Source: Octopus vulgaris
Taxonomy: Eukaryota
NCBI GenBank assembly: GCA_951406725.2
Contig: OX597818.1
Coordinates: 124,744,001 to 124,808,000 of the forward strand
Reading direction: 5' to 3'
Length of the DNA: 64,000 bases
A program made the position numbers and the translations under genes. The notes under the pieces were generated by a model. That model made no database searches. It saw only the letters and a program-made list of their open reading frames with translations, and was not told the origin of the DNA. Shown in pieces: positions 1 to 64,000 of the stretch (positions are counted from its first letter, which is position 1; each line of letters begins with the position of its first letter).

Positions 1-173
1 ACACAGCCACTCCTGCGCCTATTTGTACTTTCATATGTTTTTTCATTCTAGCATGGGCTTCAGGAGTTCTCAACCATTTTTATTCTTGTAGTGTGAACTC
101 ATTTGTTGCCAACAGAGATAATTGCTTTCTGATCTTTCTCCACCGATTCTCCCAGAATACTCAGCAATTAGAT

Positions 174-469
174 CAGGATTTCCCAACCATTTTTTATCCA
201 TGGAACCTCTCTGATTGCTATTTTATTCTGCTGGACCACATTGCCTTTCAATGTTTAAAAACTAGTTTTATAGAATGTTATTTATTAATGTTTTCACACA
301 TTAATTTGTGGAGGTTGAACTGTGTAAACTGCTAGAGAAAAGAAACCTGTTTCTTGCAATACATACCAATACATACATCTAAAGCAAATTCTTTTCAGGG
401 CACCTTAAAATACTACTGTGGATCCCCAATTTACTATTTTCTTGTATGGACCCTGGTTGAGAAGCACTG
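174..469. mobile_element. Degenerate hAT-like MITE
   Basis: Ends caggatttcccaacc ... ggttgagaagcactg, resembling CAGTGGTTCTCAACC-type hAT termini. A related partial copy lies at about 59980-60175 (shared aaatactactgtggatccccaatttacta). Confidence 0.5.
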
Positions 470-979
470 GGTTAGATGAATGTATGTTATTAAGACATTG
501 TCTTTGCTGCTAGATGTTCTTCCTGTTGCTAACCATAAATTATTTTTCAGATAAGGGGGGTGGGGTTTCTTTCTACTCATCTTCGAAAGTACAATGCTAC
601 AAGATGATTTGTTGACTGACAAATATCCACAAATATCACCATCTGTAGTTCAGCAATTTTTTTTTTTACTGCACTTATTCTAAACATTCACATACACACA
701 GTTATGTGATGCATGCAGTCATACACTTAGATGATGCTTTGTACAATTTCCATATAATATAGAAAGGGTAATGATTGGGTGTATTGAGTACAGGATAGTG
801 TGGGGTGAGTGAATACATGTAGTTACTGTGCCATCCCTCTTTTTACAGGTGGCATGGACCAGTTACATTTTACAGATGACATGGAGGGTGAGTGATTTTC
901 AGAGAAACAGGAGGATCAAGCATGTCTGATGGCATACCTACACAGACAGCATGGTACAATGAATAGGGGAGATTGAATA

Positions 980-1209
980 GGTGGCGAGCTGGCAGAAACA
1001 TTAGCACGCCAGGCGAGATGCGTAGCCGTATTTCGTCTGCCGTTACGTTCTGAGTTCAAGTTCCGCCGAGGTCGACTTTGCCTTTCATACTTCGGGGTTG
1101 ATAAATTAAGTACCAGTTACACACTGGGGTCGATGTAATCGACTTAATCCCTTTGTCTGTCCTTGTTCGTCCCCTCTATGTTTAGCCCCTTGTGGGTAAT
1201 AAAGAAACA
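980..1209 (+). mobile_element. tRNA-headed SINE, family A, tail type 1
   Basis: Head ggcgagctggcagaa..gagttcaa (A/B-box-like); central gcctttcatcctttcggggtcgataaattaagtacc; 16-bp TSD gaataggggagattga (961-976 and 1210-1225). Other copies at about 20990-21230(-), 24876-25111(-), 30262-30720(+), 31698-31920(+), 49242-49470(+), 51545-51773(-) and 56506-56738(-). Confidence 0.9.
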
Positions 1210-1341
1210 GAATAGGGGAGATTGAGTGTTATCTAATATAATGAACAAAAGAGGGCAAGTGCTGGAGAGATGAGTTTAAATGTGTTAAAATGGCTAAACT
1301 ATCAGAAACAGGATTTACTGCCAGAATTATTTCTCAGTAGA

Positions 1342-1899
1342 AGGCGCATGGTTAGAGTGTTGGGCTCACAATCATGAGGTAGCACGTTCAGTTCCCAGAC
1401 AGTGTTGTATGTTGTGTTCTTGAGCAAGGCACTTTATTTCACGTTGCTCCTGCTCACTCAGCTGTAGAAATGAGTTGTGATGTCACTGATGCCAAGCTCA
1501 TCGGTCTTTGCTTTTTCCTTGGATAACATTGGTGGTGTGGAAGGTGGTAAGCTGGCAGAAACGTTAGCATGCCAGGTGAAATGCATAGCAGTATTTCATC
1601 TGTCTTTTATGTTCTGCGTTCAAATTCCGCCAAAGTCGACTTTGCCTTTCACCCTTTTGGGGTTGATAAATTAAGTACCATTTGCATACTGGGGTCGATG
1701 TAATTGACTGCCTCCCTCCCCCAAAATTTCAGGCCTTGTGCCTTGAGTAGAAAAGAATATTGGTGGTGTGGAGAGGGGAGATTGGCATGCATGGGAGACT
1801 GGTCTTTCATAAACAACCTTGCCCAGACTTGTGCCTCGAAGAGGAACTTTCTAGGTGCAATCCCATGATCATTGATGACCAAAGAGGGTCTTTACCCTT
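1342..1899 (+). mobile_element. tRNA-headed CORE-like SINE (family E) interrupted by a family A (tail type 2) SINE at about 1542-1758
   Basis: The two halves join into the uninterrupted copy seen at about 60461-60797(-). The insert is flanked by the 14-bp TSD attggtggtgtgga (1528-1541 and 1759-1772). Confidence 0.85.
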
Positions 1900-2178
1900 T
1901 ATCTTATTATACAGTACTGACAGTAGTAGCTATTATACAATACTGTCTGTGGCTATAGATTACAAAACTATTAACCTTTTGAGGACTAGTAAAAGAGCAT
2001 TATAGTATGCTGCCTTCAGCTGTGAACTATTTTTGACATCATTAATAAAATGCAATTTATTATACATAATTCATGTTAATGCATAAAGTCTTTAATTGTG
2101 GTTCGTTTTTAACTCTTTGCCAACAGGATTCAACAAAACCAATGCATAAATTCTTGGTGTCTCTGTTTTTGTTCACAG

Positions 2179-2306
2179 GTGCGAAGATGATGCAGAAACC
2201 ATTGTGAAGACTTTGAATGACTCTTGGGTTGTAGGGAAAAAATCTGACCATCGAGAATTCTATGTGGTTATTAACCAGAAAAATGCCAATCTCATTGAAA
2301 TCAATG
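2179..2306 (+). CDS. CCZ1: Penultimate coding exon of vacuolar fusion protein CCZ1 (Mon1-Ccz1 Rab7 GEF subunit)
   Basis: Polypyrimidine tract plus cag acceptor (2177-2178) and gtatgt donor (2307). Translates (phase 2 in) CEDDAETIVKTLNDSWVVGKKSDHREFYVVINQKNANLIEIN, matching the recalled metazoan CCZ1 C-terminus (..IIVKAMSDYWVVGKKSDRRELYVILNQKNANLIEVN..). Confidence 0.95.
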
Positions 2307-3201
2307 GTATGTTCTAGATATTGTGTTTGTTTGGTAATTCACTCTTGTAAAACTGGTTCTTTGTATTGTATATCCATTTTTTTTTATTCCATGTCAACAT
2401 GAATAGTTTTGGGATGAAGTGGCTAGCAGGGGGCAGAGGAAAAAGGGAAGAGATTTGTAAAATTGAACAGTTGTATATTTTTATAGCTGGCTGCTCTTTC
2501 TGCTGTTAACTACTCAACCATGAAATAGCATTGCAATTTGTTTGTCAGCCAAGCAAGTTGAAGCAAACACAGTTATATGTTGTCCAAGGGTATAACACCA
2601 TTCCACAATATGAATTATGATCAAAGTTTGTGTTATTAATGCCTTTTTCTTTTTTAAATTTAAAACAGATAATAAAAAAAACTGTAGTATTTTCATTTAT
2701 TGAAATCAGAAGGAAGAATTAAATATAAAAACATAAAACTGAAAATTGATAATTTATGCATGAAATGAAATGCAAGTGGAAATACTTTATTTAAATTTAT
2801 TTTCATTTTAAGTTTTACCCTAACCATCATCATTATTGCAACAGTTCTTCTTTTCAAACATAATTTTTTTTTTTCTTTTTCATTTTTCTCTGATGAGTTT
2901 GGCTTGTTTTTTGTTGTTTTTTTGAAGTAATAAGAATATTATATGAAATTGAATTTCAGCTCACATCTCAAGCTACTATACCATGCACAGTGTGTATGTG
3001 GAATAGTATTTCAAAATGTTGGACTTAGGATTAAGTTGTGGGTTTGATAACTGGATATATATATATATATATTATATTAAATTAGAGATAAAACCACTAT
3101 TAGGCAAATCATACAATGAAAAACTTAAGCCAATACATAAGATTATTTAATTTATATTATTTAAATATATAACAAAATTATTAAAAAAATATAATTAATA
3201 T

Positions 3202-3270
3202 AACACTACGATCATTTCATGGCTGTTAATTTCTTTAAATTTTCGAGTTACAGTCATTCATCAGGTGGTT
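3202..3270 (-). ncRNA. Type I hammerhead ribozyme motif
   Basis: Minus strand reads cac-CUGAUGA-AUGACUGU..ACAGCCAU-GAAAU-gauc-GUA-gug. It lies in a (TA)n-flanked element (about 3073-3794) that also holds an inverted repeat at 3298-3671. Confidence 0.7.
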
Positions 3271-3820
3271 TAAATATTTAACTTGGCGAGGTTTATTGGC
3301 ATTAAATAAACCAACCACTCTGCAGTGCTTTTTGAAGTTAGGAAATTCGATAAGCTTAAGATTTCTGTACAACTCCTGCAAACACGAACAGTGTGGAAGA
3401 CATGGGAATGGAAAAATTAAAGCTAATTAAGATATCCTCAACCTGCTGAGTACCCACCATTGGGTAATTATTACATCAGAGGATCTGCTAGCTAGGAAAC
3501 ATATGCAGCCTGCATTTTGCTTGTTCCAATCCCTTAATTTGCATTTATAGTCGCATTCATAGCAACTCTAGTTGCTAACAGTGAGCTATACAGAAATCTT
3601 AAGCTTATCGAATTTCCTAACTTCAAAAAGAACTGAGTCCACCCTGCAGAGTGGTTGGTTTATTTAATGCCTATAAAATGTTTATTGTTCCTGAACATAC
3701 ACAGTCCACTTTTTGTTTTCTGTACCTGCTACAGACTGCTTGAGGCTTACAAACTTCCTACACTTGGAACCCTGGGTTGTACCCTTGCATATCGATATAT
3801 ATATATATATACATATATGT

Positions 3821-4119
3821 GGTGGCGCAATGGCCTAGTGGTTAGGGCAGCGGACTCGCGGTCGTAGGATCGCGGTTTCAATTCCTAGACCGGGCGTTGT
3901 GAGTGTTTATTGAGCAAAAACACCTAAAAGCTCCACGAGGCTCCAGCAGGGGGTGGTGATCCCTGCTGCACTCTTTCACCACAACTTTCTCTCACTCTTT
4001 CTTCTGTTGGCCTGCTCGCTTAGCCAGTGGGGTGGCATCATTTGAAGGCTAAAACAATGCGAACGCATTGTGACCAGCGATGTGTAACTACATCTGATAG
4101 CCTGGTCGATCATGGTGAT
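3821..4119 (+). mobile_element. OR2-like tRNA(Arg)-derived SINE
   Basis: Head ggcgcaatggcctagtggttagggcagcggactcgcggtc is shared with the OR1-like copies but the 3' tail is different and shorter. Flanked by (TA)n. A second copy is at 32232-32510(+). The family name is recalled from the octopus SINE literature. Confidence 0.8.
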
Positions 4120-4479
4120 ATATACATATATATATCATCATCATCATCATTTAACGTCCATCTTCCATGCATGCATGGGTAGGACGGTTGACAGAAGCCG
4201 GCCAGGTAAAAGACTACCCCAGGTTACTCTGTCTGTTTTTGCAGCTGAATGTCCTTCCTAACACCAACCACTCTGCAGAGTGGACTCAGTGCTTTTTACA
4301 TTGCACTAGCATAGGCAAGGCTAGTTTTGGCATGATTTTTTTCATTGGATGCCCTTCCAAATGCCAACCACTTTGCAGTGTGGACTGATTGCTTATTGCA
4401 GCACCAGCTCTGGAAGGGTCACCAAGTAACTTGCAAGACAAGGAATTTTGAGAGGGCTGGGGGCATTTGAGGAGGGGAT

Positions 4480-5478
4480 CTTGTGTCAGATGATGAAAGT
4501 GACAAACGATAGTCTAGAGGAGGAAGGTATAGAAACTGAAACCATTCTCAGTTAAGCATAGAGAGGTTCTAGATGTTGTGCACGATGATGAGGAAACAGA
4601 GGGCTTTTACAACTAGAGAGCATGAGCTTGGACAGCTAGGTATTACTTCTATAACATAGTGAAGATGGAAAGTTAATCACAATGATAGATAGTAGCGTGT
4701 CATGTAAATTAAAATGTTGGAGAAAAGTGTGTTCAAAATGTCAATGTCAAATTTACTGATGCTGAGGGGTGAAAAGAGGCTTGGAAATATTACAAGAGGT
4801 CATTGAAAGTAGGAAATGTGTAGTAGAAAGCAGGACTAATCCAAGTGGACCTGACAACTATTGAAATGACCACTAAGCAGACAAATTTGCCAGGCTGGCA
4901 GGGATAATTGTTGAGCTGTTGAAATTACCTGATGAAGTGAGACTTGAGAGAATCACATAGTTATCTCAATACAGGGAGCTATCATACCCCTATTAGTGGG
5001 TAGCAGAATCAACTGCTACAAATAGAAAGGAGATGCTCCAGAGGGAAGTAACTACAAAGGTATCAAACTGTTGGACCCAGTTAGAAAAATAAGAGAAAGA
5101 ATCTTGGCACAGCTGATTAAGACCAGAATCAGCTTAGATGAGATGCAGTTCTGATTTGTGCTTTGTCAAGTTATTACTGATGCTCTCTTCTTAGTGAAAC
5201 AATTGCAAGAGAAGTTTGCAACTAAGAGGAAGTCTCTCTACATAGCATTTGTTGGTGTTGAAAAGGCCTTTGACATGTACCACTCTCTGTAGCCTAGTAG
5301 TCTCCATAAAAACTAGATATAGATGAATGGTTGGTGAGAGCAGTGCAAGCCATGTAGGTGTACCATCAGTAAGTTACAGTTGGCAATAAGCTCAGTGATG
5401 TATTTAGTGTGAAGGTAGGTGTTCCTCAAAACTTATTTTAGTCCCTCCTGTTATTGTTCTCCAAGCCATAACAGGAGT
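4480..5478 (+). pseudogene. Decayed RTE-clade LINE reverse transcriptase fragment
   Basis: Interrupted translation KGDAPEGSNYKGIKLLD..ISLDEMQF..TDALFLVKQLQEKF..LYIAFVGVEKAFD..DEWLVRAVQAM..FSVKVGV, with several stops and frameshifts. A smaller similar fragment lies at about 60195-60350. Confidence 0.85.
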
Positions 5479-5667
5479 AATAACTTTATTTTTATCATCA
5501 TTTTATATTCTCAGTTCTATGTTAGCATGAGTTGGATTTATTATAGTCCAAGTTACTGTCCTCCTAGATGGATTAAGGACCATTTCTCACTTGTACTTTC
5601 CATTTTTGACATGGTTTCTATTCCTGGATGCACTTCTACCTTTGACCATTTCGCAGAATATACTGGG

Positions 5668-5836
5668 TACATTATTTACGTTCAACGGATATTTGTCCTC
5701 ATCTTGTTGTTAACACGAAGAAGGCTGGAGGGGGGGTATATTAGCCGAAACGTTGTGTTAACAACAAACAAGACGAGGATAAATATCCGTCGAATGTAAA
5801 TAATATACAGAATTCCTCATCTCTTAAAATATAGAT
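5668..5836 (+). mobile_element. Short foldback remnant of the hammerhead-bearing family seen at about 18 kb
   Basis: Inverted repeat attatttacgttcaacggatatttgtcctcatcttgttgttaacac / gtgttaacaacaaacaagacgaggataaatatccgtcgaatgtaaataat. Its tail is nearly identical to 18340-18377. It carries a degenerate core ..GAAGA-A-GGCUG..UAGCC-GAAAC-GUU-guguu. Confidence 0.7.
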
Positions 5837-6113
5837 ACTAGGTACATGTTGTGAATAGATGGATTGTTTTGTCCCTGACAAGACTAAAGCATCCTTTTTA
5901 GCTGACATTTTCTCCATTTGCTTACCAACCACTTTTCAGGATGTATAGGTGGAGTTTATTATAGCACTGGCATTAAGAGGTTCTCATGTCCTCTCTACTT
6001 TATGTTTGTCTCTTTTCATTCATTAATTCACCAGTGCTTGCTGTTGTATCATCTCTTGTATGACTAATCAGAGTCTTCTCTTCTCTGCATTGTCTCAGTA
6101 CAACCAAGGTTAA

Positions 6114-6334
6114 CCCTTTCGTTACTGTATTTATTTTGAGATGTTCTATGTTTCTTTCAATTACTTTAAATATAACAAAGAATTTAGTAAAATAATTTAG
6201 TTACCATTCAGCCTGTATTAGGAACATAAATTGTGACTAAGGTTTGGTGGAAGATTTTAATTTAAAACTTATGGAAACAAGACATTTGTACAACAGAGCC
6301 AGAGCCGGTTTCAGCCGGGTTGGTAACGAAAGGG
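6114..6334. mobile_element. TTAA-targeting (piggyBac-type) MITE, 221 bp
   Basis: TIR ccctttcgttac / gtaacgaaaggg with TTAA on both sides. Other copies at 33926-34146 (inverted) and 43707-43927. A sister family occurs at 30391-30611 and 61461-62097. Confidence 0.85.
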
Positions 6335-7034
6335 TTAAAGAGTTGAGAAGAGTAAAAAAAGAAAATGAACTAATGATAAGAACAAGAGTGATAAAAGAGA
6401 GCACAACAGAAAGGAGTGAGGGAGTGGTAAACATTTTTGAAAACAAAAAAGTCATCTTTCCTGTATCATCACAGTGCTGGGCATTTTTCTCAACACACTG
6501 CACACAATGATATCATTAAAAGAGGCATCAATACTGCTGGAACCCCCCAGCACAACTGGAACCAGGTGGCTTCAACTGAAGTTCGTTGTTTGGGGGAGGT
6601 AGCATTCTTTCCTATTCATTGGTGGCAAGTCACTCATCTGGAACACCTCATGTTCTCCAGTGCCAATCTGGTTGCTTCATCCTGATAACTCTCACCTGCA
6701 ATGCAGAGGAGCAAAAGTTGAGTAAATACCAATCATTGACAGATACCTTTTCGTGCTACCAAATAAAAAAAGAGAGCATTTTACACTTGAGGAAGAATTC
6801 CTTTGTAATAGAGTGGCTGGTGCAATGAATATCACTAACTGTTCTTGCAGCAGTGTTTTTGTCCATCTTATCTGCTGGGCATAGCTGAGATGAGTTCTTC
6901 AACAGGGGGTCTGATTTTTCTTTTCTACGTACATGTATCTATTGAGTAAAAAATTATTATTTAAAAATATTGATGTTTTGAAATGGTGAAAATATATTTT
7001 TCGATTTTTAATTTCTCTTGTTTCTTATTTACAG

Positions 7035-7090
7035 AGGAAGTCAAAAAACTATGCAGCACACACTTCAACAGTGTATTTTTCTTGGATTAA
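7035..7090 (+). CDS. CCZ1: Terminal coding exon of CCZ1
   Basis: tttacag acceptor. Splices in frame (G|AG) to give EEVKKLCSTHFNSVFFLD-stop (TAA 7088-7090); human CCZ1 ends, from memory, EEVKKLCATQFNNIFFLD. AATAAA follows at 7091-7096. Confidence 0.95.
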
Positions 7091-7603
7091 AATAAACCAA
7101 CTGTTACTCTCTGCATCAAAATTTGTGAGATATCCTTCTATTTGTTGATCCAGAGAGAAACACAAGTTTACAATTTGGTTTTCCAATACCAAAACAAGCT
7201 GAAATTTTGGCTCCACAACTTCAGTATTTCATTCTAAAAATTTTAAGCACAGTCAACAACAAAACTGGCACAAAATCAAACAGGCGTTCTTAAAAACCAC
7301 TGGAAATTTATGGAGTTCTTGCCATTTTGTCAAGGGCAGCAAACAGAATTTTCAGAAGCACACTCATTTTATATCGACACATATATATACATACATATGT
7401 CTATTGACCAAAATGAAGGTTAGAAGACTCAGGAAAAAATATTTTGATACATTTATCAAAATGTAAGATAGAATTTTGCTATTTTAGGGTGTTGTGGAAA
7501 AGTAAAGCTTGTTCTGTTAAAGAAAAAAAATATGAAGAAAATTTTAACCCAAACAGAACTTCCATTGGAATTCTTATGCAATTTGCACCAGTTGCCCATA
7601 CCA

Positions 7604-7640
<37 letters not shown>

Positions 7641-8073
7641 AAAACGTGAGTTTGTTTTTGAGACACAAATACAAACATGATTAACCACAATGCACGGTAC
7701 AGGTTTTAATCTAATTGTGGGACATGCTGAAGGGAGTCTATACAGATGGTTAAATGAGAGGATAATCTATTATTATGTAACATCTGTGAATCCAGAGACT
7801 GGATGTCTTTTCATAATTAACTTTTTATATGTATCTAATTTACTTGATTGTATGAGCAACTGAAACAGAAACATACTTGAAAAGGCGGCTGTACTTGTAT
7901 GTGTAGAAAGCAGTATCCCTCAGTGAATGTGTGTGTGTATGTAAGTTGTCTAAGAGTCCATAAGTCAGGAAAAATGCACTTATATATTTGTCAATAGAGT
8001 GGGTATATTATCCAAAACGTACAGTATTATATATACATTACAGCCAGTATGGCAATTTCATTCTATATCAGCT

Positions 8074-8156
8074 ACCTCTGATGAGTGCAAGGTTACATCA
8101 TTTGATTATTACCTTACACTCCATTGAATCTCTAGCATGAAACCAATTGGTAAGAT
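8074..8156 (+). ncRNA. Type I hammerhead ribozyme motif in a Penelope-like element remnant
   Basis: CUGAUGA(8078-8084)-GUGC..GCAU-GAAAC-caauug-GUA(8150-8152). Stem III is palindromic (ACCAAUUGGU); stem I is weak. Bracketed by a short inverted repeat (about 8011-8040 versus 8163-8193). Confidence 0.6.
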
Positions 8157-8626
8157 CAGCCATAATGGATATATAATACAGTACACTTCGGATTATTAAA
8201 TTCTTTATTAAAAATATTAATAATAAATATAATAATTATAATAGTAATATTAGTGGTAGTTGTAGTAGTAATAGTAATAATAGTAGTACTTATAATAATA
8301 AAAATAAGATGAAATTTAATTGTAATTCAATAAATTATAATTTTAATTCTGTAAATTATAATTTTAATTTTAATAATATTAAAAAGAAATATAATAATGG
8401 TAATAATAATAATAGAAATATAAATAATAAGAATAAAATTTGGTTATTTGTTCCTAATGGGGCTCGAGTTAAAACTAACATTATTAAAGAGATTTTAAAT
8501 ATTATTGAACAATTCATTCATGATAATCATAAATATTAAAAAAAATTCTCTAGTAATAATTTTGGAGTTGGTCATTCTACTGCTAATAATGTAGGTAACA
8601 TTATTTCTTCTTTTAACAAATTTAAG

Positions 8627-8990
8627 TTGAATAATTTCTATAAAACGAAATTTTATAATCATACCAATAATAATAAAGATAAGGCACTCATAGATTGTAC
8701 ATGTAGCGATAAAACTAAGTGTAAATTTAATGATAAAGGTGATTCAAACGATGTATATAAATCTATAGTTACATTATTTAATGAGAATAATAGGAATAAT
8801 AATAACTTAAATGCCATTTATATAGGGTCCACTTCCTCTAAAATTAAATTAAGAGTAGCACAGCGTATGCATTCCTTTAAAAATAGGAATCTTATGAATT
8901 CTACAAGGTTTAGCAAATACATATGGGGACTAAAATCCCAACAAATTAAGTAAATCTTAAGTGGAAGATAATTTGTAAGGCGAAATCATT
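8627..8990 (+). pseudogene. Penelope-like element GIY-YIG endonuclease remnant
   Basis: ORF contains CTC...CKF...DVYKSIV...IYIGSTSSKIKLRVAQRMHSFKNRNLMNSTRFSKYIWGLK, the Cys-motif plus VY..YIG...K.R..H..SF....T.LS.YIW.LK pattern of PLE endonucleases. Part of it is duplicated at about 8995-9106. Confidence 0.8.
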
Positions 8991-11900
8991 TTATAATAAT
9001 AAAGATAAGGTACTCATAGATTGTGCATGTAGAGATAAAACTAAGTGTAAATTTAATGATAAAGGTGATTTAAACGATGTATATAGATGTATAGTTACAT
9101 TATTTATAGGTAGCAATTATTGTTATTTATATTCTAGTGAATTTAATGAAATATTATTTATTAATCATAATAAATTAGTGAATACATTGGACAAACGTAA
9201 AATTAAATGTAGACACAAATTACTTTACTTATATAATAAATTTTTAGATAAATAGCGACTATATTTAAGCCCTATTTTGTTTCTAATTTGTAGTTATATT
9301 TTGTATTAGTATTAATTCTAAAATTTAGTATGTGATTTATATTGTATATTACATAATTTAATAAGTCTAATTTAATATTATTAAATAAATAAATTAATTA
9401 ATTAATTAATTAATGATAGTAGTGTTGTGTTTGCACTTCTGTAGGTGGTTTGAGTATTAGTCAATAAGAGTTAGTAAAGGTTCTTTAAATACTTATAGTT
9501 AGATTATATTTAGATGTTTATTTTATTACTAAATATATAATTTATTTGATGAATATAGATTAAAAGATAGTTATTTCATTTTTTTGTGGTCGATATTGTT
9601 ATTATTGTTATTACTATGATTATTATATGTCTACTAAAATTTATAGTATTAAGTATATATATCTTTTTTCGTAATAGTTTTAGTAACGTTAAATAAATAA
9701 TTTTGAATGTGTAGTATAATAATTTTTTCTTTATGTAATATTTATTTATTATGATAATATGTACTTTATTTATTCAATTAAAGAACAAAGTATTTGATCT
9801 AAATATAAATTACTTTGTTCTTTAATTGAATAAATAAAGTACATATTATCCCCATATAATAAGTTTATTTATTATTATTTAGCATTTGTTTTGAGTATTA
9901 AAATGATATATAATATATATTTATTATATATGACAGTTAAGTTTATAGTTTGTAATAAATTTTTAAATTAATCAATATATATTTATTATATATTTCGAAG
10001 TAGATTTATTTAGATGTTTATTTAATTAATTAATGAATTTTATTACATTATAGTTTTTAAATTAATTTAGTTTATTAATTAGTGGTTGTAATATAATGTT
10101 TGAATTACTACTGAATTAATATTGAATGTGTCTAAAAATTATTTTATTTAAATAAAGATTTGACTCCAACACAACCATTTTTTATATATATAAAATAAAT
10201 TAATCTGGATAAGATTATTAGAGAATATACAGTAAATGGTAGTTACATAAATTATTTAATTTATAGAGTTTTGAGTATAATTCATAGTAGTTAGTCTGGG
10301 TTGAAAAGAATTGCTCAGCAAACTTTGTTGCATTGGTTTCCAAGTACTTGTCTGACCTTATATCAAATATTCTGTGTAATGTGTTTTATTACAACTCAAA
10401 ATAAATTAGGAATCTGAGGGTTTTAGACAAATCCCTGAACTTCTTTATTATTATACTAGTGTCTAGAATATGATTTAACAAAAGTTTCTTACATAAAATT
10501 ATAAAGCTTACACTTAAATATTAAAATGAATAGTTTTGTATTACAGATTTAGAGAAGGTTCACATCAGTTGCTGTCAAAACAGTAAGGGACGTCTGCAAA
10601 TGATCCCTTGTTGATGGTAGATGGAACGAGGATAAATTGATGTTGAGCCAAGTTCAGTTCTGATTGGGGTGACTTATCAGCATCGTCATGATCATCCTGT
10701 CGTAGATTTTGGGGGGAACTGGGGTTCTTCACATATAGTGTATCTAGGACTTTACTAGTCAGTTTGTCTTTTTTAAAACAGTAGGTGTGATTTTAGTAGT
10801 ATTTAAACTGTTATTTCTAGTAGACTGAACATCCACCTAAAAGCACATCCATTGACTATAAAATAAAAAACATATGGCGGTCGTATCAAAATTATAATAC
10901 ATTTGATATTCTATTTGAACCTTTTTCTGCTCGAGTCTAATCCTTTAAAAAAAACTTTTCTCCGAATGCGGTTACCATATTCAATGAGTGGTCCACGTGA
11001 TAAACTAGTTGTGGTTGAAAAATCTGTTGACATCAGAGCTCCCAAGTATTAAATAAACAATTTTAACATTTTCCATGTATTTAAGAAGAAAAATAAACAT
11101 TTAACAGAAATTTATTCAATAGTGTCGGACATAAGGAAAACATGTTATCCAACACTCACCAGGGACATTAAGATGAACGGTGACGACTGACAGAAAAAAA
11201 AAAACTTTTTATGTATGTATTTCTCGAAATTATTTTGTTTTAATAAAAAAAAGATGAGTAAAATTTTAATAAAAAAAACTGGGCACGAATCTAATGAAGA
11301 TTTCAGTTTGTCTTTTAAAATATCGAATATTTGCAAAACAAACAATGTCTTCCATGTGATTTTCTTCGAAAATGAATGAAAAATACAAAACATATTTGTA
11401 GTATTTATGTTTTCTGTCGCATTTCCTTTAATCAATAGTAAGTGTTAATTTACATTTCTTCCTTTTCTTCGTGCATGATGGAATATTTCGTCTCTTTGAG
11501 CGTACACGCCTTTGAGCCAAAAAAACCCCCAAAAAACCCACATGGACTGTTATAACTAATACGGCTTTTTTCGACGTCGATCTCATCTTCTTCGAAATTT
11601 ACGGATTTTACACACACAAATGAAGCAGGTAAGAACAAATATGCAAGGCTTTTGTGGCACAGCTTAAAAGAGTAGACCCGACGCACGAACTGCATGCACA
11701 CGCGATAGTCAGCACCCGCGATAAAAAAAATCCCTCCGCATGTATAAATGGACTGGGGAGGTGTTTATCTATCCAATAAAACAAACAACCGACTGAATGA
11801 ATGAAAATAAAACAAATTTTGAAATAAAATCTTACTCCAAAGTAGTCATTAAGAAAAGTGAAAATAATGAAATAAAATGGAAAAATGCAAAAAGCAGGTT

Positions 11901-12036
11901 ATGTGAGTACACACAAATATGATTGATTCCTGTCTAGATGTGTTCCTTTGGAGGGAAAAATGGAGATGAATGTTTTCAGAACATTCTAAAACATCTTTCA
12001 GAATGGTTCACTTTTGAATAATGACTACTTTTGAGT

Positions 12037-12386
12037 GAGTAAATAACATTTTGCAGCGTGGAAAGGTGTTTGTAAGCCATTTAAGAAACACACAAAAGCC
12101 GTTCGATTCACTTCAACATTTAAGTTTAATTTGTCAAAATATTTTCGTCGCTTTAAGACTGCGACCTGTTCACTGACAAAGCAGCACGGATTTTTGTCAG
12201 TGAACAGGTAGCGGTCTTAAAGCGACGAAAATATTTTGAGAAATTAAACTTAAATGTTGAAGTGAATCGAACGGCTTTTGTGTGTTTCTTAAATGGCTTA
12301 CAAACACCTTCCACGCTGCAATTGTTTACGTTCCAGCTCACGATCTCAGATCAAATCACTTGCTATGCAAGTACATCTCCGTAAAT
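12037..12386. mobile_element. Foldback element with variant hammerheads in both arms
   Basis: Arms of about 130 bp (ttgcagcgtggaaagg..cactgacaaa / tttgtcagtg..ccttccacgctgcaa); 16-bp TSD atgactacttttgagt (12021-12036 and 12387-12402). A second copy lies at about 53907-54236. Confidence 0.85.
12130..12180 (-). ncRNA. Hammerhead ribozyme variant with G3-C8 core
   Basis: Minus strand reads UUUGUCA-GUGAACA-G-GUCGC-agucuuaaa-GCGAC-GAAA-AUAUUU-UGACAAA. It has a 7-bp stem I, a 5-bp stem II and a palindromic short stem III. Confidence 0.65.
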
Positions 12387-12818
12387 ATGACTACTTTTGA
12401 GTAACATTTCATTTCAATTTCAAAATTTGCTTGATTTTCTTTCTTTCATTCAGTCAGTTGTTACTTTTATTAGATAGATAGATAAAATCCACCACCCCCG
12501 ATTTTCAGTTTACTCATATTTATACACGTGGAGGGTATTCTTTATCGCAGGTGCTGACTAGTCAACTGAATATACATATACAACAAAAAATGTGTGGTCA
12601 CAACACAGATTTGTTACTTATTTCAGTCATTAGACTGCAGCCATGCTGGAGCGTCGAAATGAATAACTTTTAGTCAAATAAATCAAACCCAGTACATTTT
12701 TTTAAGCCTGGTATTTTATCGATCTTTTTTTGCCGAACTGCTAAGTTACAGATATAAGCAACCAATACCAGTTGTCAAGTAGTGGTGGGACCAAACATAG
12801 ACACACACATAAATATAT

Positions 12819-13770
12819 ATCAGGTTGAATAAAATGTAAGCAATGTTTTGAACCATGAAGAATTTGTACCAGACTTTTGCAGGGTTTTGAATTTTTTTAT
12901 ACATTTTTTTTGCAATTGTCTGATAATGCAGACATATACTTGTCCAAATGCACCACTAAATTAACATTGATATTTTTTTTCACCGTTGTTCCATTAGAAA
13001 TGGAACTGTCAAAGCACAATATTCAAGTAATTTTGCTGTTCAACTTCAAAAAAGGATGTAAAGCAGCTGAAACCGCTCACGATATCAGCAAGATGTTTGG
13101 TGAGGAAATGACCCAGTGATTGGTCAGCTGGAAAATAGTTTAAACGATTTCACAGTGGAAATCTTAACCCTGAAGATCGTGAGCATAGTGGATGCCCATG
13201 TGTCATTGATGGCAGTCAATTAAAAACCATCATTGAGAAAGATCCACGTAAAACCATTTGAGAACTGGCAAAAGAACTTCAAGTTAGCCAGAAAACTGTC
13301 TGCAACCATTTGCATGCGATCAAAAAAAGCTCGACAAATGGGTATCACACGATTTGAATGAAAATCAGAAAATGTGCAGCTATGAAATTTGCTCATCTCT
13401 TCTTCTCCGTAACCTAACCAATCCATTTCTCAACCATATTGTAACTTGTGGTGAAAAGTGGATTCTGTACAATAATAAAAAAAGTTCTTCGCAGTGGTTG
13501 GACCAAAATGAAGCACTGAAAACCTTCCCTAAACCTGAGCTCTTCAAAAAGGTTATGGTGACTGTTTGGTGGTGTACTACTGGACTCATCCACTACAACT
13601 TCTTAAAACCCGAAAAATCATTACTGCAGAAACATATTGCCATGAAATTTCCAAAATTAATGAAAAACTGCAACTCCTCTGTCCTAGACTGGTCAACAGA
13701 AGAGGGCCAATCATTCTTCATGACAATGCTCAACCACACGTTTCACTAATGATGCACCAAAAGTTGAGAG
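12819..13770 (+). pseudogene. Mariner (Hsmar1/SETMAR-like) transposase pseudogene with 5' TIR
   Basis: ta-tcaggttgaataaaatgtaa TIR-like start; ATG at 13000. Translates in pieces MELSKHNIQVILLFNFKKG..KWVSHDL..IVTCGEKWILYNN..KKVMVTVWW..GPIILHDNAQPH, with stops and frameshifts. The 3' end is missing. Confidence 0.92.
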
Positions 13771-14019
13771 TGCATCATTATGAAATACTTGAAATAACAG
13801 TCAAAACTCTTATTTAATCACCAAAAATAAGAGTTTTGACTGTTATTTCAAGCAGGTAGACATACTTACTATATCCTTTGATTAATTTTAATCCCTTGGC
13901 TATTTAATGCTATTTTTGGCCTGCTATCGCCTGTGTCATTGATCCTGTTATTATCATTTTTTAAATAGTTACATTGGATAATAATAGAATTAATGACACC
14001 TTCGCAAATTGATATATAA

Positions 14020-14412
14020 GGCGCAGGAGTGGGTGTGTGGTAAGTAGCTTGCTAACCAGCCACATGGTTGCGGGTTCAGTCCCACTGCGTGGCATCTTGG
14101 GCAAGTGTCTTCTGCTATAGCCCCAGGTCGACCAATGCCTTGTGAGTGGATTTGGTAGACGTAAACTGAAAGAAGCCTGTCATATATATGTATGTATATA
14201 TATATATATGTGTGTGTGTTTGTCCCCCTAGCATTGCTTGACAACCGATGCTGGTGTGTTTACGTCCCCGTCACTTAGCGGTTCGGCAAAAGAGACCGAT
14301 AGAATAAGTACTGGGCTTACAAAGAATAAGTCCCGGGGTCGATTTGCTCGACTAATGGCGATGCTCCAGAATGGCCGCAGTCAAATGACTGAAACAAGTA
14401 AAAAAGAGAGAG
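14020..14412 (+). mobile_element. OK-like tRNA-derived SINE with internal (TA)/(TG) microsatellite
   Basis: Runs from ggcgcaggagtggctgtgtggtaag to tgactgaaacaagtaaaa. Other copies at 14766-15030(+), 29640-30064(-), 33020-33770(-, split), 35950-36385(-), 37765-38107(-), 42480-42905(+), 46656-47075(+), 51880-52096(-), 54765-55139(-) and 61656-62077(+). The family name is recalled, not searched. Confidence 0.9.
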
Positions 14413-16941
14413 TATCATCAGCAGCAGCAGCATCGTTTAACATCCGCTTTCCATGCTAGCATGGGTTGGACGATTTGACTGAGGTCTTGTGCACCAGACT
14501 CCAATCTGATCTGGCAGAGTTTCTACAGCTGGATGCCCTCCCTAATGCCAACCACTCCAAGAGTGTATATATATATATATATATATATGTACATAAGTAT
14601 ATGCAGATATGAGTCTATATAAATAGTTGATCCATACTGCCTGAGTAGCTCAAATTGCAGAGTAACAAAGGTTACTCATATCTAAGTTAATCATATCTAA
14701 GGGTCAATACTTACCCTAATACTTAATTTGCATACACACACACACACACACACATATATGTATAGACGCAGGAGCGGCTGTGTGGTAAGTAGCTTGCTTA
14801 CCAACCACATGGTTCCGGGTTTAGTCCCACTGCGTGGTACCTTGGGCAAGTGTCTTCTACTATAGCCTCGGGCCGACAAAAGCCTTGAGTGGATTTGGTA
14901 GACGGAAACTGAATGAAGCCCGTCGTATATATGTATATATATATGTGTGTGTGTATGTTTGTGTGACTGTGTTTGTCCCCCTAGCATTGCTTGACAACTG
15001 ATGCTGGTGTGTTTATGTCCCTGTCACATACATAATTTTAATGAGAACATTCAAAGTTTGCTGGCATTATGATATAGAAACTATAGATTGTGTGCAACAA
15101 GCAGTGAATTGGTTTTGTAGAGGATTCATTGAATGCAACATCAACAGTAATATTCCATGGAGATGGTGGTGATAGTGGGAAGAACAGGAGTTAACCGAAA
15201 GGGGTGGGGTATAGAGATGGGGTTAACAGGGTTAATGAAGGGTCAGTAAAAAGGGATGCTGATGGTTCAAAAAAGTTTAACAAGGTAAGACATTCTTATT
15301 ATTAATATTATCTCTTTATTTTTAACTTCATTTTTATATTTTTGTTATTCTTTGCACAGTTTTGAGAAAGCAACACCAGGTAACTGATAAAATACATCAA
15401 TACATAGAAATAGTCAACAATATATTCTTTGTTATATTTTCTTAAAGTTTGTCTTTTTTTTTTTAGTTTGTGTTTTTTAATTATATTTTTACCTTTATTT
15501 ATTCAGTTATTTTATTTATTTTATTCATTTATTTATTTACACATCGCTTAAAATCTTCAACTTATTTTTGGAAACAAAATGAAAAAAAAAAATGATGATG
15601 ATAATGATGATGGTGGTGATGGTGATTGTGATATTTTAACTTTGGCACAGGGCCACAAATTCACAGGGAGTGGGGAGGGATCACGTGGCATGGAAGTAGG
15701 GTTAGGGTGTATAAATGATTTCAAATTGACAACCTGTATATGTGACTGGTTTGATGATTGAAACAACTTTCTTTAGGATTCCAGTCCATTATATAAAAAA
15801 AAAAAGGGACAAAAAAAAGAAAGAAAAGGAAGAACCCTAAACACTGCAAGGCAATTATTTTTGTCTGGCACTTTACCCATTTCTGCCACTTCAGTAGCAA
15901 TAGTACAACTGGTAATTATTTTATCAGCCCTCGTAAGAAGGATGAGTGGCAAAGTATACCATGGCAGGATTTGAACTCAATGTGAAGTGATAAGTAATTG
16001 CTTAATGCCCCCAACCACAAGACACTAATCTGCACTCTACTATCACAATGAATAAATAATAATTGTTGCTTTTAATTAATTATAATGGTTCCTAACATAA
16101 GCACATGGCCTAAAATTTGATGGATGATTTACTTAATTAAAACTGACCCCAGTACTTTATTTTATCAACCCCCAAAAGGATGAAAGACAAAAGCTGACCT
16201 TGGCAAGATCTGAACTCAGAACATAAACATTCAGAACAAATAATACAACAAGGTATTTTGTTCAATTCACTAATGATTCTGCCAATCTACTCCTCTTAAT
16301 AATAATAATATGAAAATTATTATAAAAGAAAAACTAGATTTTTTCATGAGTTACCTATGGCATCAATGCACTGACAGCTAAGTTGAAATTATGGAATATT
16401 ACATGTCGGACTGGTTTGATCTTAATATATAATGGAATGTCAAAAGTGTATTTGCCTGAAGTTGTTAAAAATTAAAAACAAAAAAATCATAAACCCTCAT
16501 TCACATGATACAATACACTTATTATATAATGAATATAAATTATATCTAAATTTCTTTTGGAGACTTATCACTAAAATATGAGATTTGTAGATAGACTAAC
16601 TCATTCTTTTTGTTCAGTATTCAATATAAGGTTTTAACTGATTAAGTATTTAGCTATATTTGAACTCACAACTGTTACTTCTAACAATAATTATTTTTTG
16701 TTTTTCTTTATATATAAGTATCAATATTCTTAACCATTCAGCCACAACTCATTGAAAACTCAAAGCTAACAAGTTCAAACCCAACCAAGAAAGTTGTGTG
16801 TGTGTGTGTGTGAATGGAGGAATCTTAAGAACAATTGGGAGAAATATATACAGATCAGAATATGGTGTAAGGATATAGAAACACAAAAGCTGACATTAAT
16901 ACTGTGAAAATTGTAAATTTTAAGTTATTGCATCTTTGTAA

Positions 16942-17337
16942 TCTTTATATATAAAAGAGAGGTTGTGTGCTGTCCGTCTCCTACGATTTAGATTCCTAAC
17001 TACTCCCACATTTTGCGGTGCAGTTAAACCAAAACCGGGTATCTTATAGTCGTGATTCATATCGAGCCCTTCTGGGTATTAGGGTCTACGATGAGTCTAC
17101 GATTTTAAAAACAATTTACCATCAATTTTTCCCATTTTTAATGCATTTTTGGCATTAACATTAAATGGAAGTAACTCTCTAAAAATTTATTATTAAATCT
17201 CAGAACATAAAAAGCTACAGTAACACGCCCCCTTTGTGGTTAGCCATATTGAGATGGCTATTATATTTTACATCTCTAAAAATGCTTATATAGTTATTTC
17301 CCTTACAAACCCGAGCAACGCCAGGCGATACTGCTAG
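16942..17337 (+). mobile_element. Non-autonomous Helitron
   Basis: 5' TC, subterminal hairpin cccgagcaacgcc(a/g)ggc and 3' CTAG; inserted between A and T with no TSD. Minus-strand copies at 40799-41079, 55954-56347 and (different 5' body) 54246-54631. Confidence 0.88.
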
Positions 17338-17981
17338 TGACAATCTAAAATTCTTGACCAAGTTTTGGCCTTCCAACTACAGGGTTGGCAGTATGTATCC
17401 TTTGATTGACACTGCATGCCTGGTGTCTTCTGTTGGCATACTTAACTATTAACAACTCTTGCAGACCTACATACAAACTTGTAGCAAAGTAAGGGGGAAA
17501 TACAGCTCACTGCAAGAAACAGTATACACGTGGAAGGGAGAGGCAGTGTAGCTGACAATTTGTTTTGTTAAATTCCATTGCAATGCTGAGCTTCAAACCT
17601 TTTGCAAGTTTATTATAATGCAATGGCAAACCTCCATGGTATAATGGCAAAATGCAAACAGCAAGCTTCGCTCTCACTCTCTCGTATAATCCTTTTTCTA
17701 ATAGGCACAAGGTGGAGAGGGCTAGTCAAATACATCAAGCCCAATGCTCAACTGGTGCTTGTTTTATCAACCCTGAGAGGATGAAAAGCAAAGTCAACCG
17801 TGGCAGTATTTGAACTCAGAATGTAAAAGCCGGAAGAAATGCCATGAAGCCTTTGTCTGATGTTCTTATGATTCTGCCAGCTTCTCACCACTCTTTCGTA
17901 TAATATAATGGTTAATTTGTCTAGTAATTGTTTCCCCTAAGATGGATAATTTCTCCTTTGATTTTTGCTATTTTATACATC

Positions 17982-18377
17982 ATTTACATTGGACGGATAT
18001 GTGCCCTCATCTTGTTTGTTGTTACCACAACATTTCAGCTGAGTTACTCTCCAGCCTTCATCAGGTGTCCTGGTGGAATTTTGAACCCGACCCTGGGTTC
18101 TCATTCCTAAAGTACATTTTGCTGATGTTACTACTACTATTATTATTTATTCAAGGCACTGAGTTCAATTCCAGACAGTGCCTTGAATAAATAATAATAA
18201 TAATATCAGCAAAAATACTTTAGGAATGAGAACCCAGGGTTGGGTTCAAAATTCCACCAGAACACCGGGTGAAGGCTGGAGGGTAAATCAGCCGAAACGT
18301 GGTAACAATAAACAAGATGAGAACATATATTTGTCCAATGTAAATAATATACAGAATTCCTCATCTCTTAAATATAG
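17982..18377. mobile_element. Foldback element with short-stem-III hammerhead motifs
   Basis: Arms of about 180 bp. Minus arm reads acac-CUGAUGA-A-GGCUG..CAGCU-GAAAU-GUU-gug (about 18025-18068); the plus arm is degenerate at about 18261-18302. Confidence 0.75.
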
Positions 18378-20364
18378 AAGAGTATTTGCTATTATATTTT
18401 CATCTTTTAGTGATGAAGAAATGCAGTGGCCAGGACTGTTTACAGGGCCTCTGAGATTGATGGGAGGAAGAGAAGAAGGCATCCTAAAATGGGAAACTTG
18501 GTCCGACTGCTTGCAATGGAGTGGACTCTGCTAAAGACACCCAAAGTCCCAAGTGTAGTTGGTAAACTGGGTGATGGATTAAGACTACCACCCAGGAAGG
18601 CCATCGTAGGATTTTAACTCAGAACATAAACGGCAAGGAGAAATACCACATGGAATCTAGTTTGACGTTCTTACAGTACCACCAATCCACTATTCTGGAT
18701 TAGTGTTTTTTATTTTTTATTTTTTTTAAATCCTGAAAGGATGAAATGTTTGTAGATCTTGGTGGAATTTGAACTGAGTGCAGAGGATTGGAACTTGAAA
18801 AAAAAAAGAAAAAGAAAAAAAGACTAGAATTTGACTCAATTTGTTTGTCACATATGTATGACAAAATATTGGATGGCTTTGGTTATGGAAAGAAAAAAAT
18901 GCGGGGGGGCGGGGTATCTATACTTTCAGAAGTAATTAGAAAATTCGATATATTTATTCTTGGAGTGGGGGGTGGGAGCTTTGGACCAGGAATCAAACTC
19001 ACACTAAAGACTTGATTTGCGAGGCACTTACCTCTTGCTAATCAGCGCCGAGGTAAATAATGTAATGAAAACAAAACCACGAGATTATGCAGTCATTCAG
19101 CCTGCTAGACATAGCAGCTAAATCTCCCTCAGATCATACCCTATCGTCTTAGGACACATGTCCAGGACTTCATTGTCCAGTAACAAAAATATGGGTTGTT
19201 CAAGGCTGGAACATCTTTGATTATAAGTCTGCTCGATCAGGGCTTACCTGGAGCTAAACAACAACAACAACAACAAACAACAACAAAAGAACATAAATGC
19301 AAATGCTAGAATGCTGTTTCTTTTTGTTTTTGTTTTTTTTGTTTTTTTGTATTTCACTAACTTCTGTAATTAACCAATTACTACCTGCCCTGACTTGTAA
19401 CTTATTCATGGAAAATATATGTAAACTAATAAGAATTGTTTGATTTAGGCACAAGGCCAGCAATTTTCAAGGGAGGTAGTTCATCAATACCACTAACTCT
19501 AGTAGTACTTGACTGGTATTTTATTCCATTGACCCCAGGAGGATGAAAAGCAAAGTTGACAACAGAGCATAAAGAGCCAGAAAAAAAAATATTGCAAGAC
19601 ATTTCTTCTGATGCTCCAACGATTCTGTCAATCCATTGCTCTGAACACGGTGGGATTTGATTTTAAGAACATAATATAATGGTAATAATTACAACAATTA
19701 TTATTATTATTATTATTACCGTCATTATAATTATTATTACTGGGAAGTTATTTTCAGTGTTTTGGATTAATTTATAAACATGAGAAAATTAAAAACAAAA
19801 CGAAAATTTGAAAAACAATAACAAAAATACAAAGCTAATTGGATTATATTGAACATAAGCAATGCACAGTAGACATAACAAGATATGGAGAAGTATAATC
19901 AACAAATCATTAATTATGAAACATTTGTTATCATTGCCATTCTTTATGGTATTTAGATAACTTCACTGGTATGAGTTATCTTTTCTTCATTTCTGCTAAC
20001 TGAATTTCTTCAGCTTTTCCACCAACACCTTCCCACCTTATGCAAACGTGTGTATGTGTGTGTGTTTGCATGTTAAAAAAAGGAACTTAAATGAGGCAGG
20101 ATTTTAAAGCCAGATGATTTTTTTCCAGTTGTAAACTTTTACCTATTTTCCAAGTAAGTGATTTTTTTTACATATTTTTCTTTTATTCCACAAGTTTTTT
20201 GAAAGTGCAGAGCTATCGATGTAATGTCAACAAGAAATGCAAACATCATATCAATGTTTTGTTCGGATGGTGACAAGCAAAGCTCGGGAATATTAACATT
20301 CATACACACACACACTCACAACAGGCTTCTCAAGAGTTTCTATCATGGTTGACCCAGAGCTATT

Positions 20365-20746
20365 TTCTTACAAACAATAACTCTGAGCACCTTTTCAAAC
20401 TCCACCCATCTAACACTCGTGGACATATTTACAAAGTCAGAAAACAGCACAGCTCCTATGACTTTAGAAAACATTTTTTCACACTGAGAGTTGCTGAAGC
20501 ATGGAACAAACTGCCGGCATCGGTTGTTAGTTGTCGGAGCACTGCGTCCTTCAAAACTTCCATGCTTTCTGAGATTCGCCAACACTACACCTGATTTTCT
20601 CTCCTCCATACACACACAAGCATGTATCTGACTCGTACACTGTTCGCTTTCCAGACATTTGTACATTACTGCATACACTTTATACGCACTTTCTGACAAG
20701 TTGTGGTGCACCTGAGCACTGTATACAATAATTTCATTATTATTAT
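20365..20746 (+). mobile_element. 5'-truncated CR1/L2-group LINE 3' end
   Basis: Translates TRGHIYKVRKQHSSYDFRKHFFTLRVAEAWNKLPASVVSCRSTASFK, followed by a 3'UTR and an (ATT)n tail. Inserted in a decayed OK-like SINE. Confidence 0.85.
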
Positions 20747-21574
20747 AGCAAGAGACACTTTTCCAAGGTGCCATGCTGTGGGATTGAACCCAAAACTACA
20801 TGGTCGGAAAGCAAACTTCTCAACCATAGAGCCATTCCTGTACCTACTGATAGTAACAATGCATGAGAGTAATTTCACTCTTTTACTATTAAATATACTT
20901 TTCTATATAAAGACAAATGCACTCACTCCACATCTCTGAGAAAGTCATCGAAATTGTTATAGTCATTTTGATATTTGCATACAACACATACCTATTTCTT
21001 TACTACCCACAAGGGGCTAAACACAGAGAGAGAGGACAAACAAGGACACACACAAAGGGATTAAGTCAATTACATCTACCCCAGTGTGTAACTGGTACTT
21101 AATTTAATCGACCCTGAAAGGATGAAAGGCAAAGTCGACGTCGGTGGAATTTGAACTCAGAACGTAGCGACAGACGAAATACTGCTAAGCATTTCGCCCA
21201 GCATGCTAACGTTTCTGCCAGTTCGCCGCCCTCCATACAACAACACATACCGTGTGTGTGTGTGTTATTGTTTTTAAATCTATTTTCCCATGCTGACATG
21301 GGCGAGAGCAGTGTTTCTCAAGATAAGGTGGAAGTAAGTAACAAGTGAATAAAACTTGCCTTGAAGCTGTACTTAACATGTTGCTATATAACTTGTCTGT
21401 TAATAGTGGAGATGCATTTTTTTCTTCTTTCAAAATCAAAGTGGGACGTTAGAGAAACACTGGGTTAAATCAAATTTTACTGAGGCAAATTTTTCCATAG
21501 CTGTATGCTCTTCCTGTCACACACAACCATAGAACAGTTGTTCATGGTAGAAAGTAAACAATGTCACTGTCTTT

Positions 21575-22187
21575 CACTCAGCACGTCGTTAACAAAGCAC
21601 TCGGAGTTCTGTTTTTGATTCGACGGTCATTCGGAATGCTCACAGCAGCCATATTCCTACAGCTCTATGTCATGCTGGTGAGACCCATATTGGAGTACGG
21701 GATTCAAGTCTCTTCTCCTTATCTCTTCAAAGACATATATTATCTTGAAAGAGTCCAGAAGCTGGCTACCCGCATGGTTCTTGGTCTCAAGCATTTGTCT
21801 TATGAAGAAAGGCTGAAGACGCTCAACCTTTATTCTCTAGAAAAACGCCTCCGCCGTGGTGATCTCATTCTTGCTCACAACATCATAAGCGGAAAGTGTA
21901 ACCTCTCGAAAGAGCTGTTCTTCACTCCTGCTCCAGAGCGTAGGCTGCGGGATCACTCCGAAAAGCTCTATCTGCGATGATTTCATCTCAATCGAAGGAG
22001 AGGGGCTTTCTCCGTCCGGGTTGCGGATCCGTGGAATAAGCTGCCGACGACCGCTCAGTTCAAAGTCTCTCTTGACCAGAAATGGCCTGAACTCTTTGCA
22101 TGAACACCCTCCCCGTACATAACTCCATGTCCCCCTACATGGCCTTGCTTTTTGCTTTTTGAGCCAAAATTAACTTAACTTAACTAA
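21575..22187 (+). mobile_element. 5'-truncated CR1 LINE 3' end
   Basis: Translates LYVMLVRPILEYG..LERVQKLATRMVLGLKHLSYEERLKTLNLYSLEKRLRRGDLI..FSVRVADPWNKLP, ending in a (TAACT)n tail. Confidence 0.92.
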
Positions 22188-25100
22188 CTCATGTTAATAA
22201 TGACATGTTGAATCAAAATTTATGCTCTCACACATGCACACAATGAGCTTCCTTGCAGTTTCCATGCACCAATTTCACTCGAGGTGTTGGCTGAGCTGAA
22301 GTCATAGCAGAAAACACCAGCTCTAAGTGCAATATTGTGAGATTGAACTTAAAACCGTGTTGTTGTGAAACAAAAACTGTAACCACACAGTCATGCCTAT
22401 GCATTGGTGTGTGCATGTGTGTTAGGGAGCAGATGTGAAATGGAGGGATATCCTGAGCAGTTTACCTGAAGATGGGAAAAGCAGGGACATAGAAATGAAC
22501 TCAAGCAGATGTGATGTCTGGAAACGAGAATATGATGCTGCTTCCAAATCATAAAACACATCAATGATGTATCCCAGGGTCAGTCATGGCTAACAGGAGC
22601 TTACATGTGTGTGTGTGTAACTCAGTTTGATTCTGTTTCAAACAATATCAATAAAGTCCAAATAATAACAGCAATATTAAGAGGGAGCTGGGATGTCGTA
22701 TGACTGTTATCAGCCAAATAGTATTAAAGACATCCTGGTTAACTTCACCAGGTCAACAGTTTTAATTAACCTCATTTTGTTTCCCCACCCACATTTTTTT
22801 GCAATTTAAGGAATGAAAGAAAGTTGTATGGTGACAAAGAAGAGCGAGAGGGAAAAGAACAGATGCAAAAATAATTTGGGAAAATACATGAACTGTATTT
22901 CATACATAGACATTTTTGTTCAACTTCTGAAAATATTAAAACCTTAGTTTTCTTTCTTAAGGCTTAATATCCTGACTCTGTAATATGTGCATGTAGTATG
23001 TTGCACGCGAGCGCGCACACACTTCGAAGTGGAAATGAGAGAAAGAGTACTGAATATATGTAGAGTTTCACAGACCCCACCTTAAGCAAGTTTGTCTATT
23101 CATTTTCTAGTCACACACAGCAAAAAAAAAAAAAAAGTGAAGCAATGGAGTATTTCATATGCTTCAAACAAATATTTATACACACATATAGATAGGTATA
23201 CACACATATATAAATACATGTGCTTGAGAGTGTATGTATGTCCATATCTGTGTGTGTGTGTGTGTTTATACCCTCTTCACAACATTCAATTTGAGAATTT
23301 TAAGGTAAATTATTTACTTCTCAATTTCTATGCCAGGAGATATATTTATTAGTCAAGACTCAACTCACCAAATGCAAACTTATCTCACATGTCCTCTCTT
23401 AATGCAATTTTTCAGCCTCTCTGTTTATGTTCTCTTTCCCCCAAAAGCTCTTACCTCAGTTCTTACACTGCACTGAATCTAAAATAAAAATTCATCATTT
23501 TCACATCTGCTTCCCATTCTTGCATGGGTGGTACAGCTCATCACAAGTTAAGTTGGTTCTTATTCAGCTACTATCCTCCTAGCAGGTAGCAACTCAAAAC
23601 ATACCATTTTTGGCTTGGTTTCTAAAGACGGATACCCTTCCTAACATCAACTACTTTATCGAGTATACCAGGAGCATTTCCCCATGTCATGGCATGAGCT
23701 CTAGAGAGGCAATCATGTGTTAGGACAGATTAATAATAATACTTTCTGCCATAGGCACAAGGCCCGAAATTGTTGGGGGAAAGGGGCTAGTCAATTACAT
23801 TGACCCTAGTTCTTGACTGGTACTTATTTCATCAACCCTAGAAAGATGAAAGGCAAAGTCAACCTTGGTGGAATTTGAACTCAGAACATAAAGATGGATG
23901 GAATGCCACTAAGCATTTTGTCCAACATGCTAATACTTCTGCCAGTTCACCACCTTATTAATAACAATAATAATTCTTTCTACTATATACACAAGGCCAA
24001 GAATTTTGGAGTGAGAGTAAGAAAAGTAAGAAAGGCAAAGTCAACCATGGCAGAATTTGAACTCAGAATGTAAAAACCAGAAGTAATGTCCCAAAGCATT
24101 TTGTCAGGAGTGATAATGATTCTACCAGCTCACCACTACGATAATAGTAATAATAATAATAATAATAATGATAATAATGGTTTCTGATTTAAGCACAAGG
24201 CTAGCGATTTTGAGGAGAGAGGGTTAGATGAACTTGTCAACCTTAATACATGACTGGTAACTGTTTCCATTGAACCCAGAAGGATAAAAAGCAAAGTTGA
24301 CCACTGCAAGATTTGATCACAGAACATAGCAAATAGGAGGAAATTCAACAAATAATTTTTTTCTGATGTTGTAAAGATTCTGTCAATGCACTATAATAAT
24401 AATAATTATATACCAATAATAATAATATTTTAAATAAGCACATGTCCCAAATTGGTTGAGGGTGTGGTTATCATCTATTCAGTCACTCACAGCATTTGAC
24501 TGGTTATTTTATCAAGCTCAGAATGATGAAAAGAAATAAAAAAACAAAATTACCCCAAGAGGGCTGGAAATTATAATGTAATGTAAACTAAATATTGCAA
24601 GACATTTAGTCATCCAGCTTCTGCCAATTCTTCCAACAACCACATTTAGTATAAGAGCAACATCAATAATAATTTGCAACAAATCAACCACAGCCCCAAC
24701 CCCATCCCCAGGTGGAGCAAGTGAGCCTGGGGCTGTAAAGTTAACTGGAAAAAAAACATTCAATTCCTATTTGTTCATTGGAGGTGGTATTTAGTTTATT
24801 GAACCTGGTAGAAATAAATGGCAAAGTTAACGCTGCTGGAATCAAAACTCAGGACGGAGATGAACATATCTAAATACCTATTTCTTTACTTACCCACAAG
24901 GGGCTACACACAGAGAGAACAAACAAGGACAGACAAACAGATTAAGTCGATTATATCGACCCCAGTGCGTAACTGGTACTTATTTAATCGACTCTGAAAG
25001 GATGAAAGGCAAAGTCGACCTCGGCGGAATTTGAACTCAGAACGTAGCGACAGACGAAATACCGCTAGGCATTTCACCCGGCGTGCTAACGTTTCTGCCA

Positions 25101-27282
25101 GCTCACCGCCTTCATATCTAAATACCATTTGGTATATTTTTTTTTTTTGTGTGTTCAATCCTCTACTGATTCAGCCAAATCCAATTAATGAACAATTGAA
25201 GAAGACAACAGACATATGGTGATATACTACTTCTTTCTGCACACACAGATTATTATTATTATTATTATATTATCATTATTGAATGAGGACGCATGGCCTA
25301 GTAGTTAGGGTGTTACACTCATGATTTCCAGATCATGGTTTTAATTCCCGGACTGGCTGGTGTGTTGTTTTAAGCAAAACAATTCATCTACATTGCTCTG
25401 CAGTCCCTTTAACACCTGATGTGTGATACACTGTGAACCTGTATTTGTGCAGGCTGTTCTGCAAAAACTGAGCATTCATACAATGCCTTTGACAGGAGAG
25501 TCCATCATTACTGAGTGAGAGAGTAACGCATGCCATCAAAATGACACTGGGGTATAAATATACAAAGCTGAATATACTCATCATGATTACTTGTCTGATA
25601 AGGGTACAACCACATGTGCATGACATGACGACCTCATATCAGGATAAACCGTGCATGATCTTGCAGTGAGGGCCTAGTTAGAATTTTCTTCAGGCTGAGT
25701 AGCCCATCCTGCTCAAAAGGTCCCTGAATAAGGGTCACTTAAGGATGATGAATAAAAAACACCCATGTTTCCAGGGCTGAATTATTCAGACCACAAAGAA
25801 TTCCTCTCAACACATGGCTACAATGCTCCCCCACAGCTCCTGCTCGTGATCAGAGATGCACATATCAACAGCCATGGACATGCTCAACTGGTTACAGTCA
25901 AGCAAATCTGTGGTGGTATTGAGCAGAATATTTACTGTAGCCCATGTTTTACTCATTATTATTATTAGGGCAAAATGGTAAGGATATTAAAAAAAAAAGC
26001 ATTGGGAATTTCTTCCTACTTTTTAACTTGAATTTGAATAATGTTGAAGTTAACTTTGCCATTCACCCCCACCAGGGGGTCAATAAAGTAGCAGCCTAAT
26101 ATTAGAGGTTGTCACAATCCACTAATGCTCTCCTCCTCAAAATTGCTAGCCTTGCACCTAAATTAGAAGTGTTATTATTATTGTTATTATGCTTTCAGGA
26201 GCTGAGAAATTGAAGATTTCATTTGTAACACTTATGTGAGGAGGGCCATTTTTCTTGAGTGTGAAAAAGCACACTAAGAACATGTGAAATCAGAGGTAAA
26301 AAGAAGAAAAAAAAAGTGGGAACTTGGATTAATTCACAACTGATGTAGACCCTGCAATCTTTAGTCATCAATGTAAAATTAAGAAAATACAAATGTTTCA
26401 AAGCATAGTATTTTCAGTAGGTAGTGCGGATGTTTCAGTAGGTAGTGTGGATAGTGGCAATGAGATGCTATTTTTTACCTTCATCCTAAGTACTTGCTTT
26501 CATGTATTAATGAAATGGATGAATGGGGTCTTTTATGAAAAAAAAAAAAGCAACAAAAAATGTTTTTTTTAACACCTGTATTCATTAACTTGATGGTATG
26601 GAGAATTATTTACAAATGCACCTAAGTTTTTTCCATATTTCACCCTCTTTCTTCCTCTATTGCCTAACCTTCATATATGCATGTGGGAATGTATGTAATG
26701 TGTGTGTGTGTGTGTAAATTCATAATACCAGTGGAATGTTGCTAATATGTACTATATTTTCAATGGTCCTATTTTGTCATGTTCTTTGCAAAAAAAAAAA
26801 AAAAAATTTCGATAGGCACAAGGCCACACGTGGAGCAAGAGAGGAGGAGGGAAGAGGGCAAGGTCGATTACATTGAACCCATCGCCCCCAAGTACATGAC
26901 TGGTACTTTATTTAATCAATCCACTCCCCCCCCTCCCCACCTTAGAAGGATGATAAACAAAGGTGACCTCAGCAGGATTTGAACTCTGAATGTGTAAAAG
27001 CGGGACATGACTAAAAACTGCAAGGCATATTTGCCCAGCGTTCCAAAGATTCTGTCACCTCCATCCTGTCGTTTTAAAGAAAATAAAATGAATGGTAATG
27101 ATAACAATAAATAAAGACAAATACATGTAGAATCTGAGAGGGAGAGAGGATATCATTGTCATGGTGTTTGGTCATAGCTGTATAACTGTCCTTGATAAAT
27201 GAAGAGAAAAATAAACAACAAACTGTTCCTTGTAGAAGGGTCTATACGTCTTTTTGTAACCATGAACATACAACCCTGTAAT

Positions 27283-27960
<678 letters not shown>

Positions 27961-28694
27961 ATGTAGGCTCTCAATGCTATCCCTTCATAATGCTGTGATT
28001 CCAAACGACTGCCTTTACAGCATTACACACATGCGCAGACATGCATGCACACATACACACGCACATGCACTCACACAAACAGTTTATCAGCAATATTTCT
28101 GTGCATAGAATATTCCCGGGAATCTGGAAAGAGAAGAAAACAGGAAGCTTCATAAGTGAATATTCAATATGAATATACATATGTGTGTGCATACATACAT
28201 AGATAAATGTGTGTGTGTGGGAGTGTAGATACATACGTACATACATGTATGTGTGTACATACATAGATAAATGAGTATATATATATGTGCATACATATTA
28301 TATAGCCCCACACATACAAATATAAATATACGATTTGACTGAGGTCTGGCGAACCAGCTGGCTGCACCAGATCAGATTGGAGTCTGGTGCAGCCATCTGG
28401 TTCGCCAGACCTCAGTCAAATTGTCCAACCCATGCTCGCATGGAAAGCGGACGTTAAACAATGATGATGATGATATATATATATATATATATATATATAG
28501 TAGTTGAATGAATTATCTTATTATGGATAATTCGGTTAACCGATACCTGGGTAGCAAATTCACGTCAGAAAAACACGGTTGAAGCTACATGCCAAGGGCA
28601 GAGATCACGTGCTTTCGTGTGGAAATTTGTGTGTTTTTATAATACAAATAAATGAAAGAATGGAGTTGAACGACGATTTAACAAAATTCCTTTA

Positions 28695-28776
28695 TTCTCG
28701 ACATATGTTTCGAAGGCTGCATATTCCTAATTTCGAAGGAATAAGGGGTGCATTATGCAGCCTTCTCATCAGGAAA
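28695..28776 (-). ncRNA. Type I hammerhead ribozyme motif
   Basis: Reads uuuc-CUGAUGA-GAAGGCUGCAUA..UAUGCAGCCUUC-GAAAC-auau-GUC-gaga. It has a 12-bp stem II, palindromic ACAUAUGU and a GUC triplet, and lies inside foldback 28643-28933 flanked by (TA)n. Confidence 0.85.
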
Positions 28777-30741
28777 AACAAGGAACTTATGTCAGCATCA
28801 AGATGAAAAAAACTTTTAGATGACTGCCCACATGGAGCCCATAGCGATAGGAATATGCAGCCTTCGAAACATATGTCGAGAATAAAGGAATTTTGTTAAA
28901 TCGTCGTTCAACTCCATTCTTTCATTCATTTGTATATATATATATATTTACGTTTATCAATTTATGTTGTAAGATTCCTGATGTGAAATCGTGTGTTGAA
29001 ACAGATATTGTTGTATTTCAGGATGGTCATTTTTTTTTTTACTTTTTCTTTTTTGCAAATAAATACATGCTCTATATATTTGTTCCTCACTCATTTATTA
29101 CTGTTCTTATTCTAACTCATGTCCATTGTCCAAAAAATCTTTTGTCACACATCTGCGGCCTCTTATTGTTCTCATTTTAACTCATGTCCATTGTCCAAAA
29201 AAATCTTTTGTCACACATCTGCGGCCTCTTCCGCGACCCTTTCTGTTTCCATGTGTACTCTTACTCCACTTATTTCATTCTGTTCTTCTATGATGTGTAT
29301 CCTTATATGTGCATGCATTTGTGTGTGTGTGTTTATATGAGTTGAGTCATTGCTCTTCATAGCACTGTGACCTTCCCCTCAGCTCTATTCCCTCTGTCGT
29401 TGTCACTGCTGCTGTCCTAGGACCCAAAATTTGGTACAGTTCCTGTTTGTCTCTGTGTTTGCCCATGCTGCTGCCATTATGGTATAGCTGTTGTTGTTGT
29501 TATTGCCATCGTTGTTACTGCTGTTGTTGTTGTTAGTTGTATTGCTGATACTGTTGCAGCTGTCTGTGAGGTTACTGTATGTTTGTTTGTGAGTGTATAT
29601 GGGTTCGCTTCCTATGTTGTTTGTATCTGTGCCCTTTATACTCTTTTACTCTTTACTCTTTTACTTGTTTCAGTCATTTGACTGCGGCCATGCTGGAGCA
29701 CCGCCTTTAGTCGAGCAAATTGACCCCAGGACTTATTCTTTGTAAGCCCAGTACTTATTCTATCGGTCTCTTTTGCCGAACCGCTAAGTGACGGGGACGT
29801 AAACACACCAGCATCGGTTGTCAAGCAATGCGAGGGGGACAAACACAGACACACAAACATATACTCACACATACATATATATATATACATATATATACAT
29901 ATATACGACAGGCTTCTTTCAGTTTCCGTCTACCAAATCCACTCACAAGGCATTGGTCGGCCCGGGGCTATAGCAGAAGACACTTGCCCAAGATGCCACG
30001 CAGTGGGACTGAACCCGGAACCATGTGGTTGGTAAGCAAGGTACTTACCACACAGCCACTCCTGATTTTTTTTTTTTACTTATTTTTTTATCTATCTCTA
30101 TTTCTTATATTTATCACAGGTAGGTGCACATATGTCTATTGTGTGTGTATTATCCTGTTTGTATCTGTTTTATTTTTTCCCTCTCTCTTCTCCTCCCTTT
30201 TGTCTTTAGTTGTCATTGTGTGGTGTGGTGGTGGGTGTTATTGTTCCATTCATGCTATTAAGGGTGGCGAGCTGGCAGAAACGTTAGCACGCCGGGCGAA
30301 ATGCTTAGCAATATTTCGTCTGCTGCTATGTTCAGAGTTCAAATCCTGCTGAGGTCAACTTTGCCTTTCATCCTTTCGGGGGTCGATTAACCCTTTAGTG
30401 TTCACATTATTCTACCAAAATTAATGCTTTTTTATCCACATTGTTTTGAACTAATCATGCATTATCTTGTAGCTATGAGATTTTGATGAGGTAACTGTTA
30501 ATTTTTAAAACGATATTGTAGGGTTGGTGTAAGAGACCAGATCTGGCCAGTTTGAACATAAAACAGGCAGAATACTTTTGGCTGAATATGGTCGGTATAA
30601 ATGCTAAAGGGTTAAATAAGTACCAGTTATGCACTGGGGTCAATATAATCGACTTAATCCGTTTGTCTGTCCTTGTTTGTCCTCTCTGTGTTTAGCCCCT
30701 TGTGGGTAGTAAAGAAATAGCTATTAATTTATGCTGTTAAT

Positions 30742-31077
30742 CAAGTCTTTCTCTTCTTTGAGCCATCACCAATGTTCACCTATATGCTCCCCTATGCTAC
30801 ATGCAGTCTCTCCAATGTAAGTAATTGTCATGTTTCTGCACCATCCCTTAGTACATTGTAAGCTATACACTATATTCCTAACCTTACTGTTAACCCATGT
30901 ATTGTATGTAGGATGAACCCACGGGTTAACTGTAAGGTTAGGAATATAGTGTATAGCTTACAATGTACTGAGGGATGGTGCAGAAACATGACAATTACTT
31001 ACATTGGAGAGACTGCATGTAGCATAGGGGAGCATATAGGTGGACATTGGTGAGAGCTCAAAGAAGAGAAAGGCTTG
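30742..31077. repeat. Long near-perfect palindrome (arms about 155 bp, loop about 25 nt)
   Basis: caagtctttctcttctttgagc..gttaaccc pairs with gggttaac..gctcaaagaagagaaaggcttg with few mismatches. Confidence 0.9.
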
Positions 31078-31279
31078 TCAGTGCTCTACCAACATGTTCA
31101 AGCAGAACATAGAGGTTAAGGTATTATCGGTGCATAGAACTGACAAGACACTTACACAGATCACAGAGGCAACACACAGAGCAATAGACAGACCGTGGAG
31201 AACAAATATATAATGCGTGTGTATATTTGGCAAAAAAAAAAATGACCATCCCGAAATACAAATATATATATATATATAT

Positions 31280-31550
31280 ATTTAAAGGTAAATGTATCAG
31301 ATGTGGTGTGCAAGAGAAACAACTGCACTGGTATGGTCATGTGTTGTGTATGGATGAGGACAGCTGTGTGAAGAAGTGTCACACCCTAACAGTGGAGGGA
31401 ACCTGTAGAAGAGGTAGACCCAGGAAGACATGGGAAGAGGTGGTGGAAGCACGACCTTCGAACAGTAGGCAATGACAAACGACCGAGACCTTTGGAGATA
31501 TGCTGTGCTTGAGAAGACCTAGCAAGCCAAGTGAGATCATAGCCGTGGAC
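31280..31550 (+). mobile_element. RTE LINE ORF 3' end fragment
   Basis: Translates IRCGVQEKQLHWYGHVLCMDEDSCVKKCHTLTVEGTCRRGRPRKTWEEVV (WYGHV and GRPRKTW motifs). Confidence 0.85.
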
Positions 31551-32503
31551 ATCTCGTTTCTTTTTCCATACCATGCATTTTGTATTTCATGCCAAATATA
31601 TGCATTAAGCCTACTTGCCTTTGTCTTCTGCATAATATACAGGGTGGACCCAAAAGTCACAACCCAAGATTAAAACTCATTTAATATAAATATATAGGGT
31701 GGCGAGCTGGCAGAATCATTAGCATGCTGGGCGAAATGCTTCATAGTATTTCATCTGTTGTTACATTGAGTTCTGCTGAGGTCGACTCTGCCTTTCATCC
31801 TTTGGGGGGAGGGGCGTCGATTAAATAAGTACCAGTTATGCACTGGGGTCAATGTAATCCCTCTGTCTGTCCATGTTTGTCCCCTCTATGTTTAGCCCCC
31901 TATGGGCAATAATGAAATAAATATATACTGCATTATATAATAATAATAATAATAATAGTAATCTTTTCTAATACAGGCATAAGACCTGAGATTTTGGAAG
32001 AGGGGACTAGTCACTTACACTGAGCCCAGTGCTCGATTAGTACTTATTTTTTATCAACCCCAAATGCATGAAAGGCAAAGTCGACCACAACGGAATTTGA
32101 ACTCAGAACATAAAGACAGATGAAATACCACTAAGCATTTCACCCAGCATATGTTTTAATGCATGACTTTTAACCCACCCACCCTCTCTCTCTCTCTCTC
32201 CCTCTCTCTCTCTATATATATATATACATATGGAGGCTCAATGGCCCAGTGGTTAGGGCAGCGGACCCGCAGTCGTAGGATCGCAGTTTCGCTTCCCAGA
32301 CCAGGCATTGAGCGAAAACACCTAAAAGCTCCACGAGACTCCGGCAGGGGGTGGCGATCCCTGCTGTACTCTTTCACCACTCTTACTCTCTTTCTTCTGT
32401 TGGCCTGCTTGCTTAGCCAGCGGGGTGGCATCGTTCGATGGCTAAAACAATGCGAACGCATTGTGACCAGTGATGTGTAACTACATCTGATGAATTGGGT
32501 GAT

Positions 32504-32550
<47 letters not shown>

Positions 32551-32650
32551 TAAATATATAAAATCTCAAATGGGTGAGTAAACTGATGTTAGTATAAGCA
32601 TACAATAGATGAGCAGATTATTGCTTGGAGGGTCCAGAACTCTTTAAATA

Positions 32651-32697
<47 letters not shown>

Positions 32698-33217
32698 ATG
32701 TGTAGATGCATACATGTACATACATATATGTACATACATATATGTACATTCATAAACATACATACATGCAGAAACTCTTTCCTCACACACACACACACAC
32801 ACACACTGGCATAAGCATGGATATTTAGTTAAGAACTTCACTTAACAACCACATGGCTCTGGGTTCAGTCCTACTGAAAGGCACCCTGGCAAGTGTCTTC
32901 TACCATACCTCTAGGCCAACCAAAGCCATGCGAGTGGATTTGGTGAACAAACAGAAATAAAATCCATTGTTTGTGGTTGATGGGGTGCACATGTATGTTT
33001 TTTTAACATTTTATTCTTTAACTTGTTTCAGACATTTGACTGCAGCCATGCTGGAGCACTACCATAGCGGCTTTTTTTTTAGTCGAAGAATCTACCTCAG
33101 GACTTATTCTATTGGTCTCTTTTGCTGAACTGCTAAGTTACAGGGATGTAAACACACCAACATTGGTTGTCAAGTAATGGTGGGGGGACAAACAGACACA
33201 CACACACACACACACAG

Positions 33218-33270
<53 letters not shown>

Positions 33271-33406
33271 CGTAGTCAGTCAGTGGAAGGACTTCACTAC
33301 CTCATATGTTCATAAAATTTAAATCCACATCTTTGTCTATATATCTACCTTCTCTATAATGTTGCCACTTGATTTGAAAATGTTTGTATTAATGGAAAAC
33401 CTCTAT

Positions 33407-33497
33407 AATTGGCTGATGAGTACTCAGCATCTTAAATCTGTTGTAATACTTACAACATTTAATAAAATGATGTAGTACGAAACGATCGTACCAAATT
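33407..33497 (+). ncRNA. Type I hammerhead ribozyme motif
   Basis: Reads uugg-CUGAUGA(33413-33419)-GUACU..(inner hairpin uguuguaa/uuacaaca)..AGUAC-GAAAC-gauc-GUA(33488-33490)-ccaa. The core is fully canonical and loop 3 is palindromic. Confidence 0.85.
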
Positions 33498-33574
33498 ACC
33501 GGAGTCATTCTTGTTGCTTATTTTGAGTATATATATATATATATATATAGATGATGATGATGATGATGATGATG

Positions 33575-33613
<39 letters not shown>

Positions 33614-34525
33614 AAGGGCTTCTTTCAGTTTCCATCTACCAAATCCACTTACAAGGCTTTGGTTGGCCCAAGGCTATAGTAGAAGACACATACCCAAGGT
33701 ACCACACAGTGGGACTGAACCCACAACCATGCAGTTGGGAAGCAAGCTTCTTGCCACACACCCACACCTACACTTGTTTGTGCTACACTCAGCTACAAGC
33801 TACAAGCAGTGACACAGATGTCATTTTCCTTGTCATCAAATCAATCACTGGCTTTGAACCTCTAAAAAGCTATGAAATATTTTAAAAAAACCCTTACATT
33901 TAATAAATAGAAGTATTTTGTTTAACCCTTTCGTTACCAACCCGGCTGAAACCGGCTGTGGCTCTTTAGTATAAATGTCTTGTTTTCATAAGTTTTGAAT
34001 TCAAATCTTCCACCAAATTTTAATCACAATTTATATTCCTAACATTAGCTCAATGATAATGATGTTATTTTACTAAATTCTTTCTTATATTTAAAATAAT
34101 TGGAAGAAACACAGAGCACCTCAAAATAAATACAGTAACGAAAGGGTTAGTGTCCATTTTTGAATGCTTGTATAGGGACCTTGCATGTGTTACAAAAAAA
34201 AAAAAGGATGGGTCTTTTATTCTGATGGCCTTCTGAAGCACAAAGCAGCCAGTTGCAATGTGAACAAGAAACATAATCATCTGATCAATGCTTAACTGAA
34301 ACAGTGACAAGTAAAATTTTGGAATGTCAACATCTACATCAGCATTCACACACATACTCACAGGCATGTGTGTGTGTGTGTGTGTGCATGTGTGTGTAGT
34401 CGTATGCATGTGAAACAGAGCAGATTAACTTTCCTAGAGATATCAACACACTCATACCAATTATTCTCACAGAGGTTCTTACATTTTTGAGGAACAGACA
34501 ACTAAGAGCTGTAAGTCAACATTAC

Positions 34526-34603
34526 TCAGAAGGTATAGTACCATAATGTTCGTTGTGCTTGGATATCACTTCGTAAGTTCTGTGCAAAACAAATACCAAG
34601 AAT
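34526..34603 (-). CDS. TspanC8 tetraspanin terminal coding exon
   Basis: ttttctttttag acceptor; 78 nt. Translates ILGICFAQNLRSDIQAQRTLWYYTF-stop, comparable to TSPAN5 IFGICLAQNLVSDI. The 5' exons (TM1-TM3) were not found and probably lie beyond the window end. Confidence 0.92.
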   Translation of the reverse strand: MLGICFAQNLRSDIQAQRTLWYYTF

Positions 34604-35093
34604 CTAAAAAGAAAATGGAAAAATTAGACATGAGAGATAATAATTACAATTTCGTGAAAATTATAGGAAACTGAGAATAGAATAGAATTTGGAACTTAAC
34701 CCTTTAGTATTTAACCAGCCACATCAGGCACAAATATTTTCCCTTTTTATGTTCAAACCAGCCGGATTTGACCTCTTACACTTACCCTACTGTGTCATTG
34801 TAAAATTAGTGTGTGATGGCCACATTAGTGTGTGGCCATGCTAGGGCACCACCATGAATAGTTTAGTAGATCAAATTGACCATAGCTCTTACTTAGTTTA
34901 ATGCTTTTTCTGTTTGTTTCTTTTTTTTTTTTTTTTTACCAAACAGCTAAGTTACAGGTTCATAAACAAGTCTACCAAACAGCTAAGTTACAGGTTCATA
35001 AACAAGTCTACCTCAGTTTTCAAGCTATGAGAGATAAACATAAAAATGTGCACATACATATACATACACAGTAATACTCACACATACTCTCTC

Positions 35094-35135
<42 letters not shown>

Positions 35136-35231
35136 CAGGAAGGTTTACGAAAATAAACAAAAGACGAAGGCAGGTGGAGTACAAACAAACAAATGTATTA
35201 GTATGGCGCTCAGGAATAGAAATAGAACAAG

Positions 35232-35269
35232 TCTTTTACGTTTCGAGCCTATGCTCTTCAACAGAAAGA
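35232..35269 (-). ncRNA. Minimal short-stem-III hammerhead motif
   Basis: Reads ucuuu-CUGUUGA-A-GAGC-auag-GCUC-GAAAC-GUA-aaaga, with one core deviation (A6U). A relative at 53437-53466(+) reads CCGACGA-A-GAGC-ucu-GCUC-GAAAC-GUU. Confidence 0.6.
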
Positions 35270-35405
35270 TACACAGAAAAAAACAAGGAGAGAAAAAAAA
35301 TGCGTGTAGGAGCTAACGATCTATCATGGCGTCCTGACTTCGGGCAGTGGTCAGACGCTAGAGGGACAGTAGGGGAGATAACAGGGTCAAGTGACTTCCA
35401 AAACG

Positions 35406-35437
<32 letters not shown>

Positions 35438-36774
35438 TGACATGCACACATACTACCATATATACTCTGATATACAAACACACACATACACTAACATACA
35501 TATTCTGATACACAAACACTGACATACATACTCTGATATACAAATACACACACAATGAGCTTTGGGCAGAGCTTCCATCAAAAGTATTGGTCAAACTGGA
35601 ATTACAGTACACGCTATTTCTCAAAGATGTCACACAGTGGGACTGAACCTGAAACCATGCAATTATGAAGCAAACTTTTTAACCATTGCTGCAATGTCTG
35701 CACCTCACATTAAAAGAAATTTCTTCATTCATCTAACATCAGAACTGTTATATCCCAAGTAACATTGTTTTTATTTTCCACCATCTATTTTCCTTGAACA
35801 TTGAAAGTGATACTGGTAATCCTTTATCCAAAGACCTTGGAACCAGAAGTGTTTCAGATTTCAGAATGAAGGTATTGCTTATCTTGTTTCAGTCACTTTT
35901 GACTGCAGCCATGGCACACATAACAAACTTCTCTTTAGGAATGTTTCATACTCTTCTCTTTACTCTCTTCTACTCTTTTACTTGTTTCAGTCATTTGACT
36001 GCGGCCATGCTGGAACACCGCCTTTAGTCGAGCAAATCGACCCTGGGACTTATTCTTTGTAAGCCTAGTACTTATTCTATCGGTCTCTTTTGCTGAACTG
36101 CTACGTGATGGGGACGTAAACACACCAGCATCGGTTGTCAAGCAATGCTAGGGGGACAGACACAGACACAAACACAGACATACACACACACATACATACA
36201 TATATATATATACATATATACGACAGGCTTCTTTCAGTTTCCGTCTACCAAATCCACTCACAAGGCATTGGTCGGCCCGGGGCTATAGTAGAAGACACTT
36301 GCCCAAGATGCCATGCAGTGGGACTGAACCCGGAACCGTGTGGTTGGTTAGCAAGCTTCTTACCACACAGCCACTCCTACGCCTATATGCAAAGGTAATC
36401 AGACAAATAACTAAGCCAATCTTACAGACTTGTTCTTCTAGATATATTATTCCTCTACTGAGTAGGATGATAACTACACACTAAGAAATAGTGATGAATG
36501 ATATGAGATGCAGGATGACAGTGCGCTGCACTCTCTACTACCCAGTCTATTATTGCACACCTATAGATGCTGGTGATAATGTCCACAGTGAGGTCAGACA
36601 AGGTGAATTTAGTAAGAGAGTAACAGTTGCTTCTTATTATTGATTGACTAGACTTCAATGAACACCATTAATACTACTGCTAACTTCAGAAGCTGATTGG
36701 GTATCTAACTAATTAACCAATATCTTAATGTTAGCATCATAAGAAACAGTAATAAGAGATATGAGGAAGGAACG

Positions 36775-36980
36775 AGTACCAAAACTGAGTGAATACCCAA
36801 ACCAGATACATACTCAAACTGGGGTGTGTGACAAAAACCGGGTAATAAACTGGCTGGATAAGCAAACTGAAGGAGTAATCAAACTGGGTGAATACCAAAA
36901 CTGAGTAACTGAATTGAATAAGTAACAAAAATTGAATGAGTAATTAAACTGAGAGAGTACCAAAAACTGGATGAATACCA
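36775..36980. repeat. Degenerate ~17-bp minisatellite
   Basis: Recurring aaactg(a/g)g..aatacc units with about 17-bp period, within about 45 bp of the tetraspanin donor at 37022. Confidence 0.6.
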
Positions 36981-37022
36981 TAAATCAATTGTTTGATGAA
37001 GTTGAAAAACTTTCTCCTTTAC

Positions 37023-37139
37023 CTGTAATAATGCAATGCCTACAAGTACTCCTGCTACAGGAATGAGGTTAGCTTCTAACCATTGTTCACCAGCTGGGAT
37101 ACAACCCAAAGTCCAAATTATTCGATCTTTATCAATCTC
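37023..37139 (-). CDS. TspanC8 tetraspanin exon (end of EC2, start of TM4)
   Basis: ttttgtag acceptor and gtaaag donor; 117 nt, phase 0. Translates EIDKDRIIWTLGCIPAGEQWLEANLIPVAGVLVGIALLQ. It supplies the eighth EC2 cysteine. Confidence 0.95.
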
Positions 37140-37968
37140 CTACAAAAAAAATGGAAAAGCATAAAAATTAAACAGAAAAAGCAAAATGGATACAAAATTA
37201 TTAACAATCTCTGCTGAATTGTGTCCACTTTTTAACTCTACTACAACAATAGTTTCCGTTCTTCTGGAGTTGCTGTTCTGTTTATCAGCATCACCTCTGT
37301 AACACAAATTAACGAGAGAATGTTTACATGGTTACTGGACTTGCAAGAAATAACAGCCAAATCTCCCTCAAATCCCACCCTACAATCTAAAAACTGTGAC
37401 TGTAAGTCGGTAAATAATTGTCTCAGATGCATCATCATCATCGTGCTTTTTACTTCTGCTTTTTCCTTGCAAGCATGGGCTAGATGAGACTGCTTGAGAC
37501 AATATCTATTAGCATGGTGCACTTCCTTACGCTAACCATTTATTTCTAAGCTAAGTATTCTATTCCATGTATTCATATATTGAACCCCTTGAGCTGCCAG
37601 GACTTTTTTTTGTTTAAATTAGACACAAACAATGACATCACTGTGCAAGTGGTATCAATGCAAAGACATTCAGTGACATATACACACATTTGTTTGTCTT
37701 ACATCTGTTTTTCTATACTGGCCAGACACTCTTCCTATCACTAACATTTACCTATTTTTCAGGTATACTCTTTTACTTGTTTCAGTCATTTGACTGCGGC
37801 CATGCTGGAGCACCACCTTTAGTCGAGCAAATCGACACCGGGACTTATTCTTTGTAAGCCCAGTACTTATTCTATCGGTCTCTTTTGCCGAACCGCTAAG
37901 TGACGGGGACGGAAACACACCAGCATCGGTTGTCAAGCAATGCTAGGGGGACAAACACAGACACACAA

Positions 37969-38019
<51 letters not shown>

Positions 38020-38797
38020 AAAACGACGGGCTTCTTTCAGTTTCCGTCTACCAAATCCACTCACAAGGCATTGGTCGGCCCGTGGCTATAGCAGAAGACA
38101 CTTGCCCCACTTACTTTAAAAAGCACAGAGCTAGAATATTGTTTTTTTGTTTTGACAAGGAATGTCAACAAACAACATTATCTTCAGCTAAACCATCTCA
38201 TCATCATTTTAACGTCCACTTTTCCATGCTTACATGGGTTAGACAGAGTTTACTGAGGCAGGTTTCCAATAGCGGAATGCTCTTCTTGTTACCAAACAAG
38301 GCAATATTTCCCCTTGGCCAAAGATGTTTTGCCACCAATAGAATTGCAGTCACAAGGCATTGGTATCAGAATACACTTGCCCAAGCTGCCACACTCCCTA
38401 AAAGATAAATATCAGCTATGTACTGAGATCAATTTGCTTCACTATTACTAAATCCATTACCTGAAGTAGTGCTTTGAGAGAAAACTTTTGAGGGAAAGAA
38501 ATGGAGAAAATATGAGGGAATGCAGCATGCACCTTATATGACTACATAGAGTCATTATAGAAATTTCTTCAGTTTACATTCAACACAATGAAGTAATGTC
38601 ACAGTCTTCAATTAGAAGAAATCAGAGACTAGAACCAAATACAAAAGCAGTGTATGTTTCTGTACTTTGGAGTGAAAAACAGAGCAATGAATACTGCTTC
38701 TATTTTCATGTACATGCTAACAATACAGACTCCTATCACCAGCTTACCAATTCTATCTAAAGAATTTTAATAACACACACACACACATATATATATA

Positions 38798-39870
38798 CAG
38801 GGTGTAATGAATATATTGTTTAAATTACGCAAAAATGAAAATAACATTGACATATCATTTTAACAGATATGTTTACCAAAATTACATAAAAATATCTTGA
38901 AATACTAAAGAGTAAATTTCATCATCATCATCGTTTAACGTCCGTTCTCCATGCTAGCATGGGTTGGATGGTTTGACCAGGGATCTGGGAAGCCAGAAGG
39001 CTGCACCAGGCTCCGGTCTTATCTGGCAATGTTTCTACAGTTGGATGCCCTTCCTAACGCCAACCACTCCGTGAGTGTAGTGGGTGCCTTTTACGTGCCA
39101 CCTGCACTGGTGCCAGGCAAGGCTGGCATCGGCCACAGTCGGATTGGTGCATTTTACGTGCCACCTGCACGGAAGCCAGTCGAGGCGGCACTGGCTTCAG
39201 CCAATTGGCTTCAACTACAGCCTCCCGACAACTTTGGAATCTCCTGCAACTCTTCTGGACGGTCTTCTTGTTTAAGCTGGTGAATGCTGCCATAATCCAT
39301 GCTTTCTGTTCATCTTTGGTGTTAGAAGGGGTTTTGTTGGTCTTTCACTCAGCATAATAATCTGGGGAGTTAGGTGGCCAGACGTTAGGGGTGATGTGGC
39401 CATAGAAATTGTCTGACAGCCTTGACTGGGTTCTCCTGCTTGTGTGGCATGGTGTAGAGTCCTATTGCAAGACACTGGGGGTTTTCCAGCAGCCACCCTC
39501 TTAACCCAGGGCAGCATTATCTCCTCCAGGCACTTGATGTAGGCCTCCATGTTGAAACTGAGGCCATGTGGGAAGATGAATGGAGACAAAATGTTGCCAT
39601 CACTAGTGTTTGATTTTTATCACTCTTGGTACACAGTTGTTCTGTGTGTTCACCATCTGTTCATAATAGAGCTTCCGACACGAATGACAAGCTTTACAGC
39701 ATGTCGGTTCCAAATTTCTGACAGAGTGAATTGCATCATGGCGCTGTTTTTTTTCATAGACGGTGCCCAACTGACCCTACTATACTGTGTAGTTGGCAAA
39801 ATCAAAAACAAACAATGCACATGAGCAAAATTGAAAATATAAAATGGCGACAATTTACCCATCGCACCCT
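38798..39870 (-). mobile_element. Tc1/mariner-superfamily (maT/DD37D-like) element remnant with an inserted RTE-3'UTR repeat
   Basis: Termini TA-cagggtg ... caccctg-TA. The minus strand gives PFIFPHGL..YIKCLEEIMLPWVKRVAAG and Q*DSTPCHTSRRTQSRLSDNFYGHITPNVWPPNSPD. The spacing from QxD to WPPNSPD fits DD37D (inference; the final D region is deleted). Confidence 0.8.
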
Positions 39871-40511
39871 GTATATATAGATGGAGTTTGAAGCTTATGA
39901 ATTTAAAATGAAACAAGTTTGCTCTGAATTCACATTGTGCTTGTATTTTGTTTGGTATTTTTTTTTTGACATATTTAATTTATTTATTGAACAGCTACAA
40001 CAAAGATTATAGTCAATCAGTTGAACAACATGATCTGGCACTGCACGCCACTATTGACCAAGAACTATTGAAATGTTTTAGCAAGGTTTTTTTTCTTAAA
40101 CAAGGGATATAACTCTACTTGCCTTAGCCAACAGAGAGATGGATACAGAAAATACCCCACCACCACCACCACCACTTTCTCCTAACCAAGCTTCTTCTAA
40201 CAATACTTATTTCAAGAACTACAAGAAAATACAGTATTTATTTCACATACGAGTAAAAGTGGTTGTGATGGTGGTGGCTCTAATGATGATATTTTCAGTT
40301 GAAATATTCTAAATCAATGACTAATTAACCCTATTGACTTCAATTAGGTGAATTTTCTCTTCGGGCCTTACTCAAGGAAGTTAATGCATTTAAAGTGAAA
40401 TGGCTGCTTTTTGGGGGAAACTTTATTTACATTCTACAGCACTAGCCAAATTACCTCTAATTTAACTGCAAAGCTAGTATATGAAATCAAAAACAAAGGA
40501 AAGATACTTAC

Positions 40512-40562
40512 ATGTTCTGTTTTCATCATATCATAACCACATTGTTTGTTAATTATCACTGA
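40512..40562 (-). CDS. TspanC8 tetraspanin short EC2 exon
   Basis: tctcttcag acceptor and gtaagt donor; 51 nt, phase 0. Translates SVIINKQCGYDMMKTEH (N.QCGYD motif). Confidence 0.92.
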
Positions 40563-41505
40563 CTGAAGAGACAGAATGAAGTAGTTAAACATTAATTAAC
40601 TGAAGTATGCTTGATCATTTATATAAGATATACATTATATGGCAGTGAAAAAGGTAATGAGTGAAGATAAACTTGTAGCATTAAAGAATGACATTAAACC
40701 TTTTGCTACCAAGCCACAAGACCACCCTTCGTGCTAGGATACAGACTTTGTTTTAAAGTGGTCTAAATTAGAACTGTCCATCAGAATTCTATGTTAAACT
40801 AGCAGTATCGCCCGGCGTTGCTCGGGTTTGTAAGGGAAATAACTATGTAAGCATTTTTAGAGAGTTACATTAAAAATGCGGAAAAATTATGGTAAATTTT
40901 TTTTTTAAATCGTAGACTCATCGTAGACGTGCGCTAATACCCAGAAGGGCTCGATATGAATCCCGACTATTAGATACCCGCTTTTGGTTAAACTACACCG
41001 CAAAATGTGGGAGTAGTTAGGAATCTAAATCGGAGAAGACAGACACACACACACACAACTTTAGTTTTATATATAAAGATTATGTTCCAAACATTTGTTT
41101 AATAGTGACAGTTATTCCACTAAATTCTTCTTTCATTATTTGCAATATTAACTGAAACAGCAGCAGTGTATTTTAACAATTCCAGGTCCTTATATTTTCT
41201 TAATTTCTCAAATTCCTTTATAGATATATTTTTATTACTGGGGACACTCAGTCTACAAGTATTTACTTCCGTCTTTAATGACTGTCTGGTCGATTAGCCT
41301 GGATCTCGCAACTCCGTTGTGTCTATGAGTATATTCCTTGTTAGCTATTATTATTTTTTTGTTATTATTATTATTATATGAAAACTCACAGCTTATTTTA
41401 CTGGGTATGAAGGAATGTGTCAACAGTGTCTTTTAACAGAAATATGTAATAAAAGGGTTAAATTAAAATGTTCCATCAAAATTTCTTGCTAATTTATGTT
41501 CCAAA

Positions 41506-41932
41506 TCATCATCATCATCATCATCGTTTAACGTCCGCTTTCCATGCTAGCATGGGTTGGACGGTTCAACCGGGGATCTGGGAAGCCCGAAGGCTGCACC
41601 AGGCCAGTCAGATCTGGCAGTGTTTCTACAGCTGGATGCCCTTCCTAACGCCAACCACTCCGTGAGTGTAGTGGGTGCTTTTTATGTGCCACCGACACAG
41701 GTGCCAGACGAGGCTGGCGAACGGCCACGCTCGGATGGTGCTTTTTACGTGCCACTGGCACGGAGACCAGGCAAGGCTGGCACGGCCACGATCGGATGGT
41801 GTTTGTTATGTGCCACCAGCATGGAGGCCAGTCGATGCAGTGCTGACTACAGCCATGTTCGGAGGGTTCTCTTATGTGCCACCGGCACTGGTACCACAAA
41901 CTACAAATTCCATTGATGTTGATCGATTTCGA
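41506..41932 (-). mobile_element. (GAT)n-tailed repeat with internal ~60-bp tandem units (family D, RTE 3'UTR-related)
   Basis: Ends ccaacccatgctagcatggaaagcggacgttaaacgatgatgat. Copies at 38920-39200(-), 48158-48636(+) and 59461-59805(+); shorter copies at about 4136, 14430, 28335 and 50374. Confidence 0.85.
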
Positions 41933-42650
41933 TTAATGACAGAGTTATATTACTAAACTCTTCATAATTTTCTAAATTAATTCAAATAAAAAGCAGTGTA
42001 TTTCAACAGAAAGCTGTGTTGGATGTGAAGTTTTAATGAAAGAAAAAGCAGCCAGAGAAAATGGTAGGCAATTTAAGACATTGACCAAGTATACCAAAGA
42101 GATTACTGCATCAGATTGGAGACACAATGCAGATGGGTGTTGTACAGGATGAAGAAATATCATAAGTTAGTGTCAGAAATTACATGCTGCAGAAGTGCAC
42201 CAACTAAGAAAAATCTGGAAAGAAGTAATTAGGATTGGTCTGAAAATATTAAGTCTCACAGACAAGCAAAGCATTTTTGTGGCAGATTGATAGAAAAAGG
42301 TCAGGTTTAGGTAGGGTTTTTTTATTATTACCATTTAGAGAGAAGAAAAAAGCAGTGCATCCACAGCCTTCACAAATCCAGTGAGATTGGGAAAGCTGAT
42401 GTAAATACTGCCACGCCTATGTGTTTGCTCTGTGTTTTCAAACTATAAATTGAATATATTTGATATTTTATGTATTTAAGGCGCAGGAGTGGCTGTGTGG
42501 TAAGTAGCTTGCTAACCAACCACATGGTTCCGGGTTCAGTTCCACTGCGTGGCACCTTGGGCAAGTGTCTTCTGCTATAGCCCCGGGCCGACCAATGCCT
42601 TGTGAGTGGATTTGGTAGATGGAAACTGAAAGAAGGCCGTCGTTTTTATG

Positions 42651-42695
<45 letters not shown>

Positions 42696-43109
42696 CTGTG
42701 TTTGTCCCCCTAGCATTGCTTGACAACCGATGCTGGTGTGTTTATGTTCCCCGTCACTTAGCGGTTCGGCAAAAGAGACCGATAGAATAAGTACTGGGCT
42801 TACAAAGAATAAGTCCCGGGGTCGATTTGCTCGACTAAAGGCGGTGCTCCAGCATGGCCGCAGTCAAATGACTGAAACAAGTAAAAGAGTAAAGAGTAAA
42901 GAGAAAGGTATTATAAAATAAAAACAGAAAGAAAAGGAAAGAAAAAGTACACTGGGGAATGGAATGTTCATTTCAAGGTGAAATTAATTCAATTTTCACA
43001 TTTACTGATAACAATCTAGATTAACTTTTAAGATGTTGTAAATAGGATATATATAGGATTGGCACACAAATTTTATAAGAATGTACACCACTACAATGTA
43101 TCCAGGTAT

Positions 43110-43490
43110 GGAAGCACTCCGTCGGTTACGACGACGAGAGTTCCAGTTGATCCGATCAACGGAACAGCCTGCTCGTGAAATTAACGTGTAAGTGGCTGAG
43201 CACTCCACAGACACGTGTACCCTTAATGTAGTTCTCGGGGATATTCAGCGTGACACAGAGAGTGACAAGGCCGGCCCTTTGAAATACAGGTACAACAGAA
43301 ACAGGAAGTAAGAGTGAGAGAAAGTTGTGGTGAAAGAGTACAGCAGGGATCACCACCATCCCCTGCCGGTACTTCGTGGAGCTTTAGGTGTTTTCGCTCA
43401 ATAAACACTCACAATGCCCGGTCAGGGAATCGAAACCGCGATCCTACGACCGCGAGTCCGCTGCCCTAACCACTGGGCCATTGCGCCTCC
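43110..43490 (-). mobile_element. OR1-like tRNA(Arg)-derived SINE
   Basis: About 380 bp with TSD atccaggtat (43100-43109 and 43491-43500). Other copies at 47446-47829(-, TSD tgatgacatgcta) and 60832-61218(+, TSD agtcacttgataa). Confidence 0.9.
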
Positions 43491-44165
43491 ATCCAGGTAT
43501 ATATGGTATTGGAGTAGCAGCTCAAAGTTCTTAAGTTCAAACCCAGTGTCTACATGGGTTTTATTTTGCATGCCTCATTCAATTCACTTTAACTGCTGGC
43601 ACCATGATACCAGACTACTTGGATGAATTATTTGCAACACATTTATGCCTTACAAAAGAGGAAATTTACCACTTGAACCAATGAAGAAACGTCTATACTT
43701 CCTTAACCCTTTCGTTACCATATTTATTTTGAGATGCTCTGTGTTGCTTTCAATTACTTTAAATATAACAAAGAAATTACTAAAATAACTAAGTTGTCAT
43801 TCAGCTAGTGTTAGGAACATAAATTGTGACAAAGGTTTGGTGGAAGATTTTCATTCAGAACTTATGAAAACAAGACATTTGTACTAGAGAGCCAGAGCCG
43901 GTTTCAGCCGGGTTGATATCAAAAGGGTTAAACTTCTAAAAATAGTAGTTAAATTTCTCTGAAATCACAACCTAGTATTATTAATGGTCAGATATCTACT
44001 CCATCAGAGCTGAGCTGTGGCTAAACAACAGCAAACAATGATAAAGTTGACACCACACCAGAGTGAAAAACATATTTGAAACAATGGATTAATCCCAATA
44101 CTAATGGTTTATTGCCCAAAATGACAGAAAGAACAGAAACTTTAATCTGCTACATGATATATATA

Positions 44166-44332
44166 CTTTATTTAAAGCAGCAGAAAATTCAACAAAATCT
44201 GTTACTCTGAGTTTCTCGTTGCCGTTCATCAGACAGTTTTTTGTTAGAATCTAACAAAAAACTATCTGATGAACGGCAACGAGAAACTCAGAGTAACAGA
44301 TTTTGTTGAATTTTCTGCTGCTTTAAATAAAG
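44166..44332. ncRNA. Palindrome with a hammerhead motif in each arm
   Basis: Minus 44199-44236 reads cugu-CUGAUGA-ACG-gcaa-CGA-GAAAC-ucaga-GUA-acag. Plus 44262-44299 is the same except for one stem I change. Flanked by (TA)n. Confidence 0.75.
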
Positions 44333-45104
44333 CATATTACTCTACCACTGGTATTTGAGTACTCTTTTTTTCCACCTTGTTTCACATTTATGTGTTTACT
44401 CCGGTATATATATATATATATATATATTAGTTATGGCTGGTTTATGGGATAATCTCATAAACCAGTTTATGAGGTTATCCCATAAACCAGTCATAACTAT
44501 CTTTATCTAAATACTCACCTGCTCTATAACTTAGCATACTTCTCTTTTGGATTTATGACTTACTGACAATATATATATATGTATCAACTGTCATTTTAAT
44601 GAACATTTTCCATGCTTGCACAGGCCAGATGGAGTTTATTGAGGCAAATTTTCTACTAATGCCAATTTTCATCTGTTTGTTTTGATAAGCTGCATATCCA
44701 TTTGAAGCCACAGTCAAAATTATAATAAACATTAGATTCAGCATTTGTATAAAGTCCTTTACTCAATCAATTCTTGCTGATTTGTATCCACATACACACT
44801 CATTTGTCACACTATATGGGGCTAGTGGAGTGGCAGACTTAATGCCTTGAGGTATTCATTTAAATTCCTTTATATTTTGCATTCAAATCACCTGGCTCTG
44901 AGAGTGTCATTAGAAGAGAGTCTAAGCATTTGAAACAGGTCCTTAGTCTCAAGGATAACTCCCTTCTTTCGTAGATTCATAAAAATAAAGGGGTTCAATC
45001 AAATGATTATATACATTTCTGATAAATGCGTGGCCTTGTGCCAAAATCAGAAACTGCTACATACACACACACACACACACAAAGTAAAGCTTCCTCTGAC
45101 CTAC

Positions 45105-45221
45105 CTCTGTGGGTTTACAGCAAGAAAAAGGAACTCCACAAGCTTCTCTGCCAGGTGAAGAACAATTGAAATACATGTTAAGTTCCCAATCCTTATATGT
45201 CTCAACTCCACAGCATTGTAG
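45105..45221 (-). CDS. TspanC8 tetraspanin exon with CCG motif
   Basis: tttcag acceptor and gtaggt donor; 117 nt, phase 0. Translates [39 protein letters not shown] (CCG, DW..N.YFNC and CGVPFSCC motifs). Confidence 0.96.
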
Positions 45222-45492
45222 CTGAAATGATAAATTGTAATGGATAAGTTAGAAAGACAAAAAGAGAAAAATAAAACAAAGCTGCAAATAAAATTGTAGT
45301 ACAAACTGAAGTACCATACAACACAGTTTAAACTATTGTTCTCAATCTGAGAATCTGTGGTGGTGGAGGAGAACAAGGGGTCAATTTTTTTTATGCCCAT
45401 TTGTTACCCCGTGCTGGCTTGGATGAGATGAAACTTTATTAAGATGGATTTTTTTATGGCTGTGTGCTTTTCCTGTTGCCAACCCTAACAAG

Positions 45493-46193
45493 CAATAATA
45501 AAGCTCAGAGCGAGTTATAAACAGGAGCTACAACACATCGTGATGTATATTTGGCATTTAAATATGGCTAACCCCTAAGGGTGGATGCTACTGTAGTTTG
45601 CAGCCCCAGGAGGACACCTCCTCCACAGCTAGGAATATTTGCCATTTAAATATGGCTAACCCCTAAGGGTGGATGCTACTGTAGTTTGTAGCCCCAGGAG
45701 GACACCTCCTCCACAGCTGGAGGAGGTGTCCTCCTGGGGCTACAAACTACAGTAGCATCCACCCTTAGGGGTTAGCCATATTTAATGGCAAATATACGAC
45801 ACCTCCACCACAGCTGGAGGAGGTGTCCTCCTGGGGCTACAAACTACAGTAGCATCCACCCTTAGGGGTTAGCCATATTTAAATGGCAAATATACGACAC
45901 CTCCACCACAGCTGGAGGAGGTGTCCTCCTGGGGCTACAAACTACAGTAGCATCCACCCTTAGGGGTTAGCCATATTTAAATGGCAAATATACGACACCT
46001 CCACCACAGCTGGAGGAGGTGTCCTCCTGGGGCTACAAACTACAGTAGCATCCACCCTTAGGGGTTAGCCATATTTAAATGGCAAATATACGACACCTCC
46101 ACCACAGCTGGAGGAGGTGTCCTCCTGGGGCTACAAACTACAGTAGCATCCACCCTTAGGGGTTAGCCATATTTAAATGGCAAATATACGTCA
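45493..46193. repeat. TSD-flanked tandem-plus-inverted array of a 98-bp unit
   Basis: Two forward units (about 45540-45720) are followed by five inverted units starting at 45714, 45811, 45909, 46007 and 46105. A 13-bp direct repeat caaccctaacaag lies at 45480-45492 and 46194-46206. Confidence 0.92.
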
Positions 46194-49100
46194 CAACCCT
46201 AACAAGGTTTTTGAAGTAAGGTACTTTTTTCAATCCCACTAGTTGTGACATGACCACTGAATGATAGAGTATTTTTCTCACTTGCAAAAGTAAATGTTAC
46301 TGCCTTTCACTTAGAAGGTGTTAATGGCAGCATGCTGAATTGACATATACACATACATGTATGAAGGTGTGTGGCCTGGTCATTAGGGCATTGCATTCAT
46401 GATTGTAAGATTGTGGTTTTAATTCCCATGCCGGATGTTGTGTTGTGTTCTTGAGCAAAAGACACTCCATTTCCTGTTGCCCCAGTCCATTCAGCTGAAA
46501 ATAGCTAGCAAATTAACCCTGCAATCAATGGACTGGCATTCCGTTCAGGGAGAAGTATTGCAATCTCAATCACTTACACACCATGGGAACCAGGTTAAGC
46601 TTTGACCTTATGGGTCCCAAGGCTGATGGCAAACCTAAGGAGAAGAAATCCCATAGGCGCAGGAGTGGCTGTGTGGTAAGTAGCTTGCAAACCAACCACA
46701 TGGTTCCGGGTTCAGTCCCACTGCATGGCACCTTGGGCAAATGTCTTCTACTATAGCCTCGGGCCGACCAAAGCCTTGTGAGTGGATTTGGTAGACGGAA
46801 ACTGAAAGAAGCCCGTCGTATATATGTATATATATATGTGTGTGTGTGTGTGTTTGTGTGTCTGTGTTTGTCCCTCTAGCATTGCTTGACAACCGATGCT
46901 GGTGTGTTTATGTCCCCGTTACTTAGCGGTTCGGCAAAAGAGACCGATAGAATAAGTACTGGGCTTACAAAAGAATAAGTCCCGGGGTCGAGTTGCTCAA
47001 TTAAAGGCGGTGCTCCAGCATGGCCACAGTCAAATGAGTGAAACAAGTAAGAGAGTAAATGAGTAAAGAGTATATAAGGTACATTCCCTTGCAGTTTCCA
47101 CCTACCAATTCCACTCACAAGGCATGTGTTGACCAAGGGTTATAGTATCCTGAACCCATAAACATTTCATTCACTAACAATCATAGTGTATAAAACCATT
47201 TAAGGGAAATACTGGAGGGGGGAGTATAGTTAGATATGAGGTAAAAATTATATTAAGTACTGTCACTTTGTCAAAATAATTGTAAATTTGAATGAATTCA
47301 CTTATACTACATTATGTCCACACTTACCGTGTGCCTCTAACCAGTTTGTAACCCCTAGCTTGACCAAAATTTTGATCTACTAGAAGCTGTCAGTCACTTG
47401 CCATATCTTGAATGTCTTACTTCTCTGGACATTGATGACATGCTATGGAAGCACTCCGTCGGTTCCGACGATGAGGGTTCCGGTTGATCCGATCAACGGA
47501 ACAGCCTGCTCGTGAAATTAACGTGTAAGTGGCTGAGCACTCTACAGACACGTGTACCCTTAACGTAGTTCTCGGGGATATTCAGCATGACACAGAGAGT
47601 GACAAGGCCGGCCCTTTGAAATACAGGTACAACAGAAACAGGAAGTAAGAGTGAGAGAGAGTTGTGGTGAAAGAGTACAGCAGGGATCACCACCATCCCC
47701 TGCCGGAGCCTCGTGGAGCTTTTAGGTGTTTTCGCTCAATAAACACTCACAACGCCCGGTCTGGGAATCGAAACCGCGATCCTACGACCGCGAGTCCACT
47801 GCCCTAACCACTGGGCCATTGCACCTCCACTGATGACATGCTAAAGCATTAACGACTACCAAGCTAACTTAGTAGAAGCTCACAAGATTACCCACCATAT
47901 TTCCAACGATAACTTTGGCCACCTCTTTTGAATTTAATATCCCCACCATCGATGAACACGATTGTAAAATCAAAAAACATAACTTACAGAAACATTTTCT
48001 AATGATCAGCATGGAATAAACTACTCCCGTCAAGCTGGCAAGACACAACATCCTTAATATATCCATGCTTCTTGAAATCCACCAACACTATTTTCTGTAC
48101 TTTTCTCTCATTATGGCTCTTTCACAGGTCACATGTCTGTTGTTTTACATTTTATTCAATCGATCAACATCAATGGAAATTGCAGCTGTGATGCCAGTGC
48201 CGGTGGAACGTAAGAGAACCATCCGAATGTGGCCGTTGCCAGCGCCGCCCTGACTGGCCTTGTGCCGGTGGCACGTAAAAAGCACCATCCGAGCGTGGCC
48301 GTTGCCAGCCTCGCCTGGCCCCCGTGCCAGTGGCACGTAAAAAGCACCATCCGATCGTGGCCGTTTGCCAGCCTCGCCTGGCCCCCGTGCCAGTGGCACG
48401 TAAAAAGCACCATCCGATCGTGGCCGTTTGCCAGCCTCGTATGGCACATAAAAAGCACCCACTACACTCACGGAGTGGTAAGCGTTAGGAAGGACATCCA
48501 GCCGTAGAAACATTGCCAGATCAGACTGGGCCTGGTGCAGCCTTCTGGCTTCCCAGACCCCAGTTGAACCGTCCAACCCATGCTAGCATGGAAAGCGGAC
48601 GCTAAACGATGATGATGATGATGATGATGATGATGAATGTGCCTACACTTTTGGTTATCATTGTTTTCTTTACTTGACTTATTGCTTTCTGTCCCCTCTT
48701 TTATTCTTTTACTGAAAAGTTGTAGTGTATTTGTTACAGTAAAAGTTACAGTAAGCTCATTATCATATAATTATTATTATTAAGGCAGCAAACTGGCAGA
48801 ATTGTTAGCACATCGGACAAAATACTTAGTGGCACTTCATCCACCTTCCATTCCGATTTCGAATGCTGCCAAAGTCTGCTTGGCCATTCATCCTTTCCAA
48901 GTCAATGAAATAAGTACCAGTTGAGTACTGGGATCAATGTAACTGACTAGACCCCGCCTTCCACAAAATTTCAAGCCTTGTGCCTTGAGTAGAAAATATT
49001 ATTATTGAATGAGAGAGCAGCGCATGTCATCAAAGTGGCACTGGGGTACAAATATATGAAACCCAATATATCCATCATGATACCTGTTTGATAAGGATTA

Positions 49101-49783
49101 GGATAATGAAATAGCTAAAGTATTCCATAAGACAATGACATCCCGGAGCTACTCATACCAAGCATATGAACAGCATATGAAATTGCAAGTGGAGCCCAGT
49201 TAGAATCTTCTTTAGGTCAAGTACCCCTTCTCACTCAAAAGGTGAGCTGGCAGAATTGTTAGCACGCCGGGCAAAATGCTTAGCGGTATTTCGTCTGCTG
49301 CTACGTTCTGAGTTCAAATTCCGCCAAGGTTGACTTTGCCTTTCATCCTTTCGGGGTCGATAAATTAAGTACCAGTTACGCACTGGGGTCGATGTAATCG
49401 ACTTAATACCTATGTCTGTCCTTGTTTGTCCCCTCTATGTTTAGCCCCTTGTGGGTAATAAAGAAATAAGTATTTCGTCCCTCTTTATGGCCTGAGTTTA
49501 AATTCAGCCAAGGTTGACTTTACCTTTCATCCTTTCGGAGTCGATAAATTAAGTACCGGTGAAAAACTGGAGCTAATGTAATCGATTGCCCCTTGTGGGT
49601 AGTAAAGAAATAGGTATTTCACCCATCGCTACATCCTGAGGTCAAATTCTGCTGAGATCAGCTTTGCCTTTCATCCTTTTGGGGTCAATGAAATAAGTAC
49701 CAGTCAAGTGCTGGGGTCAATGTAATCAATTAGTTCCTTTCCCCAAATTTCAGGCCTTGTGCCTATAGTAGAAAGGGTTGTTG

Positions 49784-49821
<38 letters not shown>

Positions 49822-50999
49822 ACTTAGTATATACAATAGTTAGTGATGGGTTGCATGGCAATGGTGATTCAGATTGGCAAATTAGTGATTATAAACAACA
49901 ACAAGAACAAAAGTATACAAAGTCAATGTATTACTCTGCAAGGATAAGGAAGTATCAATACTGTGTATGAGTAGGCGTGAAAATTAACATTTTATAGAAT
50001 AAATCACAGAGAAATTACATGCTCCTCATGCTGGCCAGAATAATTAAAATACTATTAACTACAGATAAAAAGTCATTGACTAATATCGTCTTTTCATCAC
50101 TGCTTAATTATTTCTAATTGCCTTTTTAATGCTCACTTTTGCGTTAAAAATAGGCTAGCACTAACTTGTTTATTGTTTTTAATGTGGATGCAAGAGCTTT
50201 TAAGTGAGGGAGCAGACATGGCTATGTGGTTAAGGAGTTCACTTCGTAACCATGTGGCTCCAAGTCCAAATCTTACTGCATGGCACACTGGTCGGCCCAA
50301 GACCATCAATCTATCATAGACTCAAGCTAACCAATACTTTTTTAAATGAAGTTTGGTAAATGGAAAATGTGTATCATCATCATCATCATCATTTAACGTC
50401 CGTTGTCCATGCTGGCATGGGTTGGACGGTTTGACTGGGCAGGTACACTGAAGGCTGTGCCAGGCTACAGACTGATTTGGCATGGCTTTCTATGGCTAGA
50501 TGACCTTCCTAACACCAACCACTCTGACAAGGTAATGGGTGATTTTATGTGTCACCAGCACAGGTGCCATTTGTGTGACACTGGTATCTCCCACAACTGC
50601 GATTTTGCTTGGCTTGATAATTCTTCTCAAGCAGGACATAATGCCACAGGTCTTGGTCATTGCTTCTGTTAGTCCCAACACTCAAAAGGAACTCGACCAC
50701 TTTGCCCCCATGGAGCCCAACACTCGAAAGGAATTCAGCCACGTAGCCTCTGTAAGGCCCAACACACAAAAGGAACTCAGCTATTTGCCTCCACCATCAT
50801 TCAATCTTTGTTTTCCTTACTGGCATGGGTTAGACAGTTTGACAGGATCTGATGAGCCACAGGACTACATTGAGTTCCAGGGTCAGCTTTGGCATAGTTT
50901 CTTCAGCTGGATGCCCTTCCTAACACCAACCACTTTACAGTGTGTATGGAGTGCTTTTTTTTTTTTGCATCACAAGCACCAGTGAGGTTGCCAAGTATG

Positions 51000-51130
51000 A
51001 TCATCCTTTAGGCGCCATATGTATGCTGTGAGTGTTGTTGCGTTGCGCCTCTCCGAGACCCTGAAAGAAAATCTGTGGGGATTCAGGCGAATTTTAAATT
51101 TGGATTCACAAGATCCGACATAAATTTTAT
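51000..51130 (-). pseudogene. Penelope-like GIY-YIG endonuclease fragment
   Basis: Translates KIYVGSCESKFKIRLNPHRFSFRVSERRNATTLTAYIWRLKD. Confidence 0.8.
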
Positions 51131-52402
51131 GTGTGTGTCCCTGTATTGGCATTGATAGGCTTCTTTCAGTTTCCGTCTACCAAATCCACTCACAAGACTT
51201 TGGTTGGCCTGAGGTCATAATAGAAGAAACTTGCCCAAGGTGCCACACAGTGGGACTGAACCCGGAACCAAATTTAGACATTTACTCACTTCCATATGTT
51301 TTCCCTTTTGTTCTTTCACTCTGTACATTCCACACATTTTCAATCAAACCTTCTGCAAATTAACATGGAATCTCTTGACGACAATGTAACTTTCATTTAA
51401 CTAAAGTATCTTTCACCTGACAAGTAACTAGTGGATTACCACTTGTTTGGGTAATTACTACTTCTGAGGTTCTGTTAGCTATGAAACATATGTAGCCTGG
51501 ATTTTACTGGCTCCATATCCTAAATTTGGATTTTTATATGTTATTTCTCTATTGCCCAAAAGGGGCTAAACATAGAGGGAACAAACAAGGACAGACAAAA
51601 AGGATTAAGTTGATTACATCTACCCCAGTGTGTAACTGGTACTTAATTTATCGACCCCGAAAGGATGAAAGGCAAAGTTGACCTCGGTGGAATTTGAACT
51701 CAGAACATAATGGCAGACAAAATACTGCTAAGCATTTCGTCCGGCATACTAATGTTTCTGCCAGCTTCCCACCTTTTTATTGAATTTTTATTTGTATACA
51801 CAGCAACCCCAGCTGTTAACTGTGAACTATAAAATAACTTTAAGCTTATCAAACTCTGATATTCTTTTTTTTTTTTTTTTTTACTTGTTTCAGTCATTTG
51901 ACTGCGGCCATGCTGGAGCACCGCCTTTAGTTGAGCAAATCGACCCCGGGACTTATTCTTTGTAAGCCCAGTACTTTATTCTATCGGTCTCTTTTTGCCG
52001 AACTGCTAAGTGACTGGGACGGAAACACACCAGCATTAGTTGTCAAGCAATGCTAGGGGGACAAACACAGACACACAAACACAGCCACTCCTGCGATATG
52101 GGAAAAATTTACAACCTTTTATGTCAATAAACCACTATTGTTCCTGAGAGTTGTTTTTTATACCTTCTGCGGACTGCTCAGAGCTTATTTAAATCCTACA
52201 CCTTGATCCTTGGATCCTACCATTTTTAGAGTTTGAAAAAGTAACTAAGCATATTCTATAGACAGGAAATTTAAACTGGAGAATCACTTTTTATGCACTG
52301 TATCAATACAATACAATATCACGTTAATCCTTCAGGAATGTTTCTACTAGTTTATTCATAAAAACAAAAGGAAATCCTGAACACAGGATCCAAAATACTT
52401 AC

Positions 52403-52501
52403 CCAGCCTCTCTGGACCCAGTCAATTAGATTTTGTAAATCTTCATCTTTTCGATAAGAAATAATCATTTTTCTTACTTGATCTTCTATCTGTGATTTTA
52501 C
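52403..52501 (-). CDS. TspanC8 tetraspanin exon (start of large extracellular loop EC2)
   Basis: tttctag acceptor and gtaagt donor; 99 nt, phase 0. Translates VKSQIEDQVRKMIISYRKDEDLQNLIDWVQRGW, containing the YRxDxDLQNLID motif of the TSPAN5/14/17/33 and Drosophila Tsp26A group. Confidence 0.93.
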
Positions 52502-53559
52502 CTAGAAATGAATTGAAATCATTATTATTATCATTGTCACCATTATCTTCACAACTAGCAACCTCATCATCATTAGTTCAATGTAGCTTTTGTTTCCAAA
52601 CAGGTATAAAACAAGCAGGTTTGTCAGACCATACCAAAACATTCCCCAACATTCTTTGACTTGATGTATCTCCACAATTGATGTTTTTGCTGTGTAGCAG
52701 TTCACTTACTCATTTGCTATATATTTATATGACAGCACAGGCATGACTATGTGTTGCAAGTTCAGTTCCACTGCATGGTACCTCGGGCAAATATCTTCTA
52801 ATATTGAGCTGGACCAACCAATATTTAGTAAACAAATTCAGAAGATAGACTGTATAGAGAGCCCAGTGTGTCTGTGTGTGTTTCATGCAAAAGTATTTAA
52901 TAACTTTTCAAAATTTATCAGAAATATTAGTTTCAAATTTTGGTACAAGGCCAGCAATTTGGGAGAGGGTAAGTCGATTACATCAACCCCAGTACTCAAC
53001 TGGTACCTATTTTATCGAACCCAAAATGATGAAAGGCAAAGTTGAACTCAGCAGTTACGAGCTTCATCCAGAATGTTAACAATTCTGCCAATTCTGCCAG
53101 CTCTTTCAAACGTTAGCACGCTGGGCGAAATGCTTAGCAGTATTTCCTTTGTTTTTACATTCTGAGTTCAAATTCCACCGAGGTCAACTTTGCCTTTCAT
53201 CTTTTCAGGGTTGATAAATTAATAAACATACTGGTAGTGGGCTCAATCTAATAGGCTGGTCCCCTCCCCCAAAATTTTCGGGCCTTGTGCCTAGAGTAGA
53301 AAAGAATTCTGCTAGCCCATGGCTTTACACACTGATAATATTAAGTTTAGAACACACTAATTTTGATAACAATAACCAGTTGACAAAATTATCCATGATT
53401 AAAGTGGCTTGTGTCTATATATATATATATATATATTCCGACGAAGAGCTCTGCTCGAAACGTTAAACCCTCCTTCTTTCCTGAGTGTCCAATAATACTA
53501 TATTTGTTCTACGTCCTCGCGTTGTGTTTTTTTGTGCTTTCTTGTTTGGATTAACTTTA

Positions 53560-53594
<35 letters not shown>

Positions 53595-53596
53595 AC

Positions 53597-53635
<39 letters not shown>

Positions 53636-53906
53636 ACGTGCATGTTGACCTGGTGAATATCTGTACCAATGATACTATCAGTCACTAACTAAGATATAAA
53701 CAAAATATATGAACGACTGTAAATAAATCAGTTACACTAGAGTCAATAAGGCAGCCTCAACAGCCACTTTCCTTGCTAGAAACAACAACCAATTACACAT
53801 GCACACACACACATACACACACACACATACACACACACACATACACACACAAATAACTGCCTTGAGAATGGAAGTACACAATAGATAATGCAATCCTAGA
53901 TATATT

Positions 53907-54236
53907 ATTACGGAGATGTACTTGCATAGCAAGTGACTTGATCTGAGATCGTGTGCTGGAACGAAAACAATTTCAGCATGGAAGGTGTTTATAAGCCATT
54001 TAAGAAACACACAAAAGCCGTTCGATTCACTTCAACATTTAAATTAAATTTGTCAAAATATTTTCGTCGCTTTAAGAACGCGACCTGTTCGCAGCACGGA
54101 TTTTGTCAGTGAACAGGTCGCGGTCTTAAAGCGACAAAAATATTTTGACAAATTAAATTTAAATGTTGAAGTGAATCGAACAGCTTTTGTGTGTTTCTTA
54201 AATGGCTCACAAACACCTTCCACGCTGCAATTGTTA
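53907..54236. mobile_element. Second copy of the G3-C8 hammerhead foldback element
   Basis: Same arms as 12051-12322. Plus arm 54102-54152 reads UUUGUCA-GUGAACA-G-GUCGC..GCGAC-AAAAAUAUUU-UGACAAA (G12 lost). The minus arm is truncated but keeps GAAA. Confidence 0.85.
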
Positions 54237-57200
54237 TATATATTACTAGCAGTATCGCCCGGCGTTGCTCAGGTTTGTAAGGGAAATAACTATAAAGCAT
54301 TTTTAGAGACTTATAGCCAAAAAAATAGCCAAAAAAATGGGGGGAAAATGATGGTAAATTTTTTTGAGAGTTAAAAAAGGTGGAGTTTCGTTCCCTAGAC
54401 AGTCTGTGGTTTGTGTTTCTGATTCTCGACCCCATGTCGAATTTATCGATTTTTTTCAGAACTGGGGGAACTTTTCAAAATTTTCGCTGCGTTAGTTTTG
54501 AATTATGACATTGGGCTATGTGTGTGTCAAGTTTCATCAGAATCGGTTGAAAGCCGTGGTAGAGAGTGAGGGTACGAGAAAACAGACACACAGAAAACGC
54601 ACAGACAAACTGCCGTTTATATAGAGATAGATGTTTGAAGAAAAAGACAGGATGGCCATGAGCAGAATGCCCTTCAGTGAGACTTGAAAATTAACAAACA
54701 ACAACACTAACTTCAGCTACTAAACTTTGCAGATGCACAGATTTGGGCAAGTACTATTTACTATTTTACTTGTTTGTCATTTGACTGCGGCCATGCTGGA
54801 GCACCGCCTTTAATCGAGCAACTCGACCCCGGGACTTATTCTTTTGTAAGCCCAGTACTTATTCTATCGGTCTCTTTTGCCGAACCGCTAAGTAACGGGG
54901 ACATAAACACACCAGCATCGATTGTCAAGCAATGCTAGGGGGACAAACACACACACGCATATATATACATATTTACGACGGGCTTCTTTCAGTTTCCGTC
55001 TACCAAATCCACTCACAAGGCTTTGGTCGGCCCGAGGCTATAGTAGAAGACACTTGCCCAATGTGCCACGCAATCAGACTGAACCCGGAACCATGTGGTT
55101 GGTAAACAAGCTACTTACCACACAGCCACTCCTGTGCCTAACCCTAACCCTAGAGAAGAGAACTTAGGAGTAGGGAACTTTTTTTTTTTTTTTGGAAAAT
55201 AGGGATTAAATGTTGATGATGAAGATGACAATGAAAGTACGGGGATATAGATGTATTGGCACTGAACCAGATTTGTATAAGTATTCATTATGTTTCCATC
55301 TCCTATTTAATCCATTATATAATCAAATGAGATATTTAACCCAATAATAATTAATGAAAAAGTTAAAAGAGAGTAGGGAGATATTCTTTCTCTCTATAGG
55401 TGTGGTCAGTGTAAAAAGTGCATGGCCTAGTGGTTTAACATATTGCACTTACAATCGTATGGTCATCGGTTCATTTTCTAGATCAGTCACTTTGAGCAAA
55501 GCATTTTTTTTTTAATTTCATTTTGCCCCACCCTACTCAGCTGAAAGTGAGCACCAGCACAATGCTGGCACAGTCCTCTCCCCACCCCCACTTCCACTCT
55601 AATTTCCACATCTTGGATGTTGGAATGTGACAACTGGATGCAGCTTTTCAGATGCTGGTGTTTTGGTGTGGCTGACTGAACATTGGAACTTGTTTTGGTG
55701 ACAGTACTTTTTGGCACCAGAGGCACACACACACACACACACACACACACATGCAAGCAAGCACACAAAAATATACATATACAGATGAGAGAGAGACAGG
55801 CAGACAAACATTACAATCCATTAACTGAACTTGAGTGACATTAACACTTTCTCTCTCCTCATACATATAAACAGAGAGAAAAGTCAGACGGAAAGAGAGA
55901 GGGAAAGAGAGAGAGAGAATGTGAGGATGAGGAGAGTATTTCTTTATTCACCACTAGCAGTATCACCCGGCATTGCTCGGGTTTGTAAGGGAAATAACTA
56001 TAAAGCATTTTTAGAGAGTTATAGCTAAAAAATAACAAAAAAAATGCATTAAAGATGGGAAAAAAATGGTAAATTTTTTTTTAAATCGTTGACTCATCGT
56101 AGACATTTTTAGAGAGTTACTTCCCTTATATAATAGCGAAAAAATGCATTGAAATGGAAAAAAAGATGGTAAATTATTTTTAAAATTGTAGACTCATCGT
56201 AGACGCGCGCTAATACCCAGAAAGGCTCGATATGAATCACGACTATAAGATACCGGGTTTTGGTTAAACTGCACCGCAAAATGTGGGAGTAGTTAGGAAT
56301 CTAAATCGTAGGAGACAGATGCACAACCTTACTTTTATATATAAAGATAAGGTTGAGAAAAAGAGGGGACAAAACAAACGTTGGGGTCAGGGTATCGAAT
56401 GAGACGAAATGTATGAATGAGTAAAACATTAAACCATTTAATGTTAAATAAATCAGCAATGCATCAAGGGTGCCAAAACAGGGAGACCAAAACAGCTGCA
56501 GCAAACCTATTTCTTTACTACCCACAAGGGGCTAAACATAGAGGGGACAAACAAGGACAGAGGAATGGATTAAGTTGATTATATCGACCCCAGTGCGTAA
56601 CTGGTACTTACTTAATCGACCCCGAAAGGATGAAAGGCAAAGTCGACCTCGGCGGAATTTGAACTCAGAACGTAGCGGCAGACGAAATACGGCTACGCAT
56701 TTCGCCCGGCGTGCCAACGTTTCCGCCAGCTCACCGCCACTGCATCAAACCATCTCTTACTCCTTAGCTATAATGCTGGATCGAGTATAGGGGTACTGAG
56801 AAGCTGTCTACGTCTGCTAGTGAACCACATTAGGCACCTAAAGCAATAACAACTAAAAGCATGGAACACATAAAAAAAAAAAACTCATGCTCATTTGTGA
56901 GTGATGGCTGGGCCTGTTTATGTGAGGCCAGAAATTGAATAGGTTTTTTACACTGACTATTGTAACACTAACAGAAATTGCTTGCGTTGCTATGTAAACA
57001 ATCGTGTGAAAGTATTTCTATTGCTGTGTGGCTTTCACATAACTGGTTTTGTTTTCATGTATTGCCCATAACTAAGCCGGCATGTATATCCAAATAAACT
57101 GATAAAAGGACAAAAATTTTCAATAACAAAGAGAAAAAAAAAATGAATAAAGGTATAGTAATCATTAATAAAACAATTTGGACTTTCTAACTTCATTAAT

Positions 57201-57324
57201 TCAAATTACCTGAGCAGACAGATGAAGTAATCAATAAAATCAGAGGTATATAACTTCTTTATTTATTTATTTATTTTATTTTTGTGGGAATCAATGGTTG
57301 GGTATGTTAATGGGGGTCTGTCTG

Positions 57325-57340
<16 letters not shown>

Positions 57341-57413
<73 letters not shown>

Positions 57414-57458
57414 TAGATATATATATAGATATATATATATATACATATATATATAGAT

Positions 57459-57522
<64 letters not shown>

Positions 57523-57669
57523 CATAGATAGATATATATATGGATATATATATATATATATAGATATATATATATATATATATATATAGATAGATATATA
57601 TATAGATAGATATATATATACATATATATATACATATATATATATAGATAAATATATATATACATATAT

Positions 57670-57706
<37 letters not shown>

Positions 57707-57785
57707 TAGATATATATATAGATATATATATACATATATATACATATATATATATAGATAGATATATATATACATATATAGATAT

Positions 57786-57828
<43 letters not shown>

Positions 57829-57868
57829 TACAGATAGATATATATATATATATATATATAGATATATA
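57341..57868. repeat. Compound (TA)n/(GATA)n microsatellite, about 530 bp
   Basis: Directly visible. Confidence 0.97.
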
Positions 57869-58080
57869 TTTAGCTATTGCATAATTATGGTCTATTTTGA
57901 GAAAACACACACAACTCTGCTGCTTGCCTCAGGTCTGCGTGTGTGGTTGATAAGTTTCACATCCACTTCATGGTTGAGTGGTTGATAATAGATGATGGCA
58001 GCCAGCTTAAAAAACAAAACGAAACAAAAAAAAAAAAAACTGCTTCAGTAATATGCAAAATAGAAACCACTTCTAGTAGA

Positions 58081-58129
<49 letters not shown>

Positions 58130-58188
58130 AGCATGCACATGTAAGTGAACTTCATGTACCTGTAAGCAAAAGTGATTGTATAAATGGA

Positions 58189-58221
<33 letters not shown>

Positions 58222-58793
58222 TTGTGAGTGACCACAAGTAATCATGCATGGACAGAGCAGTGAGCATGCACCCAAGTAAACAACACATAACTGATGGTTT
58301 CACATGTGAGCAAGCATGCATGTAGGAAAGTCTGCATGTTTGACTGTGTATGTGTACTGGAATGTAGATCTAAGTGAGCATGTTTTATTGTTTCAAGCTC
58401 ATTTCGGCACTTGCCAATGCTTGTATGATATCATTTGAACATCTGTCAATGTGAGATTAAGAAAGTATCAAGGAGTCCACTGCCAAGAATTGAACCATAC
58501 ATTGGTTTAACTGTTGAGTAAACATGCTATCATTTACATCAGACACAATGAAAAGATAGTTATTGTTTGTTTTGTATATAATACATAAAAGTACAGAATA
58601 TATATATATATATATATAATTAATTAAGGGTAGAAATTGATATTTATCAATTAAGACCAGTGGTCTAGCATATTAAAAAAGAATCCGAAGATTAAAATAT
58701 TTATATATACCAAATGTAATAGGTTGAACTCCATGCACGCGATACTTCGGTATCGTGTTTGCATCTAGTCCAGCAAATTGCATTTATAACGGA

Positions 58794-58855
58794 CCATGCT
58801 GATGATGGCTGCAGTTTTCCTTGCGGAAAATAAGTCGAAACTGATTAGTACATGG
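58794..58855 (+). ncRNA. Type I hammerhead ribozyme motif
   Basis: Reads CCAUG-CUGAUGA-U-GGCU..(uuuucc-uugc-ggaaaa)..AGUC-GAAACU-gauu-AGUA-CAUGG. It has a 5-bp stem I and a 3-bp stem III, within a (TA)n-flanked element at about 58620-59008. Confidence 0.8.
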
Positions 58856-59028
58856 GTAATTATTTTATTTCGTATATTTTCACTTGTTTATTGCTATGGT
58901 TTTGTGCTGAATTTGATCTGAGAACATAATAGTTTGTGGAGAATGGCGATTTGACGTCTATATCTAGCATGTTGACTGTCCACTTTTCGTGTTCAGTCCT
59001 TAATTGGTATATATATATATATATATAA

Positions 59029-59280
59029 CACCTTGATCACCTTGACCGACCAGTCCGTCAGGCATCCATTTGACACCGCTGCTCACAGCACGCTGTCCAC
59101 TCCTCTCTGGATCGCGCCTTTCTCATCCACGTGATCCCAATCGCCCTCCTGAAATCATAACTTCACCATCGTGGAGGTCTTCCGGGTGGTCTTTTCTGCT
59201 CGCGTGGGTACCACTCGACAACTGTGTGGGTCCACCGATTATCGGTGAGCTGGGCGACGTGCCCAGCCCATCTATACTTG

Positions 59281-59281
<1 letters not shown>
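59029..59281 (-). mobile_element. 5'-truncated RTE LINE 3' end inserted in (TA)n
   Basis: Translates KYRWAGHVAQLTDNRWTHTVVEWYPREQKRPPGRPPRW*SYDFRRAIGITWMRKARSREEWTACCEQRCQMDA*, then a very short 3'UTR ending caaggtgat-caaggtg. Confidence 0.9.
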
Positions 59282-59328
<47 letters not shown>

Positions 59329-62126
59329 CAAAGATCCCCTTTGGTCATGAATGATCATGGGATTACACCTAGAAAGTTACCCTCCAAGATACATGTTTGG
59401 GCAATGGTGTCCAAGGGAAAGGTAAAAGCTGATATGACTTGGCACCAATAATGTCACAACACAGCCACCACTGCCTCGACTGGCTTCTGTGCCGGTGGCA
59501 CATAAAAAGCACCATCCGAACGTGGCCGATGCCAGCGCCGCCTTGGCTGGCTTCCATGCCAGTGGCACGTTAAAAGCACCAACCAATCGTAGCCGATGCC
59601 AGACCCCCCCCCGGCACCTGTGCAGGTGGCACGTAAAAAGCATCCACTACACTCGTGGAGTGGTTGGCATTAGGAAGGGCATCCAGCTGTAGAAACACTG
59701 CCAGATCAGACTGGAGCCTGGTGCAGCCCTGGCTTCCCAGACCCCGGTCGAACCGTCCAACCCATGCTAGCGCAGAAAATGGACGTTAAACGATGATGAT
59801 GATGACATTTCTACAGCTGAGTGAACTGGAGCAACGTGAAATAAAGTGTCTTGCTCAAAAGCACAACACACAGCCTGGTCCAGGAATTGAACTCACTACC
59901 TGATGATTGTGAGCCCAATGCTCTAACCACTGACCCATGCGCCTTCACACGCACAAAGATCATGGTTCATACACACATACAGGGCTTTCCACATATTAAC
60001 TCATGTAGGTTGAACTATGTAAAATGTTAGAGAAAGAAACCAAACTCTTTCTTGCAATAAATGCTTTTAAAGCAAATTTTTTTACAATGGCTTCTTTAAA
60101 TACTACTGTGGATCCCCAATTTACTACTGTGCTTGAGTGGGCCCTGCAAAAGTCTTACATGGACCCACTGATCTACACCAAACTTTTAGTCTTGTAGCTG
60201 CAAAGAAAAGTGGGTGTAGACGAATAGCTTGTGAAAGCCATGAAATCATGTACAGTAGTGCTATTAACACAAGGTGAGAGCTACCATTGAGTTCAATAAG
60301 GAATTTAACACAGGTAGGTGTCCGTCAAGGCTGTAACTACCAACCCCTTAGTTTCATATAGTTATACATGTTTTTTTTTCTTAATGGCATATCGGTTTTG
60401 GAGAAATTCTTGATTCTTGAGATTACCTCCCCTTCTTAAGTAGATCTAGTCTTAATAAAGGGTAAAGAACCCCTTTGGTCATCAATGACCATGAGATTGC
60501 ACCTAGAAGGTTACCATCAAAAGCACAATCCAGGCAAGGTTGTTTATGGAAGACCAGCAGTCACCCATGCATACAAGCCTTCTCTCTCCATACCACCGAT
60601 GTTATCCAAGGGAAAGGCAAAGGGGCCGATACAGCTTGGCACCAGTGACGTCACAACTCATTTCTACAGCTGAGTGAACTGGAGGAACATGAAATAAAGT
60701 GTCTTGCTCAAGAACACAACACACAGTCCAGTATGAGAATCGAACCCACTACCTGTTGATTGTGAGCCTGACACTCTAACTACTGAACCATGTGCCCACC
60801 CTTTGCTGTTCTTAATAGTCACTTGATAAGTGGAGGCGCAATGGCCCAGTGGTTAGGGCAGCGGACTCGCTGTCATAGGATCGCGGTTTCGATTCCCAGA
60901 CCGGGTGTTGTGAGTGTTTATTGAGCGAAAACACCTAAAAGCTCCACGAGGTTCCGGCAGGGGATGGTGGTGATCCCTGCTGTACTCTTTCACCACAACT
61001 TTCTCTCACTCTTACTTCTTGTTTCTGTTGTACCTGTATTTCAAAGGACCGGCCTTGTCACTCTCTGTGTCACGCTGAATATCCCCGAGAACTACGTTAA
61101 GGGTACACGTGTCTGTGGAGTGCTCAGCCACTTACACGTTAATTTCACGGGAAGGCTGTTCCGTTGATTCGGATCAACCGGAACCCTCATCATCGTAACT
61201 GACGGAGTGCTTCCATCCAGTCACTTGATAATTGTGAGTTATACTCTAGGTGGAGATAATTTTAATAACTCAAGAATTTTATGTTGTATGGTAATTGATA
61301 TGCCTATATTTGTCTATGTTGTTCAATAACAAAGAAATTCACGTCCAAGTATGAAGGTGACCTGGTTTGTCAGAGTTAGAGAAGGAGTTTCAGTCACAAA
61401 AACAGATCTTCCTCTCTCTCTCTCTCTCTCACTCACTACACACACTCAGCCAAGATTTAACCCTTTAGCATTTAAACAGGCCATATCCAGCCGAAATATT
61501 CTACCCGTTTCATGTTCATGTCATCGAGATCCAACATCTCACACCTACCCTACAGTGTCATTCTAAAAATACACAAACACATCGTTGAAATTTCAAAGCT
61601 GAGCTAAGGTACAATTAATTCAAAAGAATGTGAATAGATAAGCATTATATTTGATAGGCGCAGGAGTGGCTGTGTGGTAAGTAGCTTGCTAACCAGCCAC
61701 ATGGTTCTGGGTTCAGTCCCACTGCGTGGCATCCTGGGCAAAAGTCTTCTGCTATAGCCCCGGGCCGACCAATGCCTTGTGAGTGGATTTGGTAGACGAA
61801 AACTGAAAGAAGCCTGTCGTATATATGTATATATATATATATGTATGTGTATGTATATGTTTGTGTGTCTATGTTTGTCCCCCTAGCATTGCTTGACAAC
61901 TGATGCTGGTGTGTTTACGTCCCCGTCACTTAGCGGTTCGGCAAAAGAGACCGATAGAATAAGTACTGGGCTTCCAAAGAATAAGTCCCGGGGTCGATTT
62001 GCTCAACTAAAGGCGGTGCTCCAGCATGGCCGCAGTCAAATGACTGAAACAAGTAAAAGAGTAAAAGAGAGTATAGAGTAATCTGAATGTTAAAGGGTTG
62101 AACAATTTAACCTCATATACTCATAA

Positions 62127-62162
<36 letters not shown>

Positions 62163-63018
62163 GAGAGAGGAGAGAGAGAATCTTACTTTAACACTGTTTG
62201 CAAGAGACGATGACAGCGCTGTGCCTCTTGAGAAAATCATCCACTTCAAGTGCCAAGATCAAATTCAGCAAAATGCTATTTGGCAACCCCAAGTGGTAAG
62301 ATGACCTCTAGTTGTTTTTATGCAACATAGTTCGGCATCAAGAAATTTCTTGGTGACACCCGACTGTGAATGAATCCTCTGCACACTGCGTCAATGGAAC
62401 TGTACCCAGTAAGACAAGTCTTCCCATAAGTGACTTGAAATTAGACACCAATTGTTTTTATTATCATCGTGGACTAAATTATTAGAAGTAAATCGACATT
62501 AACAGTGAAACTTAAATACATTTTTCTTGCTTTAAGTGATGCACTTGAGTTAGCTGTAAAATCCCTCTTAGCAAGTAAGGGAAGTGATTAAATAGTAGGC
62601 TTTCATTTGACAGGTCCTGTACTTTTTAACTGAATATCATTGCTTCAGAACATTACTTTTGTTTCTCAATGAATTTAACACAAGAGTCACAATTGAAGGC
62701 CATTAGGATGCTGACCTACTAGCTGCAAGGGTCACCAGTTGATATCTTATTACCCAGTGATGCACAGCACCCTTGGTAATTATCTAGGGTAACCAAATGT
62801 ATATAACTATAATGTGCAGGAATACAGATCACTAGTGAAAATGCGTTAACAGATACACAAACACAGTGTGTGTGTGTGTAGAGAGAGAGGGAGAGAGAGA
62901 GAAGTTCAAACAAACAGATAAAGATGTTAGGTCTAAATGTACAAAATATACATGTATATGTGTAAAAAGCGAAGGCAGGCTTAAAATTTTCAGATGAAAA
63001 CAATAAAGTATATGTGTG

Positions 63019-63069
<51 letters not shown>

Positions 63070-63179
63070 GAACCATTATGTGGAAACCCTTATGCTAGAA
63101 AAAGATTTGCTATGGTCTCAACCACTAAGAATTGTTCTCCAGAAAATTTAGCACACCAGAAACGTAAGCGATTTTGATT

Positions 63180-63221
<42 letters not shown>

Positions 63222-63415
63222 ATATATTAACAGAGCAAACTTACATTAAAGAGACTCAAAGAATTAGAGAGGAAAAGGCATTACAAGTCCAACAACTGTT
63301 TCTTAGGGCTTGGAGTTACTTCATAATGTTGGTAGATTTAATACATGCATACATATGTATATGCATGCATGTATGTATGTATGTATGTGTATGTATATAC
63401 ATATATATATATTAT

Positions 63416-63670
63416 ATTGGGCTGGTGCATAATTATTGCAGGTTTTTTCAACAAATTTTATTCAGCTCAGAACAATACAGGCCAGTGTAGCAGTGATAGC
63501 AAAAGACCAAGTAAGCAGACACTTCATGTGCAAACAGATGCTTCACATGCAAGCAGATACCTCATGCGCAGGTAGGTGCAATGTGCATGTGGTCAGGTGC
63601 CTCACATATGAGCCAGGGGTTAAAGTGATGCAGAATTTTTAGAAAAATCCCTCATACAATGATGGAAGTC
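63416..63670 (+). mobile_element. Mariner TIR remnant
   Basis: ta-ttgggctggtgcataattattgcaggtttt resembles the Hsmar1/MADE-type TIR TTAGGTTGGTGCAAAAGTAATTGCGGTTTT. The extent is approximate. Confidence 0.5.
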
Positions 63671-64000
63671 ATATGTATACTCAATGTAATTCTGAGGAGG
63701 AATGAGCAAAAAATAGTGCAAGACATGGTTGCACTTTTGAAATACAAGTGCAACCCACCTGACAGGCTTTTGTACAGTTTCCATCTATCCAATTTCACTC
63801 ACTGGGAATCAGTTGACCTGAGGTTATAGAAAATGACATCTGCTCAAGATGCCTCACTGTGGAACTGAACCCAAAATTCCTTAACCAATCACCCATACAG
63901 CACCTACAGCAAAATGTAAGTAAACTTGATGAGCTTTGGTCGAGCACCCATGACAACCCACTACAATGAATAATGATCCAACTTGAAAGCTTGCATCATT

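What the first reader, a model, noticed from the sequence alone, without database searches (positions are those of the whole stretch)
12130..12244. Natural hammerhead ribozyme family with the C3-G8 tertiary pair swapped to G3-C8 (core GUGAACA)
Seen: a foldback family (12037-12386 and 53907-54236) has arms reading UUUGUCA-GUGAACA-G-GUCGC-loop-GCGAC-GAAA-AUAUUU-UGACAAA. That gives a 7-bp stem I, 5-bp stem II, GAAA and a palindromic mini stem III, all in hammerhead topology. The canonical CUGANGA is replaced by GUGAACA in all three arms that retain this segment. Established: positions 3 and 8 form a Watson-Crick tertiary pair in the active hammerhead, and engineered C3G/G8C double swaps restore activity lost by single mutants. 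Inference: the double change is compensatory, so the fold was under selection. Searches fixed on CUGANGA would miss this family. The triplet would be UUU and stem III would need dimerisation, so activity is not guaranteed. I cannot tell whether this family has already been reported.
Basis: partly seen in the sequence, partly recalled or inferred. Interest (0 to 1): 0.8.

Follow-up and report, generated by a model that had tools for sequence, protein, structure and literature searches.

The report
Swapped-core hammerhead in octopus Penelope retrotransposon
Thousands of copies of an octopus jumping gene carry a hammerhead-shaped RNA motif in which two paired core letters are swapped relative to the sister element; it is likely a natural version of a swap I found in print only as a lab mutant, but whether it cuts itself is untested.

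Summary
Observation confirmed, context corrected. The foldback is a short insertion of a Penelope-like retrotransposon (PLE): pseudo-LTR, inverted 5' piece, fixed tail and target-site duplication. I found the full-length parent (RT plus GIY-YIG) with the motif in both pLTRs. The genome is Octopus vulgaris by a 100% protein match. The motif has 7,244 pattern matches; 95 of the first 100 listed are G3-C8, and none of the 22 C3 copies has G8. A sister PLE (57% amino-acid identity) has C3-G8 at the homologous place, and farther relatives have U3-A8 or C3-G8. Stems covary, so the swap is a real compensatory change in a PLE minimal hammerhead. Cleavage is untested. Only 1 of 70 copies starts at the predicted cut, foldback copies would fold into one long hairpin, and only one of the window's three arms is intact. 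My searches found G3-C8 in print only as an engineered rescue, but three key papers were not held. The scan noted G3-C8 swaps before on other DNA (phages, a protist element, other PLE tails), and I found two phage candidates. Verdict: new variant of a known kind.

The parts
12051..12385 (+). Short insertion of a Penelope-like element: inverted 5' piece (about 12051-12180) joined to the direct pLTR part and tail (about 12181-12385)
   Evidence: the same sequence is the pLTR/ORF start of full-length element L239
12130..12180 (-). Intact G3-C8 minimal type I hammerhead motif. Stem I 12180-12174/12136-12130; core 12173-12167; extra G 12166; stem II 12165-12161/12151-12147; GAAA 12146-12143; U16.1 12138; U17 12137. 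Predicted cut between 12137 and 12136
12193..12243 (+). Second arm of the motif, G3 at 12200; damaged (stem II A at 12210, stem I G at 12240)
12293..12385 (+). First 31 codons of the PLE ORF (MAYKHL...); the copy ends at the family's fixed 3' tail end
   Evidence: in L239 the frame continues into the ORF; 65 of 70 copies end within one base of this point
12021..12036 (+). Left target-site duplication (16-bp core)
   Evidence: Sequence
12387..12402 (+). Right target-site duplication
   Evidence: Sequence
53908..54235 (-). Second short insertion of the same element; its direct arm is truncated inside the core (lacks G3-U4)
54102..54152 (+). Motif in the inverted piece of copy 2, G3 at 54109; damaged by G12A at 54136

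Best explanation
This is the hammerhead motif in the pseudo-LTR of an octopus Penelope-like retrotransposon, with its 3-8 core pair swapped from C-G to G-C; it likely still works as a slow self-cutting RNA that would need a partner copy or the element's protein to fold. Shown: position in both pLTRs, sense to the ORF, 56 nt from predicted cut to ATG; homology to a C3-G8 sister; stem covariation; most copies span the cut site. Inferred: transcription starts about 16 nt before stem I (TATA-like box near -30, 5' ends pile up there, often with an extra G that fits copying of a cap). The element's protein likely starts reverse transcription about 90 nt into the ORF, which would give the fixed tail. 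Snap-back or template switching at the 5' end would give the foldback. The two motifs of a read-through transcript, 4.26 kb apart, could pair through AAUAUU and cut after U17 on a minority of molecules. U17 would weaken the G3-C17 trap that a swap creates in C17 hammerheads. The window's own copies are likely inert fossils.
For: Parent element with RT, C-terminal GIY-YIG and two pLTRs. Sister family at 57% identity has C3 in 97 and G8 in 100 of the first 100 listed of 4,542 matches, and a fully canonical CUGAUGA subfamily. Relatives at 33-35% have U3-A8 (L260) or C3-G8 (L261, L262). On a 7-sequence alignment the 3-8 pair is CG:3, GC:3, UA:1; 96.3% of cells pair and 7 of 12 pairs change on both sides, while slid controls pair at 49% or less. 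Outside the motif and the ORF start, blastn found no pLTR similarity to the sister, so the core was kept while its surroundings diverged. Common within-family variants fall at 6 of 9 loop II columns and 1 of 42 stem/core columns. No core variant reaches 8% in runs of four coded organisms. Engineered C3G/G8C rescues activity, including in a PLE hammerhead that needs its protein (PMC11167929; PMC9901934).
Against: No cleavage data. Only 1 of 70 copies begins at the predicted cut, and microhomology explains it; 27 of 70 begin upstream of the motif. The modelled active dimer (-23.8 kcal/mol) is less stable than two monomers (-13.0 each) or an over-paired dimer (-25.6), and the monomer's best fold pairs G3 with U17. 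The commonest sister form has lost A9 (A9 in only 10 of the first 100) yet has intact ORFs, so catalysis may be dispensable in this clade. Stem/core versus flanking pLTR variation within the family is not significant (1/42 vs 14/157, p 0.2). The loop II columns are not independent events, and 8 of the 13 arms with the one stem change share flanks. The alignment holds 7 hand-picked, related sequences. In the anole PLE, hammerhead mutants did not affect insertion in vitro and no RNA-seq ends mapped to the cut.
Confidence: 0.68

Rival explanations
1. A true hammerhead descendant whose swap was once selected, but which no longer cuts. The fold is now kept for another role (protein binding, translation or promoter control in the 5' leader) or is decaying slowly.
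For: Copies derive from uncut RNA. The commonest sister subfamily carries A9C. A small lineage with a core deletion exists (L250, L253). G3.U17 mis-pairing is in the best fold. PLE hammerhead catalysis was dispensable in vitro.
Against: All other core letters are kept in both main subfamilies and in four coded organisms; loop II tolerates substitutions and an indel while the core does not.
Confidence: 0.27
2. Two chance decay mutations in a dead hammerhead, amplified by a successful master copy.
For: Conservation among genomic copies only reflects descent; within-family selection against flanks is not significant.
Against: My arithmetic: two random changes among about 13 core positions hit exactly 3 and 8 and restore a Watson-Crick pair about 0.4% of the time (1/78 x 1/3). 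The rest of the core survived a branch long enough to erase flanking similarity.
Confidence: 0.04
3. A MITE/foldback DNA transposon or a miRNA-like hairpin with a chance hammerhead look.
For: Long inverted arms; weak Rfam hit to mir-9424.
Against: The inversion point varies, many copies have no inverted arm, the 3' end is fixed and continues in frame into an RT-endonuclease ORF. The mir-9424 hit is 30.3 bits against a gathering score of 90.
Confidence: 0.01

Closest known systems
Minimal type I hammerheads (min-HHR) in pLTRs of metazoan Penelope-like elements (Cervera and de la Pena 2014, PMC4209133)
   Same: Location in both pLTRs, extra nucleotide after A9, G10.1-C11.1, short palindromic stem III, predicted dimer; U17 in 24 of the 56 listed motifs and a UUU triplet in the Crassostrea one (my count); nearby opposite-strand pairs also described.
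   Different: None of the 56 listed motifs has G3 (53 C3, 3 U3); the covariation reported is U3-A8. Here G3-C8 is fixed in a family with over 7,000 motif matches.
Natural U3-A8 core variants (Perreault et al. 2011, PMC3088659; Schistosoma PLEs, PMC4209133)
   Same: Natural covariation of the same 3-8 tertiary pair.
   Different: U3-A8 needs two transitions with a U.G intermediate; G3-C8 needs two transversions through a C.C or G.G mismatch (inference). Section 8 of Perreault names only U3-A8.
Engineered C3G/G8C double mutants (anole Poseidon PAc, PMC11167929; pairwise mutagenesis, PMC9901934)
   Same: Identical swap; partial rescue of cleavage; in PAc the ribozyme needs the element's protein and tails mark internal RT starts.
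   Different: Laboratory mutants, not natural alleles; PAc's motif overlaps its start codon, this one lies upstream of the ORF.
C-terminal EN+ PLEs with a CX2-5CxxC linker (Neptune/Nematis type; Craig et al. 2021, PMC8557442)
   Same: RT, CX3CxxC linker, GIY-YIG with CCHH-type residues, partial tandems, inverted 5' copies, tail, (TA)n target bias.
   Different: DKG reads DKS here; only 19% identity to the Pfam-positive PLE of the same genome; clade not placed on a tree.

Membership tests
PLE minimal type I hammerhead | Watson-Crick pair between positions 3 and 8 | tested here: met
   G-C here; CG:3, GC:3, UA:1 across related families
PLE minimal type I hammerhead | Literal consensus letters C3 and G8 (CUGANGA) | tested here: not met
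   0 of 22 C3 copies have G8 among 7,244 matches; hence filed as a variant
PLE minimal type I hammerhead | U4 G5 A6, A9, G12 A13 A14, A15.1-U16.1, H17 | tested here: met
   132 of 188 arms keep core, GAAA, U-H and both stems
PLE minimal type I hammerhead | Stems I and II with covariation; G10.1-C11.1; extra nucleotide after A9 | tested here: met
   (7 sequences, related, hand-picked)
PLE minimal type I hammerhead | Palindromic 15-16 segment allowing a dimer | tested here: met
   AAUAUU; the dimer is nested and can be built but is not the lowest-energy state
PLE minimal type I hammerhead | Located in pLTR, sense to the ORF | tested here: met
   L239, both pLTRs
PLE minimal type I hammerhead | Self-cleavage after N17 | not testable with these tools
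   Only contigs were available, which cannot show RNA ends; genomic 5' ends give no support
Rfam hammerhead families | Match to a covariance model | tested here: inconclusive
   No hit, but 4 canonical sister copies were missed too, so the miss is not due to the swap
Penelope-like element, C-terminal EN+ | Single ORF with RT and C-terminal GIY-YIG | tested here: met
   Pfam RVT_1 in 5 and GIY-YIG in 7 of 26 aligned homologues, none in the element's own protein; hhalign 99.4% to a GIY-YIG-positive PLE; atlas neighbours
Penelope-like element, C-terminal EN+ | pLTRs, inverted 5'-truncated copies, tail, target-site duplications | tested here: met
   direct repeat of 8 nt or more in 58 of 70 copies, many of them (TA)n-confounded
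Neptune/Nematis clade | Phylogenetic placement with reference RTs | not tested
   Linker motif seen; no reference sequences in hand
Non-LTR retrozyme | Tandem non-coding units, each with a hammerhead, no ORF | tested here: not met
   Dispersed copies of an ORF-bearing parent; one short local tandem (L052)
MITE / foldback DNA transposon | Fixed terminal inverted repeats at both ends | tested here: not met
   Variable inversion, solo copies, fixed asymmetric tail

The most novel reading that the evidence does not exclude
The first animal hammerhead family with G3-C8 fixed and catalytically active: a recently mobile PLE crossed a two-transversion valley, helped by U17, and with its sister lineages (C3-G8, U3-A8, A9C) forms a natural allelic series for asking what PLE hammerheads do. 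Descriptors fixed on CUGANGA or UUGANAA would be missing a recurrent third core class in animals and phages.
Probability: 0.4. Interest if true: 0.6.

Novelty: new variant of a known kind. Interest (0 to 1): 0.44.

Why it matters
It would supply comparative-sequence support from an animal genome for the full interchangeability of the 3-8 tertiary pair, which I found in print only for mutants (G-C) and natural U-A. It would justify freeing positions 3 and 8 in hammerhead searches. One genome holds PLE families with G3-C8, C3-G8, C3-G8 plus A9C, and U3-A8 cores, which makes the open question of why PLEs keep hammerheads testable side by side. It is not a new mechanism or class.

Tried and rejected
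Rfam scan: no hammerhead hit, uninformative because the canonical sister is missed too. GIY-YIG family search (150 of 6,136 candidates scored) returned other PLE families; the one match to this element among 30 loci (L089) is an insertion. L199 looked like a two-pLTR element but is a local duplication. Pfam found nothing in the element's own protein; the PDB profile gave only weak bacterial RT hits. Idea that copies start at the cut site: rejected. Idea that the 5' pile-up is a spliced junction: no upstream exon found in 22 starts examined, so a start site is preferred but not shown. Idea that U17 is shared with the sister by descent: rejected, the canonical sister subfamily has C17. Idea that G3 requires U17: not general, both phage candidates have C17. 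L259, L263, L264 and L265 gave no motif (3 of 7 metagenome loci did, and L261/L262 are near-identical with a G12A change). The RNA label of run X19 is a guess and contigs show no ends, so expression is not shown. Lunse 2017, Hammann 2012 and Przybilski and Hammann 2007 were not held; the figure-only parts of Cervera 2014 and the supplements of other papers were not seen and could hold a G3-C8 example.

Full report
Observation. The window holds two copies of a 330-bp foldback, 12051-12385 (+) and 53908-54235 (-). Minus 12180-12130 is a complete type I hammerhead pattern with core GUGAACA, an extra G, 7-bp stem I, 5-bp stem II, GAAA, palindromic AAUAUU and U17. The other two arms with GUGAACA are damaged (stem II and stem I changes at 12210 and 12240; G12A at 54136). 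The intact arm folds at z -2.24, and a strict descriptor hit 0 of 3000 shuffles. Read as a whole, either copy folds into one hairpin of -193 to -233 kcal/mol that removes the hammerhead stems.

Family. The genome has 2.8 Gb; a DNA search gave 2,614 candidates, 40 scored. A pattern with positions 3, 7 and 8 free has 7,244 matches and 0 in the reversed control; of the first 100 listed, 93 are GUGAACA and 95 are G3+C8. Twenty-two matches have C3 and none of them G8. Among 188 aligned arms from my loci, 179 have G3+C8 and 132 keep the whole pattern. Contigs of four runs from four coded organisms show no difference at 8% or more inside the motif.

What the element is. In 70 copies chosen by their tail (the first 69 of 4,945 matches plus one), the 3' end falls within one base of the same place in 65. 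The 5' end is variable, with 27 at the first five positions of the reference, and inverted pieces vary in length. A direct repeat of 8 nt or more flanks 58 of 70, many confounded by (TA)n targets. Following the upstream sequence led to copies with an RT-endonuclease ORF and to a full-length element, L239, with the motif in both pLTRs 4.26 kb apart. Its ORF begins 56 nt after the predicted cut and runs through the tail end. Homologues carry RVT_1 (5 of 26) and GIY-YIG (7 of 26). The profile aligns at 99.4% probability to a Pfam-positive PLE of the same genome and has a CX3CxxC linker. These are the features of C-terminal EN+ PLEs in Craig et al. 2021 (PMC8557442; passages; one supplement searched). 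A protein named Octopus vulgaris matches the genome at 100%.

Is the swap compensatory? That protein belongs to a sister PLE, 57% identical to this one. At the homologous place upstream of an alignable ORF start, its pLTR has a hammerhead with C3-G8. Of the first 100 listed of 4,542 matches, 97 have C3 and 100 have G8; 10 have A9, and 9 of these are fully canonical CUGAUGA, with C17 in most fetched copies. Three of 7 metagenome relatives at 33-35% show a motif: U3-A8 in L260, C3-G8 in the near-identical L261 and L262. On 7 hand-picked sequences the 3-8 pair is CG:3, GC:3, UA:1; 7 of 12 pairs change on both sides, 96.3% of cells pair, and slid controls reach 49% at most. The sequences are related, so the shuffle counts are not probabilities. 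Blastn finds no other pLTR similarity to the sister except the ORF start. Within the family, common variants sit at 6 of 9 loop II columns and 1 of 42 stem/core columns, a U-A to U.G change. The loop columns are not independent, and the contrast with flanks (14 of 157) is not significant, p 0.2. I put the compensatory reading at about 0.95.

How it likely works. Inferred: a TATA-like run lies about 30 nt before the pile-up of 5' ends, and several copies have an extra G there, as expected from copying a capped RNA; no spliced junction was found in 22 starts. In the anole PLE, reverse transcription starts inside the RNA 111-118 nt into the ORF and defines the tail. Its hammerhead cuts only with the protein, C3G/G8C partly rescues it, and cleavage is not needed for insertion in vitro (PMC11167929; parts 1-2 of 4 read). 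The tail here lies about 90 nt into the ORF, and short copies outnumber ORF sequence by roughly 500- to 1000-fold in summed contig depth, a rough measure. So most copies come from uncut pLTR RNA: only 1 of 70 starts at the cut, by microhomology. Cleavage, if any, would need a dimer through AAUAUU or the protein. The modelled dimer (-23.8 kcal/mol) is less stable than two monomers, and min-HHRs cut poorly even as dimers (PMC4209133; parts 1-2 of 4 and supplement parts 1-2 of 3 read). A 3-17 pair is a proposed trap, and a G3-C8 variant was more active with G17 than with C17 (PMC3884650; passages). Here G3 meets U17, a weaker wobble that still appears in the best fold. Against activity: the commonest sister form has A9C, and two copies share a core deletion. 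I put present activity at about 0.55-0.6.

Comparison with print. Natural U3-A8 is known (PMC3088659, section 8 read; PMC4209133). None of the 56 motifs in Cervera's Figure S3 has G3, and 24 have U17 (my count). G3-C8 appears as an engineered rescue (PMC11167929; PMC9901934 passages; PMC8495972 passage). Ten full-text searches showed no natural G3-C8 in the listings and passages I saw, and no octopus hammerhead family of this kind. I also saw passages of PMC6155905, PMC10085705, PMC13725137 and PMC6765202, and part 1 of 5 of bioRxiv 10.64898/2026.07.22.740005. Lunse 2017, Hammann 2012 and Przybilski 2007 were not held, so novelty is not certain. Rfam misses both this motif and canonical sister copies.

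Elsewhere. In viral contigs one G3-C8 pattern gave 55 loci; 4 passed a closure test and 2 look convincing by eye (L277, L281). The canonical pattern gave 76 of 80 tested, out of 125 or more returned. The swap thus seems to recur rarely in nature. Earlier unchecked notes of this scan report G3-C8 swaps in phages and behind other PLE-type genes, none for this sequence or genome; they are leads, not support.

Verdict. A real, high-copy, outgroup-supported G3-C8 variant of the known PLE hammerhead, activity untested. New variant of a known kind, interest 0.44.

Noticed in passing
G000 sister PLE, L254:1331-1375 and L446-L465: Its commonest subfamily has A9C (A9 in only 10 of the first 100 of 4,542 matches) and some copies also U17, yet it has intact 1312-aa ORFs; a canonical subfamily coexists.
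   Followed up: partly
L068, L070, L071, L074, L079, L085, L091-L094 (3' ends): Another abundant PLE family of this genome (781-aa ORF) carries a U3-A8 minimal hammerhead with a CAUG palindrome.
   Followed up: partly
L277:81-110 (-) and L281:81-111 (-), viral contigs: Two phage-collection motifs look like complete type I hammerheads with G3-C8 and C17.
   Followed up: partly
L107, L037, L112, L119, L121, L127 (5' ends): Many copies start with an extra G before a site about 30 nt downstream of a TATA-like run; fits copying of an RNA cap, though the site also resembles a 3' splice site.
   Followed up: partly
L104, L106, L138-L141, L143, L158: Eight copies share both junctions and flanks, so one insertion was probably amplified inside another repeat.
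   Followed up: no
L250:1778-1938 and L253:1089-1249: Two copies share a 3-nt deletion in the core and an internal deletion running into the ORF; a small defective lineage or a duplication.
   Followed up: partly
L052: Local tandem of about 63-nt units, each holding the 5' half of the motif, apparently from repeated template switching.
   Followed up: no
window 54244-54290: Copy 2 abuts another repeat whose start I recall as Helitron-like; not tested.
   Followed up: no
window 27336-27932 and 57477-57877: Another long foldback repeat family in the window.
   Followed up: no
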